A DNA stretch of 63,662 nucleotides, the filler included. It is 5 parts of 5 records of this genome, joined end to end, with 100 filler letters (N's around TTAATTAATTAA, not from the genome) between each part and the next. Parts side by side here need not be neighbours in the genome. Positions count along the whole stretch, not along the records: positions 1 to 26,646 come from SRR20825006_2941; 4 more parts are not named here. One strand, 5' to 3'. A program made the translations under genes and the position numbers. Shown in pieces: positions 1 through 63,662 of the stretch (the stretch's first letter is position 1; every line of letters starts with the position of its first letter). The notes beneath the pieces are model-generated. The model saw only the letters and a list, made by a program, of their open reading frames with translations. It had not been told where the DNA came from and ran no database searches.

Positions 1-124
1 CTGTGGAAACTGTAACCGTTACTTCTGGCGTAGTTGGATCATCGCCGTCTTTTGAACAAGAAGTGAGTATAAAAAATGAAACAAAAAGTAAAATTGAAAA
101 CCGATATTTTTGTGAGGTGCACAT
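1..124 (-). CDS. Lipoprotein, N-terminal part only (runs off window start)
   Basis: Manual translation MCTSQKYRFSILLFVSFFILTSCSKDGDDPTTPEVTVTVST...: hydrophobic stretch, lipobox LTS-C, then SKDGDD (Bacteroidetes surface-lipoprotein-like). Not in the ORF track. Confidence 0.75.
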   Translation of the reverse strand, partial: MCTSQKYRFSILLFVSFFILTSCSKDGDDPTTPEVTVTVST

Positions 125-218
125 TATTAAAGAAATGTTAAAGTTTTAATTGTTCAAATATAAAAAATCTGGTTACTAAAGCAACAGGATTTTTTTGATA
201 AAATAAGAAGGGCTATTT

Positions 219-321
219 CTACTAATAATAAGTAAACCTTCTAACCTGGGCACTATATGTCGCCAAACGAGTTACACGATGTAGTTGTTGCAAATTCAAG
301 GTTTGAAACTACCAAAGATCC
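219..321 (-). pseudogene. Decayed, internally deleted duplicate of the gap 3' end
   Basis: 219-275 matches 1910-1966 at 51/57 nt (first 30 nt identical). 287-321 matches 2193-2227 at 32/35 nt. Translates to GSLVVSNLEFATT and VTRLATYSAQVRRFTYY*, versus GSLVVLNLEFATPT and VIRLAKYIAQVRRFTYY* in the intact gene. Confidence 0.9.
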
Positions 322-431
322 TTTTTAAAAAAGTAGGAAAACAACCACAGTGAAAATGGGGGATTTCCCTCTTGTTTGCTATTGTTTTTTTTATAAACCT
401 TGTTAGAAAGTAACCCTTAAAATTTTAACCA

Positions 432-920
432 ATGAGCAACACAAACCAAAACTTACTAAACCAGACCCTTGCAGATCTGGAAGTTACCGAAATTATGAAT
501 GCCTTAAACACTGCGGCCGCTGCTTTTCCAGACGCTACGCTTAACGATGAGCAACGCCGTAACCTAAACGCTATAAGTGTAGATAACAAGGTATTTGCAG
601 AAGAGATGCTAGACGAGATGAACACCAACCCCAATCTAGCCGTTAACGCCACCTACAATTTGGAGTTTTTGGCAAACGACCTTCAGCTTTTTGAACAGGT
701 AGAAACCATTATAAGCCGTATGATGGATATGCTACAGCGGCTTGAAGACGTAAAGCGCCTTGCGGGTCACGAAGCCTATGGCATGGCCACGGGAGCCTAC
801 GGCCTGCTTGAAGTTATGGCGCGCACAGGCGTACCCGGCGCACAGGCAAGTTTTGATAGGCTTAAGGTGCGTTTTGCGGGGCAAGGAGGCAGAAACCCCG
901 CGCCACCAATGGAGGGATAG
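432..920 (+). CDS. Hypothetical 162-aa predicted alpha-helical protein
   Basis: Clean ORF with an AT-rich initiation region, followed by a terminator. Resembles from memory a Bacteroidetes hypothetical family (L..EQRR.L..I...NK.F...; G.EAY..A...Y......A...VPGA...D.LK.RF). No function assignable. Confidence 0.8.
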   Translation: MSNTNQNLLNQTLADLEVTEIMNALNTAAAAFPDATLNDEQRRNLNAISVDNKVFAEEMLDEMNTNPNLAVNATYNLEFLANDLQLFEQVETIISRMMDMLQRLEDVKRLAGHEAYGMATGAYGLLEVMARTGVPGAQASFDRLKVRFAGQGGRNPAPPMEG

Positions 921-928
921 GGTTTAGG

Positions 929-957
929 AAATACAGGTAGCAATACCTGTATTTTTT
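929..957 (+). terminator. Rho-independent terminator
   Basis: AAATACAGGTA-GCAA-TACCTGTATTT-TTT: perfect 11-bp stem, GNRA loop and T tail, 8 nt after the ORF stop. Confidence 0.85.
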
Positions 958-973
958 AGAATATTAGGCAGCT

Positions 974-1204
974 GTCTAATAAAATAATATAACAGTCAAA
1001 TTAAACTAACTAGTTGTCTACTAAAATTTAATAGTTGTCTCATACTATAGTGTATAGCTCTAATTTAATACTAAATTAATCTAATAAAATAGGAGCGTAG
1101 TCTCATAAAATAGCATCGTAATTAAATTTAATAGTATACCAATCTAATAAAACAGGATAATAGTCTAATTAAATATCATAACAGTCTAATTAAATTCTAT
1201 AATG
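974..1204. repeat. Non-coding tandem array, 11 x 21 bp, consensus GTCTAATWAAATANNATANYA
   Basis: Units start at 974, 995, 1016, 1037, 1058, 1079, 1100, 1121, 1142, 1163 and 1184 with no indels. Columns 2, 7 and 11 are invariant. Stop codons occur in the frames checked and no ORF is listed across it. Confidence 0.9.
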
Positions 1205-1561
1205 ATGAAAACAAAATACCTCCAAAAGAACACCTCGCCCCATTTGGGAAAATTGCTTAAAGACCATATTATAAAGCATAGCGTTTATAGAAGTTCGCTG
1301 TCCCGTTATATGGAGCGCCAACCTTCCACCATTGAGTATTACCTAAAACAGCCCACACTGCAAACAGCCTTACTCTGGGAACTAAGCACCGCCCTAAAAC
1401 ACAACTTTTTTAAAGACCTCGCCGCCCAGCTGCCAGCAGATTTTACCACCAATGCCCCAGACACTACCCTGCCGTTTCAGGAGCGTATTGCTGCGCTGGA
1501 GCAGGAAGCAAAGTTAACGAATGCCAAGCTAGAAGAGCTTAGGGCAGTGGTGCGGAAATAG
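1202..1561 (+). CDS. XRE/Cro-like helix-turn-helix protein with C-terminal coiled coil
   Basis: HLGKLLK...SLSRYMERQPSTIEYYL...LWELSTALKHNFF fits an XRE-type HTH. The heptad-like tail is RIAALEQEAKLTNAKLEELR. Confidence 0.7.
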   Translation: MMKTKYLQKNTSPHLGKLLKDHIIKHSVYRSSLSRYMERQPSTIEYYLKQPTLQTALLWELSTALKHNFFKDLAAQLPADFTTNAPDTTLPFQERIAALEQEAKLTNAKLEELRAVVRK

Positions 1562-1611
1562 TTGGGTTTTTATGTTATATTTGGATGATTAAGTAACTGA
1601 AAAACAATAAT

Positions 1612-1776
1612 TTGAAATATTTTTTGTTTCTTGATGAAAGTGGAGATCACGGTTTAAAAACTATCGACCAAATTCGAACAATAGACAAATCAAGAATAAT
1701 AAAGGAATATCCCCGACTATCTAAATCGGAAATCCAAAAATGTAAAGATATTATTCGAGAAACATTCGTGGATTAA
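1612..1776 (+). pseudogene. 54-aa chimeric ORF: DUF3800-like N-terminus fused to a PemK/MazF-like C-terminus
   Basis: TTG start; MKYFLFLDESGDHGLKTID + QIRTIDKSRIIKEYPRLSKSEIQKCKDIIRETFVD*. A TATATTTG -7 promoter element lies at 1576-1583. Confidence 0.7.
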
Positions 1777-1860
1777 AATTTCTAAACAAACTCGGAAAAA
1801 GCATTAATGAAAGTACCGTGTTCAAACACAAATCCACTACCAATACACAAAACAGAATAA

Positions 1861-1892
1861 AAAAAATCCCGCTATTTTCAGAGCGGGATTTT
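1861..1892. terminator. Probably bidirectional terminator downstream of gap
   Basis: AAAATCCCGCT-ATTTTCAG-AGCGGGATTTT inverted repeat flanked by A and T runs. Confidence 0.8.
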
Positions 1893-1912
1893 GTATGTAT
1901 AGGTGGTTACTA

Positions 1913-3361
1913 CTAATAATAAGTAAACCTTCTAACCTGTGCAATGTATTTTGCCAAACGAATTACTTGGTGGCTATAGCCATATTCGTTATCATACCAT
2001 ACATAAAGCACTACGTTTTTACCGTCTTCAGTTACAATAGTTGCATTACTGTCGTAAATAGAAGGGGCAGAAGAACCAACAATATCGCTAGAAACAAGCT
2101 CGTTGCTCATAGAGTATTTAATTTGTTCTACTAAATCGCCTTCCAATGCATATTTTTTCATTGTAGCGTTAATTCCATCTACCGTAGTTGGGGTTGCAAA
2201 TTCAAGATTTAAAACTACCAAAGACCCGTTTGGAACCGGAACACGAATCGCGTTGCTAGTAAGTTTGCCAGCCAAAACAGGCAATGCTTTTGCAACAGCA
2301 CTTCCAGCGCCAGTTTCTGTAATTACCATATTTAATGCTGCAGCACGACCACGACGGTATTTGCTGTGCATATTATCTACCAAATTCTGGTCGTTTGTAT
2401 ATGCGTGAATTGTTTCCAAATGTCCACGAACCACACCGAATGAATCTTCAACAGCTTTCAGAATAGGAGTGATGGCGTTTGTAGTACACGAAGCTGCAGA
2501 AAAAATATCGACCGTATTTGGGTCGTATTCGTTTTGGTTTACACCGTGCACGATGTTTGGCACTCCTTTTCCAGGAGCAGTAAGCAATACTTTTGAAGCA
2601 CCTTTGGCTTTTAAGTGTCTGCTTAACTCTTTATCATCACGGAAAGCACCCGTATTATCAATTACCAAAGCATCTTCGATACCGTATTTAGTATAATCAA
2701 TTTCTTCCGGATTGTTTGCTGAAATAATATGAACCGTAGTTCCATTAATAATTAAAGCACTGTTTTCAAGGTCTGTGCGAACAGTTCCAGGAAAATCTCC
2801 GTGTACAGAATCATTTTGAAGCAAGGAAGCTCTTTTGTCTAAAACGGTTTGATCCATCTTTCCACGTACTACAATTGCACGAAGGCGAAGTTGGTTTCCT
2901 TGGCCAGTTCTAGTCATAAGTTCACGAGCCAACAAACGGCCAATACGTCCAAAACCATAAAGAACTACATCTTTTGGTACTAGGCTTTTGGTTTCTTTAG
3001 CTTCTTTTAATTTATCTGAAACAAATGCTAATGCGTTTGAATATTTATCGTCTTCCAAGTGAAACTCATAGGTAAGTTTACCAATGTCTAGTTTTGCTGG
3101 AGGAAGATCCAGAGTTTTGATAGCCTGTGCAATTTCAACAGAATCGAAGATTGAGATAGGCTTTTGTACGAATTCGCCAGCATATTCGTGAAGGTTTAAA
3201 ATTTCACTCACATTGCGGTCGATAAGTTGGTTACGGAAAAGTACCAATTCAATGGACTTGTCGTACCAAAGGTCGCTAATGATTTTAATAAATTCTACTG
3301 AGGCTTTCCTGCGGTCAGTTTGAAAGGACAGTTCTTTTTCATAAACGTCATCAAAACTCAT
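1913..3361 (-). CDS. gap: Glyceraldehyde-3-phosphate dehydrogenase, long form with N-terminal extension
   Basis: GFGRIGR, SAASCTTN catalytic Cys, RVPVPNGS and WYDNEYGY motifs. Confidence 0.95.
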   Translation of the reverse strand: MSFDDVYEKELSFQTDRRKASVEFIKIISDLWYDKSIELVLFRNQLIDRNVSEILNLHEYAGEFVQKPISIFDSVEIAQAIKTLDLPPAKLDIGKLTYEFHLEDDKYSNALAFVSDKLKEAKETKSLVPKDVVLYGFGRIGRLLARELMTRTGQGNQLRLRAIVVRGKMDQTVLDKRASLLQNDSVHGDFPGTVRTDLENSALIINGTTVHIISANNPEEIDYTKYGIEDALVIDNTGAFRDDKELSRHLKAKGASKVLLTAPGKGVPNIVHGVNQNEYDPNTVDIFSAASCTTNAITPILKAVEDSFGVVRGHLETIHAYTNDQNLVDNMHSKYRRGRAAALNMVITETGAGSAVAKALPVLAGKLTSNAIRVPVPNGSLVVLNLEFATPTTVDGINATMKKYALEGDLVEQIKYSMSNELVSSDIVGSSAPSIYDSNATIVTEDGKNVVLYVWYDNEYGYSHQVIRLAKYIAQVRRFTYY

Positions 3362-3440
3362 AAGGATGGATTTTTAAGGGTTTAAATTTCGTGCAAAAAT
3401 ACTTATTTCTATCGGTGTGGGGAAATAATTATTGAAAATA

Positions 3441-3474
3441 AAAACACCGCTGAAAGTTTTGATTTTCAGCGGTG
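3441..3474 (-). terminator. Terminator after htrA
   Basis: CACCGCTGAAA...TTTCAGCGGTG stem, followed on the minus strand by a T run. Confidence 0.7.
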
Positions 3475-3498
3475 CCTTAAACAATACGATTGTTTATT

Positions 3499-4887
3499 TT
3501 ACCTAAAAATGAATGAATTTATGGTGCCAGCAGTGTCCATAAAAGTCATTTTTATTGGACTTCGAGAATTCCGTTGCGCCATAATTCGCTTTACATCACT
3601 GATGTCATTAATAGTTTCATCATTTATTTTTGTAATGATAATTCCTTCCAGTTTGTATTGTGCCATATCGGGTGTTAACGCACGTGTTACGGTAACTCCA
3701 TTGTTTAATCCACGTTCTTTTAGCTCTGCGGAAGTAATATTTTTTACTTCCAGCCCTAAATCATCGATTGAAAATGTTTCCAATTTTACAAGTGTTACAG
3801 GAATTGTTTTTTCATTGCCGTCTCGAATTAAGGTTACTTCAACCACATCATTCGGTCTTTTTGAACCTAAATACCCCGCTAAATCAGCAAATTTATTTAC
3901 TGGAACACCATCAAGCTGTTTTATAATATCACCTTGCTTTATTCCGCCTTTATCTGCTCCGCTTCCTTTTTCAATGCCACCTACATATACTCCTTGGGTT
4001 TCATTAACACCTAGTTTTTCGGCTAAATCTGAATTTAAATTTCCTACTTGAATTCCTAAAATACCACGTTGTACGTTTCCATATTCTAGAATATCTTCAA
4101 TTACTTTTCGGGCGTTATTTGAAGGTACCGCAAACGAATACCCAACATAGCTTCCAGTTTCAGAAGTAATGGCAGTATTAATACCAATAAGTTCTCCACG
4201 CGTGTTTACTAATGCCCCGCCACTGTTTCCGCGGTTTACAGCAGCATCTGTTTGAATAAATGATTGTGGATTGCCGTCAAATTGATTCAAATCGCGTGCT
4301 TTCGCACTAATAATTCCAGCAGTAACTGTTGAGGTTAGGTTGAAGGGATTTCCAACAGCCAAAACCCATTCGCCAATTTTCACATTGTTTGAATCGCCAA
4401 AAGGGATAAAAGGAAACTCTTCTTCGCCTTCAATTTTAATAAGCGCAATATCAGTAGCTGGGTCTGTACCAATTAATTTTGCTGTATATGTTTTGTTGTT
4501 ATTTAAGGTAACACTCAGGTTTGCTGCATTCGCAATAACGTGATTGTTGGTAACAATGTAACCGTCTGGAGAAATAATCACGCCACTTCCGCTACCAACC
4601 GTTGCCCGTGGTTGACCGCCACCGTGAAAAAATTCCATAATATTTGTGGGCTGTCTACTAACCGTTGTGTTTTTTACGTGAACCACCGCATGAACGCTTT
4701 TATCTGCTGCATCAATAAAATCGGTATTCATTTCGGCTGCATTCGAAGAAAAATTTGTAGGAATAAAGCTTGAAGCTTTTTCTGGAGCAAAGGAAATTTG
4801 TTCCTTGTTTTCGAAAAATTTGTAGCCACCAAGTGTTATTGCTCCTGCAAACAGGGCTACCAGAAATAAACGGATTGTTTGTTTCAT
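3499..4887 (-). CDS. htrA: HtrA/DegP-family serine protease with PDZ domains
   Basis: GSGVIIS, TNNHV, DIALIK and GNSGG (catalytic triad), plus C-terminal PDZ-like regions. Confidence 0.92.
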   Translation of the reverse strand: MKQTIRLFLVALFAGAITLGGYKFFENKEQISFAPEKASSFIPTNFSSNAAEMNTDFIDAADKSVHAVVHVKNTTVSRQPTNIMEFFHGGGQPRATVGSGSGVIISPDGYIVTNNHVIANAANLSVTLNNNKTYTAKLIGTDPATDIALIKIEGEEEFPFIPFGDSNNVKIGEWVLAVGNPFNLTSTVTAGIISAKARDLNQFDGNPQSFIQTDAAVNRGNSGGALVNTRGELIGINTAITSETGSYVGYSFAVPSNNARKVIEDILEYGNVQRGILGIQVGNLNSDLAEKLGVNETQGVYVGGIEKGSGADKGGIKQGDIIKQLDGVPVNKFADLAGYLGSKRPNDVVEVTLIRDGNEKTIPVTLVKLETFSIDDLGLEVKNITSAELKERGLNNGVTVTRALTPDMAQYKLEGIIITKINDETINDISDVKRIMAQRNSRSPIKMTFMDTAGTINSFIFR

Positions 4888-5139
4888 TGTGTGAAATTTT
4901 TAATTAATATTAATTTAAAATAGTTCAAAAAATTTTTCATCCTTAAACTGATTTAAGAATTTTTATTCCTGAGAAAGACGGAGAAAAAAATTCTTTTTGT
5001 AGAAATATTCATTTAATACTCCTACAAATTTAACAAGGATAGCCCGAAAAAAGTATGCCAAAAACCTGTATTTAACTTGTATTTAACGTGAAAACTTTCA
5101 GCAAACTCCTGCTGGGTTTTTTTATATCTTTGCGCACTT

Positions 5140-5913
5140 ATGGATTTCACTTTTTATAAATACCAAGGTACAGGCAACGATTTTGTGCTAATAGATAATC
5201 GGGAAGATTTTTTTCCGAAGAAAGACACAGCACTTGTTGCTAAAATTTGCGACCGACGTTTTGGCGTAGGAGCAGATGGGTTGATTTTATTGGAAAATCA
5301 TCCTTCGGCAGACTTCAAAATGGTTTATTATAATAGTGATGGTAACCTAAGCACGATGTGTGGAAATGGTGGGAGGTGTATTTCACATTTTGCGAAATTT
5401 CTAAATATTATTTCAGAAAAGGCAACTTTTGAAGCTGTTGATGGGATGCATGAAACCACAGTAAAAGAGGATTGGGTTTCTTTAAAAATGAACGATGTAG
5501 CGAAAGTAAATGTTTTTGAAAGTCATACTTTTTTGAACACAGGTTCACCACATCATGTTGCGCTAGTTTCCAACCTTCAAGAATTTAATGTTTTTGATAC
5601 TGGAAAAACAATTCGCAATACAACCTACGGAAAAGAAGGTTCTAATATTAATTTTGTGGAGCGGGAAGGTGATGCCGTGTTTGCTGTAAGAACCTATGAG
5701 CGCGGTGTGGAAGACGAAACTTTTTCTTGTGGCACAGGCGTAACTGCGGTTGCCATTGCCATGTTTGAAACTGGTAAAACTTCACAAAATAAAGTAACCC
5801 TTAAAACGCCAGGAGGAACATTGCAAGTACGTTTTGAAAAAGAAGCTGATTGCTATAAAAATGTCTATTTAGAAGGGCCTGCAACACAAGTTTTTAAAGG
5901 AATTTGGAAATGA
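5140..5913 (+). CDS. dapF: Diaminopimelate epimerase
   Basis: GTGNDF, MCGNGGRC, TGSPH and ERG...SCGTG motifs. Confidence 0.95.
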   Translation: MDFTFYKYQGTGNDFVLIDNREDFFPKKDTALVAKICDRRFGVGADGLILLENHPSADFKMVYYNSDGNLSTMCGNGGRCISHFAKFLNIISEKATFEAVDGMHETTVKEDWVSLKMNDVAKVNVFESHTFLNTGSPHHVALVSNLQEFNVFDTGKTIRNTTYGKEGSNINFVEREGDAVFAVRTYERGVEDETFSCGTGVTAVAIAMFETGKTSQNKVTLKTPGGTLQVRFEKEADCYKNVYLEGPATQVFKGIWK

Positions 5914-6434
5914 GAACTTTAAAAGGAGAAAACATATTTCTGCGTGCTTTGGAACCTACAGATTTGGAGTTTTTATACCAATTGGAAAACGACGAATCCC
6001 TTTGGGAAGTTAGTAATACCACAACTCCATATTCTAAATTTATTCTATCGCAGTATTTAGAAAATAGCCACCGCGATATTTATGATGTTAAACAGCTACG
6101 TTTGGTAATTTGCATAAATGGGAGTGAAACTGTTGTTGGGTTGATAGATCTTTTTGATTTTGACCCCAAACACAATAGAGTAGGTGTTGGTATTGTGGTT
6201 TTTTCTGAAGAAGATAAACGAAAAGGTTTTGCTTCGGAAGCATTAGAAATTACTTGTAATTATGCTTTTTCACATTTGAATGTGCATAGTGTTTATGCAG
6301 GTATTTCGGAAGAAAATAACCCCAGTTTAATGCTTTTTGAAAAAGCAGGCTTTGAGAGAAGTGGTTTAAAAAAAGATTGGATTTTTTCCGAAGGAAAGTA
6401 TAAAAGTGAATATTTGTATCAGTTGATACGTTAG
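5910..6434 (+). CDS. GNAT acetyltransferase (RimJ/RimL type)
   Basis: LRALE, RKGFASEAL and N..S..LFEKAGF motifs; ATGA overlap with dapF. Confidence 0.85.
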   Translation: MRTLKGENIFLRALEPTDLEFLYQLENDESLWEVSNTTTPYSKFILSQYLENSHRDIYDVKQLRLVICINGSETVVGLIDLFDFDPKHNRVGVGIVVFSEEDKRKGFASEALEITCNYAFSHLNVHSVYAGISEENNPSLMLFEKAGFERSGLKKDWIFSEGKYKSEYLYQLIR

Positions 6435-6463
6435 TTTTTAATTCAGAATTTAGTATTTAAAGA

Positions 6464-7507
6464 ATGTATATAAAAAAGATATTTTTAATCGTTGTTTTGC
6501 TTGGCGCAGTTGGTATGGGTGGTTTTGCGTGGTATGTGTATAACACTGCATTTTCAGATAACACCGCTTTTAATAATAAGGAAGCCCATGTTTTTATTCC
6601 AACAAATGCCACAATAAATGATGTTGTTGCTGAATTAGAGCCGCTTTTAAAAGATACAGAGTCATTTTATGCAATTGCAACTCAAAAAAAGTATACTTCA
6701 AATGTAAAACCTGGTCATTTTATTATTACCAAAGGAATGACGAATAACGATATTGTAAATGCGTTACGAAGTAAAAACATTCCAATAAATATAAAATTCA
6801 ATAACCAAGAGCGTTTAGAGAATTTAGCGGGACATATAGCGCAGCAGATAGAAGCTGATAGTTTAACGCTTTTAGATGCAATGCGCGACCCTCATTTTTT
6901 GCAGGAAGTAGGGTTAAATGAGGATACGGCACTTTCGCTTTATATTCCAAATACCTATGAGTTTTATTGGAATAGTTCTGCCGAAACATTCCGTGACCGT
7001 ATGAAAAACGAATACGAACGATTTTGGAACGAATCTAGAATTCAAAAAGCAAAAAAGCTAAAACTTACTAAAGAGCAAGTAATGGCGTTGGCTGCAATTG
7101 TTCAAAAAGAAACTGCTAAAGTTGATGAACGTCCTCGAGTGGCTGGTGTTTATTTAAATAGGTTAAAAGTAGGGATGTTATTACAAGCAGATCCAACAGT
7201 TATTTATGCGCTAAAACGTGAAAGTGGCGATTTCGATCAAGTTATTAAAAGAGTTCTATATAAAGATTTGGAATTGGACTCACCTTATAATACCTATAAA
7301 TATGCGGGTGTCCCTCCTGGGCCGATAGCTATGCCAGATATTTCATCAATTGATGCGGTATTAAATCCTGAGCAACACGATTACTACTATTTTGTCGCTG
7401 ATGTTACCAATTTTGGGTATCATAAATTCGCCAAATCACTTTCTCAGCATAATGCTAATAAAGTGGAATATGTGCGTTGGGTAAATAGTCAAGGCTTAAA
7501 TAGGTAA
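6464..7507 (+). CDS. mltG: Endolytic transglycosylase MltG
   Basis: N-terminal TM segment; AIVQKET, LQADPT and SPYNTY...PPGPI motifs. Confidence 0.93.
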   Translation: MYIKKIFLIVVLLGAVGMGGFAWYVYNTAFSDNTAFNNKEAHVFIPTNATINDVVAELEPLLKDTESFYAIATQKKYTSNVKPGHFIITKGMTNNDIVNALRSKNIPINIKFNNQERLENLAGHIAQQIEADSLTLLDAMRDPHFLQEVGLNEDTALSLYIPNTYEFYWNSSAETFRDRMKNEYERFWNESRIQKAKKLKLTKEQVMALAAIVQKETAKVDERPRVAGVYLNRLKVGMLLQADPTVIYALKRESGDFDQVIKRVLYKDLELDSPYNTYKYAGVPPGPIAMPDISSIDAVLNPEQHDYYYFVADVTNFGYHKFAKSLSQHNANKVEYVRWVNSQGLNR

Positions 7508-7664
7508 TATTTTATTTTTTTAAAACAGCTGTAAACACCCTAAATATAAGGGTTGCTTTTTCTTTCACAATAATTTAACACCCTGTAAATCAATTTATTA
7601 AAAAAATATGTATCTTTGCGCGCTGAAAAGAAGTTGTAGGAATACAACTAAATTTTAATAATAA

Positions 7665-8315
7665 ATGAAAAAAAGAATATCTTTAATTGCAGTTTTACTT
7701 GTTGTTACCATAGTGGTAGGGACGGGTTTTAATACAAAAGAAGGTTACGACTTTTCTGCGTATAGCACAGAAGGGTTAGAGTTGGATTATAATGTGCCAA
7801 CAGAAGCTGAACACATTGCTACATTTACGGCTCCTATTACGCCAAAGTTTTATTTGTTTTTAGGAAAATCATATGTAGGTTTTAAAGAAGCATTAGGTTT
7901 TAAAGAATCAAGAGGGGATTATAATATTGTGAATGATTACGGATATATGGGAAAATATCAGTTTTCAAGAGCAACCCTTAGAATGATGGGGCTTAAAAAT
8001 ACAGATGAGTTTCTAGACAATACACTGCAACAGGAAGCAGCTTTTTTAGCATATACTTCGCTTAACAAGTGGGTTCTTAGAAAAGATATTAAGCGTTATT
8101 CTGGTAAAACAATTGCAGGTATTAAAGTTACTGAATCTGGAATTTTAGCAGCTGCACATTTGGCTGGACCAGGAAATGTAAAAAAATTTCTTAGAAGTGC
8201 TGGTGAAAATAGATTTGAAGATGCAAATGGTACTTCCATTCGTTACTACTTAAGAAAATTTTCAGGTTATGATACTTCCCATATTGTACCTAATAGAAAA
8301 CCAAGGTTAATGTAA
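7665..8315 (+). CDS. Secreted lysozyme/transglycosylase-like protein
   Basis: Signal peptide; LGFKES (putative catalytic Glu), GYMGKYQF and AAAHLAGPG motifs. Confidence 0.6.
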   Translation: MKKRISLIAVLLVVTIVVGTGFNTKEGYDFSAYSTEGLELDYNVPTEAEHIATFTAPITPKFYLFLGKSYVGFKEALGFKESRGDYNIVNDYGYMGKYQFSRATLRMMGLKNTDEFLDNTLQQEAAFLAYTSLNKWVLRKDIKRYSGKTIAGIKVTESGILAAAHLAGPGNVKKFLRSAGENRFEDANGTSIRYYLRKFSGYDTSHIVPNRKPRLM

Positions 8316-8318
8316 TTA

Positions 8319-9032
8319 TTATCCTTGAATAATAAATAAGGTGGGTCTTTTATGAAGGTCCACCTTTATTTTTTTCCATAATTCTACCGTAGCAGTTTTT
8401 ATATATTCAGAAGGCAATGTTATATCGCAGGCAACACATATTCTGGTGTTTGCACTTAGATTTTCTGTAAGGCTTTGCAACATTTGATTGTTACGATATG
8501 GTGTTTCAATAAAAAGTTGTGATTGATCAATATCTTTTGAAATTTTCTCTAGCCGTTTAAGCTCTGCTTTGCGTTGCCCTTTATCGATTGGTAAATAGCC
8601 ATTAAAAGCAAAATTCTGCCCATTAAATCCACTCGCCATCATTGCAAGTAAAATAGACGATGGCCCAACCAAAGGAACTACTTTTATCCCTTTTTCATGA
8701 GCATAATGAACTGCTCTAGCACCAGGATCTGCAATACCAGGGCAACCGGCATCGCTTAGAACCCCAACATCAAAACCGTCCAAACATGGGTTTAGCATTG
8801 GCGCAATTTCTTCAGGATTTGTGAATTTATTTATTTCTTGAATCTGTAAGATAGATTGTTGCTTTTCAGGAACAATACTTTTTATAAAACGTCTTGCATT
8901 TTTTTCATGCTCCACAATATAATGATCAATGGTTTCTACTGCATTTTTTACATTTTGCGGAAGTACTGCCATTGGGTTTGTATCTCCCAATGTACAGGGA
9001 ATTAGGTATAAATTGCCTTTTTTAGTATTCAT
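8319..9032 (-). CDS. RsmI-like tetrapyrrole-methylase-family SAM methyltransferase
   Basis: LYLIP, SDAGCPGIADPG, GPSSI and FIETPYR motifs. Confidence 0.85.
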   Translation of the reverse strand: MNTKKGNLYLIPCTLGDTNPMAVLPQNVKNAVETIDHYIVEHEKNARRFIKSIVPEKQQSILQIQEINKFTNPEEIAPMLNPCLDGFDVGVLSDAGCPGIADPGARAVHYAHEKGIKVVPLVGPSSILLAMMASGFNGQNFAFNGYLPIDKGQRKAELKRLEKISKDIDQSQLFIETPYRNNQMLQSLTENLSANTRICVACDITLPSEYIKTATVELWKKIKVDLHKRPTLFIIQG

Positions 9033-9039
9033 CAAATAA

Positions 9040-9135
9040 TTATTGGATCATTAATTTTTTTACTGCAGAAAGTCCTTTTGCTGAAGTAATCTTCACAAAA
9101 TATATTCCTGAATTTAAGCTTGAAATTATTTTTAA
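9040..9135 (-). pseudogene. Orphan T9SS type-A C-terminal sorting-domain tail
   Basis: LKIISSLNSGIYFVKITSAKGLSAVKKLMIQ*. In-frame stop at 9136-9138 and no ATG/GTG/TTG start before the motif. Confidence 0.75.
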
Positions 9136-9189
9136 TTACAACTTTTTTAGATGAACAACTAAGTTAGTCAAAATGCCTGAATATCAATC

Positions 9190-9645
9190 TTAAAGTGATT
9201 TTATAATTTCGTCACAGGCTTCATCTAGCATTTTAAAAACATGGTCGAAACCTAAATCACCTCCAAAATATGGATCTGGAACATCCACATTTTCACCAGG
9301 AAAAATTTCATCAAGAATCAGTTTCACTTTTCCTTTTTGAGCATCATTTTCTGCAAGTGTAAGAACATCTTCTTTGTTGCTAGTGTCCATAACGTAAATT
9401 AAATCAAATTCCTCAAAATCTTTTTTGCTAAACTGTCTTCCACGTTGGTTTGTAATATTAATTCCGTGTTTTTTTGCGACTGCAATACTTCGTTTATCGG
9501 GTTGGTTTCCTATATGCCAATGTCCTGTTCCTGCAGAATCTACATATACTTCTGAAGTGTTTATTTTAGATTTTAGTATTCCTTCGGCTAAAGGAGAGCG
9601 ACAAATATTGCCAAGGCAGACCATTAAAATTTTGTGTTTTTTCAA
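9190..9645 (-). CDS. Low-molecular-weight protein tyrosine phosphatase
   Basis: VCLGNICRS P-loop and DPYF motif. Confidence 0.93.
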   Translation of the reverse strand: MKKHKILMVCLGNICRSPLAEGILKSKINTSEVYVDSAGTGHWHIGNQPDKRSIAVAKKHGINITNQRGRQFSKKDFEEFDLIYVMDTSNKEDVLTLAENDAQKGKVKLILDEIFPGENVDVPDPYFGGDLGFDHVFKMLDEACDEIIKSL

Positions 9646-9726
9646 AACAACGAGTTTAAGAAGTTTAAAAGTTTAGCAAAACCAAGAAGATATATTAACT
9701 GTAAACCCTTGCTGCAGAATACTATA

Positions 9727-11154
9727 TTAAAGCGTCAGTTTTTTATTAAGATCTTCTACATATTTGCGAAACTGTTTGTCGGTAGTTGACAGGTTATCAA
9801 CAGTTTTGCATGCGTGAAGCACCGTTGCATGATCACGTTGCCCAATTTGTGAGCCAATAGATGCAAGTGAAGCTTTTGTGAATTTTTTCGCAAAAAACAT
9901 AGCTAGCTGGCGCGCCTGAACAATGTGTCTTTTTCTAGTTTTTGATTGTAAGGTGTCTACATCCATTTGGAAGTAATCACTCACCACTTTTTGAATGTAA
10001 TCTATAGAAACTTCACGTTTGGTGTGTTTCACATAATTATCCACAATCTTGCGTGCAAGATCAATGGTAATTTCTTTTCTATTGAAAGAAGAATGAGCAA
10101 TCAATGATATAATAGCACCTTCCAGTTCGCGAATGTTTGTCTTGATATTATTCGCTAAAAACTCAACAATATCATCAGGCATTTCCACACCGTCGCGGTA
10201 TAGTTTGTTTTTAATTATAGCAACACGTGTGTCATAGTCTGGGTGGTTCAGTTCTGCTGAAAGTCCCCATTTAAAACGTGAAAGTAAGCGTTGCTCAATA
10301 TCAATCATATCTACCGGAGCTTTATCGCTGGTAAGGATAACCTGCTTGCCGTTTTGGTGTAAATGATTAAAAATATGGAAGAAAACATCTTGTGTTCCAG
10401 CTTTGCCAGAAAGTAGTTGAATATCATCAACAATAAGTACATCTATTATTTGATAAAAATGGATGAAATCGTTTCGATTGTTCTTTTTTACAGACTCGAT
10501 ATATTGTTGCGTGAATTTTTCAGCAGAAATATAAAGAACTGTTTTTTCTGGATATTTATCTTTTATATCAACCCCAATTGCGTGACCTAAATGTGTTTTT
10601 CCTAAACCAACACCACCAAAAATAAGTAGTGGGTTGAATGAAGTTCCTCCAGGTTTGTTGGCAACAGCTAAACCAGCCGACCGTGCTAAACGGTTAGATT
10701 CGCCTTCAAGAAAATTTTCAAAATTATAATTCGGGTTGAGTTGTGATTCAATTTTTACATTGCGAATACCAGGAATTACAAACGGATTTTTAAGCTCCGG
10801 ACTTTTATTTTTCAAAGGAACATCTACCTCTTGCGATTGTAGATTACTTCTATTTGAACTTGGTATTTTTTCTGTAAATGGTTGTTTGTTGCCGTAGGTG
10901 TTTTCCATCTTAATGATGTAAACTAATTTGGCGGTTGTGCCTAATTCTTTAGTAAGGGCAACTTTTAGAATTTTAACGTAATGCTCTTCAAGCCATTCGT
11001 AAAAGAATTTACTTGGCACCTGAATACTAAGCGCATTGTCAGTTAGCTTAACTGCCTTAATCGGCTCGAACCAAGTTTTGTACGCTTGCGAAGTTATATT
11101 ATCTTCGATGAAGGACAAACAATTGTTCCAAACTGTTTCTGCAGTTTTACCCAT
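9727..11154 (-). CDS. dnaA: Chromosomal replication initiator DnaA
   Basis: GGVGLGKTH Walker A, RLLSRF and RDHATVLHA (domain IV) motifs. Confidence 0.97.
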   Translation of the reverse strand: MGKTAETVWNNCLSFIEDNITSQAYKTWFEPIKAVKLTDNALSIQVPSKFFYEWLEEHYVKILKVALTKELGTTAKLVYIIKMENTYGNKQPFTEKIPSSNRSNLQSQEVDVPLKNKSPELKNPFVIPGIRNVKIESQLNPNYNFENFLEGESNRLARSAGLAVANKPGGTSFNPLLIFGGVGLGKTHLGHAIGVDIKDKYPEKTVLYISAEKFTQQYIESVKKNNRNDFIHFYQIIDVLIVDDIQLLSGKAGTQDVFFHIFNHLHQNGKQVILTSDKAPVDMIDIEQRLLSRFKWGLSAELNHPDYDTRVAIIKNKLYRDGVEMPDDIVEFLANNIKTNIRELEGAIISLIAHSSFNRKEITIDLARKIVDNYVKHTKREVSIDYIQKVVSDYFQMDVDTLQSKTRKRHIVQARQLAMFFAKKFTKASLASIGSQIGQRDHATVLHACKTVDNLSTTDKQFRKYVEDLNKKLTL

Positions 11155-11347
11155 AGTTAAATATTCTGTTTTTATAATTTAAAAAGTGTGGTTAAAAAAT
11201 ATGGGGATGGAGTGTTTCCGAGTTATTTCTTAACAGTGCAAATATGTGAACAAAAAAGTTATAAAAAAAACCACATTAGGGTTGAATTTTTAGTTTTTTT
11301 TCGCCATACTTCTCTTTCGATAAAACTACAAAAAAACTTTCTTTAAT

Positions 11348-11761
11348 TTGGAAAAAACTTTGAAGAATACTTATACAAATATTAGAGTGCGTTATGGTGA
11401 AACAGACCAAATGGGTATTGTTTACTACGGTAACTACGCACAATTCCTCGAACAAGGAAGGACAGAATGGTTGCGAGAACTTGGTTTTTCATATAAGTGG
11501 ATGGAGGCCAATAATGTGCATTTACCTGTGGTGCATTTTAGCATAGATTACAAGTTGCCAGCATATTACGATGATTTATTGACGATAAAGACAAGCTTAA
11601 AAAAATTACCGTCAGTGAAAATTGAATTTTATTATGAAATTTATAATGAAGCCAATCAGCTATTAATAACTGCAACTACAATTTTGGTTTTTGTGAACAG
11701 TTCAACTAAAAAATTAATGAAGGCGCCAGATTATTTACTTGAAAAATTAAAAGAAAAATAA
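11348..11761 (+). CDS. Acyl-CoA thioesterase, YbgC/4HBT family
   Basis: RVRYGETDQMGIVYYGNY motif. Confidence 0.88.
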   Translation: MEKTLKNTYTNIRVRYGETDQMGIVYYGNYAQFLEQGRTEWLRELGFSYKWMEANNVHLPVVHFSIDYKLPAYYDDLLTIKTSLKKLPSVKIEFYYEIYNEANQLLITATTILVFVNSSTKKLMKAPDYLLEKLKEK

Positions 11762-11764
11762 CTG

Positions 11765-12373
11765 CTATTCAGTGTTTTTTATTGAAACTTTATAGGTGTT
11801 TTCAAACAGTTCGAAGACTCGATTTGCTTCTTTTTTTCGTACAGAAATTTCGAACTCGCAAGCAAGCTCCATTTTTTGATTTACAACAGTAATATCTTCA
11901 TCTTTAATAATACGCATTACGGTATTCATTTCTGGATATTCAAATTTTATATGAAATGTTTCATCGATAGTTTTTTCTACAATCCTACAGGTTTCCAAGG
12001 CCAATTGTGCGCTGGTTTTGTATGCTTGGATTAAACCACCAACTCCTAATTTTGTGCCGCCAAAATAACGGACAACCACAACTAAAACATTGGTAACATC
12101 AAACGATTGAAGCTGTCCATAAATAGGCATTCCTGCGCTATTTGAAGGTTCGCCATCGTCATTTGCGCGGTAGTTTTCATAGCTTTTGCCCAATTGCCAC
12201 GCATAGCACCAATGACGAGCGCTATGATGTTGCTTTTTTAGGTTTTCAATATGTTCTTTTATTTCTTCTTCTGAAGCAACTGGAAACGCATATCCAAAAA
12301 ACTTACTTCCTTTTTCTTTAAAAAGAGTTTCTTCTGAAGGTTTTAAAATAGTTTTATACGTATCTTTTTCCAT
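11765..12373 (-). CDS. yigZ: YigZ/IMPACT family protein
   Basis: KGSKF, DDGEPSNSAG and RYFGGTKLGVGGL motifs. Confidence 0.9.
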   Translation of the reverse strand: MEKDTYKTILKPSEETLFKEKGSKFFGYAFPVASEEEIKEHIENLKKQHHSARHWCYAWQLGKSYENYRANDDGEPSNSAGMPIYGQLQSFDVTNVLVVVVRYFGGTKLGVGGLIQAYKTSAQLALETCRIVEKTIDETFHIKFEYPEMNTVMRIIKDEDITVVNQKMELACEFEISVRKKEANRVFELFENTYKVSIKNTE

Positions 12374-13245
12374 CACCATTTTTCCAAAGCTATTAGTAAA
12401 ATACCGAATACAGCCAATGCAATTCCAATCCAGTTTTTAGTTAGAATTTTTTCTTTGAAAAGTAAAATACCTAAAATTGTTGAAAGCATTACAATAGCAA
12501 CATTATTTAATGTGAAGATGCCAGAGCTCTCTAAAATATCACTGCGCAATGCTTGAACTAAAAAATATACCGAAAAATAATTCGGAATTCCTAAAGCAAT
12601 TCCGCCCAAAATATTTTTAAACTGAAACGTGAATTTCCCTTTAATTGCTTGTGCGCAAAGTATAAAAACTCCTAAAGTAGCGGCTGTTGCGAAAATAGTA
12701 GCTGAAAAAATTGGAGTATCGTTTTTAGCCACATATTCACCTTCTAAATATTTAATAGTGGTGTCGATAATTCCACTTCCTAAAAATACCAACACCGGAA
12801 ATATAAAGTTTGAGGCTTTTATTTTTAACCCGTCTTTTGTTTTAATGGAAGCAAGATAAACTGCTGTTAATGCTAATAAAATCCCAAAAAACTTTAAAAT
12901 CCCCAAACTTTCCTTGTAATATACCAATCCAAAAACAATTGGAATTACCACACTCATTTTTGTTGCTACAGAAACCACTGAAAGTCCGCTGCGCTGTGTT
13001 GTTAATGCCATTAAAATGAAAACAAGTATAAACATGGCTCCAAGTGCCAATGCAAACGGAAACCAGCTATATTGTGGGATTGCTGAGAAGTTTATTTCAC
13101 TGTTTTGAAGGCTAAAGCCACAAAAACTAGCTACCATATAATTTACTACAATAGCGTGTAGCGTATTAATTTTAAACTTTGAGTATAGTTTAAAAACCAC
13201 AAAAATTAATGTGGAAGAAAGAATGCTGAGCGAAAGAGCTATCAA
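12373..13245 (-). CDS. EamA/DMT family transporter
   Basis: About 10 TM segments in two repeats. Confidence 0.8.
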   Translation of the reverse strand: MIALSLSILSSTLIFVVFKLYSKFKINTLHAIVVNYMVASFCGFSLQNSEINFSAIPQYSWFPFALALGAMFILVFILMALTTQRSGLSVVSVATKMSVVIPIVFGLVYYKESLGILKFFGILLALTAVYLASIKTKDGLKIKASNFIFPVLVFLGSGIIDTTIKYLEGEYVAKNDTPIFSATIFATAATLGVFILCAQAIKGKFTFQFKNILGGIALGIPNYFSVYFLVQALRSDILESSGIFTLNNVAIVMLSTILGILLFKEKILTKNWIGIALAVFGILLIALEKW

Positions 13246-14288
13246 AATTGTTGGTTTTTAAATAGTTGTAAAATGTCTTCTTTTATTTTCTTTTCAGAAA
13301 CTAAAAATTTCTGGAGTATGGGAGCTTTTATGCCTTCTCCAAATTTTTGTTTTCCTATAAAAACATAGGCTTCATCCCAAAGATTTGCGTCTATAAAAGT
13401 TTGTAGTGTTTTAGCGCCCCCTTCAACAATTAATGATTGAATTTCTTGTTCGTGCAAGAGCTTTGAAATCTGTAATGCCAAGTCTTTTGAAAAATCAATT
13501 TTTAGGTGTTGAATCTTGTTTGATTTAGCTTCATTTTCGGTTAAAATAAAAGTTTTTACACTTCCGTCAAACACAACAAAATCATCTGGGGTTTTTAAGC
13601 TTTTATCAATAATAAAACGTGTTGGGTTTTCGCCAATCCATTCCCGTGCGGTTAACGACGGATTATCTTGCAAAACCGTATTTGTTCCAACAAGTATTGC
13701 TTGCTCTTCACAACGCATCTTATGTACAAGTTGGCGTGAGTATTTATTAGTAATCCAAACAGGTTTAGTTTCTTTTCGAGTGTTGTTTTTAGGAGCTATA
13801 AACCCATCAATAGTTTGTGCCCATTTCAAAAATATATAGGGTCTTTTCTTGCTGTGAAATGTAAAAAATCGCTTATTTAATGCATCGCATTCGTTTTCCA
13901 AAACCCCAATTATCACTTCACAACCAGCTTCAAGTAGCTTTTTTACACCGCGGCCTGCTACTTTTGGATTTGGGTCTGTGCTGCCAATTACTACTTTTCT
14001 TATTCCGCTTTCAATAATTAAATTGGCACAGGGCGGTGTTTTTCCAAAATGACTACAAGGCTCTAAACTTACATAAATAGTAGCGTCTTTTAGGAGCGAT
14101 GTATCTGAAACACTCACAACTGCATTTACTTCGGCATGTGGTAACCCAGCTTTATAATGCCAACCTTCGCCAATAATTTTATTATTATGAACAATAACAC
14201 TACCTACCAATGGATTTGGGCAGGTAGTACCCAATCCGTTTTTGGCTAGTTGAATGCAACGCAACATATATTTTTCGTGTATCTTCAC
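13242..14288 (-). CDS. ribD: Riboflavin biosynthesis deaminase/reductase RibD
   Basis: PNPLVG, HAE, LEPCSHFGKTPPC and VEGG motifs. GTG start at 14288 preferred because the longer ORF overlaps the divergent gene. Confidence 0.93.
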   Translation of the reverse strand: MKIHEKYMLRCIQLAKNGLGTTCPNPLVGSVIVHNNKIIGEGWHYKAGLPHAEVNAVVSVSDTSLLKDATIYVSLEPCSHFGKTPPCANLIIESGIRKVVIGSTDPNPKVAGRGVKKLLEAGCEVIIGVLENECDALNKRFFTFHSKKRPYIFLKWAQTIDGFIAPKNNTRKETKPVWITNKYSRQLVHKMRCEEQAILVGTNTVLQDNPSLTAREWIGENPTRFIIDKSLKTPDDFVVFDGSVKTFILTENEAKSNKIQHLKIDFSKDLALQISKLLHEQEIQSLIVEGGAKTLQTFIDANLWDEAYVFIGKQKFGEGIKAPILQKFLVSEKKIKEDILQLFKNQQF

Positions 14289-14315
14289 AGCGTAAAAATA
14301 CAAGGATTTAATTAG

Positions 14316-14801
14316 ATGAACACCCCAATAATTCGTCTTATTGAAAAGAAAGACAACCCCCAAATAGCCAAAGTGATACGAAGCGTTTTGGAAGATTTCA
14401 ATGTTCCTAAAGTTGGCACCGCATATGCAGATGCTGCCTTAGATTGTATGTTTGAAACCTACAATAAGCCTTTTTCAGCCTATTTTGTAGTTGAAGAAAA
14501 TAACAAAATTATCGGCGGTGCTGGTGTTGCAAAACTCGATAATTATGAAGGAAATGTATGTGAGCTTCAAAAAATGTATTTTCTTACTGAAGCCCGTGGC
14601 AAAGGGATTGGCGCGCAAATGATGGAGCATTGTTTAGCCAAAGCGCGCGAATTTGGTTTCGAAAAAATCTATTTAGAAACCATGGAATATATGACGCACG
14701 CACAAAAACTATACAAACAGTCGGGTTTTGAATATATTGAATGCGCCCTAGGCGACACCGGTCATTATTCCTGCCCAGTCCACATGTTGAAAACCTTATA
14801 A
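14316..14801 (+). CDS. GNAT acetyltransferase
   Basis: ELQKMYF, ARGKGIG and LYKQSGF motifs. Confidence 0.85.
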   Translation: MNTPIIRLIEKKDNPQIAKVIRSVLEDFNVPKVGTAYADAALDCMFETYNKPFSAYFVVEENNKIIGGAGVAKLDNYEGNVCELQKMYFLTEARGKGIGAQMMEHCLAKAREFGFEKIYLETMEYMTHAQKLYKQSGFEYIECALGDTGHYSCPVHMLKTL

Positions 14802-14803
14802 TT

Positions 14804-15673
14804 TTGATTTTAAAAGAATTAAGACAGTATTTTACAAATTCGTTATCGGATTTATACCCTTCGGAAGAAATTCAATCTTTCTTTACGATACTTTCTGAAA
14901 AGCACCTTCAACTTTCCCGAATAGAAATAGCCTTGAATCCTGATAAAGAAGTTTCAACGGAAACTAAAGCGATATTTCAAAAAGCATTACTTCAACTAAA
15001 AAATAATGAACCCATTCAATATATAATAGGTGAAACAGAATTTTATGGTTTGCCTTTTAACGTAAATAAACACACTCTAATTCCGCGACCAGAAACGGAA
15101 GAATTGGTTGAATGGATTCTTAGTGAAGAAAAAAAAAATCAAACTAAAGAAACGAAACTTAACATACTGGATATTGGTACTGGCAGTGGTTGCATCGCTA
15201 TTTCACTTGCAAAAAACCTTCCAATTTCAATTGTTTCAGCTATAGATATTTCTGAAGAAGCGTTAAAAGTTGCGCGTCAAAATGCTAAAAACAATCAAGT
15301 TGAGGTGAATTTCTTTCAAACAGATATTTTGAAAACTGCGCAACTACCTGAAAAATACGACCTAATTGTGTCCAATCCTCCATACGTACGCGAATTGGAA
15401 AAAAAGATGATGCAGCAAAATGTTTTAAAACACGAGCCTGATTCAGCATTGTTTGTGTCTGATACAGACCCGTTGCTGTTTTATCGTGTAATTTCTCAAT
15501 TAGCAAAAAAGCATTTGAAACCTGAAGGAAATCTGTTTTTCGAGATTAATGAGTACCTTAGTGAAGAACTAAAAGCATTTCTAAAAAAAGAAGGTTTTCA
15601 GAATGTTGAAGTAAAAAAAGACATTTTCGGAAAAAATAGAATGATCAAATGCAACTTAAATGAACGACCTTAA
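14804..15673 (+). CDS. prmC: Release factor glutamine methyltransferase
   Basis: EPIQYI, LIPRPETEE, DIGTGSGCI and SNPPY motifs. TTG start at 14804 inferred. Confidence 0.93.
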   Translation: MILKELRQYFTNSLSDLYPSEEIQSFFTILSEKHLQLSRIEIALNPDKEVSTETKAIFQKALLQLKNNEPIQYIIGETEFYGLPFNVNKHTLIPRPETEELVEWILSEEKKNQTKETKLNILDIGTGSGCIAISLAKNLPISIVSAIDISEEALKVARQNAKNNQVEVNFFQTDILKTAQLPEKYDLIVSNPPYVRELEKKMMQQNVLKHEPDSALFVSDTDPLLFYRVISQLAKKHLKPEGNLFFEINEYLSEELKAFLKKEGFQNVEVKKDIFGKNRMIKCNLNERP

Positions 15674-16250
15674 TAAAATATGTGTTTTCTGTGGAAGTAG
15701 TGATGGTAATGATCTTGCAATTACAGATGCCGCAAAAAAGCTAGGAGAAATCTTCGCAGAACGGAATATAACCTTGGTGTATGGTGCCGCCAAAATTGGA
15801 GTAATGGGAACTATAGCCAAAAGCGTTTTGGACAATAAAGGAAAAGTAATTGGTATTATCCCAAATTTTCTTAAGAAAAAGGAAGTTGTACATCTTGGTC
15901 TTACTCAGCTTATTACCACACAAAACATGCATGAGCGTAAAATGAAGATGCAGGAGGAAAGTGATGGTTTTATAACTCTTCCTGGCGGAATGGGAACTTT
16001 CGAAGAACTGTTTGAAATTTGTACCTGGCTACAATTAGGACTACATCAAAAACCAATTGGGTTATTAAATGTAAATGGATTTTATAATGATCTAATTAAT
16101 ATGCTTGAAACGATGGTACGTAAAGGTTTTCTTTCAATGGAAAATTACAGCCTTCTTTTGGTAGACTCAAACCCAACCATTCTTTTAAAAAAAATGGAAG
16201 AATTTAAGAGACCCAACCTACCAAAGTGGCTAGATTCTGACAAAACTTAA
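15660..16250 (+). CDS. LOG family nucleotide phosphoribohydrolase
   Basis: CVFCGS, MHERK and PGGMGTFEE motifs. Confidence 0.9.
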   Translation: MNDLNKICVFCGSSDGNDLAITDAAKKLGEIFAERNITLVYGAAKIGVMGTIAKSVLDNKGKVIGIIPNFLKKKEVVHLGLTQLITTQNMHERKMKMQEESDGFITLPGGMGTFEELFEICTWLQLGLHQKPIGLLNVNGFYNDLINMLETMVRKGFLSMENYSLLLVDSNPTILLKKMEEFKRPNLPKWLDSDKT

Positions 16251-16349
16251 TGAATTATTAACATTTTAGCCTTCGTTTTTAACAAATTGATTTTTTAAGC
16301 ATTCCGTTTTCATAACTTTAAAATGTCTAACCCTTTAAACATTTTGAAT

Positions 16350-17054
16350 ATGAATTCTTCAAAAAAGTATTTTGCTGAAGCTCTCGGCACTTTTGCACTT
16401 GTTTTATTTGGCTGTGGTGCAGCTACCATTGCGAGTGTAACCGAGTCTGGTCCTGTAGGTATTGGTATCTTAGGAATTGCCTTAGCCTTTGGTTTTGCCG
16501 TAGTAGTAATGGCTTACACTATTGGTCCTATTTCTGGATGCCACATTAATCCAGCAATTTCAATCGCTATGCTTGCTGCAGGAAAGCTTTCTGCTAAAGA
16601 CACAGTAGGTTATGTAATCTCACAATGTATTGGTGCAATTGTAGCGGCAGCGCTCCTGTATATGCTTGCCACCGGAAGTGCTGGTTTTTCAATGCCCGAA
16701 TGGGGTTTAGGATCCAATGGTTGGGGCGCTGGCTACGGGGGTGAATATAATATGACCTCCGCACTTATCGCTGAATTTGTATTTACATTTCTGTTTTTGA
16801 TGGTGATTTTTGGAACTACTTCCTCAAAAAATACATCTCCAATGATGGCAGGACTTGCAATAGGTGTTTCCTTAGTATTAATCCATATGGTTGCAATTCC
16901 AATTACAGGAACCTCTGTTAACCCAGCACGTAGTTTAGGTCCAGCACTTTTTTCTGGTGGTATGGCTTTACAGCAACTTTGGCTTTTTATTGTAGCGCCA
17001 ATTGCAGGCGGACTCTGCGCAGCATTGGTTCGTAATATCTTCGTTGAAGATTGA
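16350..17054 (+). CDS. aqpZ: Aquaporin Z
   Basis: SGCHINPA and SVNPARS (two NPA motifs). Start at 16323 or 16350. Confidence 0.9.
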   Translation: MNSSKKYFAEALGTFALVLFGCGAATIASVTESGPVGIGILGIALAFGFAVVVMAYTIGPISGCHINPAISIAMLAAGKLSAKDTVGYVISQCIGAIVAAALLYMLATGSAGFSMPEWGLGSNGWGAGYGGEYNMTSALIAEFVFTFLFLMVIFGTTSSKNTSPMMAGLAIGVSLVLIHMVAIPITGTSVNPARSLGPALFSGGMALQQLWLFIVAPIAGGLCAALVRNIFVED

Positions 17055-17082
17055 TTTAAATACCTTAAAAAGTAATTTTTTG

Positions 17083-17126
17083 CCACGAAAGCACGAATAT
17101 CATTTTATATATTCGTGTTTTTGTGG
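17083..17126 (+). repeat. Intergenic 18-bp-stem hairpin (REP-like)
   Basis: CCACGAAAGCACGAATAT-N8-ATATTCGTGTTTTTGTGG. Both mismatches become G.U pairs on the + strand. Confidence 0.65.
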
Positions 17127-17139
17127 TTCTTTTTTTTGA

Positions 17140-19176
<2,037 letters not shown>

Positions 19177-19232
19177 TTAAAGAAAAATAAAAGCCAAAAA
19201 AACTATTTTTACAACCTAAGAGAGGCGCTAAG

Positions 19233-19748
19233 ATGTTACGAAAAGTAAAACAATATTCTTTAAAAAAAACTACTGAAAAAAATCTGTTAGCGCGTGATAT
19301 TTCTGCAAGAAATGCTTCATTAACAACCTTAGGGTTTTTAATTGACGAAACTTTTTTTGATGATTTTGAAATGTTTTATGAATTTGGCAACGAACTTGGA
19401 CTGCACGCAAAAGATGTGAAGTTATTCACTTTTGTGAAAACAAAAAAAAAGATACCAAGCTTACGGCATAATCAAATTACGAATAAGGAGTTTAATTGGC
19501 GAGGAGAAATTATTAACCAAAACGCGCAGGATTTTCTTGAACTTCCTTTTGATGTTTTAATAGGGTTTTACAAAGGTCGCCAAGAATATATGGCGGCTAT
19601 GGTTTCTAGAAGCAGGGCTAAATTTAAAATTGGATTTAATGGTGCTGATGAACGTCTTTTCGATCTTTTGCTGGCCTCAGATATGCAAAAACCAGAATTT
19701 TTTAAAAGTGAAGTAAAAAAATATTTAAAAGCTTTTAATAAAATTTGA
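19233..19748 (+). CDS. Conserved Bacteroidetes hypothetical protein
   Basis: Clean ORF between ligA and dapA; FDVLI...SRAKFKIGF motif. Confidence 0.7.
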   Translation: MLRKVKQYSLKKTTEKNLLARDISARNASLTTLGFLIDETFFDDFEMFYEFGNELGLHAKDVKLFTFVKTKKKIPSLRHNQITNKEFNWRGEIINQNAQDFLELPFDVLIGFYKGRQEYMAAMVSRSRAKFKIGFNGADERLFDLLLASDMQKPEFFKSEVKKYLKAFNKI

Positions 19749-19780
19749 CACAATAAATTAATAAAATCGATACTAAAAAA

Positions 19781-20656
19781 ATGAAAGAACTGATAGGGAC
19801 AGGTGTAGCTTTAATCACTCCTTTTAAAAATGATTTTTCCGTAGATGTGGAAGGGTTAAAAAAAGTTGTGAATTATAATATTGAAAATGGAATTGATTAC
19901 TTGGTTGTTTTAGGCACAACTGCGGAGAGCGCGACACTCACTAAAGTAGAAAAGCAGCTTGTAATAGACACAATTATTTCAGCAAATGATGGGCGTTTGC
20001 CATTGGTTTTGGGTATTGGAAGCAACAACACACAAGAGGTTATTGATGAAATGAATACACGTGATCTTTCAGCATTTACAGCAATTCTTTCAGTTTCTCC
20101 ATTTTACAATAAACCTACGCAAGAAGGTGTTTATCAGCATTTTGCTGCAATTGCAAAAGTGGCTCCTTTGCCAATAATCCTTTATAATGTGCCGGGCAGA
20201 ACTGCTTCAAATATGCTTCCTGAAACTGTGATTAGGCTGGCAAACGATTTTGAGAAAATCGTAGCTATAAAAGAAGCTGCAGGCGATATTGTACAAGCTA
20301 TGAAATTAATAGCTGGATGTCCAAAAGATTTCTTAGTAATTTCTGGCGACGATATGATAACATTGCCAATGGTTCTTGCTGGTGGAGCTGGGGTAATTTC
20401 TGTAATTGGTGAAGGTTTTCCAAAAGAATTTTCAAAAATGGTAAAATTAGGCTTAGACAGGAAAGTGAACGAAGCGTATCAAATCCATTATAAAATTGCG
20501 CCTGCAATCGATTATATTTTTGCCGAAGGAAATCCGGCAGGAATAAAAGCTGTTTTTAAGGCTTTGAGTATTTGTGATGATACTGTAAGGCTTCCGTTAG
20601 TGGGAGTTAGCGATGGTTTGAGAGCTAAAATAGATTCATTTGTAAAAGAATTTTAA
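19781..20656 (+). CDS. dapA: 4-hydroxy-tetrahydrodipicolinate synthase
   Basis: [18 protein letters not shown] and SGDD motifs. Confidence 0.95.
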
Positions 20657-20778
20657 AACCATTTCAATTTCTTAGAAAGTTAAATATTTCAAAAGGCTTG
20701 CAAATAATGGTCTTGAGCGCAATATTTTAGCTGAATAATAAGTTTGTTCAATCATGTTTAATTTCCTATTTTTGCACG

Positions 20779-21603
20779 ATGTTTTTTAAGCCCATGCGAT
20801 TACCTATTTTCACAATACTTTGCCTTACTATTTTTCTTTCATCTTGTAGCCAATATCAGAAGGTGCTTCGGAAGGACGATATGGGTAAAAAATATGCCTT
20901 TGCTGATTCTCTTTATAAAAAGGGTAAGTATCGAAAAAGTTTGAAGTTGATGGAGCAAATAGTGCCTTCATACCGCGGAAAACCACAAGGCGAAAAACTA
21001 ATGTTTATATATGCTAATACGTATTATAATTTAGAAGATTTTTACCTTTCTGGGTATCAGTTTGAACGTTTTACGCAAGCATATCCACAAAGTGATAGTG
21101 CTGAAGTTGCTTCCTTTAAAGCAGCAAAAAGTTTTTACCAACTTTCACCAAGATATTCTTTAGATCAAAAAGACACGGGTAAAGGGCTGGAAAAGTTGCA
21201 GGAGTTTATTAATAAATATCCAAATTCAACTAAAAGAGTGGAGGCAAATACACTGGTAGCCGAGCTAACTGCAAAATTAGAAAAGAAAGAATTTGAAACT
21301 GCAAAACAATATTTGCGAGTTGAAGATTATAAAGCTGCAATTGATGCTTTTGATAATTTTATAACAGATAACCCAGGCTCGAAGCTTAGAAAAGATGCCT
21401 TTTACGGAAGGTTTATAGCTGCATACAAATTGGCTGTAAATAGTATTCCATCGCTTGTTCAAGAACGATTGGTAACTGCAAAAGGATATTATAACAACTT
21501 TATGAAGTATTATAAAGATACAGATTTAGCGCCAGAAGCGATAGAGATTTTTCAGGACATTGAAGCTAAAACTGTAACCACAGAAAAAGAACCCACAAGT
21601 TAA
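20779..21603 (+). CDS. bamD: Outer-membrane assembly lipoprotein BamD
   Basis: Lipobox LSSC, TPR-like helices, LDQ..T and YPNS motifs; bamD-rpoZ-coaBC synteny. Confidence 0.85.
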   Translation: MFFKPMRLPIFTILCLTIFLSSCSQYQKVLRKDDMGKKYAFADSLYKKGKYRKSLKLMEQIVPSYRGKPQGEKLMFIYANTYYNLEDFYLSGYQFERFTQAYPQSDSAEVASFKAAKSFYQLSPRYSLDQKDTGKGLEKLQEFINKYPNSTKRVEANTLVAELTAKLEKKEFETAKQYLRVEDYKAAIDAFDNFITDNPGSKLRKDAFYGRFIAAYKLAVNSIPSLVQERLVTAKGYYNNFMKYYKDTDLAPEAIEIFQDIEAKTVTTEKEPTS

Positions 21604-21614
21604 TAAATTATATT

Positions 21615-21944
21615 ATGGACATTAAAAATTCAGAAGCACCTATCAATACTGTTACTTTAGACAAGAACTTGATTGATGCACCAACCAACAATATTTACGA
21701 AGCTATTTCGATTATTTCGAAGAGAGCTTCACAAATTAATGGTGATATTAAAAAAGAACTTCTAGAGAAACTTGATGAGTTTGCAACTTATAACGACAGT
21801 TTAGAAGAGATTTTTGAAAACAAAGAGCAAATTGAAGTTTCAAAATTCTACGAAAAACTTCCAAAACCACACGCTTTAGCAGTACAAGAATGGTTAGAAA
21901 ATAAAATCTACCATAGAAATACTGCAGACGAAGTAGTAGAGTAA
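21615..21944 (+). CDS. rpoZ: RNA polymerase omega subunit (Bacteroidetes type)
   Basis: NIYEAISIISKRA and EQIEVSKFYEKLPKP motifs. Confidence 0.85.
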   Translation: MDIKNSEAPINTVTLDKNLIDAPTNNIYEAISIISKRASQINGDIKKELLEKLDEFATYNDSLEEIFENKEQIEVSKFYEKLPKPHALAVQEWLENKIYHRNTADEVVE

Positions 21945-22041
21945 GCGCCTAGCCCCGAAAGGGAAACAGTACGTATAGTAACATTAGCAATTCTGAACGC
22001 TACGTATTGGCTGTTAAATACTTAATACTGAATACTGAATC

Positions 22042-23268
22042 ATGGCTGTTTTAAACGGGAAAAATATCTTGCTTGGCGTTACCGGCGGGATTGCCGCGTA
22101 CAAAGCAGCTTTTTTAGTTAGGCTTCTAACTAAAAAAGGGGCCAATGTAAAAGTTGTAATGACTACTGCTGCAAAGGAGTTTGTTACGCCTTTAACCCTT
22201 TCTACACTCTCAAAAAATGAGGTGTATTCATCTTTCACAAATGATGAAGCTGATTCCGATAATTTTCAGGAACCAACATGGAATAACCATGTGGAACTTG
22301 CACTTTGGGCTGATTTAATTTTAATAGCTCCAGCCACAGCAAATACGATGTCCAAAATGGCACATGGTAGCTGCGACAATCTTTTATTGGCTATTTATCT
22401 TTCTGCAAAATGTCCTGTTTATTATGCTCCAGCAATGGATTTGGATATGTACAAGCATCCAACCACCAATGCGGTTTTTGAAAAATTAAATAACTTCGGA
22501 AATATTCAAATTCCAGCAGCATTTGGGGAACTTGCAAGCGGATTAGTAGGGCAGGGAAGAATGGCGGAACCTGAAGAAATTATTTTATTTCTTGAGAATG
22601 ATATTTTGAAAAAACTTCCACTTCGTGGGAAGAAAATGCTAATTACAGCTGGGCCAACCTATGAAGCTATTGATCCCGTTCGTTTTATAGGAAATCATTC
22701 TAGTGGGAAAATGGGGTATGCAATTGCAGAAGCAGCTGCCAATCTAGGTGCTGAGGTTGTTTTAGTTTCGGGTCCTGTAAACCTAAAACTCGAAAATGAT
22801 TTTGTGAAAATTATACATATTACTTCAGCCGAAGAAATGTATAAAGCTGCACATCAATATTTCGAAAGTAGCGATATTGCTGTTTTAAGCGCTGCCGTTG
22901 CAGATTATCGACCTTTAGAAATTGCTTCAGAAAAAATAAAAAAGAAAACAGAAGATCTTTCACTTCAACTTACAAAAACCAAAGATATTCTGGCTTCTTT
23001 AGGTGAAATAAAGCAAAAACAATTCCTAGTAGGTTTTGCACTAGAAACAGAAAATGAAGAAGAAAATGCAAAATTGAAACTCAAAAAAAAGAATTTAGAT
23101 TTAATTGTGTTAAATTCGCTTCGAGACAAAGGTGCTGGTTTTAAAACAGACACCAATAAAATTACTTTAATTACGAAAGACAATAAAGTGCTTCCTTTTC
23201 CTGTTAAACCTAAAAAAGAAGTAGCAATAGATATTTTAGAATATATTATAGAACAGACAAATGCGTAA
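22042..23268 (+). CDS. coaBC: Phosphopantothenoylcysteine decarboxylase/synthetase
   Basis: GGIAAYK, APATAN, PAMD, TAGPT.E.IDPVRFI.N.SSGKMG and GFALET motifs. Confidence 0.95.
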   Translation: MAVLNGKNILLGVTGGIAAYKAAFLVRLLTKKGANVKVVMTTAAKEFVTPLTLSTLSKNEVYSSFTNDEADSDNFQEPTWNNHVELALWADLILIAPATANTMSKMAHGSCDNLLLAIYLSAKCPVYYAPAMDLDMYKHPTTNAVFEKLNNFGNIQIPAAFGELASGLVGQGRMAEPEEIILFLENDILKKLPLRGKKMLITAGPTYEAIDPVRFIGNHSSGKMGYAIAEAAANLGAEVVLVSGPVNLKLENDFVKIIHITSAEEMYKAAHQYFESSDIAVLSAAVADYRPLEIASEKIKKKTEDLSLQLTKTKDILASLGEIKQKQFLVGFALETENEEENAKLKLKKKNLDLIVLNSLRDKGAGFKTDTNKITLITKDNKVLPFPVKPKKEVAIDILEYIIEQTNA

Positions 23269-24151
23269 AATTTTACTTTTCTTACTATGTACTACAGCTG
23301 TGTTTTCTACGCAAGCTCAAGAACTTAATTGTACCGTTACCATCGATGCTGAACAAACTGGACAACCAAATTTGCAGATTTTCCGAACTTTGGAAACTCA
23401 ACTGCGCGAATTTATAACCAATACAAAATGGACGAACCAGGAATATAAAAATCAAGAGCGTATTGATTGTAACTTTTCATTGATAATAAGTCAGTTTGAT
23501 GGCGATTCTTTTAGTGGTACACTACAAATACAGTCGTCACGTCCAGCATTTGCTTCTACGTACGACAGCCCTGTGTATAATTATATAGACAAGCAAGTAA
23601 GTTTTAACTATAAAGAATTTGAGCCGTTAAACTTTAACATGAATTCCTTTAGCTCAAATCTCGTTTCTGTAATTGCATTTCATGTGTATACGGTTATTGG
23701 TTTAGATGCAGATACCTATACAATGAATGGTGGTGAGTCGTATTTTGAAATTGCCAAACAAATAACAAATACAGCGGCTTCAAGTAATTTTACAGGTTGG
23801 AAAGCTACAGACGGAAATCAGTCACGATACAGATATAATGATGCTTTGGTTTCATCTGTTTATAAAGAATTTCATACTGTAATGTACGAATACCACCGTG
23901 ATGGAATGGATAAAATGGCGGCAGACCAGAAAGAGGCAAAGCAGAAATTAGCTGATGCAATTAATACGTTAAAAGGTATAAATGACAGACGACCAAACTC
24001 ATACTTATTACGTACTTTCTTTGATGCTAAAAGTGACGAAATACAAGCTATTTTTAGCGGAGGGCCACAAGTAGATATTACTAAATTAGTTGAAAATCTT
24101 AACAGAATGGCGCCGACTAAACGAAGTAATTGGGCCGAAATTAAGTTTTAG
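23261..24151 (+). CDS. DUF4835/PorD-like protein
   Basis: Signal peptide followed by QELNC, and FFDAKSDE; lies between coaBC and recN. Confidence 0.7.
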   Translation: MRKILLFLLCTTAVFSTQAQELNCTVTIDAEQTGQPNLQIFRTLETQLREFITNTKWTNQEYKNQERIDCNFSLIISQFDGDSFSGTLQIQSSRPAFASTYDSPVYNYIDKQVSFNYKEFEPLNFNMNSFSSNLVSVIAFHVYTVIGLDADTYTMNGGESYFEIAKQITNTAASSNFTGWKATDGNQSRYRYNDALVSSVYKEFHTVMYEYHRDGMDKMAADQKEAKQKLADAINTLKGINDRRPNSYLLRTFFDAKSDEIQAIFSGGPQVDITKLVENLNRMAPTKRSNWAEIKF

Positions 24152-24299
24152 TTTTCTTCAAGATTACTTAAACTAATTAATAACTTTCCTCTAAATTTAT
24201 AACTGCAATCCCAATACTTGAGCCCAACTCAATATTTGAAATTAATACTTTCGAAGTTTAAAAAATAAAGTCTAACTTTTTAATAGCCAATACCTACAA

Positions 24300-25952
24300 G
24301 TGATAACCACATTAGCCATAAAAAACTATGCGCTCATCGAAGATATTCGTGTGGAACTTAATGAAGGTTTAACTATTATTACTGGTGAAACAGGAGCAGG
24401 GAAGTCAATACTTCTGGGTGCTTTGGCACTTTTATTAGGAAAAAGAGCAGATTTAGGAAGTGTAAAAGACGCTTCTAAAAAATGTGTGGTTGAAGGTTAT
24501 TTTCAAATAAAAGACTACGAATTAGAAAATATTTTTGAGGAAAACGATTTAGATTATGAACCTCAAACTATCATTCGTCGTGAAATTTTACCAAGTGGAA
24601 AATCCCGTGCTTTTGTAAACGACACACCTGTTACTTTGGGGCAATTACAAACACTTTCACCATATTTAATAGATGTTCATAGCCAGCATGAAACTTTAGA
24701 AATTGTTTCAGAAAACTTCCAGATGGAGGTAATTGATGCTTTGGCTGGAAATGCTTCACTATTAAAATCGTATAAAACTCAGTTTGAAAATTTCAAAGAG
24801 ATTTCAGAAAAACTTTTGACTTTGCAAAAGCAAAAAGAAAGCGCTTCTAAAGAACTGGATTTTAATACTTTTCTTTACAATGAACTTAAGCAAGCTGGTT
24901 TAAAAAAACTAAATCAGCAGGAACTTGAAGATACCTATGAAACGCTAAATAATGCTGAAGCCATACAGGAAGCGCTTTCAGGGGTAAATAAATTTTTTGA
25001 TGAAGAACAGATTGGTGCTATTGAAACAGCAAAACAAGCTAGAATTCTTTTAGGAAAAATTAAAGGTTTTTCAGCAACTTTTGAAGGTTTTTGGGAGCGT
25101 TTAAACAGTGTGATTCTTGAGTTGGAGGATATTTCAAGTGAAGTTAGTGATGCTTCAGAAAAAATTGCAGCAGATCCTGAAATGTTATTTCAGGTGAATG
25201 AAAAATTGCAAACACTCTATAAATTACAACAAAAACATGCAGTTTCAACGGTTTCTGAATTAGTTGAAATAGAAGAGAAACTAGAAGAAACAGTAACCAT
25301 TACTTTGGGGCTTGATGAGCAGATTGCAGGTTTAGATAATGAAAAGAAAAGGCTACGTGAAATTGCGTTGCAAACTGCTATGCAACTTCACAAAAAAAGA
25401 GAAGAAGCCATTCCGTTGTTAAAAAAGAAACTTGAAGAAACACTTTATCCTTTAGGCTTGCCAAATGCTCAATTTAAATTTGAGCTTTCAACCTCTGATG
25501 AATTTAAACAAAATGGCACCGATGTATTGCAATTATTATTTACTGCAAACAAAGGCTTGGCGTTTGGTTCGTTAAAAAAAGTAGCTTCTGGAGGCGAAAT
25601 GAGTAGAATAATGCTTGCAATAAAAGCAGTTTTGGCGGAATATAAAAAACTCCCAACAATTGTTTTTGATGAAATTGATACTGGTGTTTCAGGTGAAGTT
25701 GCTAATAAAATGGCTGCTATAATGCATAAAATGAGTAAAACGATGCAGTTGTTAAGCATCACTCATTTACCGCAGATTGCTGCCAAAGGCGACCATCATT
25801 TAAAAGTATATAAAGAAGATACTAACGAAGTTACCACCACGCACATAGCTGTTTTGAAGGATGATGAGCGCGTTGTAGAAATAGCGCAAATGATAGGTGG
25901 AAAAAATGTTTCGGAAGCGGCACTAGCAAATGCAAAAGAATTATTGAATTAA
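24300..25952 (+). CDS. recN: DNA repair protein RecN
   Basis: TGETGAGKS, ASGGEMSR, FDEIDTG and ITHLPQ motifs. Confidence 0.96.
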   Translation: MITTLAIKNYALIEDIRVELNEGLTIITGETGAGKSILLGALALLLGKRADLGSVKDASKKCVVEGYFQIKDYELENIFEENDLDYEPQTIIRREILPSGKSRAFVNDTPVTLGQLQTLSPYLIDVHSQHETLEIVSENFQMEVIDALAGNASLLKSYKTQFENFKEISEKLLTLQKQKESASKELDFNTFLYNELKQAGLKKLNQQELEDTYETLNNAEAIQEALSGVNKFFDEEQIGAIETAKQARILLGKIKGFSATFEGFWERLNSVILELEDISSEVSDASEKIAADPEMLFQVNEKLQTLYKLQQKHAVSTVSELVEIEEKLEETVTITLGLDEQIAGLDNEKKRLREIALQTAMQLHKKREEAIPLLKKKLEETLYPLGLPNAQFKFELSTSDEFKQNGTDVLQLLFTANKGLAFGSLKKVASGGEMSRIMLAIKAVLAEYKKLPTIVFDEIDTGVSGEVANKMAAIMHKMSKTMQLLSITHLPQIAAKGDHHLKVYKEDTNEVTTTHIAVLKDDERVVEIAQMIGGKNVSEAALANAKELLN

Positions 25953-26100
25953 AATGTATCTTTACTTTTTTTAAATGCAACAAAAAAACTAGTTAAAAAA
26001 CTGAATTACAGAAACCATACTTTAGGGTTTGGTTTACTGTTTTTAAAGGGAAAAGAAACATTTCATATAAAAATCATTCAACCATAAAATACTTTAAAAC

Positions 26101-26646
26101 ATGTCTTATAATTTACTAAAAGGAAAACGTGGAATTATTTTTGGGGCGCTGGACGAAAATTCCATTGCTTGGAAAACAGCAGAACTCATACACGAAGAAG
26201 GCGGAAAATTTGTACTAACTAATGCGCCAATTGCTTTAAGAATGGGGCAAATAAAAGAACTTGCCGAAAAAACAAATTCTGAAGTTATCCCAGCAGATGC
26301 TACAAGTTTGGAAGACCTAGGAAACCTTGTAGATAAAGCTACAGAAATATTAGGAGGCAAATTAGACTTTGTTTTGCATTCTATCGGGATGTCTGTAAAC
26401 GTTCGTAAAGGGAATCATTACACCAACCAGAACTATGATTTTACACATAAAGGTTGGGATATTTCTGCGGGATCATTTCATAAAACAATGCAGGTGCTTT
26501 ATCAAAAAGACGCTATGAACGAGTGGGGGAGCATCGTTGCGCTTACCTATATGGCGGCACAGCGTGTTTTTCCAGATTATAACGATATGGCAGATAACAA
26601 AGCGTATTTGGAGAGTATAGCGCGTAGTTTTGGATATTTCTTCGGA
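26101..26646 (+). CDS. fabI: Enoyl-ACP reductase, truncated at contig end
   Basis: SIAW, LHSIGMS and Y..M...KA.LES motifs. Confidence 0.85.
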
Positions 26647-26746
26647 NNNNNNNNNNNNNNNNNNNNNNNNNNNNNNNNNNNNNNNNNNNNTTAATTAATT
26701 AANNNNNNNNNNNNNNNNNNNNNNNNNNNNNNNNNNNNNNNNNNNN
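26647..26746. other. Artificial contig linker
   Basis: N44-TTAATTAATTAA-N44 (stops in all six frames); genes truncated and composition jumps across it. Confidence 0.98.
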
Positions 26747-26862
26747 TAGACCTAGCCTTCTTTTATGAGCGTTTTTATCGTTTCGGGCGGTCAAGGAAAA
26801 TGCAGAACCGACGACTTTTCTGTCAATTACGGCTCCGGCCCCATTTTTATGACCTGATTGAA

Positions 26863-27549
26863 CTATAAGACTTTCGCAAAGCTTTTTACAAGCCTTACAA
26901 GCGCTTCGCAATCGGGGAAATGCCAATCTGGTCCAAGATTCGCGGAATTCGTGGTGTCCCCGTGGCCGGTAACTTCGTCGCCGATCAGTATCGCGGTTGC
27001 ACCAACATTGCGCGCGCACTGAATATCGACCACGCTATCACCCACAAACCACAGATTCTCATATTGCGCCGCAGCAGAGTCGCCCATCGCCAGATGCACC
27101 GGATCAGCCGCCGGTTTGTCTTTTTTTGCATCTGTAGCCCCGACCACACCACCGAAAAAATGCCCCCAACCAAGATAGGCAACTTCCGAGCGCAGAAAAT
27201 CACCGTTCTTGTTGCTAACCACCCCCATATAGGCACCAGTATCACGAAGCGCACCCAAAAGATCATGCGCGCCCGCGAGTGGCGTAAGGGTTTCCAAGTG
27301 TATCGCCTTGAAATGGGTATAGAAACGGTCTTTGGCTTCTTCCCAGCGGTCGTCGCCAAACAGTGTTGGGAAACTGTCCCGCAATGAACGCGCGACCCGT
27401 GTTTTTGTCTCGGCAAGGTCCCACCGATCCTTTCCAAAATCATCAAATGTCAGATTAAGAGCCGCCTGAATGGTTTCCCAGCTATCGACCAGCGTGTTGT
27501 CCCAGTCGAAAATAACGGCTTTGGGCGGCAATAGCATTTTTTCTGACAT
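26863..27549 (-). CDS. HAD-family hydrolase (phosphoglycolate phosphatase-like)
   Basis: FDWDNTL, SNK, KP and GDSVVD motifs. Confidence 0.88.
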   Translation of the reverse strand: MSEKMLLPPKAVIFDWDNTLVDSWETIQAALNLTFDDFGKDRWDLAETKTRVARSLRDSFPTLFGDDRWEEAKDRFYTHFKAIHLETLTPLAGAHDLLGALRDTGAYMGVVSNKNGDFLRSEVAYLGWGHFFGGVVGATDAKKDKPAADPVHLAMGDSAAAQYENLWFVGDSVVDIQCARNVGATAILIGDEVTGHGDTTNSANLGPDWHFPDCEALVRLVKSFAKVL

Positions 27550-27611
27550 GAATATATCCGGAACGCACGTTAATCTGATTTACAATAATAATTCTGCAAG
27601 CCTTTGAATTT

Positions 27612-28991
27612 TTAGAAATATTCCAGCCGTACAGCAAACATCTTTTCGACCTTTTTGATTTGCTCGGAGCCCGCAAAGACCACAATCCGGTCATTGGCTT
27701 CGATTACCGTATTGGCGCGTGGCATCACGACTTCGCCATCGCGCAGGATTGCACCAAACACGACGCCTGCCGGCATGGCAATATCCTTGATCGCCTTACC
27801 GACAATAGGTGCTGTCTCAAGTGCTTCTGCTTCCAGAACTTCTCCAAATCCTTCGGAAAGACTGTGCACCGCACGAATTCGCCCACGACGAACATGGTGC
27901 AGAATGGTCGACACCGTCGTCATGCGCGGGCTGATGACAACGTCAATCCCAAGCTCGGAGACCAAGGATGTATAGGTGCTTTTGTTAATTAGCGTCAGCG
28001 CGCGCGGGCAGCCATACCGTTTCGCCAGAAGCGATGACAGAATGTTGGTTTCATCATCGTTTGTCAGCGCGACAACCGCCTCGGCATTGCCGACATTGGC
28101 CTCTTCCAGCAGTTCGGGATCAAGCACATCCCCCCGCAGAACCACGCTTTTCTTTGGCAGTTTCTGAGCTACGAAACGGGCACGTTCCGGATCCGCCTCG
28201 ATCAGGCGGGTGGTGACACCTGGGAAGTTCTGATTGATTTCCTCGGCCAGGAAAAGTGCGATGTTCCCCCCCCCGAAAATAACGATCCGTCGTGCTTCCG
28301 GGTCTTCGTGACCAAAGGCCGACATGGCGCGATCCACCTGGTCACTGGACACCGCCAGATAGACCAGATCGCCAGCCAGCATCTGATCATCGCCCTTGGG
28401 ATAAACCGGTTTATCATTACGGATCATACCCAGGATCGAAATATTTAGGTCCGGGAACAACTGGTGCAACTGCCGAAGCGGTGTATTGATCACCGGACAA
28501 TCTTCGTTGCAGCGAAGACCAAGGATTTTGACCTTGTCATCCGCAAACGGGATCATGTCGAATGCACCGGGCGCCCGTAAACGCCGTGCGACGGCGCGGG
28601 CTACTTCCATTTCCGGGGAAATCACAACATCAATCGGAAGTTTTTCGCGACCAAACAGGCTGGCCCATTCCGGTTGCAGATAGGTCTGGCTGCGAATACG
28701 GGCGATTTTCGTCGGCACATTAAACAGCGAATGCGCAACCTGACAGGCCGTCATGTTGACTTCGTCGGCAAAGGTCACCGCGATCAGCATATCTGCTTCA
28801 TCGGCCCCAGCCTGCTGCAAGACATCAGGATGTGATCCAAAGCCGATGATACCCTTGACTTCCAGTGTATCGGAAATCTTGCGAACCAATTCTTCCGACT
28901 GGTCGATAACCGTCACATCATTGTTTTCGGCAGCAAGGTATTTGGCAATGTGGAAGCCCACCTGCCCGGCGCCGCAAATGATGACCTTCAT
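27612..28991 (-). CDS. trkA: Trk K+ uptake NAD-binding subunit
   Basis: GAGQVG and GGGNIA in two RCK modules. Confidence 0.93.
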   Translation of the reverse strand: MKVIICGAGQVGFHIAKYLAAENNDVTVIDQSEELVRKISDTLEVKGIIGFGSHPDVLQQAGADEADMLIAVTFADEVNMTACQVAHSLFNVPTKIARIRSQTYLQPEWASLFGREKLPIDVVISPEMEVARAVARRLRAPGAFDMIPFADDKVKILGLRCNEDCPVINTPLRQLHQLFPDLNISILGMIRNDKPVYPKGDDQMLAGDLVYLAVSSDQVDRAMSAFGHEDPEARRIVIFGGGNIALFLAEEINQNFPGVTTRLIEADPERARFVAQKLPKKSVVLRGDVLDPELLEEANVGNAEAVVALTNDDETNILSSLLAKRYGCPRALTLINKSTYTSLVSELGIDVVISPRMTTVSTILHHVRRGRIRAVHSLSEGFGEVLEAEALETAPIVGKAIKDIAMPAGVVFGAILRDGEVVMPRANTVIEANDRIVVFAGSEQIKKVEKMFAVRLEYF

Positions 28992-29034
28992 TGTTTCGTC
29001 TCCCGTTCAAAAGTTCCGGATCGTATGAGGCGGC

Positions 29035-30417
29035 TTATTCAGCACGTTCTCCATTCACGCCCAGACTTTTGAGTTTTCGATGCAAGGCCGAACGTTCCAT
29101 TCCTACAAAACTTGCGGTTTTGGAAATATTCCCGCCAAAGCGCTCTACCTGTGTCTGAAGATATTCCTTTTCGAACATCTCGCGGGCTTCACGCAGTGGC
29201 AATGCCATGATTTCACTGGTTTTATCAAAATTCAAAGATACAGGAACATCTTCAAACAGCTCGGCTGGCAGCATTTTACCGCTGATAATATCCGTACTGT
29301 CATCCGGCGCCATGATCATCAATCGTTCAATCACATTTCGCAGCTGACGAACGTTTCCCGGCCAGTCATAGGAATGCAACGCAGCCAATGCTTCCCCCGA
29401 CAGTTTACGCTTTGGCAGGCCGGTCGCTTCGGCGTAACGCACAAGGAACCATTCGGCAAGATCCGGGATATCATCGCGACGTTGCTGCAATGACGGCACC
29501 TGCAAGGGTACAACATTCAGACGGTAGTATAAATCCTGACGGAAACGCTGTTCAGCAATACGCTCTTCCAGGTCGCGCGCAGTCGTCGCAACGACACGAA
29601 CATCAACACTGACCGGAACAGAACCACCAACACGTTCAAAGGTTTGTTCTTGCAGCACACGAACGATTTTTCCTTGCGTTTCCAGTGGCATATCAGCCAC
29701 TTCATCAAGCAAAAGCGTACCGCCATGTGCGAGTTCGAGCACCCCGGTGCGGGCTTCCCGATTGGCAGCCGCAACCGCACCAAACAGGGATTCCTCCATC
29801 GTTTCCGGCGAAATATTTGCGCAGTTCAGCACAACGAATGGTGCATCTGAACGGGCGGAATTTTTGTGGATCAGGCGCGCGACAACCTCTTTTCCCGAAC
29901 CAGCAGGGCCTGAAATCAGGATACGGCTTCCTGTGCGGGCAACCCGATCAATGGCCTGGCGCAATCCGTTGATGGCACTTGAGCTACCTACAAGTTCGGT
30001 ATCGCCCCCTGCCCGCATGGTTAGTTCGCGGTTTTCGCGGCGCAGGCGCGCATCATCGATGGCACGCTCAACCACCAGCAAAAGCCGATCCGTATTGAAC
30101 GGTTTTTCGATGAAATCATATGCCCCGTTGCGTGAAGCTTCGAGCGCGGTTTCAATATTTCCGTGGCCGGAAATCATGACTACAGGGACTTCGCTATGCT
30201 CACGTTTGATCAGCTTGAGAGTCTCGATACCATCGTGATCGCTTTCATCCATCCAGATATCGAGGATAACAAGGCTCGGACGGCGTGCAGCAACCTCGGA
30301 AAGCGCTTCCTGGCTGGAGCCTGCCTGACGGGTCTTGTGTCCTTCGTCTTCCAGAATTCCGGCAATCAGAGCCCGGATATCTTCTTCATCATCGACGATC
30401 AGAATATCGTGCGCCAT
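29035..30417 (-). CDS. ntrX: Response regulator NtrX
   Basis: REC domain (LDIW, ISGHG), AAA+ domain lacking GAFTGA, HTH ERSALHRKLK; downstream of ntrY. Confidence 0.92.
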   Translation of the reverse strand: MAHDILIVDDEEDIRALIAGILEDEGHKTRQAGSSQEALSEVAARRPSLVILDIWMDESDHDGIETLKLIKREHSEVPVVMISGHGNIETALEASRNGAYDFIEKPFNTDRLLLVVERAIDDARLRRENRELTMRAGGDTELVGSSSAINGLRQAIDRVARTGSRILISGPAGSGKEVVARLIHKNSARSDAPFVVLNCANISPETMEESLFGAVAAANREARTGVLELAHGGTLLLDEVADMPLETQGKIVRVLQEQTFERVGGSVPVSVDVRVVATTARDLEERIAEQRFRQDLYYRLNVVPLQVPSLQQRRDDIPDLAEWFLVRYAEATGLPKRKLSGEALAALHSYDWPGNVRQLRNVIERLMIMAPDDSTDIISGKMLPAELFEDVPVSLNFDKTSEIMALPLREAREMFEKEYLQTQVERFGGNISKTASFVGMERSALHRKLKSLGVNGERAE

Positions 30418-30467
30418 GTCTTGACCAATATGCCCGTATTTAAATTATTGCTGATGAAACAACCAGA

Positions 30468-32741
30468 TCAGTTGTTCAAAGAATTGCTGTCCGCAGTATA
30501 TTCAGCAGTTATGTGTTTGCCTGCGGTCGGAAACGCCAGCGTAATGGTTGCACCGCTCTCGACACCGTCGGCAAGTATAAGCTCTCCGCCATGGTCTTCC
30601 ATGATTTTCTTGACGATTGCAAGACCAAGACCAGTACCTTTTGATCGTGTGGTCACGTAGGGTTCGGTCAGCCTTTCACGGTTTTCAACCGGTAGACCTT
30701 TGCCATTATCCGAAACTGTCACATAGATACGTTGATTTTCATCAGAACGTGTCACAGAAATTTCGATACGTCCTTGTGGAAGTTCGGTAACATCACCTTC
30801 CCGCCCCTCGATCGCCTCTGCGGCGTTTTTAAGGGTGTTGGTCAGACATTGGTTAACTTGACGCGCATCACAGGATACCTCAATTTCTCGACCTGCCTTT
30901 GCGTCGAAGTCATAGATGATTTTGGTGTAGGCCTGTTTTTGCAGGAACACGGCACCTTTCACCAGATCAACAATCTTTTCCGATTTCATCTTTGGCGATG
31001 GCATTCGGGCAAAGCTTGAAAATTCGTCAACCATGCGTCCGATATCTCCAACCTGACGAATAATCGTGTCGGTACAGGTTTTAAATACCTCGGTATCGCT
31101 TTGAATTTCCTTCAGGTATCGACGTTTAAGACGTTCTGCTGAAAGCTGTATCGGTGTTAGCGGGTTCTTGATCTCGTGGGCGATACGGCGAGCAACATCG
31201 GCCCATGCGGCCATCCGTTGCGCGGTTTGAAGTTCAGTGACATCGTCAAAAGTTACGACATATCCGAAAATAGACCGGTCTTCCGCACGCTCGATCGTGA
31301 CGCGCGCCAAAAGCATAAGGTTCAAACCATCGCGCCGTATTTCGATCTGCCGTGATTTACTGCGATCCCCTTCCTTGCTGAGATCTTCGAACAGCACGGA
31401 AAATTCCGGGATAACCTCGCAGATCGACTGCCCGATAGCCCCATCCAGATCAATTCCCATCAGGTCCGATGCACTGCGGTTTGGAAGATTGATGTGACAC
31501 TCTGCATCCAGTCCGATAACGCCTGCCGTCACACCACCCAAAATGGCTTCTGTAAAGCGCCGACGTTCATCATTCAGGCGGTTGGCTGCCACCAGTTCCG
31601 TCCGCTGCGTGTCAAGCTGGGACGTCATGCGGTTGAAGGCACGGGTTAATGCCTCAAGCTCGTCCTCCTGCCCCGCAAGTGGAACGCGGAAGGTTAAATC
31701 GCCATCGCTGACTTTTTCGGCACCGATGATCAACTGAGAAATCGGTTCAACCAATCGCGTTGCGACCATCAGCCCTAGCGTAACCGCCGCCAAAAGCAGA
31801 ACAACCGCGATCAGAACAAAGATCATGACAAAGGTGATCACGATCCCTGACCGTTCGCCTTCAAGGTTTTCGTATGCGGTAACCGCTTTGCGGGCCTTAT
31901 CGATACGTTCCAGCACATTGGGATCGACGAACCGGCCAACAAGAAGATACCCGTCAATGAAGCTATCAAGATGTGTCATTGCGCGGATGCGATTATCGGT
32001 ATTGCCCAAAATCAGAACCACATCATTATTTCGGGCGCGATCATATACTTCCTGCGGGATTGGCGACAAAACCGGATCGTATGAGAAACTGTAATCGGAT
32101 TGCGCCAGAACGGCTCCGCTTCCATCAATAATGACGGCTTCGGGCAAACCACGTGCATCTGCCTGCGCCGTCAGAATTCTGTTGATCCGCTCCCGGTCAG
32201 TTGCAAAGTTGACGCCAAGACGTTGAAGGTCATTGGCCGTTGCCAGAACGTCTGCCCGAATAAGTTCCTGATGTTCTTTCAGATATGCTTCGGCAATCAC
32301 CATACTTTCTTCGACGGCGGTTCGGATGCGATCACTGAACCATCCCTGAATACCGAAATGCAGGAACAACGCGGAAAATACGGCAACGATAATCGCTGGC
32401 GTTACCGCGACCAGCGAAAACAGCAGAACCATTCTTGTATGCAGTTTGGCGCCGGCCGTACCACGACGTCGCTCTGCCCATATCTGGACGAGCTTGCGGG
32501 CAACCAGCGTGGCAAGAGCAAGAACAAGAACAAGGTCAATATTCAGCAAAAGGATGATCAGACGGGGTTCAGGCCGTAGCGGCGCGGTACCGGTCATCGC
32601 GAGATAGGTCGCAAGAACAGATACAAGCGCGGCACAGACCAAACCTATCGCAAACTTTCGCGATTGGCTAAGTCGCCCCAGGAACCTGACAAACCACGAC
32701 TGCATAAGACGACTGGTGACGGGTCGTCCGGCTTCGGTCAT
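30468..32741 (-). CDS. ntrY: Sensor histidine kinase NtrY
   Basis: TM segments, [26 protein letters not shown] and GTGLGL. Confidence 0.92.
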
Positions 32742-33583
32742 TTTGCGCCCCTGACAACTTCCAGTCCGAGATCACGAATTTTCTTGCGCAGGGTATTGCG
32801 ATTAAGCCCAAGAACCTCGGCTGCCTTCACCTGATTGCCCCTGGTCGCTTCCAGTGTAACAGTCAAAAGCGGGCGTTCCATTTCACGCAGAATACGATCA
32901 TAGAGACCACTTGATGGCAAATCCTCGTCATGGGCATCGTAATACTCGCGAACATGACGTTCGATCGATTCAGCAAGTGACTGGGGCTCTCCGACTGGGG
33001 CTGACTCGCTGATGTTATTTTCGGAAAACTCGGTTTCGATAACATCGACACCAATCACATCATGCGAATATAGAGCCGTCAGACGGCGAACCATGTTTTC
33101 CAGTTCGCGGATGTTGCCCGGCCAGCGATGTACCTTCAAACGCGCCATCGCATCGGAAGAAAGCGTCTTGCGAGGAAGTCCCTCTTCGCTTGCCTGCATC
33201 AGGAAGTGATTGACCAGTTCCGGGATATCTTCAAGCCGCTCCCGAAGGGATGGCAAACGGATCGGCACGACATTCAGGCGATAGAATAAATCCTCGCGGA
33301 AAGTTCCTTCGCGGATCAGTTTGCGCAGATCGCGATGTGTTGCCGCAACAATACGAACATTAACGCGGATTGGCGTGCGCCCGCCAACACGGGTATATTC
33401 GCCTTCCTGAAGGACGCGAAGCAAACGGGTTTGCGCTTCAAGCGGCATATCACCGATTTCATCGAGAAACAGCGTACCGCCCTCGGCCTGCTCAAAGCGG
33501 CCAACCTTGCGCTCGTTGGCACCGGTGAAAGCACCCTTTTCATGACCGAACAACTCGCTTTCGATCAGTTCACGCGGGATTGC
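32738..33583 (-). CDS. ntrC: Nitrogen regulator NtrC, 5'-truncated
   Basis: [23 protein letters not shown] and Fis-type [13 protein letters not shown]; upstream of ntrYX. Confidence 0.92.
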
Positions 33584-33683
33584 NNNNNNNNNNNNNNNNN
33601 NNNNNNNNNNNNNNNNNNNNNNNNNNNTTAATTAATTAANNNNNNNNNNNNNNNNNNNNNNNNNNNNNNNNNNNNNNNNNNNN
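33584..33683. other. Artificial contig linker
   Basis: N44-TTAATTAATTAA-N44. Confidence 0.98.
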
Positions 33684-34850
33684 CTCGATACCGTCAAGGC
33701 CAGCCATCAGCATGGCAGCAAAACCGAGGTATGGATTTGCTGTTGCATCAGGGAAGCGAACCTCAACGCGTTTTGCTTTCGGGCTTGTGCCATAAGGAAT
33801 ACGGCAGGAAGCAGAGCGGTTGCGTGAGGAGTAAGCCAGGAGAACTGGTGCTTCAAAACCAGGCACAAGGCGCTTGTAGCTGTTGGTGCTTGGGTTTGTG
33901 AAAGCGTTGATCGCTTTAGCGTGTTTGATGATTCCGCCGATGTAATAGAGAGCGGTTTCGGAAAGGTCTGCATAGCCGGAGCCTGCGAACAGTGGCTTGC
34001 CGTCTCTCCAGATTGACTGGTGGCAGTGCATGCCCGAACCGTTGTCTTGTGCAACAGGTTTTGGCATGAAGGTCGCCGTTTTGCCGTATGTATGGGCAAC
34101 CTGATGTACAGCATATTTGTAAATCTGTACGTTATCAGCTGTCTCTGTAAGCGTGGAGAACATCATGCCAAGCTCGTGCTGGCTGGCTGCCACCTCGTGG
34201 TGGTGTTTGTCCATCTTCAGGCCCATTTCCTTGGCAATTTTTACCATCTCGCCGCGAAGGTCAACGCAGCTGTCGACAGGCGCAACAGGGAAATAACCGC
34301 CTTTTACTGCTGGACGGTGGCCATAGTTACCGCCCTCAAAGGCCTTGTCTGTATTGTAAGGACCTTCTACGTCGTCGATCTCGTACATTGCGCCGCGATA
34401 GCCGGTTTTAAACTTCACGTCGTCAAACACGAAGAACTCAGGCTCTGGACCGAAGTATACGGTGTCACCAACACCGGAGAATTTCACATACTCTTCTGCT
34501 TTTTTCGCAGTGGAGCGTGGGTCACGGTCATAAGGCTGGCCGGTTGCTGGCTCAAGGATGTCGCAGAAGACGATGAGTGTAACATCAGCCGTGAACGGGT
34601 CGAGGGTGACCGAGTTGAGGTCAGCCTTGAGGATCATATCGGATTCGTTAATGGCTTTCCAACCTGCAATGGAGGAACCATCAAACATGAAGCCTTCAGA
34701 AAGCATATCTTCGTCGACAACGTCAGAGGCCATGGTGAGGTGTTGCCATTTGCCTTTTGGGTCGGTGAAGCGGAGGTCGATCCATTCGGCATTGGTTTCT
34801 TTAACCAGCGCAAGAAACTCTTCGACACTCAAATTAGTATATTTAGACAT
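33684..34850 (-). CDS. glnA: Glutamine synthetase type I, 3'-truncated
   Basis: FDGSSI, HHHEVA, TFMPKP, NGSGMH, NSYKRL and RNRSA motifs. Confidence 0.96.
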
Positions 34851-34927
34851 TTCCGTTTTCCCTATTTTAAAACGACCTTAATGGCTTCGCGGGAGACTGG
34901 GCGCCCGCAACTTCCACAGGTTATGTT

Positions 34928-34952
34928 GGCCAACGCGCCTGGGGCGTCGGCC
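34928..34952 (-). promoter_or_regulatory. glnB-glnA intercistronic stem-loop
   Basis: GGCCGACGC-CCCAGGC-GCGTTGGCC: 9-bp stem with one G.U pair on the transcribed strand, no U tail. Confidence 0.5.
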
Positions 34953-34955
34953 GGT

Positions 34956-35309
<354 letters not shown>

Positions 35310-35330
35310 TTATCATTATACCCCTGATAA

Positions 35331-35347
35331 AGCAGGGTTCGTGCCAA
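35331..35347 (-). promoter_or_regulatory. Sigma-54 (-24/-12) promoter of glnBA
   Basis: TTGGCACGAACCCTGCT, GG-N10-GC spacing. Confidence 0.8.
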
Positions 35348-35421
35348 CGAGGCGGAGGCGCAGGAAACGGCGAGTTCTCAAAAATTGGACAGCATGGCTG
35401 ACTGTTCTTTGTGCGTTTGAG

Positions 35422-35438
35422 TGCACATTTTTTGTGCA
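35422..35438. promoter_or_regulatory. NtrC binding site
   Basis: TGCAC-ATTTTTT-GTGCA (TGCAC-N7-GTGCA), about 75 bp upstream of the sigma-54 element. Confidence 0.8.
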
Positions 35439-35555
35439 GATGCGTGGTTACTGACCATGTGTGCGCAAGGAAAATGCAGCCAGAAACCAAATCTATAACT
35501 TTCCGACTTGACGAGAGCAGTTCGATGCGCATAAACAGGCGCCACGTTCAGAGAT

Positions 35556-35633
35556 GGCGGGTGTAGCTCAGTTGGTTAGAGCGCCAGTTTGTGGTACTGG
35601 AAGTCGCCGGTTCGATCCCGGTCACTCGCCCCA
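35556..35633 (+). tRNA. tRNA-His (GTG), with G-1 and encoded CCA
   Basis: Acceptor GCGGGTG/CACTCGC, anticodon arm CCAGT-TTGTGGT-ACTGG, TTCGA T-loop; TTGACG upstream at 35508. Confidence 0.95.
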
Positions 35634-35788
35634 CTCTGAAGCCAAATCCCTCAGAATTTCCTTACATTACAAGTTTTTGAAGAAGAGCCTTTGCGCGTGC
35701 GTGGCATTTGCTACACTGCTGCTGATTCTTGTTCGAGTCTTTTTGATTCTATCAATAGAGTTTCGAGCTTCAGGGGGAGGGGGCTTCC

Positions 35789-37285
35789 GTGTCGGATTCC
35801 GGCAACGCACATATATTGTTAACGCCAGAGCAGACACGTGCCGCAGACGCTTGGTCTATTGAGAATGGCATGAGTGGCCTTTCACTGATGGAATATGCCG
35901 GGAAGGCTGTGGCGGGCATTACTGCTGAATATCTCGGGTCTCCGTCTGAGGCCAGCGGTGACGTTATTGTCCTGTGCGGGCCGGGAAATAACGGGGGTGA
36001 TGGGTATGTGGCGGCACGGTACCTGAGCGGTTGGGGTTACCCTGTGTCCCTGATGACAAGCTGCCATACCGACGCGCTCAAGGGTGATGCGCGCGAGATG
36101 GCCGGTCGTTGGTCTGGCCGTCAAGACCCTATAAATACGGCGAAATTCAAAAAAGCGAGCGTGATTATTGACGCGCTTTTCGGCACCGGACTGAGCCGCG
36201 CGATAGAAGGCGAACTGGCGGAAGTTGTTGCTGCGGTGAACAAAAGCCCGGCCATCACGATCGCCGTTGATATCCCGAGCGGGTTGTGCGCCAGGACAGG
36301 CCAGCCGTTAGGGCCATGCGTGCAGGCCGACGCCACAATCACGTTTTTCAAGAAAAAAGTGGGTCAAACTGTGGCGCCAGGACGCTTCCTGTGTGGCGGG
36401 CAGGATCATATCCATATAGCAGATATTGGCATCCCGGAATCCAGCATTTCTGCGCTTCACGTCGATACATTTGAGAATATACCGTCCTTATGGGGTGTGG
36501 CGTTCCCATACGCCGGTCCCGCCACACATAAATACCATCGTGGCCACCTTCTCGTTCTGGGCGGTAAAGAGCCCACGCTTGGTGCGTCTCGTCTCGCAGC
36601 ACTCGCGGGGTTACGTGTAGGCGCGGGGCTGATAACGCTGGCAGCTCCAGCTGAAACATACGCCGTGCAGGCCACGGCGCTAACAGACGTTATGGTCCGT
36701 CGTTTTGAGGGCCCTGTTGGCTTTATGGGTATTGCGAGCGATGCGCGTATCGCGACTGTGTTAATGGGCCCGGGCGCCGGTGTTGGCGAAAAAACAGCGG
36801 ACCTTGTGCTTGAGGTGGCTGGAAGCGGGAAAAACCTGGTGTTGGACGCGGATGCCCTCACGAGCCTCATGGGCAAACTGCATGGTCTCCACTCAGCAAA
36901 CGACGGGGCTGATATTATACTGACCCCGCATGATGGTGAATTTGAACGGCTGTTCCCTGATATCGAGCTCGATCACGACAGGATAGCGGCCGCGCGCCAA
37001 GCGGCAGCCTCGTCCGGCTGTTATATAGTGCTGAAGGGTGTCTCAACCATAGTCGCGGCGCCTGACGGCAGGGCAGCCATTGCCACCAACGCGCCAGCGT
37101 GGCTTTCGGTGGGCGGCACCGGTGATATCCTGTCCGGTGCCATTGCGGGGCTTTTGGCGCAGGGAATGCCCGCGTTTGAAGCGGCGTCTGCCGGTGTCTG
37201 GCTTCAGGGAGAAGCCGCCATGCGGGCAGGCAAGGGGCTTATTGCGTCTGACCTTCTGGCCATGTTGCCCAAGGTGTTGCCTTAG
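35789..37285 (+). CDS. nnr: Bifunctional NAD(P)H-hydrate epimerase/dehydratase
   Basis: GPGNNGGDG, DALFGTG, HKY.RG, DADAL, TPH.GEF and GGTGDIL motifs. Confidence 0.92.
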   Translation: MSDSGNAHILLTPEQTRAADAWSIENGMSGLSLMEYAGKAVAGITAEYLGSPSEASGDVIVLCGPGNNGGDGYVAARYLSGWGYPVSLMTSCHTDALKGDAREMAGRWSGRQDPINTAKFKKASVIIDALFGTGLSRAIEGELAEVVAAVNKSPAITIAVDIPSGLCARTGQPLGPCVQADATITFFKKKVGQTVAPGRFLCGGQDHIHIADIGIPESSISALHVDTFENIPSLWGVAFPYAGPATHKYHRGHLLVLGGKEPTLGASRLAALAGLRVGAGLITLAAPAETYAVQATALTDVMVRRFEGPVGFMGIASDARIATVLMGPGAGVGEKTADLVLEVAGSGKNLVLDADALTSLMGKLHGLHSANDGADIILTPHDGEFERLFPDIELDHDRIAAARQAAASSGCYIVLKGVSTIVAAPDGRAAIATNAPAWLSVGGTGDILSGAIAGLLAQGMPAFEAASAGVWLQGEAAMRAGKGLIASDLLAMLPKVLP

Positions 37286-37477
37286 GCGGGAATTTGCGTT
37301 CAACACGGTATAAAAGAGCGAGATGTGGCGCGCCGGCATCGCCACTGGCGGATTTTGCAGGCGGCAATTACAAAAATACTTGTACTCAGCGGCGCGCCTG
37401 TTATAAGCCCCTCCAATCCACGTGTAATAAATCCGGTGGTGACCGTCTTTGTGCGGGGTAACCTCGGGGTATAGAGT

Positions 37478-37562
37478 GCGGGCGTGGCGAAATTGGTAGA
37501 CGCGCCAGATTTAGGTTCTGGTGTCTTCGGACGTGGGGGTTCAAGTCCCTTCGCCCGCACCA
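37478..37562 (+). tRNA. tRNA-Leu (TAG)
   Basis: 85 nt, long variable arm, anticodon arm CCAGA-TTTAGGT-TCTGG, encoded CCA; upstream of tig. Confidence 0.95.
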
Positions 37563-37614
37563 CCCCCGGGTAGTTTGACCGGAAAAACAGAATTTAAAGA
37601 GAGTTGGAAGACCC

Positions 37615-39204
37615 ATGCAGATCGAAGAACTGCTGAATGAAGGCCTGAAACGCGAATATAAAGTTGTTGTCGAGGCCTCTGAGCTTGATGCCCGCCTTGA
37701 TAATGTGCTGCTCGAGTTTCGCGCTAACGCAAAAATCAAGGGCTTCCGCCCTGGCAAGGCGCCTCTGTCGCTTCTGAAGCGTATGCATGGCGACCGCGCG
37801 AAAGGCCAAGTGCTGAACGAGGCACTGCAGGAATCGTCAGCCAAGCTTTTCGAAGAAAAAGAAATCCGCCCGGCTATGCGCCCTGAGGTGGACATGGCTT
37901 CCGAGTATGAAGACGGTAAAGACCTTGAGTTCACCGTGAAGGTAGAAATTCTGCCACAGGTTGAGGTTGAGGGCTTCAAAGCGCCTGCGCTTGAGCGTTG
38001 GGTTGCTGAAGTTGAAGACAAAGACGTTGACGCGTTCATTGAGCGTATCGCAGGCCAGCAGAAATCATTCGCAAAGGCCGCCAAAACCACAAAAGCTGGT
38101 GAAGGCGACGCGATTCTGATCGACTTTGTCGGCAGCGTGGACGGCGTTGAGTTTGAAGGCGGCAAGGGTGAAGACTACCAGCTCGAGCTTGGCTCCGGCA
38201 CTTTCATCCCGGGCTTTGAAGAGCAGCTCACCGGTGTTAAAGCCGGTGACGAGAAAGTCGTGAAAGTGACTTTCCCTGCTGAGTATCACTCTGAAGACCT
38301 CAAGGGCAAAGAAGCCGAGTTCAAAGTGACTGTGAAAGAAGTGCGTAAGCCTTCTGAAGCCAAGGTTGACGACGAACTGGCGAAAAACCTGGGTTTTGAA
38401 GACCTCGCAGGTCTGAAAGAATCAGTAAAAGGTCAGTTGGCGAATGACAACAACTCGCTGACACGCGCCCACATGAAGCGTGGCCTTCTGGATGCGCTTG
38501 CTGAAGAGTATGATTTCGACGTGCCTGCTGGCATGGTTGACCTTGAGTACCGTCAGATCTGGGATCAAATCAAACGCGATGCGATCCAGACAGGCGAAGC
38601 AAAAGCTGAAGACTTTGAAGGTCAGGACGAGCCGGCAGATGCTGATGAAGCTGCTGAGTTCCGTTCTATTGCAGAGCGCCGCGTGCGCCTTGGTCTGCTT
38701 CTTTCCGAACTGGGCGTTAAAAACAACGTGCAGGTAACACAGGAAGAAGTGAACCGCCGTGTTATTGAGGAAGCACGCCGCTTCCCGGGCCAGGAAGCTC
38801 AGGTTTTCGAGTTCTACCAGAAGAACGAAGAAGCTCGTGCTCAGCTCCGCGCACCAATCTTTGAAGAAAAGGTTGTGGATTTCGTGATTGAAATGGCTGA
38901 ACTGACAGACAAGTCTGTAAGCCGTGACGAGCTTGAAGCTGCGGTTCGCGCCATCGACGAAGAAGACGCAAACCCAACAAAGAGCAAAGCAGCGCCAAAG
39001 AAAAAAGCTGCTGCTAAAAAGCCTGCTGCTAAAAAAGCTGCTCCTAAGAAAGAAGCTGCTGAGAAGAAGCCTGCTGCAAAGAAAGCTGCGCCTAAAAAGG
39101 AAGCTGCTGAAAAAGCGGCTCCGAAAAAAGCTGCAGCCAAGAAGCCAGCTGCTAAAAAGGCACCAGCAAAGAAAGCTGCGCCGAAAAAAGCTGCTGATAA
39201 ATAA
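37615..39204 (+). CDS. tig: Trigger factor with Lys/Ala/Pro-rich C-terminal tail
   Basis: GFRPGKAP ribosome-binding motif, FKBP domain FIPGFEEQL, AERRVRLGL. Confidence 0.96.
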   Translation: MQIEELLNEGLKREYKVVVEASELDARLDNVLLEFRANAKIKGFRPGKAPLSLLKRMHGDRAKGQVLNEALQESSAKLFEEKEIRPAMRPEVDMASEYEDGKDLEFTVKVEILPQVEVEGFKAPALERWVAEVEDKDVDAFIERIAGQQKSFAKAAKTTKAGEGDAILIDFVGSVDGVEFEGGKGEDYQLELGSGTFIPGFEEQLTGVKAGDEKVVKVTFPAEYHSEDLKGKEAEFKVTVKEVRKPSEAKVDDELAKNLGFEDLAGLKESVKGQLANDNNSLTRAHMKRGLLDALAEEYDFDVPAGMVDLEYRQIWDQIKRDAIQTGEAKAEDFEGQDEPADADEAAEFRSIAERRVRLGLLLSELGVKNNVQVTQEEVNRRVIEEARRFPGQEAQVFEFYQKNEEARAQLRAPIFEEKVVDFVIEMAELTDKSVSRDELEAAVRAIDEEDANPTKSKAAPKKKAAAKKPAAKKAAPKKEAAEKKPAAKKAAPKKEAAEKAAPKKAAAKKPAAKKAPAKKAAPKKAADK

Positions 39205-39223
39205 TTTACCGGTTTTCCGGCTT

Positions 39224-39250
39224 AAAAAGGGGTCTTCGGACCCCTTTTTT
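39224..39250 (+). terminator. Rho-independent terminator after tig
   Basis: AAAAAGGGGTC-TTCG-GACCCCTTTTTT. Confidence 0.9.
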
Positions 39251-39406
39251 CGTTCCACCCTTTAATTGTCTCAACCTGTGCCTATCTATTTGTGCCCGCA
39301 GGGGGTTATTTCCTTGCCGGGCGCAATGTCTGTTTGCTACAGCTTGCCACAAGAACGTTTGGCCACAGTATTTATGCATATTGGCCGGTATGAATTGGAG
39401 TGCCCG

Positions 39407-40030
39407 ATGAGCGATATCCTTGACCCTATTAGAAGTGCCCTTGTCCCAATGGTGGTGGAGCAGACCAACCGGGGTGAGCGTTCTTACGATATTTATTCTC
39501 GGCTGCTAAAAGAACGCATCATTTTCCTGACCGGTCAGGTTGATGACCATATCGCCAGCCTTGTAGTGGCCCAGCTGCTGTTTCTGGAAGCAGACAACCC
39601 GAAGAAGGATATCTCCTTCTACATCAACTCGCCGGGCGGCATCGTGACATCCGGTCTGGCGATGTATGACACCATGCAGTATATCCGCCCGAAAGTGGCG
39701 ACCATCTGTATCGGGCAGGCATCATCCATGGGGTCGCTGCTTCTAGCGTCTGGTGAGCCGGGCATGCGTTACGCACTCCCGAATGCACGGATCATGATTC
39801 ACCAGCCTTCAGGCGGTGCGCGCGGGCAGGCGGCTGATATTGAAATTCAGGCACGTGAAATTCTTAAACTGCGTGAGCGCTTGAACAATATCTACGTTAA
39901 ACACACTGGCCAGAAGCTTGCTGCGATTGAGAAAGCAATGGACCGGGATAATTTCATGAACGCTGAAGAAGCGCAGAAATTTGGCCTGATTGACCACGTC
40001 TATACCTCACGTGAGGAGATTAGCGAATAA
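39407..40030 (+). CDS. clpP: ClpP protease
   Basis: [20 protein letters not shown] and MIHQP motifs; GGAG RBS before ATG 39407. Confidence 0.96.
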
Positions 40031-40135
40031 TCTCATTGGTCCGCCGGAATTATATTGGCGTACAAATTGTGAGATTTTTTGTTGTAAGCATCTTTTTAAC
40101 CAGTCTACGATAAAAAGAAGCGATGAAAGTAAGCG

Positions 40136-40854
40136 GTGACAGATTTGAGTAACAGTGATTCGAAAAACACGCTCTATTGTTCCTTCTGCGGCAAAAGCCA
40201 GCACGAGGTCAGGAAGCTTATTGCAGGACCAACGGTCTTTATCTGCGATGAGTGCGTAGAGCTGTGCAATGACATCATCAAGGAAGAGAGCAAAAGTGCT
40301 CTCGCTAAAGGTACTGATGGTGTTCCGTCACCTTTGGAAATTCTCGGTGTGCTGGATGATTATGTAATCGGCCAGCGCAATGCAAAACGTGTGCTCTCGG
40401 TGGCTGTTCACAACCACTACAAGCGGCTTAATCACGCAAGCAGCACAAGTCAGGATGTTGAGCTCGCGAAGTCCAACATCTTGCTGGTTGGGCCAACGGG
40501 TTGTGGTAAAACCCTTTTGGCACAGACGCTTGCGCGTATTCTTGATGTACCGTTCACCATGGCTGATGCCACAACATTGACCGAAGCTGGTTATGTTGGT
40601 GAAGACGTTGAGAATATCATCCTGAAGCTTTTGCAGGCTGCCGATTATAACGTTGAGCGCGCCCAGCGCGGTATCGTTTATATCGATGAGGTCGACAAGA
40701 TCAGCCGTAAGTCTGACAACCCATCCATCACGCGTGACGTGTCGGGTGAGGGTGTGCAGCAAGCGCTTCTCAAGATCATGGAAGGCACGGTTGCAAGTGT
40801 GCCGCCACAAGGTGGACGTAAACATCCGCAGCAGGAATTCCTGCAGGTGGACAC
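40136..40854 (+). CDS. clpX: ClpX ATPase, 3'-truncated
   Basis: CSFCGK zinc finger, GPTGCGKT and [10 protein letters not shown] motifs. Confidence 0.96.
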
Positions 40855-40954
40855 NNNNNNNNNNNNNNNNNNNNNNNNNNNNNNNNNNNNNNNNNNNNTT
40901 AATTAATTAANNNNNNNNNNNNNNNNNNNNNNNNNNNNNNNNNNNNNNNNNNNN
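40855..40954. other. Artificial contig linker
   Basis: N44-TTAATTAATTAA-N44. Confidence 0.98.
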
Positions 40955-41004
40955 GACATCTTCAGCTGATGCAGGCAGATTTCCGTGAAACTGGCGTGAT
41001 CCAT
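40955..41004 (-). CDS. N-terminus of a probable 2,5-dihydroxypyridine dioxygenase (NicX/Hpo family), truncated
   Basis: MDHASFTEICLHQLKM..., with an RBS-like AGGGA, next in the operon after the deformylase. Only 16 codons visible. Confidence 0.5.
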
Positions 41005-41037
41005 TTCTGTCGTCCCTGTCTGTTTATGTGATCGGTC

Positions 41038-41814
41038 TCAGGCCGTGAAATCCATGGTGGCGGCAAGGAAGCCTTCAAGGTTGTCCCAAGGGATCATGTG
41101 TCCCGCGCCCTCGACCCTGCGTACCTCCATCGACGGCAGGAGCGCTTTGAGTTCCGCCTCATCCTCGTCTTGGATGACTGGCGCATTGCCTGCGATCACA
41201 AGCCGGGTCGGGATTGTGAGTTTCGGCACATCGGCGTGAATGTCGTCGGTATGAAACCCGTCATAGGCGGTGCGGATCGCGCCCCAATGACAGGTGTGCA
41301 GCCATTCGGCCCGCAGTGCGAGCTGGTCGTCACTCCATGTCGGGCAATAGGCGCGCATGTCCTCTTTGGTGCACCCCTTCACAGCCATTTTGATCGAGTC
41401 GCCATACCAAGCCCAAGGCGACGGGTAGGCGCGGCGGTTTGGGCCGGAGACCGGCGGATCGACCAGAATAGCACCTTTGAACACATCGGGTTTGGTCGCC
41501 ACCGCACGGATCGCGGTGCGCGCGCCCATCGAATGGCCCATGACGATGGGCTGTTCCAAGATCTCGGCCAGTGCCACCGCATCAGCCGCCATAGCATCGA
41601 GCGTGTAATCCAGATCGCCGGTCTCACTGAGACCGCGCCCACGCACGTCGAGCACATGCACGTCAAATGCCTCCGCTAGGCGTTCGGCGACGAAGCCCCA
41701 TGTGATCGCAGGCGATGTGATGCCGGGGATGAGCAAAAGCTGCGGCCCTTGCCCCTCATAGCGGATCAAATGATGACGAATGCCGTTGGCGTGCAGGTTA
41801 TATCCAAATCCCAT
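41038..41814 (-). CDS. nicD: N-formylmaleamate deformylase (alpha/beta hydrolase)
   Basis: PGITSPAITWGFVAERL, GHSMG, LRAEWLHTC and AGHMIPWD motifs; cluster context. Confidence 0.85.
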   Translation of the reverse strand: MGFGYNLHANGIRHHLIRYEGQGPQLLLIPGITSPAITWGFVAERLAEAFDVHVLDVRGRGLSETGDLDYTLDAMAADAVALAEILEQPIVMGHSMGARTAIRAVATKPDVFKGAILVDPPVSGPNRRAYPSPWAWYGDSIKMAVKGCTKEDMRAYCPTWSDDQLALRAEWLHTCHWGAIRTAYDGFHTDDIHADVPKLTIPTRLVIAGNAPVIQDEDEAELKALLPSMEVRRVEGAGHMIPWDNLEGFLAATMDFTA

Positions 41815-41825
41815 CTCAACTCTCC

Positions 41826-42575
41826 TCAATACGCGCCGGACAAAAGCGTCCCGCCACCCGGCACACGGGTGTCAAGGTTCAGCGCTTTGAGCATCTGCCA
41901 TGTCGTGGCGATGGCGGCAGTCAAAACCGGTTTGCCGGTGATCGCTTCGGCCATGGAAACGGCCGACAATGACGGCATTTGAACGCAGGCCGACAGCACC
42001 ACGGCGTCCACATCGTCGGTTTTCAACCGCTTGACGATCTCCGGCAGGTTCATCGGATCATGTGCCGCAACAGCCAAATTGTCCTGAATTTCAAGCGCAA
42101 TGTAGTCGCTGACCTCGATGCCTTCGTTGCGGATATATTCCACCACCATTTCGGTCAGCGGCTTCATATAGGGCGCCACTAGGGCAATGCGTTTTGCGCC
42201 GAGCGCCCGGATGCCTTCGATCAGCGCCCCTGCCGAGGTCACGACCGGGGCGGGGGCGTCATTGTCGGCGGCAACCTGTGCCAGACGCGGGCCTGATACG
42301 CAGTGGTAGCCTTTGCCCATTGACATGATCGCCACGAGGCAGGCGTAGCCCATCACGTCGACCTTGGCATCGGACAGTTCAAGTGCGCAGCGGTCGCTGT
42401 CCGCGTCCATTTTCGCGAGCTCTTCCTTGGTCACATGCTTCATGCGCATCCTTGAAGAGTGAAAGGTGAACCGCTCCGGCTCAATGGCTTCGCGGGCTTT
42501 CAACAAGGCTGGAATTTCCGTTTCCATGGTGACGTTTGAACTGGGGACAATTTGCCCGATACGAAAGCTTTTCAA
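41826..42575 (-). CDS. maiA: Maleate cis-trans isomerase
   Basis: IVPSSN.TMETE, YACLVA and SACVQMPS (two catalytic Cys). Confidence 0.9.
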   Translation of the reverse strand: MKSFRIGQIVPSSNVTMETEIPALLKAREAIEPERFTFHSSRMRMKHVTKEELAKMDADSDRCALELSDAKVDVMGYACLVAIMSMGKGYHCVSGPRLAQVAADNDAPAPVVTSAGALIEGIRALGAKRIALVAPYMKPLTEMVVEYIRNEGIEVSDYIALEIQDNLAVAAHDPMNLPEIVKRLKTDDVDAVVLSACVQMPSLSAVSMAEAITGKPVLTAAIATTWQMLKALNLDTRVPGGGTLLSGAY

Positions 42576-42686
42576 TTGCGTGTCTCCGCTGTGACGTTAG
42601 GAGCACGTTAAATTAATCATATGTATAATAACAAGTCTAAATATTGAGCAGAAATAGGACTTATTCTGCTGTGGGTTAGCTGTGGT

Positions 42687-43358
42687 TCAGGGGGCGGCGC
42701 GCATGCCTGCGGACAGGAATGTCACCAGTTGGTGCAGCATGTCTTCTTTTCCGAATCCATTCAGATGCCCGTCAGTCAGGTCGTCCAAACGCCCCAAATC
42801 ATTGAGCATGAAGAGATAGGTGCCGACCAAAAAGGCCATGCGAGTCGAAATCACATCGCGCGGAATATGTGGCAATGCATCGCACAATGCGCTGATGTAG
42901 CGCTTGACGGAGGCGTCGTAGACCTCTCGGCGCAGACGCAGGGCATGTTCTTCGGGCTCGGCGTGAAGCCGCGCTTGCAAAGCGACGAAGGCCGCACCGT
43001 TGGGGCCGGAATATTTCATATCCCACTGAGGCTTAAGGTAAGCCAAGAGAATATCTTCGACCTCGGGATTGGGCGTTTTCTCCAAAAGTCGGTCGAGATT
43101 GACATGGCGATGCCCGGCCAAAAACCCGCCACGCCGCAGGAAACAGGCGTCAAACAGATCCGCTTTCGAACCAAAGTAATAGCGCGTCAAAGCTTGGTTC
43201 ACATTGGCGCGCCCGGCGATGTCGCGCAGGCTTGCGCCCTCAAAGCCAAACTCCGCAAAAGCCAGTTCCGCCTGATCTAGAATCACATCGCGCAAATCTT
43301 CGCTTTTGGAGGGGCGACCGGGTTTGCGGTTCTGAGAGAGTTTGGAGGCCGTTGCCAT
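42687..43358 (-). CDS. TetR-family regulator (NicS-like by context)
   Basis: N-terminal HTH GFEGASLRDIA...YYFGSK. Confidence 0.85.
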   Translation of the reverse strand: MATASKLSQNRKPGRPSKSEDLRDVILDQAELAFAEFGFEGASLRDIAGRANVNQALTRYYFGSKADLFDACFLRRGGFLAGHRHVNLDRLLEKTPNPEVEDILLAYLKPQWDMKYSGPNGAAFVALQARLHAEPEEHALRLRREVYDASVKRYISALCDALPHIPRDVISTRMAFLVGTYLFMLNDLGRLDDLTDGHLNGFGKEDMLHQLVTFLSAGMRAAP

Positions 43359-43409
43359 ACTGTAAACCTTTAACGCGTCTGGGTCGGTAAAAATTATCTA
43401 ACTGTATAG

Positions 43410-43841
43410 TCAGGTGAGCTTTTTGAGCAGATCGACAAATTGTTTTGCTTCATGCGGGGTCAGCGGGGCAAGCGTGTCTTCGGAAATCTGTTGCATCCGT
43501 GGCAGCGTATCTTCAATCAGAGCACGCCCCTTTTGCGTTGTGGACAACATATAGCGCCGTTTGTCTGTCGGGTCTTTTTCCATCTGGATCAACCCCCGGC
43601 TGATCAATCGCGAGACCACGCCTTTGGTGGTGGCGGCATCCATGCCAACAAGGCGCCCGAGGGCATTTTGCGACATCGGCCCGGCCTCGTTGCGCAGGCG
43701 AAACAGGGTTGAAAATTGCACCGAAGTCAGGCCGTCGACGATATGCTCGGCGAAAATACTCAGGTGGCGTTGGTTGGCAAGCCGGAGCAAATAACCGACT
43801 TGCTCTTCAAGCACATAATGCTGTTCCTGGCTTTCTGTCAT
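43410..43841 (-). CDS. nicR: MarR-family regulator NicR-like
   Basis: EQVGYLLRLANQRH, SQNALGR, D.AT.KGVV.RL and DPTDKR motifs. Confidence 0.75.
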   Translation of the reverse strand: MTESQEQHYVLEEQVGYLLRLANQRHLSIFAEHIVDGLTSVQFSTLFRLRNEAGPMSQNALGRLVGMDAATTKGVVSRLISRGLIQMEKDPTDKRRYMLSTTQKGRALIEDTLPRMQQISEDTLAPLTPHEAKQFVDLLKKLT

Positions 43842-44190
43842 CGGTCTGACGAATCCTTCGACGTTTTTCAGAGCTCCGCGGGGGTGCTATGGGGTTAATG
43901 TGTAAAAACACGCAGGACGCGCAAGCACAAGCCTGTGGACGTTTTTCATTTGGTCCAAGTATTCCACGCATTCGGAAAAGAAACCTAGAAATTCGTGTGA
44001 GGCGGTGTGGATGGCTTTGACGGCTGCCTGTCTATTGATCGAAAGCTGATTAAAATTTAGGCGTGTTTGTCAAATTATAATATTCAATCGAATAATTTGC
44101 AATTAACGTTTGCATGCATACGAATATCTTGCTCACACTGGATCATATAATTGCGCAAAACCGCAAACTCATGGCCAAACATGGGGCAAA

Positions 44191-44679
44191 ATGAAACGCA
44201 CGCTCACTATAACTCTGAACGGGGTCGAGGTCACCACAGAGGTGCCTGCGCACGCACTGCTCTTGGATGTGCTGCGTGAGACCTTTGGTCTGAATGGCCC
44301 GAAATACGGCTGTGGCAAGGCTCAATGTGGTGCTTGTACCGTTCTTGTGGATGGCGTCCCGGCGCGCGCCTGCATGTTGGCGGTCAGCCGGGTTCAGGGT
44401 GCAAGGATCACGACACTCGAAGGTCTGGTTGATCCCGAAACCGGCGCGCTCTCGCCGGTGCAACAGGGGTTTTTGGACTGTGAGGGTGCGCAATGTGGCT
44501 ATTGTCTCAACGGCATGGTGATGGCTGCGACCGCGCTGCTGAAGCGTAGTCCCGATCCCAAAACCGAAGATATTGTTCAAGCTTTGCGTCATAACCTATG
44601 CCGTTGCGGCACACATAAAGAGATCATCGCTTCGGTCAAACGCGCTGCTGAATTGATGCGGAAGCGTGCCAATGCCTGA
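44191..44679 (+). CDS. nicA: Nicotinate hydroxylase 2Fe-2S subunit
   Basis: GPKYGCGKAQCGACTV, QCGYCLNG and NLCRCGTH motifs. Confidence 0.85.
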   Translation: MKRTLTITLNGVEVTTEVPAHALLLDVLRETFGLNGPKYGCGKAQCGACTVLVDGVPARACMLAVSRVQGARITTLEGLVDPETGALSPVQQGFLDCEGAQCGYCLNGMVMAATALLKRSPDPKTEDIVQALRHNLCRCGTHKEIIASVKRAAELMRKRANA

Positions 44680-47600
44680 TGTCGTCCCATCCGCATTGGC
44701 CGTGGTGATCGAGGGCCCAAACGGGCCACACACCTATATTTCCCTCGACGCAAAGGGCAGGGCAACCGGATTTAACGGCCATGTGGATTTGGGCACGGGT
44801 ATCACCACGGCGCTGGCGCAGATCGTCGCGGAGGAATTGGACCTGCCGCTGTCCAACGTCGAGATCGTCCTTGGCGACACGGCGCGCACCCCGGACCAAG
44901 GTCCGACGATTGCCTCTGAGACCATTCAAGTCGCCGCGATCCCGTTGCGCAAAGCGGCCGCTCAGGCGCGCATTTGGTTGGCGGATCGTGGTGCACGGGC
45001 GTTGAATGCGCCGTTGGGGCAGGTCGCGCTCAAAAACGGTGTGGTCCATTGGAAAGACACTCAGCGCAGCTACGCCGACTTGCTTTTGGACCAGAATGTA
45101 ACGCTGACCTATGATCCCGACACGCCCACGAAAGACCCCAAAGACTATACCATCGTCGGAACAAAGACTCCGCGCCGTGATCTTGAGGACAAGCTGCGCG
45201 GGGCGCATCTTTATATCCACGATCTGAACGTCGAGGGCATGGTGCATGGTCATGTCTTGCGCCCGCCCTATGCCGGGCGTGACAGCGGGGATTTTGTCTG
45301 CAGGAGCCTGATTGGTTATGATGAGAGCGCGGTGCAGGACATGCCCGGCTTTATTGCCGTGGTGCGCGAGGCTGATTTCCTCGGTGTCGTGGCCGAGACC
45401 GCAGCCCTGGCTCAAGCGATTGCTGAAGCCCTGCCGACTCGTTGGCGGATGCCGCCGAACCTGCCCGATATGTCAAAACTTGCCGACACCATCCGCCACC
45501 AACCGGCCACGCCGCGTGTGCTGGATGGAACCGGTGATTTCGACACTGCTTTGGAGCAGGCGGATCATGTAAAAACCCGCAGCTATATCTGGCCCTATCA
45601 CGAACATGGCTCCATCGGCCCGTCCTGTTCCATCGCCGATTGGAACGGTGCACAGCCGATCATTTGGTCCGGCACCCAAAACCCGCATATGCTGCGTGGC
45701 GATCTGGCCGAGCTTGTCGGGCTGAATGCTGAGGCGATTGAAATCCGGCGCTATCAGGCGGCGGGCTGTTATGGCCGCAACTGTGCCGATGATGTGGGCG
45801 CGGATGCGCTTTTGCTGTCGCGTGCGGTGGGCAGGCCTGTGCGGGTGCAACTGACCCGGGCACAGGAGCATCTTTGGGAACCCAAAGGGGCGGCCCAGGT
45901 GATGGATGTGCAAGGAGGGCTGAAAAAGGCGCGGCTTGATGCCTATGCGATTGACACATGGTATCCATCGAACCGGGCACCGAACCTTGGGTTGTTGCTA
46001 ACCGGGCGGGTCGATCCCGCGCCGCGTCCCGCCGATATGGGCGACCGCACCATCGTGCCGCCCTATGAAATTGCCAACAAGCGGATCACCGTGCACGATA
46101 TGGCGCCAATTGTGCGCGCCTCTTGGATGCGTGGCGTCTCGGCCTTGCCCAACACCTTTGCCCATGAAAGTTTTATGGATGAAATGGCGTTTGAGGCGGG
46201 CGAAGACCCGGTCGCTTTCCGGCTCAGGCATCTCAAAGACCCGCGGGCAATGGATTTGGTGCGCCGGACCGCTGAGGCTGCGGGCTATGTCCCGCATGAT
46301 GGTCCGCGTTTGCGGCGCGAAGGGCGGATGGCCTATGGTCAGGGCTTTGCCTACGCCACCTATGTGCATGGGCCTTTTCCCGGCACAGCCGCTGCCGCTG
46401 CCGCTTGGGTGGTGGATGTTGCGGTCGATCTTGAGACCGGAGAGACCACCCTGTCGCGGGTGTTTGTTGGCCAGGATCAGGGCTTGGTGATCAACCCGGA
46501 CGGTGTGCGTCAGCAAATCCATGGCAATGTCATCCAGACCGCCAGCCGGGTGATGGCCGAAGAGATCACCTTTGACGAGATCGCGCCTAGGGCACAAAGC
46601 TGGGCCGCCTATCCGATCCAAACTTTCCCCGCTGTGCCCGACATCGAGACGATGCTGATCGAGCGCCCCGATGAGCCGGCTTTGGGTGTGGGCGAAAGTG
46701 CCGCAGTGCCGTCTGCTGCTGCCATTGCCAATGCGATTTTCGACGCCACGGGCGTGCGGATGCGCGAAGTGCCGTTTACGCCCGAAAAGCTGCGCCGGGA
46801 TTTGGCGGTTCAGGCCGGGGGGCGCGTGACGCTGCCATCGACCCAAACCCACCCCGCCAAAAAAAGCCGCAAGATCGGGGCTTTGGTCGCGGCCCTTGGT
46901 GGTGTGTTGACATTTGGTGCGGTTTCAGTGCCGCTGCATCGCAGCATTCCCCCGACAACGCCGCCCGCGCCGGCCACCTTCTCTGCCGAGACCCTCGCGC
47001 GGGGCAAAGAGGTCTTTGCTCTGGGGGATTGTGCCGTTTGTCACACCGCCGAGGGCGGGGTGAAAAACGCGGGCGGCAGAGCGGTCCCAACGCCCTTTGG
47101 CACGGTCTACACCACGAACCTGACGCCCGATCCTGAAACGGGGCTTGGCAGATGGTCGTTCGAGGCCTTTGAGCGCGCCATGCGTCGCGGCATCAGCCGC
47201 GAGGGTCACACTCTCTACCCGGCCTTCCCCTATACCTCTTTCGCCAAAATCGACGGCGCAGACATGTACGCGCTTTATGCCTATCTGCAAACGCTGCCCG
47301 CCGTTTCCTCGCCGACGCCCAAGGCCCAAATGATTGCCCCTGCCAATCTGCGTAACGGGGTTGCGGCGTGGAATTGGCTCTATCACGATGCCACACCTTT
47401 TGCGCCCGATCCGGCCCAATCTGAGGCCTGGAATCGTGGCAAATATCTCGTTGAGGCGGCGGGTCATTGTTCCGGCTGCCACGCGCCGCGCAATGGGGCA
47501 GGAGCGGAAATGCCCAATATGACCGGCGCTGTGGTCGAGGGGTGGTATGCACCGCCGCTTGAAGGATTGGCCAACGCACGGATGAATTGGGACGAGGCAA

Positions 47601-48085
47601 GCCTCTTTGCATATTTGCGCAAAGGCCACGCGCCGAATGCCAGTGCCTCCGGCCCGATGGCCGAGGTGGTCGAAAGCCTGCAAGAGGTGCCCGATCCCGA
47701 CATCCGCGCGATGTCGGTCTATTTGGCCTCGCTGATGGCCCCCGCACCAGACTCTCTGCCTGAAACACGCGCCCTGCCGCGTGAGGCCGATCTGCCGCCA
47801 AGCCGCGCCAGCCGGCTGTTTGAAAGCGCCTGCGCCTCCTGTCACGATCCGGTATTTGCCGACAGCCTCACCGTGGCGCGGATACCCCTGACACGGGCTC
47901 CGGTCTTGCGCGCGCCGACATCCGAGGCGTTGACGAGCGTACTCAACGAGGGCCTGCGCGCCCCCGAAGGTCTTGATCTGCGCGATATGCCGTCTTTTCG
48001 GGATGAGTTTTCTGACGCCGATCTGACCGAGTTGACGCAGTACCTGCGCGCCCGGTTCGCGCCCGATTTGCCCGCCTGGCGATGA
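44672..48085 (+). CDS. nicB: Nicotinate hydroxylase molybdopterin subunit fused to tri-heme cytochrome c
   Basis: GHVDLGTGI, GPTIASETIQ, AGCYGRNCADD and GVGES motifs; CXXCH three times (CAVCH, CSGCH, CASCH), the same architecture as Pseudomonas putida NicB. Confidence 0.87.
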   Translation: MPDVVPSALAVVIEGPNGPHTYISLDAKGRATGFNGHVDLGTGITTALAQIVAEELDLPLSNVEIVLGDTARTPDQGPTIASETIQVAAIPLRKAAAQARIWLADRGARALNAPLGQVALKNGVVHWKDTQRSYADLLLDQNVTLTYDPDTPTKDPKDYTIVGTKTPRRDLEDKLRGAHLYIHDLNVEGMVHGHVLRPPYAGRDSGDFVCRSLIGYDESAVQDMPGFIAVVREADFLGVVAETAALAQAIAEALPTRWRMPPNLPDMSKLADTIRHQPATPRVLDGTGDFDTALEQADHVKTRSYIWPYHEHGSIGPSCSIADWNGAQPIIWSGTQNPHMLRGDLAELVGLNAEAIEIRRYQAAGCYGRNCADDVGADALLLSRAVGRPVRVQLTRAQEHLWEPKGAAQVMDVQGGLKKARLDAYAIDTWYPSNRAPNLGLLLTGRVDPAPRPADMGDRTIVPPYEIANKRITVHDMAPIVRASWMRGVSALPNTFAHESFMDEMAFEAGEDPVAFRLRHLKDPRAMDLVRRTAEAAGYVPHDGPRLRREGRMAYGQGFAYATYVHGPFPGTAAAAAAWVVDVAVDLETGETTLSRVFVGQDQGLVINPDGVRQQIHGNVIQTASRVMAEEITFDEIAPRAQSWAAYPIQTFPAVPDIETMLIERPDEPALGVGESAAVPSAAAIANAIFDATGVRMREVPFTPEKLRRDLAVQAGGRVTLPSTQTHPAKKSRKIGALVAALGGVLTFGAVSVPLHRSIPPTTPPAPATFSAETLARGKEVFALGDCAVCHTAEGGVKNAGGRAVPTPFGTVYTTNLTPDPETGLGRWSFEAFERAMRRGISREGHTLYPAFPYTSFAKIDGADMYALYAYLQTLPAVSSPTPKAQMIAPANLRNGVAAWNWLYHDATPFAPDPAQSEAWNRGKYLVEAAGHCSGCHAPRNGAGAEMPNMTGAVVEGWYAPPLEGLANARMNWDEASLFAYLRKGHAPNASASGPMAEVVESLQEVPDPDIRAMSVYLASLMAPAPDSLPETRALPREADLPPSRASRLFESACASCHDPVFADSLTVARIPLTRAPVLRAPTSEALTSVLNEGLRAPEGLDLRDMPSFRDEFSDADLTELTQYLRARFAPDLPAWR

Positions 48086-48251
48086 CTTCGGCTTTGAACA
48101 GGTCATTGATCGTCTCGGCCCGCGCGCTATCGACCTCGGTCTTCTTGACCCAGTCGTTCAGGGTGTGAGCTGCGCAGCCGATCTTTGCCGCAATTGGCAT
48201 GATCGTCGGCCAACGCGATCCGTCCTGACTCGTGTTGTCGAGGACCAGCCG
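48081..48251 (-). mobile_element. IS3-family transposase relic (orfA fragment joined to orfB fragment)
   Basis: RLVLDN...SRWPTIMPIAAKIGCAAHTLNDWVKKTEVDS (OrfA-like) runs directly into AETINDLFKAEVI (OrfB catalytic-Glu region). Confidence 0.8.
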
Positions 48252-48435
48252 CCCATCACCGTTCGCCCGGCTGAGGGCGGCGATGATCTCGCTGCATCAT
48301 AAAAGAGCGGGCCTTTGTTTGGCCTCGGTTGACCGTTTCCGTGTCGCTGGCATGGGACGGTGCCTTCGTTTCACGCATTACGGATCGCGGACCCAAGATT
48401 GTGCGGAACTGCAAGGGGACGATAGCCACTTTCGT

Positions 48436-49347
48436 TCACGGTGTCTTCCACGGCGCGCCATCAGCCAACTCATCCGCCAAAAAGTCGATCAGTGCCCTCA
48501 ATTTTGCGGGCATCGGGTGAATGTGTGGCCAAACAGCGCTGATCGGCATATCGCGGGTTGTGGCCTCGGGCAGGACCTGCTCAAGCTGCCCCGACGCGAT
48601 GGCGGGGAATGCGATGAAACCCGGCAGCATGGCGAGACCAATCCCGGAAATTGCGAGATCACGCATGGTTTCACCATTGTTGACCATGGCGGCTTCACGG
48701 ACGGCCGGATGCACGTCGCGACGACCGGTGCGAAACCGCCACAGCGTGGAATTTGGCATGTGGCTATAGCCGATAACGGGCTGACCAGTCAGATCCAGCG
48801 GCGTTTCGGGTCGGCCATGACGGTCAAGATACGCGGGAGAAGCGCAGGCAACCGAGACATCGTTGCAAAGTTTCCTGGCCATTAGCGCGCTGTCCTGCAA
48901 CGGACCGATCCGAACGGCGAGATCGAAACCCTCACGCGCCAGATCCACTGTCCTGTCGTCATATTCGATACGCAGGCTCAATGCGGGATTTTGCGCGGCA
49001 AACTGTCCAAGGATCAAAGAGAGGTGCAGTGTGCCAAAACTCATGGGCGCGGCAATCGACAAGGTTCCGCGCAGCTGTTCTGTACTGCCCCAGGCCGCCG
49101 CTTCGGCGGCGGAGCGCAAATCGGCGAGTGCGGGGCGGATACGCTCGGCAAATCTCTGAGCGCTTTCTGTTGGGGCGATCCGGCCGGCATTGCGCCGAAA
49201 CAGGGCGGTTCCCAATTCAAGCTCCAAGTCGCTGATCCGTTTGCTGATCACGGATTTCGACAGGTTGAGCCGCGCGGCGGCCGCCGTCACGGTTCCGAGT
49301 TCGAGAACGGCGAGGAACGTTTCCAGTTGGTCGAGATCATAACGCAT
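48436..49347 (-). CDS. LysR-family regulator
   Basis: TVTAAAARLNLSKSVISKRISDLE HTH; DLAREGFDLAVR. Confidence 0.92.
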   Translation of the reverse strand: MRYDLDQLETFLAVLELGTVTAAAARLNLSKSVISKRISDLELELGTALFRRNAGRIAPTESAQRFAERIRPALADLRSAAEAAAWGSTEQLRGTLSIAAPMSFGTLHLSLILGQFAAQNPALSLRIEYDDRTVDLAREGFDLAVRIGPLQDSALMARKLCNDVSVACASPAYLDRHGRPETPLDLTGQPVIGYSHMPNSTLWRFRTGRRDVHPAVREAAMVNNGETMRDLAISGIGLAMLPGFIAFPAIASGQLEQVLPEATTRDMPISAVWPHIHPMPAKLRALIDFLADELADGAPWKTP

Positions 49348-49367
49348 AGGGGAGGAATACCCGTGTC

Positions 49368-49384
49368 GTTCGCATTTGTCGAAC
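49368..49384. promoter_or_regulatory. Putative LysR recognition site
   Basis: GTTCG-CATTTGT-CGAAC palindrome containing T-N11-A, in the divergent intergenic region. Confidence 0.65.
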
Positions 49385-49459
49385 GCCATGTGCGGCATTG
49401 GCTGTCTGGATAGAACCGTGTCCCGTCCCCAAATTCGACGCAACGAAAGGAGGCCGATC

Positions 49460-50401
49460 ATGCAACTTACCGGTATACATCACCTGACGGCCATCACCGC
49501 CGATGCGCCCGCAAACAATCGCTTTTATACCGAAACTTTGGGAATGCGGCGGGTCAAAAAGACCGTCAATCAGGACGACACCTCTGCGTATCATTTGTTC
49601 TTTGCCGATGGCGCGGGCCGCCCTGGAAGCGACCTGACCTTTTTTGACTGGCCGGTTGCGCCCGAACGGCGTGGCACGCATTCGATCAGCCGTACTGGTT
49701 TGCGGGTGGCTGAAAACAGTCTGGAGTATTGGGCCAATCGCTTGCGCGATGCCGATCTGACGGTTGGAGAGATTGCCGCACTTGACGGGCGCGCAAGCCT
49801 CGACTTCGAAGATCCCGAAGGTCAAAGGTTTCGCCTGATCGCGGATCAACCGGGAACGGCCCATCCTTGGGATCGCAGCCCGGTTCCGGCGGCCTACCAG
49901 ATCCGGGGTCTGGGTCCGATCACGATCTCCGTGCCCGATCTTACGGCAACAGATCTGATCCTGACCAAGGTCATGAACATGGGGAAACTCCGGGAATACG
50001 CCAGCCCTGATGGCGTCGGGCAAGTCCATGTCTATCGCATGGGCGATGGTGGCCCATCGGCGGAACTGCATGTCGCGGTCCAGCCGGATCTGCCGGTGGC
50101 CCGTCAAGGGGCGGGTGCGGTGCACCATGTCGCTTTTCGCGTGCCGGATGTACCGACGCTCCACAGGTGGGCGCAACGGTTGAATGACTTTCACGTGCCG
50201 TCCTCCGGCGAGGTCGAACGGTATTACTTCCGCTCGCTCTATTTCCGCGAGCCAGGCGGCAATCTGTTCGAAATCGCCACAGACACACCCGGTTTTGCCG
50301 TGGATGAGCCGTTCGAGACCATGGGCGAGTCACTGTCCCTGCCGCCCTTCCTCGAAACGCGGCGGGATCACATTGAGGCGGGATTGAAGCCGCTGGACTG
50401 A
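49460..50401 (+). CDS. VOC-family ring-cleaving dioxygenase (MhqO/PcpA/LinE-like)
   Basis: GIHHLT, KKTVNQDD, VHHVAF, RYYFRSLYFREP and FEIATD motifs; AGGAGG RBS. Confidence 0.9.
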   Translation: MQLTGIHHLTAITADAPANNRFYTETLGMRRVKKTVNQDDTSAYHLFFADGAGRPGSDLTFFDWPVAPERRGTHSISRTGLRVAENSLEYWANRLRDADLTVGEIAALDGRASLDFEDPEGQRFRLIADQPGTAHPWDRSPVPAAYQIRGLGPITISVPDLTATDLILTKVMNMGKLREYASPDGVGQVHVYRMGDGGPSAELHVAVQPDLPVARQGAGAVHHVAFRVPDVPTLHRWAQRLNDFHVPSSGEVERYYFRSLYFREPGGNLFEIATDTPGFAVDEPFETMGESLSLPPFLETRRDHIEAGLKPLD

Positions 50402-50504
50402 CCTTTTGAAGAGCTGCCGATTCCGGCGGCTCTTTGCATGCACAGCAAAGTTGCTAACCATTCGATAATTTTGCAAGATTTCAGGATGAGCAGGGGACGT
50501 AGCA

Positions 50505-51695
50505 ATGACTGAATTTCCAATCTGGCGAAAGCCGCAACACCACATGGATGCGGAAAACCCGACAAACCACGTTCATTGGGTCGAATTGTTCTTTGATCTC
50601 GTCCATGTGGTCACAATTTTCCTGTTGGGGAATTTCCTGTCGCATCACTTGGACTGGCACGGGTTCCTGATCTTCACGGGCCTCTTCATCGCGTTTTTCT
50701 ATGCGTGGGCCGATAGTTCAATCTATAACTCGCTCTACATCTCCACTGATATTCCCCATCGCCTTATCATGGCGGCCCAAATCGTGACTGTCATGTTCTT
50801 TGCCGCCTCCCTGAATGCGGTGACCGGCAAGGGTTGGGTCTATTTTGCACTGGCATTCGCCGCCAACCGCGGGTTGACCGGATTGCTGTATTGGCGCGCG
50901 CGCGGCGGCGAGAACGATCGCTGCGGCTTGGCCTACGAACAAGGACGAAACTTTTTCATCCTCGCGATTGTATTCGCCCTATCCGCCTTCTTGCCAAAGC
51001 CCTTGGCCTATTGGCTGTTTGGTGCAGGGCTTATCGCCATCCAACTGCAATACATGTTGCCAAAGATAGGCACGCTGAGGTTGGAGCGTTTCGTGCCGCG
51101 ACTTGGCCATATCTCCGAACGTTTCGCCCTGATCATGCTGATCCTGCTCGGTGAGGGGTTCTTCAAGATGGTTGTTACACTGTCTGACAAGGGCATCTAT
51201 AAACTCGGGGCTGGGGCCTTATTGAACATGGCCATCGGTGGCCAGTCGCTTTTTGCCATGGCCTGGGTCTATTTTGATGGTGTCGGCAACGCAAAGCCGA
51301 AATCCCGCATGTTGGGGACGTTGCTGGGGTACTGGTTCGGTCACATCGTTCTGATGTGGTCAACGGTCATGGTCGGTGTGGCGTTGGCCGGGGAAATCTA
51401 TGTCGGCATTCTGGCCCCATACCCATACGACTATGGCATCATCGGAACCGTTGGCCTGAGCGTCTTTCTGGCATCGATCTGGCTGTTGCAACAGCTTGTC
51501 GAAGGGCGCGATACCACGCGTCGGCATTCTCATGGCGGCGTGCGTCTGTTTGGGATCGCTGTGACGGTCGTCCTGCTTCTGGTTCTGCCCCATGTGCCAG
51601 CCATCGTGGGCAACACTCTGTTTGGGACCGCGCTTTTCTCACAGATCGCCTGGCCACTTAGCATTGCCCTTCGCGAAAGACGTGCCAAGAGATGA
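50505..51695 (+). CDS. Low-temperature requirement A (LtrA)-family membrane protein
   Basis: WVELFFDLV and HISERFALIMLILLGE motifs; multiple TM segments. Confidence 0.8.
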   Translation: MTEFPIWRKPQHHMDAENPTNHVHWVELFFDLVHVVTIFLLGNFLSHHLDWHGFLIFTGLFIAFFYAWADSSIYNSLYISTDIPHRLIMAAQIVTVMFFAASLNAVTGKGWVYFALAFAANRGLTGLLYWRARGGENDRCGLAYEQGRNFFILAIVFALSAFLPKPLAYWLFGAGLIAIQLQYMLPKIGTLRLERFVPRLGHISERFALIMLILLGEGFFKMVVTLSDKGIYKLGAGALLNMAIGGQSLFAMAWVYFDGVGNAKPKSRMLGTLLGYWFGHIVLMWSTVMVGVALAGEIYVGILAPYPYDYGIIGTVGLSVFLASIWLLQQLVEGRDTTRRHSHGGVRLFGIAVTVVLLLVLPHVPAIVGNTLFGTALFSQIAWPLSIALRERRAKR

Positions 51696-52663
51696 CCGGG
51701 ACCGCCTCTCATGTACGGCATCGGGTTTATCAGACCCTGGAAAACCCCAGTCGCACTGACCGGGCGTCTTGGGCGATTGAGATTGGTCTGATCCTTCTCA
51801 TCTTTGCCAGCGTCACTGCAGTGGCACTGGAAACCGTGCCAAGCCTGTTCGCACGTTATCGGGTTGAGTTTCGCCGCTTTGATCTCTTTGTTACCCTCGC
51901 CTTTTCCGTGGAATATGTCGCACGGGTCTGGGCCGCGCCCGAAGCCCGGCCGGACGAGCCCGCGTGGCAGGCCAGACTGCGCTACATGCGCTCTCCGATG
52001 GCGGTGATCGACCTTGTCGCGATCCTGCCTTTCTATCTGACGCTTCTCATGCCGCTGGATTTTCAACTCTTGCGCGTTTTGCGGCTGTTGCGCATCTACA
52101 AGCTGACCCGGTATTCGCCAGCGCTGTCCGTTCTGATGGCGGTGATCCGGGAGGAGGCGGCGACGCTTTTGGCCGCCTTTTCGATCCTGACGATCCTGCT
52201 CATATTCGCCGCTGCCGGTGCCTATATGGTCGAACACGAGGCACAGCCGGATGCCTTCGGTTCTGTTCCCGCCGCGATGTGGTGGTCGATGGTCACGCTG
52301 ACGACCGTCGGATACGGTGATGTCACGCCAATCACGCCGCTGGGGCGGGTATTTGGTGGGGCGATCACCATTTTGGGCGTCGGCATGGCCGCGCTTCCCG
52401 CCGGTATCATCGCCAGCGGTCTGGCCGATCATCTGCATCGCCGCCGCGATCTGTTGCGCGAGGAATTCCGCTGTGCGCTTGAAGACGGGCAAATCGACTT
52501 GGGCGAAGGTCGCAAGATCGAAAAGCTTCGCCGTGACCTTGGCATCAGCAGAGAAATCGCCCACAGCATCCATCAGGACGTGCGGCGCAAGCAGGTTCAA
52601 CGATCCCAATGCACATGCCCTCAATGTGGGTATGAATTCCAACACATAGGAGATGAAGAATGA
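51692..52663 (+). CDS. 6-TM voltage-sensor-type K+ channel
   Basis: S4 LRVLRLLRIYKLTRY, selectivity filter TTVGYGD, C-terminal CTCPQCG. Confidence 0.9.
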   Translation: MTGTASHVRHRVYQTLENPSRTDRASWAIEIGLILLIFASVTAVALETVPSLFARYRVEFRRFDLFVTLAFSVEYVARVWAAPEARPDEPAWQARLRYMRSPMAVIDLVAILPFYLTLLMPLDFQLLRVLRLLRIYKLTRYSPALSVLMAVIREEAATLLAAFSILTILLIFAAAGAYMVEHEAQPDAFGSVPAAMWWSMVTLTTVGYGDVTPITPLGRVFGGAITILGVGMAALPAGIIASGLADHLHRRRDLLREEFRCALEDGQIDLGEGRKIEKLRRDLGISREIAHSIHQDVRRKQVQRSQCTCPQCGYEFQHIGDEE

Positions 52664-53199
52664 GCACAATCCTTGGGATTTCCGGCAGCCTTCGTAAAGC
52701 CTCTTTCAATACAGGACTGTTGCGCGCGGCAGTAGAGGTGACATCCGATGACGTTCAAATCGACATCGGGTCCATTGCCGATGTGCCGCTCTACAATGCC
52801 GATGCCGAAGCCGCCGAAGGTTTGCCGCCGGCGGTGCAGGTATTGCAGGCGCAGCTTGCATCGGCGGACGGGGTGTTGCTGGTTACGCCCGAATATAACA
52901 ACGGCATACCTGGCGTCTTCAAGAACGCGATCGATTGGATGTCACGGGGCGAGGGGTTGAAGCTGTTCGTGGGGAAACCCATCGCCGTGATTGGCGCCTC
53001 TCCGGGCGGGTTTGGTACAATCATGGCACAGAACCATTGGTTGCCGGTCTTGCGAACGCTGAAATGCGATCTGTGGACAGAAGGCCGCCTGATGGTCTCG
53101 CGCGCGGGCAGTCTTTATGATGAGGCGGGCAACCTGACCGACGACAAGACGCGCACGATGCTGGGCGATTACATCAAGGCCTTTGCCGCCAGCCTGTAG
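52660..53199 (+). CDS. NAD(P)H-dependent FMN/quinone reductase (ChrR/SsuE-like)
   Basis: GSLRKASFN and PEYNNGIPGVFKNAIDWMSR motifs. Confidence 0.9.
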   Translation: MSTILGISGSLRKASFNTGLLRAAVEVTSDDVQIDIGSIADVPLYNADAEAAEGLPPAVQVLQAQLASADGVLLVTPEYNNGIPGVFKNAIDWMSRGEGLKLFVGKPIAVIGASPGGFGTIMAQNHWLPVLRTLKCDLWTEGRLMVSRAGSLYDEAGNLTDDKTRTMLGDYIKAFAASL

Positions 53200-53228
53200 G
53201 CCGGGAGCCGGGCTTTCCCGCTCCCGGC
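53200..53228. terminator. GC-rich hairpin between convergent genes
   Basis: GCCGGGAGCCGGG-CTTT-CCCGCTCCCGGC; no clear U tail. Confidence 0.5.
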
Positions 53229-53349
53229 ACCGGCAACCGGATCGACGTGCTGCCCTTCGGTCTGCCGGACGTTGGAAATGTCAGGCAGACCCCACCCCGG
53301 TCTGATTGATCTCCGTCACGCCTGACAATTCGGCCATGACCTCTTCTCC

Positions 53350-53664
53350 TTATGGATCTTCGCCAGGTTTGGTTGTGAACAGATCGGCCCATTCGGGATG
53401 CTTGGCGTATTGGCTGCGCACAAAGGAGCAAATCGGAATAATGCGGAACCTAGCGCGGCGCGCATCCTCCAGCATGTAGTTCAGCAGGGCCTTGGCAACG
53501 CCATGCCCGCCCATTGTGGCGGGCACGCCGGTATGATCCGCACTGATGATGCCCGCGCCCTGATGGCGAAACGTGATCTCGGCTTCGGCGTCGATCCCGG
53601 CGAGACGGGCGACGTATCGCCCGCGCCGTGCGCCATCTTCTTTTGACAGTATGAGGTCGGTCAT
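53350..53664 (-). CDS. YjdJ-like small GNAT protein
   Basis: DHTGVP..MGGHGVA and IIPICSFV motifs. Confidence 0.85.
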   Translation of the reverse strand: MTDLILSKEDGARRGRYVARLAGIDAEAEITFRHQGAGIISADHTGVPATMGGHGVAKALLNYMLEDARRARFRIIPICSFVRSQYAKHPEWADLFTTKPGEDP

Positions 53665-55217
53665 GTCGGTTCTCCTTGCGGGATCTTTGCCAGCCATTTT
53701 GCGGCGATGCGCACATCTTCGGGCGACAGGTCGTGTCCGGCATTGATAATCTGGGCATTGAGCGTCGCGCCGCCCGACCTGAGGGAGGCTTCCAGCGGCG
53801 GGACCATGCGCCCGAACGGGTCCTGCGCGCCAGTCAAAAGTAGAACGTCGCTGTGAGCCAGCTCGGCTGTTGGTGCGTCTTCGAGCGCCTCGATCCCACG
53901 CAGCAGGATGGCGCGTTGCACCACACCGGGATACAACCGCAAGATTGCACCCAAGAGGTTTGCCCCGTTGGAATACCCAAGGAACGTCGTCGTTTTGGGG
54001 TCGATCCCGTAACTCCGGGTCGCCCCATCGACGAAAGCCACAAAGGCGCGCGCCTCTGCACGGATGTCGTCCTGATCATAGGTCACGGCGTCAAAGCGGC
54101 GGAACCAGCGCGTGATCCCCTCTTCGGTGGCTCTGCCACGAACCCCCAAAAGAGTGGCGCGCGGATTCAGCTTGGCGGCCAAAGGCATCAGATCGGCTTC
54201 ATTCCCGCCGGTGCCATGCAACAGCACAATGGTAGAGCCGTCGGGGTTTTCCGGCGTATGGAACCGGTGAACAAAGGGCAGGTCTCTCATGGGTCTCCTT
54301 TCCTCGCCCGGACGGGCAAATTGCGGCAGGGTCACGCGTAAATCAGCGGTGCGCGCCACATCTGTGGCCGGGATCATCAGGGTCTCACCCAGATGGGCGG
54401 CGTCTTCATCCACGGTGAAACCGGGGGCATCGGTGGCGTATTCGACCAGCGTTCCCATCGGTTCCCGCACGTAAAGCGACAGGAAATACTTTCGATCATG
54501 CACATTGGTCACACCGTTCTGGGTCACACCGTCCTGCGCGCGCAGGTCCAGTCGCATCTGGCGAAGGGCATCGACATCACGGGCTCGAAAGGCCACATGG
54601 TCGAACATACCCGTGCCGGGGAGTGCCGGAACGAACCCTGCCGAGGCCCGCACATCCACCACGTCCCGATCCGACCGCAACCGGATGAACGGCCCGTCTC
54701 GCAACGCTTCGGAATAGCCAAACCGCGCCAAAAAATCCGCCGTCGTCTGCGCATCCTCCGACAGCAGGGTCACGCCGTGTATCCGTGTCGGCGCGACGGG
54801 ATCGGTCAGCGGGGCGGCGGCCGGAGCGTCGCCGCCCACAAGTTTCACGACAATCCCGTCGGGATCGCGCAGCCGCAGCACCGTTTCGCCCAGTTCCCGC
54901 GTCGGTCCGCTGGCTTGAATGCCTGCGGTCATCGCACGGGTCAGCCAATCGCCCAGGCTGTTTCTGGGCACCGTAAAGGCGACCTCAGACAGCGCGCCAA
55001 GACCGACGCGGCCCGGTGCGCCGTCCTGCCAGACCAGAAAGGTTATGATCGAACCCGGACTGCCCAAAGCATCACCATAGAACAGGTGCAATTGCTCTGC
55101 GTCCTCGTAGCCGCCGGTCTGTTTCACCAACTTGAGGCCAAGAAAACCGGCATAGAAATCGACGTTCTTTTGAACATTGCGTGTGATTGCGGTGACGTGA
55201 TGGATGCCGGTTGTCAT
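53661..55217 (-). CDS. VOC dioxygenase fused to an alpha/beta-hydrolase esterase (MhqO+MhqD-like)
   Basis: GIHHVT, DHVAF and EYATD, then LLHGTGGNE, GYSNGA, QDPF and GHDL. Confidence 0.85.
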   Translation of the reverse strand: MTTGIHHVTAITRNVQKNVDFYAGFLGLKLVKQTGGYEDAEQLHLFYGDALGSPGSIITFLVWQDGAPGRVGLGALSEVAFTVPRNSLGDWLTRAMTAGIQASGPTRELGETVLRLRDPDGIVVKLVGGDAPAAAPLTDPVAPTRIHGVTLLSEDAQTTADFLARFGYSEALRDGPFIRLRSDRDVVDVRASAGFVPALPGTGMFDHVAFRARDVDALRQMRLDLRAQDGVTQNGVTNVHDRKYFLSLYVREPMGTLVEYATDAPGFTVDEDAAHLGETLMIPATDVARTADLRVTLPQFARPGEERRPMRDLPFVHRFHTPENPDGSTIVLLHGTGGNEADLMPLAAKLNPRATLLGVRGRATEEGITRWFRRFDAVTYDQDDIRAEARAFVAFVDGATRSYGIDPKTTTFLGYSNGANLLGAILRLYPGVVQRAILLRGIEALEDAPTAELAHSDVLLLTGAQDPFGRMVPPLEASLRSGGATLNAQIINAGHDLSPEDVRIAAKWLAKIPQGEPT

Positions 55218-55301
55218 GGAGCCCCCCGTTGGAAACAAATCTCTGTCAGCCAAATGGGGACGTCACAACAGTCTCTCAACACTGACAATATGGAACCCTG
55301 C

Positions 55302-55318
55302 GTTCCATGGTAACGAAC
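55302..55318. promoter_or_regulatory. Second putative LysR site
   Basis: GTTCCATGGTAACGAAC, the same GTTC-N9-GAAC pattern as 49368-49384. Confidence 0.6.
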
Positions 55319-55377
55319 AGCTATTGCTTTTCAAGGGCGCGGTTTTGCGGCTAACCTGAACCTGAAAGGAGAGTGCC

Positions 55378-55559
55378 ATGAGTTGGAACCCCGCTCTTGA
55401 CCCCGGCTGCCCCGACGAGATCGGTGTGGATGCCATCGAGACCCTGATCATACCGCGCGCCCGCGATCTGGGCGGGTTCGAGGTGCGGCGCGCCTTGCCC
55501 GCGCCAAGGCGTCAGATGGTCGGCCCGTTCATCTTTTTCGACCAGATGGGACCGGCCGA
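55378..55559 (+). CDS. Pirin-family protein, truncated
   Basis: [12 protein letters not shown]...[13 protein letters not shown] motif. Confidence 0.9.
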
Positions 55560-55659
55560 NNNNNNNNNNNNNNNNNNNNNNNNNNNNNNNNNNNNNNNNN
55601 NNNTTAATTAATTAANNNNNNNNNNNNNNNNNNNNNNNNNNNNNNNNNNNNNNNNNNNN
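55560..55659. other. Artificial contig linker
   Basis: N44-TTAATTAATTAA-N44. Confidence 0.98.
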
Positions 55660-56232
55660 TGAGGTTCCGTTGATGCTGGTTCTCGTTCGGATTGCCAATC
55701 AAACCCGGGGACGGTTTCCGGCCTAGTTAGGGGCCGCTCAGTAGGTCCACTTTTAAACAAAAGCGAACGTTCGCAGCGCCGCTAATTCCTCACTTTACTC
55801 ACACTGAGTTGGTCAAGAAACAAGGCTTCATGATCGCCTGTAAGCGATCAAATGGCGTCATCAACAAAGCAAGAAATAAAGTGTTCGATTACGTTGGGCG
55901 GTTCCATGAATTCAGGAAGCGAATCAGAGACGCCGCTCGGGATCTGAAGTTATACGCCTTTTTGAGACCGTCCGTGGGAACGGAGTATAACCCCTATCTG
56001 GTGGTTGGGGAGGCAGGCGAGAGCCAGGTTTTCCATTCGTTTCCGGAAATAAGTCGATACCTCCAAGCCTTTCTCGATGATTATGAGGCTAAAGGCTGCA
56101 AAAGATGCCACTACACGAATCTTGCGGTTTCGTGGTTTAAAATCACAATAATTCTGGTATTTAGAATGCCGAAATCTAGTGCATATTAAACCTTTTTGCT
56201 GTCCGGTTTAAAAAATCGTGTATATTGGGATT

Positions 56233-57003
56233 ATGAATACCGTTAGAAAGGCAAAATTAAACACGCTTTTGAGCTCGCAGCCCGCAGGCATCGTGCTGAC
56301 GTCCTCATGGCTGGCCGAGCAAGGCTATAGCCTAGAACTGCAAAAGCAGTATCGAAAAAGCCAGTGGTTTGACTCGATCGGTACCGGAGCATTGGTGCGC
56401 CATGGTGATCCGGTAGACTATCTGGGCGGAGTTTATGCTCTGCAAACTCAGCTGGGCCTGACGGTGCATCCTGCGGGCAAAACCGCCTTGTCGATGCAGG
56501 GCAAGTCTCATTATCTCGAGCTGTCCGCAAAAAAGGCGCAACTCTTTGGCGGGGCCGATGACGCTTTGCCGTTGTGGTTCAAAAAACATGAGTGGGGACT
56601 CAGCCTTGATTGCAAGCTGAGCTCGTTTCTGCCGCCCGAACTCGGGCTGGTTGAATACGCGCATAAGAGCTTTAAGGTCAAGATATCCTCACCCGCCCGG
56701 GCAGTGATGGAATGCCTGTATCTGGCTCCCAAGGCGCAGCCAATACTTGAAGTGTTCGAGCTGATGGAAGGGCTCAATAATTTGCGCCCTGCCGTTGTGC
56801 AAGCGCTCCTAGAGGGCTGTAACTCGGTCAAGGTGAAGCGGCTGTTTTTGTATCTGGCCGATAAGGCCGGTCATGACTGGCTGGCGTATCTCAAGTTAGA
56901 CAACGTGGATCTGGGCTCGGGTAAGCGCGCCATCGTGTCCGACGGTGTTTATGTCTCCAAATACCAGATTACCGTACCAAGGGAGCTGGAAAAGCACGTA
57001 TGA
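56233..57003 (+). CDS. abiEi: Type IV TA antitoxin, AbiEi family
   Basis: wHTH-like N-terminus, TALSMQGKSHYL, SSPARA.ME.L, C.SVKVKRLFLYLA and LGSGKR motifs. Confidence 0.85.
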   Translation: MNTVRKAKLNTLLSSQPAGIVLTSSWLAEQGYSLELQKQYRKSQWFDSIGTGALVRHGDPVDYLGGVYALQTQLGLTVHPAGKTALSMQGKSHYLELSAKKAQLFGGADDALPLWFKKHEWGLSLDCKLSSFLPPELGLVEYAHKSFKVKISSPARAVMECLYLAPKAQPILEVFELMEGLNNLRPAVVQALLEGCNSVKVKRLFLYLADKAGHDWLAYLKLDNVDLGSGKRAIVSDGVYVSKYQITVPRELEKHV

Positions 57004-57899
57004 ACGAGACTTACAAAAAACAGGTCCAGTTGCTCTTGGCGGTCTTGCCAGAAGTGGCCAAAGAAGAATGCTTTGCCATGCATGGCGGCACGGCGATTAA
57101 TTTGTTCGTCCGTGATATGCCTCGGCTCTCGGTGGATATTGATCTGACCTATGTAGAGCTGAATACCCGGACGGAAGCGCTGGCCGGGATGAACGCCGGA
57201 TTACTCCATGTCAAACAGCGCATCGAGGCACTGCGCCCGTCGATCCGTGTTCAGCATAAGGAGGATGTGTGCAAGCTCCAGCTTGAAGAGGGTGGGGTGA
57301 CGATCAAGATCGAAGTGAATATGGTCGGGCGCGGTCTGCTGGGCCGCGTTGAAAAAATGCCGCTCTGCGACGCGGCGCAAGACGCCTTCGATGCGTTTTG
57401 CGCAATGCCAGTGGTGCCATTGGCGCAGCTTTATGGCGGTAAATTATGCGCCGCGCTTGATCGCCAACATCCTAGGGATCTATTCGACGTCAAATTGCTG
57501 CTGGAAAACGAAGGCCTCAGTGATGAGATCAAGCGAGGTCTGTTATACGGGCTGATCTGTTCGAACAGACCGACCCATGAAATGCTGGATCCGAATTTGT
57601 TGGATCAGCGCGCCGCTTTTGAAAACCAGTTTGAAGGGATGAGCGCTATCGCTTTCAGTTATGACGACTTTGAGGTGACGAGGCGGGCTTTAATCGAGCA
57701 GGTCAGATCTTGCTTTGATGATCAGGATAAGGCGTTTTTGTTCGGTCTTAACCGTTTGCGACCTGACTGGTCTATTTATGATTATCAGGTGTTTCCCGCG
57801 GTGAAATGGAAGCTTCTTAACCTGGAGCGCTTTAAAAAAACCAGGCCGAATGAGTATGCTCAGCAGCTCCAAGCGCTGGACGATGTGCTGAAACCCTGA
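57000..57899 (+). CDS. abiEii: AbiEii nucleotidyltransferase toxin
   Basis: HGGTAINLF, RLSVDIDL and GKLCAALDRQHPRDLFD motifs; overlaps the antitoxin stop. Confidence 0.9.
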   Translation: MNETYKKQVQLLLAVLPEVAKEECFAMHGGTAINLFVRDMPRLSVDIDLTYVELNTRTEALAGMNAGLLHVKQRIEALRPSIRVQHKEDVCKLQLEEGGVTIKIEVNMVGRGLLGRVEKMPLCDAAQDAFDAFCAMPVVPLAQLYGGKLCAALDRQHPRDLFDVKLLLENEGLSDEIKRGLLYGLICSNRPTHEMLDPNLLDQRAAFENQFEGMSAIAFSYDDFEVTRRALIEQVRSCFDDQDKAFLFGLNRLRPDWSIYDYQVFPAVKWKLLNLERFKKTRPNEYAQQLQALDDVLKP

Positions 57900-58221
57900 G
57901 GTCGGGCTCTTCTCACTTCGGAGACCATTAAGTCGTTGTGTGCCGCACTCTTGGCGGTCTTCATCTTTCGTTGATGTCGGGAGATGATGCCAAACGATCG
58001 CAGGCACGGCGACGGCTTTTTCATTGCAGCTTTGCCTCCATTCTGTAGCCGCGCATGCTGGCTGGCGTTATTCCAAAATCTAAATGTTCGCTTTGCGACC
58101 CGATCGGCCGTCCTCCTATTAATCTCTTATTTATCAGAATGGCTGAAGAGCTTCACTTTGGAGGTATCCCTTTCGTCGAAGATCAGTTGTCATAGATATA
58201 ACCGCTCAAACCAAGCCGATG

Positions 58222-59166
58222 TTAACAGTGTGACTTTAAAGTATTGTATTTATTGAGCGCTCTTTTGAGTACATTGTCGCCGCTCACAAGTATCACACCC
58301 AGAATTACCAGCGTACTTCCTCCGAGGAAGCTTGTTTCCAAGGGCTCGGAAAGGAGCCACGCCCCCAGTAAAACTCCAAAGATCGGTGTCATGAACGACA
58401 GGATACCAATGGGAGAGACGTGATAGTTGCGCAGCAGCCAGAACCAGATCAGAAAAGCCAGAAAGGCGACAAAAATACCCTGAAAGGCGATGCTGCCAAT
58501 TGCGATAGCGCTGGGAACAAAATCAAGCTGATCGGTCGCAAAGGCGGCGACGAGTAGCAGAACGAATGCCATTAACAATTGGTACAGAAGCGTTTCCCGG
58601 GGAGAGATCTCAGACAAACGGGAGGTTCTTATTACAACCGTCGTCGCTCCCCAGGCAGCGCCTGCCAATACGGCAAGAGCGTCCCCAAGAAGAATGCCGG
58701 AAAGGCCGTCAACTGAGACGCCGGATTCTCCACCCATGAAAGCAAGGGCGGTGCCCAGGAACGCTAGCCCGATGCCAGTCCATTGCAGCCGGCTCATCCG
58801 TTCGGTCGGAATGAGGAAATGCAGAATCAGGGCTGCAAATACGGGAGCGGTGTACAGAAACACCACGGCATGGGAAGCAGAGGTAAACCGGAGTGCTTCA
58901 CCGAGAAACAAATATTCCACAGCGAACAGAACCCCCACCACTAGGCCCGGTTTCCAGTTACCTGCCTTGAGAGAAACGGGTTCCCGCTGCACCACCATGT
59001 ACAGCCACACCAGGAGAGCACCAACACCGGAGCGGATCGCAATCTGGAGGATGGGTGCAACGTCAGAGGCGGCGGCTTTGAGTGCGACTTGCTGCATGCC
59101 AAGCATCAGACAGAACAGCACCATTAACCCAAAGGCCCTGGTGTCGGGGGGTTGTCGTTCTTGCAT
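58222..59166 (-). CDS. EamA/DMT transporter
   Basis: About 10 TM segments; LYTAPVF and SFMTPIFGV motifs. Confidence 0.88.
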   Translation of the reverse strand: MQERQPPDTRAFGLMVLFCLMLGMQQVALKAAASDVAPILQIAIRSGVGALLVWLYMVVQREPVSLKAGNWKPGLVVGVLFAVEYLFLGEALRFTSASHAVVFLYTAPVFAALILHFLIPTERMSRLQWTGIGLAFLGTALAFMGGESGVSVDGLSGILLGDALAVLAGAAWGATTVVIRTSRLSEISPRETLLYQLLMAFVLLLVAAFATDQLDFVPSAIAIGSIAFQGIFVAFLAFLIWFWLLRNYHVSPIGILSFMTPIFGVLLGAWLLSEPLETSFLGGSTLVILGVILVSGDNVLKRALNKYNTLKSHC

Positions 59167-59269
59167 GAGTGCCTCCTGTTGATTGGGAACCTGGAGACAT
59201 TATCTGGCTGTCGAGAAATCGACATATACTTTAAAATGGACAAAAGATTGATTGAAAGAGACAGTTCCA

Positions 59270-60067
59270 ATGGTTTCATCGGAAAAACACCACCGAACAC
59301 CACCCTTCACCGATGCACTACCTGAACAAATTGTTTTCCGGGCCGCCGATATGCCGGCGGATTCGGAGTACCCAAAGCACGCACATGACTGGGGCGAATT
59401 TGTCTATTCCTATCGCGGTGTCATGGAGGTGAAAATTGGCGGGCAACATTACCTGGCGCCCTCCCAGTACGGGCTCTGGCTCCCGCCAAGAATTGAGCAT
59501 CAGGGGCTGAACCGCTATGAGGCCAGCCACTGCTCCCTCTATGTCTCAACGCCCTACACTGAGCACTTACCAAAAGTGCCCTGTGCCCTCGAAATCACCC
59601 CCCTAACCCGCAGCATCCTGGAGCACTTGAAAGCCCACCCTTTATCAGTTCCATACTCTGACGATGAGACCCGCCTGCTTCGGGTCCTCGTGGATCAATT
59701 GATTTCGGCCAACTGTGCGGGCAGCTACCTACCTGGGTCAGCGGACCCGATATTGGGCCCCATTCTCGATTTTATCGAGCGTAATCCTGGTAATAACGAT
59801 CCGCTCGCCGAGTTGGCTGGACGCTTCAACACAATCGAACGAACGGTTATGCGACGAGCCCGGCGGGATCTTGGTATGCCATTGTCTGAGTGGCGGCAGA
59901 GAGTCAGGGTGGTGGAGGCGATGAAACAGCTTGACGCTGGCCTCAAGGTTGAAAGCATTGGTCTCGACTTGGGCTACGCCAGTGCCTCGGCGTTTATCGC
60001 AATGTTCAAGAAGCGAACCGGGATGACGCCCGATGAATATCGCCGAGGTCAGAGAAGCGTAGGATGA
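59270..60067 (+). CDS. AraC-family regulator with cupin domain
   Basis: HAHDWGE and LGYASASAFIAMFKK.TG.TP motifs. Confidence 0.9.
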   Translation: MVSSEKHHRTPPFTDALPEQIVFRAADMPADSEYPKHAHDWGEFVYSYRGVMEVKIGGQHYLAPSQYGLWLPPRIEHQGLNRYEASHCSLYVSTPYTEHLPKVPCALEITPLTRSILEHLKAHPLSVPYSDDETRLLRVLVDQLISANCAGSYLPGSADPILGPILDFIERNPGNNDPLAELAGRFNTIERTVMRRARRDLGMPLSEWRQRVRVVEAMKQLDAGLKVESIGLDLGYASASAFIAMFKKRTGMTPDEYRRGQRSVG

Positions 60068-60088
60068 CCGCGGGGCCCGACAAGCCCG

Positions 60089-60610
60089 TCAAAATGCTTT
60101 GGTTTGATCACCCGCTGGTTGCCGGGGGGCACGATTTGGGACCAGATCGCGGGCTGTTCTCCCCCAATTGGGACCGACTTCGACACGAACGTCCCGAGCC
60201 GTTATTGCCTCACCGCATTCGGAGCAAGTAGTCACCGGAGCCATGCGGTTCCCGCAGGATTTATGGATGTGTACGAGGGGAGCTCCACGCTCATCGGTCA
60301 TGTAAGTGTTGCCCCAATGCACCAGTGCCATGATTACCGGGTGCAGGGCGAGTCCTTTTTCGGTCAGGCGGTATTCCTCTCGAAGTGGTTTTTCCTGATA
60401 CGGAACTTTGGTCAGTACATCGTTCTGAACGAGCTTTTTCAGCCGGTCCGTTAATACATGACGGGTAATGCCAAGCCGGCTTTCGAACTGATCGAATCGA
60501 CGTACTCCCAGAAAACAGTCCCGCAGGATAATGAGTGTCCAGCGATCACCGACAACAGCCAAGGCTCGGGCCACTGAACACGGCTCTTGATCCAGCTCTT
60601 CCCAACGCAT
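60089..60610 (-). CDS. HxlR-family winged-helix regulator
   Basis: CSVARALAVVGDRWTLIILRD and EYRLTEKG motifs. Confidence 0.9.
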   Translation of the reverse strand: MRWEELDQEPCSVARALAVVGDRWTLIILRDCFLGVRRFDQFESRLGITRHVLTDRLKKLVQNDVLTKVPYQEKPLREEYRLTEKGLALHPVIMALVHWGNTYMTDERGAPLVHIHKSCGNRMAPVTTCSECGEAITARDVRVEVGPNWGRTARDLVPNRAPRQPAGDQTKAF

Positions 60611-60646
60611 GTCTTAACTCCTCGTGGATTTCGCCGTCATTTTAAC

Positions 60647-60696
60647 TTGACAGGTTCCAAAAAGGAACTGACTATTATTGAGTTCCAAAAAAGAAC
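60647..60696 (+). promoter_or_regulatory. Sigma-70 promoter with two tandem operators
   Basis: TTGACA (60647)-17 bp-GACTAT; GTTCCAAAAAGGAAC at 60654-60668 and GTTCCAAAAAAGAAC at 60682-60696. Confidence 0.7.
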
Positions 60697-60722
60697 CCGA
60701 AGGTAGCAAGGGGCAAAGAGTT

Positions 60723-61457
60723 ATGACAAATAACGAACAACAAGTGGCAGTCGTGATCGGTGCCGGCGATGCGACTGGTGGGGCGATCGCGCAGCGATTT
60801 GCCAGAGAAGGCTATGTGGTTGTTGCAACACGGCGTCATCAGGATGCGTTAGCTCCGCTCGTCCAGGAGATTGAAGAAAATGGCGGTCAGGCCATCGGGC
60901 TGGGGTGCGATGCTCGTGACGAAGAGGCTATGTGCGGTCTGTTCTCAAAAATTGAGTCGGAAATTGGTGACGTCGGTGTTGTGGTGTTCAACATCGGTGC
61001 CAATGTGCAGTTTCCGATTACCGAGACAACCGGACGTGTTTACCGAAAGGTGTGGGAAATGGCCGCATTCGCGGGCTTCCTTGCCGGCAGGGAGGCGGCC
61101 AAAGTTATGCTGCCGCGAGGCCGGGGAACCATCATCTTCACGGGTGCTACGGCTTCCATGCGGGGCGGCGCAGGTTTTGCCGCGTTTTCCAGCGCCAAGT
61201 TCGCCTTGAGAGCCCTGGCTCAGAGTATGGCCAGAGAACTGGGGCCCAGAGGTATTCACGTGGCGCACTCAATCATCGACGGTGCGATTGACACCGCATT
61301 TATCCGAGAAAACTTCCCAGATCGCTACGCACTGAAAGCGCAGGGCGGAATCCTCGATCCCGACCATATTGCCGAACAGTATTGGCAGCTCCACAAGCAA
61401 CCCAGAGACTGCTGGACCCATGAGCTGGACCTCCGGCCCTGGATGGAAACCTTTTAG
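60723..61457 (+). CDS. Short-chain dehydrogenase/reductase (atypical)
   Basis: GAGDATG, TGATAS and FSSAK motifs (Phe replaces the catalytic Tyr). Confidence 0.88.
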   Translation: MTNNEQQVAVVIGAGDATGGAIAQRFAREGYVVVATRRHQDALAPLVQEIEENGGQAIGLGCDARDEEAMCGLFSKIESEIGDVGVVVFNIGANVQFPITETTGRVYRKVWEMAAFAGFLAGREAAKVMLPRGRGTIIFTGATASMRGGAGFAAFSSAKFALRALAQSMARELGPRGIHVAHSIIDGAIDTAFIRENFPDRYALKAQGGILDPDHIAEQYWQLHKQPRDCWTHELDLRPWMETF

Positions 61458-61468
61458 GGAGTGACGCC

Positions 61469-62074
61469 ATGACTCAAGTAATCGATTTCTATTTTGATGT
61501 GGGAAGCCCCGCCAGTTACCTGGCCTGGACACAGCTGCCCACGCTGGCTCAAAGAACACACTCAGTCATACGCTGGAAGCCCATGCTGCTGGGGGGCGTC
61601 TTCAAAGCTACTGGCAACCAGTCGCCGGCGATGAATCCAACGAAATCCCGCTATACACGCATGGATATGGAACGTTTCGCTCGGGCTTACGGTGTGCCCC
61701 TCAACTTCAACCCCCATTTCCCGATAAACACGCTGCTACTGATGCGGGGTGCTGTCGGCTTTTTGGGGGCTCAAGAGTTCCATCGGTATCTGGAAGCGGT
61801 GTTTCGCGCGATGTGGGTTGATCAGAAGAACATGAATGACCCCGAAGTCGCGGCTGACGTGCTGTACCAGGCAGGATTCAATCCCGACAAGGTGCTGGCT
61901 CTTTGTGAAGACCCGTCCGTCAAGGCGGAACTCAAACAGTTCACCGAAGAAGCGGTGGGGCGTGGTATCTTTGGCGCTCCTACGTTTTTCGTTGGGGACG
62001 AGATGTTCTTCGGACAAGATCGAATGCCACAGTTGGAAAATTATCTTTCATATAGGCAGGGGGCAGAGTTTTGA
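61469..62074 (+). CDS. 2-hydroxychromene-2-carboxylate isomerase / kappa-GST (DsbA-like)
   Basis: FYFDVGSPASY, GIFGAPTF and FGQDR motifs. Confidence 0.88.
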   Translation: MTQVIDFYFDVGSPASYLAWTQLPTLAQRTHSVIRWKPMLLGGVFKATGNQSPAMNPTKSRYTRMDMERFARAYGVPLNFNPHFPINTLLLMRGAVGFLGAQEFHRYLEAVFRAMWVDQKNMNDPEVAADVLYQAGFNPDKVLALCEDPSVKAELKQFTEEAVGRGIFGAPTFFVGDEMFFGQDRMPQLENYLSYRQGAEF

Positions 62075-63336
62075 ACGCTTCCCCGGGCACCTATGATCGG
62101 CTGATCAATCCTGTCCTGATCGCCGGGTGTATCATCATTCTGGTCAGTTTTGCGGTTCGCGCCTCGTTCGGGCTGTTCCAGTTGCCGATTGCCCTGGAGT
62201 TTCAATGGCCCAGGGAGTCGTTTTCACTCGCTATTGCGATTCAGAACCTGTTCTGGGGCATCGGGCAACCGATCTTTGGCGCATTTGCAGAACGCTATGG
62301 GGATCGAAAGGCGATTCTGGGCGGTGGCGCTTTTTACGTCGTCGGGCTGGTGTTGTCAGCATTTGCCATAACCCCGGGGCAACACCAGTTGCTGGAAATG
62401 CTGGTCGGTTTCGGCATTGCCGGTACGGGGTTCGGGGTCATCCTGGCAGTCGTCGGGCGTGCGGCTTCAGACAAACACCGGTCGATGGCGCTCGGGATTG
62501 CCACGGCCGCAGGTTCTGCCGGCCAGATCGTCGGCCCCCCCGTGGCCAACGCTCTCCTTAGCGAGATGCCCTGGCAGTCGGTTTTTATTGCCTGCGCAGG
62601 CTTTATCATGCTTTCCATGATGGCCTTGTTGCTCATGCGAGCACCGAAGCCACAGAAGCCCACGGGAGACGAAGAACCCATGGGTGTTGTCATCAAGCGT
62701 GCGGTGCGAGATCCGTCGTTCCTGTTTATTTTTATCGGTTTCTTTTCCTGCGGCTACCAACTGGCCTTTATCACTGCACACTTCCCGGCCTTCATTACGG
62801 AAATGTGCGGCCCGATTGCCCCGAACAGCTTACTCTACACACTCGGGGTGACGTCGGCTTCCGGTCTTGGCGCCATTTCCATCGCACTGATTGGGTTGTT
62901 CAATATTGGCGGAACACTGTGCGCTGGTTGGCTGGGGAACAAGTACTCCCGGAAATACCTGCTGGCCAGCGTCTACCTGCTGAGAACGCTCGTTTCGGCG
63001 GCCTTTATCATGACGCCGATCACCCCGGAAACGGTGTTGCTATTCTCCGTTGCCATGGGTTCACTCTGGTTGGCCACAGTACCGCTGACATCGGGCCTGG
63101 TCGCTCATATCTACGGCCTGAAATACATGGGTACGCTCTACGGCCTGGTATTCTTCTCCCATCAGTTAGGCGGTTTTTTAGGTGTTTGGCTGGGCGGTGC
63201 GATGTATGACATCTACAACGACTACACCCTGGTTTGGTGGGTTGGCGTGGGAGTGGGAGCTATCTCAGCGGTCATTCACTTGCCGGTTAAGGAGTATCCT
63301 TGGTCCCAGCGAGACAAGATAGCGCTGGCTACTTGA
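62071..63336 (+). CDS. MFS transporter
   Basis: About 12 TM segments; GAFAERYGDR motif A. Confidence 0.9.
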   Translation: MNASPGTYDRLINPVLIAGCIIILVSFAVRASFGLFQLPIALEFQWPRESFSLAIAIQNLFWGIGQPIFGAFAERYGDRKAILGGGAFYVVGLVLSAFAITPGQHQLLEMLVGFGIAGTGFGVILAVVGRAASDKHRSMALGIATAAGSAGQIVGPPVANALLSEMPWQSVFIACAGFIMLSMMALLLMRAPKPQKPTGDEEPMGVVIKRAVRDPSFLFIFIGFFSCGYQLAFITAHFPAFITEMCGPIAPNSLLYTLGVTSASGLGAISIALIGLFNIGGTLCAGWLGNKYSRKYLLASVYLLRTLVSAAFIMTPITPETVLLFSVAMGSLWLATVPLTSGLVAHIYGLKYMGTLYGLVFFSHQLGGFLGVWLGGAMYDIYNDYTLVWWVGVGVGAISAVIHLPVKEYPWSQRDKIALAT

Positions 63337-63662
63337 TCCAGCCTTGCCTCATTTATCTTTCTGAAAATGCTCGCAGCAGAGTCCCAAGTGAGCGACGATG
63401 GTTTTGGCAGCCAATTTCTTGGTTGAAACCAATGGTCGCTTTGCGACCACAGCTATTCTATGGCTTCACCACCAGCGCTTATACGGGACAGCCTTTAAAC
63501 AAATTTATGAAGCCATGGATGCCGGAAGGTAAGGGACCTAAGATGGATTGAGCCTTTCTTTCTAAAGGCCGCCGCATGCCCTGGGCCAACTCCCGATCTC
63601 AGCAGGCCTCCAAAGGCGCATAGGCAAGAACGAGCCACTTAGCCCCCTCATCAAAGTTCACC

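Follow-up and report, generated by a model that had tools for sequence, protein, structure and literature searches.

Near the left end of the window (the whole stretch of DNA analysed, 63.7 kb) we found a ~1.35-kb module that consists, in this order, of a gene for a 162-aa helical protein (c1), a terminator, an array of 21-bp repeats, a gene for a 119-aa helix-turn-helix (HTH) protein (c0) and an outward promoter box. The module is inserted beside a glyceraldehyde-3-phosphate dehydrogenase-like gene (gap), which occupies positions 1913-3361 on the minus strand. The features of the locus are as follows.

216..325, no strand assigned: internally deleted remnant of the gap 3' end, a direct repeat of 1907-1966 and 2193-2231 (D3 88%, D4 90%)
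326..431, plus strand: conserved region upstream of c1, with a G5-ATTT-C3TC hairpin/palindrome at 358-371, then TTG
432..920, plus strand: c1, 162 aa, all-helical, of an unnamed Bacteroidota family; the conserved left half of the module
931..958, plus strand: intrinsic terminator 3' of c1, with a 9-bp stem at 931-952 and a T-run at 953-958, -11 kcal/mol
974..1204, plus strand: 21-bp repeat array, 11 x 21 bp, directional (non-palindromic), consensus approximately GTCTAATWAAATA..ATA
1202..1561, plus strand: c0, 119 aa, with an XRE/lambda-repressor-like five-helix HTH at ~15-75, a linker and a leucine-zipper-like C-terminal helix at 90-118
1562..1600, plus strand: promoter-like box, facing outward, that immediately follows the c0 stop codon, with TTG at 1562-1564 and TATATTTG at 1576-1583
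1612..1776, plus strand: 54-aa ORF, gene debris, whose C-terminus corresponds to the final 35 positions in the PemK/MazF profile (PF02452, E 8.5e-5)
1863..1892, minus strand: terminator of the gap-like gene, an 11-pair stem with a T-run
1907..2231, minus strand: 3' end of the intact gap-like gene, which is the right-hand copy in the island-flanking duplication

The remnant at 216..325 is the left edge of the inserted island. Positions 33-281 of the window align contiguously with the empty-site junction in genus relatives, where the start of a lipoprotein gene is followed by a spacer and the gap 3' end. Among 30 loci compared at the gap site, at least 18 are empty. The debris ORF at 1612..1776 has an N-terminal 'DESGDHG', which we take to resemble DUF3800.

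Upstream of c1, the palindromes GGGGGAWWTCCCCC and/or CAGGRTTTTYCCTC were found at 70-100 nt in 13 c1-bearing loci, and they precede the array in two loci that have no c1 (L022, L045). c1 itself was present in 29 loci and was modelled as a helical protein with a pLDDT of 80. c1 could be assigned to no family or fold by searches of Pfam, NCBIfam, PHROGs, PADLOC, Foldseek PDB, VIA wide and the ESM Atlas, the best structural match in VIA wide (Z 5.9) being to generic helical hairpins. In 23 of 28 loci, c1 and the array are separated by a hairpin with a T-run; a consensus terminator scan of the window failed to list the one at 931..958.

To the right of c0, the sequence TAnnTTTG occurs at +3 to +14 after the stop codon in 22 of 54 loci, and we take it to be a putative promoter by its likeness to the Bacteroidota promoter consensus. 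At other loci this box is followed by a conserved right-end element of ~90 nt that ends in ...CATGTT and then GGCA, GTGC or similar, and that is replaced or truncated in the window. Repeated intergenic elements ending in AACGTTAGCG were found in L043 and L046; in the complete genome of a relative the right-end element was not a dispersed repeat. As a single strand it folds no better than shuffled sequence in 7 of 8 cases, with L002 (z -2.2) as the exception, and covariation was seen in just one of the 14 predicted pairs. An attC site, which would be a folded imperfect palindrome between cassettes with GTTRRRY at its end, or a structured RNA was considered as its identity and not adopted, given these folds, the near absence of covariation and the lack of an Rfam match (none at E <= 0.1 in the right-end elements or arrays of six loci).

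The repeat array and its counterparts at homologous loci

Stacked in rows of 21, positions 974-1204 gave 11 units with zero indels, all of them distinct (11/11), so that the exact phasing, the units and their coordinates were as given in the preliminary description. Columns 2 (T), 7 (T) and 11 (A) were invariant, each in 11/11 units, and column 3 was C in 10/11. The variation had been described as concentrated at columns 14, 15 and 19, and these were indeed the most variable, with the commonest base present in 5/11, 5/11 and 4/11 units, respectively; columns 8, 1, 20 and 21 vary too. Also borne out was the description of the array as non-coding and ending on the c0 start codon, as unit 11 terminates in the ATG at 1202-1204 that is the first start of ORF 1202-1561. 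The closest homologues have ATT ATG here, and the ATG at 1205, the second one, may therefore be the conserved c0 start; with either start the array adjoins the start codon.

The autocorrelation of the array was 0.633 at lag 21, 0.582 at lag 42 and 0.637 at lag 63. In 5000 dinucleotide-preserving shuffles the lag-21 value had a mean of 0.335 (sd 0.031, maximum 0.457), which places the array at z = 9.5, and none of the 5000 attained 0.633 at any lag from 6 to 63. The periodicity, which the preliminary description had left to be compared with shuffles, is thus significant. Only one other site in the window, a 15-bp repeat at 38.9-39.2 kb, was equally periodic. Default TRF detected two pieces only (1080-1120 and 1125-1195, period 21), and permissive settings gave 974-1201 with period 21, 10.9 copies and 64% matches, together with a 63-bp super-period; with 64% matches this array is among the more degenerate ones. 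The 13-mer core GTCTAATWAAATA, allowing up to 2 mismatches, had 11 matches in the window, 8 of which lay inside the array, against a chance expectation of 3.4, and the scan of the window found no extra copies close to either the outward promoter box or the promoter of c1. The G+C content of the array was 21.6%, compared to 46.6% for the window.

The array has an iteron-type feature, namely tandem directional repeats of the 17-22-bp class at a spacing of about two turns, and a feature of partition centromeres, a tandem-repeat block that precedes a gene encoding a small DNA-binding protein. Dyad symmetry of the unit consensus sequences did not exceed that of shuffles (mean z 0.6; p ~1 for the window), so the usual model of a symmetric operator for an HTH dimer is not directly applicable and was dropped. 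A CRISPR array is ruled out, in agreement with the preliminary description, since the units are contiguous without spacers and no cas family was found in the scanned flanks.

A locus was counted as array-bearing if TRF gave a score of at least 100 upstream of c0, and by this measure an array of ~200 bp was found just upstream of c0 in 47 of 54 homologous loci, the window included, with a median length of 211 bp. The period was 21 bp in most loci, 22 bp in L008, L015, L031, L038 and L044, and 11 bp in L004. The seven loci without a clear 21-bp array were L004 with its 11-bp form, L020 (contig edge), L027, L028, L047, L049 and L055. Over 70 loci (601 kb), 49 such arrays were located at most 150 bp upstream of c0, whereas tandem repeats of all kinds numbered 25 elsewhere. 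Loci from Flavobacteriaceae and Chitinophagaceae agree in the position, size and period of the array, while the unit sequence is specific to each locus. As units of ~43-50% G+C were found in some arrays (L019, L048, L050), it is the helical spacing that is conserved and not the A+T content. Between the array and the c0 ATG, TAnnTTTG was absent in 43 of the 47 loci.

The c0 protein and its co-variation with the array

The AF2 model of c0 (pLDDT 79) has helices at residues 15-25, 30-37, 41-49, 55-65 and 69-75, forming a five-helix bundle with the helix-turn-helix at helices 2-3, as in the XRE / Cro-C1 fold. In structure comparison, residues 10-80 matched Stl with Z 9.0 (rmsd 2.2 over 68 aa) and ImmR, DdrO, ClgR and C.Esp1396I with Z 8-8.6, and 49 chains reached a Z of at least 8. 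At the sequence level, no family in Pfam, NCBIfam or PHROGs matched at E <= 1 except for noise, and the HTH_3 and HTH_26 profiles were unmatched. The PDB profile search gave P22 C2 at E 0.17 only, with no solved P2 C chains among the matches listed; the Foldseek E-values were weak (0.05-0.2), and HTH_3 or HTH_26 was found in 13-16% of the members of the Atlas neighbours. Because it has no significant HTH profile match, c0 represents a divergent, unnamed branch of XRE-type proteins, and its family, nameless and unannotated, comprises 1377 clusters at 50% identity. The zipper-like C-terminal helix in the model probably leads to dimers or higher oligomers. Helix 41-49, the putative recognition helix, is among the most variable structured segments of the protein (2.29 bits), and helix 5 is nearly invariant (0.53 bits).

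We compared loci in six pairs, all of which are similar in nucleotide sequence over the promoter and body of c1. In five pairs, the similarity vanishes from the c1 tail through the terminator and the array to residue ~50-64 of c0, and returns in the C-terminal half of c0; in the closest pair, the window and L002, it is uninterrupted. The dissimilar stretch spans most of the XRE-type HTH head, including the putative recognition helix. As similarity is lost jointly over the array and the HTH head, the two either diverge or are exchanged as a unit. At the protein level the mean identity was 36% for the HTH half of c0 versus 56% for the C-terminal half, the latter being the higher in 728 of 780 pairs.

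The similarity of the repeat units tracked the identity of the HTH half (partial Mantel p = 0.009) more than that of the C-terminal half (p = 0.063). This analysis, split by c0 domain, supersedes one on whole-c0 identity, in which the association with array similarity, controlling for c1, gave only p = 0.08. In pairs with c1 at least 80% but c0 less than 65% identical, unit similarity was at background level. Much of the co-variation between the array and c0 could reflect the co-inheritance of linked DNA.

Distribution and exchange of the module

The module is scattered through the chromosomes of some marine Bacteroidota, where it is multi-copy and patchy. Genomes carry three to five copies, with different units in each, and five copies were found in one complete 3.4-Mb chromosome. 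A plasmid or phage origin was rejected, as tblastn with c0 and c1 gave no match in 72,556 plasmid records and c1, the one searched there, none in 50,697 phage records; a search of IMG/VR gave one weak match. In the full texts searched we found analogues only and no published description of the c0 family, the array or the module.

That the array forms the centre of a 1.35-kb module, mobile or exchangeable, had escaped the preliminary description. L024 and L026, two loci of one genome, have exactly 1333 bp in common at 98% identity between unrelated flanks, two different organisms share 1405 bp at 93%, and the phylogenies of c1 and c0 are incongruent. In our reading, the module is exchanged between chromosomal sites. 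No terminal inverted repeats or target-site duplications of the module were seen. In L006 and L007, a tyrosine recombinase related to integron integrases separates c0 from the right-end element, and its homologues (cluster c8) were found in only 7 of 57 clustered loci. Its match to TIGR02249 reached 216 bits (cut-off 265) in two stretches that skip model positions ~182-236; its identification as an integron integrase was rejected, since the score is below the cut-off and the IntI-specific extra domain was not found. The recombinase in L014 is a member of an IS91-type pair.

Possible functions of the array

The preliminary description had proposed that selection acts on the spacing and the core, and that the array is a putative binding platform for the HTH/coiled-coil protein, serving autoregulation or a nucleoprotein filament. 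Four results agree with this reading: the arrays of the same period and size, and of other sequence, upstream of 47 of 54 homologues; the joint loss of array and HTH head in alignments of related loci in which both flanks are alignable; the correlation of unit similarity with HTH-head identity; and the model of c0, in which a long C-terminal helix comes after an XRE-type HTH. With a probability of roughly 60%, we regard the array as the predicted cognate operator of c0, multi-site and iteron-like, encoded directly upstream of its binder. Because the directional units recur every 21 bp, which is two helical turns, successive c0 heads would be placed on one face of the DNA. The approximately eleven sites may be filled cooperatively by c0, giving a nucleoprotein complex of ~230 bp between the c1 terminator and the c0 start codon. 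As there is no canonical Bacteroidota promoter box in this interval, c0 is probably expressed from read-through or weak transcripts, and the complex would block these, resulting in negative autoregulation. The array and the HTH head would then form one specificity cassette within the ~1.35-kb module, each copy with its own repeat sequence. Eleven sites are far beyond the need of simple autoregulation, which counts against the operator reading.

Several other explanations were weighed against the operator. The array could be a centromere-like or copy-control site (iteron, handcuffing) of an episomal or excised circular island, to which c0 binds, and differing repeat specificities would then avoid incompatibility among the three to five copies in a genome, in each of which the units do differ. 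Its architecture resembles the parC/ParR, tubC/TubR and omega arrays, which lie upstream of an operon and also repress it (extracts of PMC5016525), and the direct duplication of the gap 3' end around the island is what a Campbell-type circle insertion would leave. We nevertheless consider this unlikely, since Pfam scans of 68 downstream and 30 flanking ORFs gave no ParA, ParM or TubZ-type NTPase and no Rep, since the plasmid, phage and IMG/VR searches yielded only the one weak match, and since the XRE-HTH fold of c0 is unlike the ribbon-helix-helix of ParR and omega. The odds are somewhat lower still for an accessory or architectural site of the recombination by which the module is moved or swapped, c0 being a directionality or architectural factor. 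The near-identical segments between unrelated flanks and in two organisms, the incongruent phylogenies and the recombinase in L006 and L007 would fit such a site, but the array is internal, away from the module ends, at which neither inverted repeats nor target-site duplications were seen, and the recombinases are present in few loci, score below the integron-integrase cut-off and in L014 belong to an IS91-type pair.

We give little chance to a role of the repeat as RNA, which found no support. The array could be a long, repetitive 5' leader of c0, or its transcript could be cut to unit lengths, the latter being an alternative that the preliminary description had raised. In the absence of a promoter box between the terminator and the ATG, a read-through c0 mRNA would include the array; against this reading, Rfam 15 covariance models gave no match in 974-1204 at E <= 1 or in the six loci at E <= 0.1, the unit sequence is unconserved among loci, and periods are 21-22 (or 11) bp throughout, matching the helical repeat of DNA. 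A decayed coding repeat, or a functionless slippage product of A+T-rich DNA, is hardly credible. Some frame is free of stops over at least 80% of the length in 19 of 47 arrays, and the array of the window is degenerate, but the stop-free frames are distributed over both strands (11 plus, 8 minus) without a consistent frame, none of them joins the c0 ORF, and in the window and its closest relatives no more than 34-57% is open. Consequently no intact ORF of 7-aa repeats, which the preliminary description had named as a competing explanation, is consistent across the homologous arrays. Periods of 22 and 11 bp are impossible for an in-frame coding repeat, and decay or slippage would not explain a position, size and period kept across two families.

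Plasmid iterons are directional 17-22-bp repeats about two turns apart, beside the gene of their binder, that set specificity and incompatibility; the R6K gamma origin has seven 22-bp iterons, and iterons are bound at the origin by a winged-helix Rep initiator of ~30 kDa. In contrast, c0 has 119 aa and is of the XRE type, and the analysis found neither a Rep nor a DnaA box nor a replicon. A plasmid iteron origin of replication was rejected as the identity of the array, given that the scanned ORFs include no Rep, that the plasmid collection gave no match and that the loci are chromosomal. In lambdoid immunity regions an XRE-type repressor and its operators are exchanged as a cassette, which results in mutually orthogonal specificities (mosaic immunity). 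The structural neighbours Stl (SaPIs) and ImmR (ICEBs1) are likewise island repressors. Such lambdoid and island cassettes govern genes for lysis/lysogeny or excision, whereas the c0 module is without such genes and its operator would be a long tandem array.

As described in extracts of PMC2995052, the P2 C repressor is an HTH protein that binds non-palindromic direct repeats 22 bp apart and is divided into seven immunity classes. c0 resembles this family, as far as those extracts describe it, in being a small HTH protein with direct repeats two helical turns apart, with its gene beside the predicted operator and in a split into classes that differ in operator sequence. However, P2 C has two half-sites, compared to about eleven sites here, and it lacks a C-terminal zipper and acts in a phage switch that includes a facing promoter, whereas the c0 module is chromosomal and not phage-borne (phage search with c1 only).

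According to extracts of PMC5016525, the omega protein of pSM19035 (parS1-3) binds 7-10 contiguous short direct repeats that overlap its own promoter; it binds cooperatively, in a manner that depends on how many copies of the repeat are present, and forms a helix wrapped around the DNA, which is regulated and marked by a single complex. The likeness lies in a repeat array with a small protein, but omega is a ribbon-helix-helix protein on 7-bp units that acts with the ParA-type delta on a plasmid, and the c0 loci, with an XRE-HTH protein, are without such a partner or replicon. In ParR-parC (type II) and TubR-tubC (type III), the same extracts place tandem direct repeats in one block upstream of the operon, with one dimer per repeat, around a dozen dimers arranged as a ring or helix, and repression of the own operon (PMC5016525). 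ParR (ribbon-helix-helix) and TubR (winged-helix) need an adjacent ParM or TubZ motor gene, of which there is none at the c0 loci.

Phased direct-repeat arrays with a small adjacent binder are known from plasmids and phages, as partition sites, iterons and P2-type operators. Here such a design is found in a chromosomal, multi-copy, Bacteroidota-specific module without motor, initiator or phage genes. The dozens of natural head/repeat pairs on one conserved scaffold offer a series for studying how XRE-type proteins read directional repeats and how their specificity is re-coded, and they may be a source of orthogonal repressor-operator pairs for Bacteroidota genetics.

Tentatively, and with a clearly smaller chance than the plain operator, the whole may be a small chromosomal mobile or exchangeable element of Bacteroidota, made up of c1, the terminator, the array, c0, the outward promoter and the right-end element, with no recognisable transposase, Rep or partition motor. 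The array and HTH head would be its swappable immunity cassette, which would allow several mutually orthogonal copies to coexist per genome. The complex of c0 and array would then be more than a plain autoregulator, possibly a segrosome-like nucleoprotein mark without a motor that serves self-recognition or copy control. If the module is mobile or a copy-control device, it would represent a new type of small element in the Bacteroidota mobilome. Each copy would also set its outward promoter before variable downstream genes. For this cargo, a defence-island reading was rejected, with a PADLOC match in 3 of 37 cargo proteins, two of them weak. The ATPase domains found in the scanned ORFs were of the GHKL type only, in two cargo genes.

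Architecture and spread of the repeat array

The repeats lie between two genes, c1 and c0, within a module of about 1.35 kb.

Parts of the module in the window
432-920 (+): c1, gene for a 162-aa protein, upstream of the array; found in 29 loci
931-952 (hairpin) and 953-958 (T-run): terminator in the interval between c1 and the array, -11 kcal/mol
974-1204: array of 21-bp repeats
1202-1561 (+): c0, gene for a 119-aa HTH/zipper protein
1562-1600 region: outward box TATATTTG, a canonical-looking Bacteroidota -7 box, directly after the c0 stop

At window 974-1204, eleven 21-bp units follow one another directly and line up in rows free of indels, no two of them identical. Columns 2 (T), 7 (T) and 11 (A) are invariant, column 3 is C in 10 of 11 units, and the stacked units bear out the statement in the preliminary description that columns 14, 15 and 19 vary most. 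The period it had noted was significant against 5000 dinucleotide-preserving shuffles, with a lag-21 autocorrelation of 0.633 compared to 0.335 ± 0.031 (z = 9.5), and none of the 5000 attained 0.633 at any lag from 6 to 63. The array therefore grew partly by three-unit duplications, lag 63 matching lag 21 in strength and the best TRF period being 63. The G+C content of the region is 21.6%, compared to 46.6% for the window, and the 13-mer core has eight matches in the array and three elsewhere in the 63.7-kb window, each with two mismatches. Rfam gave no match to the array region. Unit 11 terminates in the ATG at 1202-1204; as the closest homologues read ATT ATG at the same place, the conserved start of c0 may be 1205. 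The consensus units show no more dyad symmetry than shuffled controls do (on average 5.7 of 8 pairs at best, mean z 0.6; p ~1 for the window); they are directional, as are iterons or P2-type half-sites, and unlike classical palindromic operators. Strong periodicity recurs at only one other place in the window, 38986-39201, where a AAAGCTGCT-rich repeat of 15/30/48 bp is probably a coding Lys/Ala-rich repeat.

Related loci numbered 70 in total (601 kb), and the c0 ORF, searched for in 57 loci (L001-L056 and the window), was present in 54. A tandem array (TRF score at least 100) stands directly upstream of c0 in 47 of these 54, with a median length of 211 bp (range 110-334), usually 8-13 units, and an end lying from 25 nt inside to 72 nt before the called c0 ORF start. 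Most loci have a period of 21 bp, and L008, L015, L031, L038 and L044 one of 22 bp; an 11-bp version was recognised by eye in L004, and six other loci are without a clear array (L020, at a contig edge; L027, score 76; L028; L047; L049, score 58; L055). Over all 70 loci, 49 arrays were found at most 150 bp upstream of c0, compared to 25 tandem repeats of any period elsewhere. The units of distant loci are unrelated, for example GCCTTAAACCGTTGAAGTTAC in L019 and CCATCTATATACTTTTTTTAG in L037. It is the helical spacing and overall array size that are kept, not the unit sequence, in agreement with the spacing part of the earlier proposal of selection on spacing and core motif.

Descent of the array from a decayed coding repeat is unlikely. 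Although 19 of the 47 arrays have a frame that stays open for 80% or more of their length, it is on the plus strand in 11 and on the minus strand in 8, is never joined to c0, and is not seen in the window array and its closest relatives (34-57% open). In addition, 22- and 11-bp periods are incompatible with an in-frame repeat. Two further repeats were seen: a 42-bp x 6.7 array (TRF score 436) at L066:7018-7300, with a weak c0-like match some 2.3 kb away, and a (GAAATC/GAAATT)n hexamer run immediately 3' of the c0 stop at L041:5336-5416.

The c0 protein and its co-variation with the array

The c0 protein matched no family in Pfam, NCBIfam or PHROG. Its 50 word-indexed homologues come chiefly from Aequorivita and other Flavobacteriaceae, and in an exhaustive profile search 1377 of the 50%-identity clusters scored E ≤ 1e-3 (389 of them E ≤ 1e-10); among the 150 clusters listed, nearly all are about 105-130 aa and match end to end. 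The AlphaFold model, built from 26 sequences, has five helices in residues 15-75, a linker and a single long helix at 90-118 (pLDDT 79). In this predicted structure residues 10-80 superpose on XRE/lambda-repressor-type domains; the best match is Stl of staphylococcal islands (Z 9.0, rmsd 2.2 over 68 residues), followed at Z ~8-8.6 by ClgR, DdrO, ImmR of ICEBs1 and the controller protein C.Esp1396I, and 49 chains match the head at Z ≥ 8. Foldseek E-values were weak (0.05-0.2), and the c0 profile gave insignificant hints only against PDB sequences, namely P22 C2 at E 0.17 and, in the case of the C-terminal helix, bZIP-like peptides. The c1 protein, predicted to be all-helical (pLDDT 80), had no family or fold match in sequence-family and structure searches. 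No description of the c0 family or the module was found in the openly accessible literature.

DNA comparisons of related loci gave a sharp mosaic, in which similarity spans the c1 promoter and body, stops about 45 nt before the c1 stop, is missing from the terminator onward, across the array and into c0 as far as codon ~50-64, is back in the C-terminal half of c0 and is lost again after its stop. This was seen for the window compared to L017, L005 and L014, for L017 compared to L002 and for L007 compared to L015, and in the closest pair, the window and L002, similarity is uninterrupted. If protein and operator co-evolve or are transferred as a pair, a boundary at this very place would be expected, inside c0 and just past the greater part of its DNA-binding head. 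Mean c0 identity is 36% in the HTH half versus 56% in the C-terminal half, the latter being higher in 728 of 780 pairs, and entropy is 2.29 bits in the putative recognition helix (41-49) versus 0.53 bits in helix 5.

Array unit similarity rises from 0.53 at <30% HTH-half identity to 0.86 at ≥80%. It was associated with the HTH half when the C-terminal half was controlled (permutation p = 0.009; reverse p = 0.063), and a cruder test against whole-c0 identity with c1 controlled gave p = 0.08. Linked inheritance adds to this co-variation signal. In all 12 pairs with c1 at ≥80% but c0 at <65% identity, unit similarity was 0.43-0.70, with a background mean of 0.56 (sd 0.07).

Proposed binding of c0 to the array and its precedents

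That c0 binds the array is the best-supported reading. Since 21 bp makes two turns of B-DNA, one c0 head per directional unit would lie on one face of the helix; the C-terminal helix would bridge neighbouring units, and the stretch leading up to the c0 start codon would be covered by the complex. Functionally, the closest precedent is the family of P2 C repressors, HTH proteins whose sites are non-palindromic direct repeats spaced by 22 bp and which fall into seven heteroimmune classes (PMC2995052). In architecture, the closest are the omega-iteron arrays of pSM19035, ParR-parC and TubR-tubC, where a small protein coats 7-12 tandem sites upstream of an operon and also acts as repressor of that operon (PMC5016525). 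Membership of the module in those systems fails, as no motor NTPase, Rep or plasmid or phage context was found among downstream and flanking ORFs and in plasmid and phage records; the c0 fold also differs from ParR and omega.

Eleven sites exceed the needs of autoregulation, and the several orthogonal specificities in one genome are reminiscent of incompatibility or immunity systems. On these two grounds array and c0 may serve in self-recognition or copy control of a mobile module, at a rather low probability.

Probable exchange of the module, and its insertion beside a gap gene

The module acts as a single block. Two loci of one genome, L024 and L026, have exactly 1333 bp in common at 98% identity with unrelated flanks, from 82 nt before c1 to 84 nt past the c0 stop, and a stretch of 1405 bp is 93% identical in L021 and L025, which belong to different organisms. 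The c1 and c0 phylogenies are incongruent (L017 versus L002: c1 94%, c0 53%; window versus L008: c1 33%, c0 59%). A complete Aequorivita chromosome carries five c0 genes, four with c1 about 300 bp upstream, and among 201 genomes sampled from the family, just three have c0. Neither c0 nor c1 had a match in 72,556 plasmid records, nor c1 in 50,697 phage records, and IMG/VR gave a single weak match.

In 23 of 28 loci a hairpin and T-run stand between c1 and the array. Bacteroidota promoters have a -7 box with the consensus TAnnTTTG; 43 of 47 loci have no such box between the start of the array region and the c0 ATG, whereas 22 of 54 have one 3-14 nt past the c0 stop, including the window (1576-1583). 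In many loci (e.g. L013:5358-5455, L024:5343-5426), many of Aequorivita among them, the box is followed by a sequence-conserved right-end element of about 90 nt with two hairpins, ending ...ACATGTT exactly where module copies cease to be similar; it is replaced in the window. This element had no Rfam match and little covariation, and together with the box it could be an outward promoter with a leader, or a recombination site. Downstream genes are unrelated from locus to locus; of the 53 loci with an ORF of ≥100 aa there, 40 have it in the same orientation as c0. Upstream of c1, conserved G/C palindromes GGGGGAWWTCCCCC and CAGGRTTTTYCCTC stand beside TTGAC (window 340-400); they lie 70-100 nt upstream of c1 in 13 c1-holding loci, precede the array in L022 and L045, which are without c1, and occur nowhere else within the loci. 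These palindromes may serve as the operator of some shared factor, or as terminators on the minus strand.

A tyrosine recombinase of about 280 aa lies between c0 and a displaced right-end element at L006:5484-6341 and L007:5501-6343, with further copies at L020:409-1251 and, beside an IS91-type Y2 transposase, L014:6555-8398. Its best match is the integron integrase TIGR02249, at 211-217 bits for the full-length L006, L007 and L020 copies, below the cut-off of 265, and it is without the extra domain of integron integrases. In L015 and L032 other genes occupy the place between c0 and the right-end element.

In the window the module adjoins a glyceraldehyde-3-phosphate dehydrogenase-like gene (gap), whose 3' end is directly duplicated on both sides of an island of about 1.6 kb.

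The gap junction in the window
216-325: original gap 3' end, now internally deleted
326-1906: island with the module, about 300 bp of gene debris and the gap terminator, nothing more
1612-1776: 54-aa ORF of fused-debris appearance; C-terminal match to the last part of the PemK/MazF profile; the N-terminal 'LDESGDHG' motif may resemble DUF3800
1907-2231: second gap 3' end, intact, 88-90% identical, completing the gap gene

The assignment of 216-325 follows from the contiguous alignment of window 33-281 with the empty-site junction of relatives. Among 30 gap loci from 41 genus relatives, 19 were assignable: gap is directly followed by a lipoprotein gene in 13 and a DUF748-type gene in 5, giving at least 18 empty sites among the 30, and c0 and c1 are present in the 1.5 kb available at one gap locus only, 100% identical to the window. 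The duplication suggests a Campbell-type insertion of a circle that would have borne a piece of gap.

In the Flavobacterium loci L043 (470-3210, 6210-8870) and L046 (700-2330, 6340-7290), with no integrase in the 10 kb covered, repeated intergenic elements of about 60-180 nt occur at a spacing of one gene; each is an imperfect palindrome with AACGTTAGCG or AACGTTGTGTG at its end and is attC-like. The complete genome of L002 (G001) has a distant c1-like gene without c0 around 1348818-1349252 (E 2e-8) and, at 1258653-1258765, away from any c0, a solitary copy of the right-end element (77% identical).
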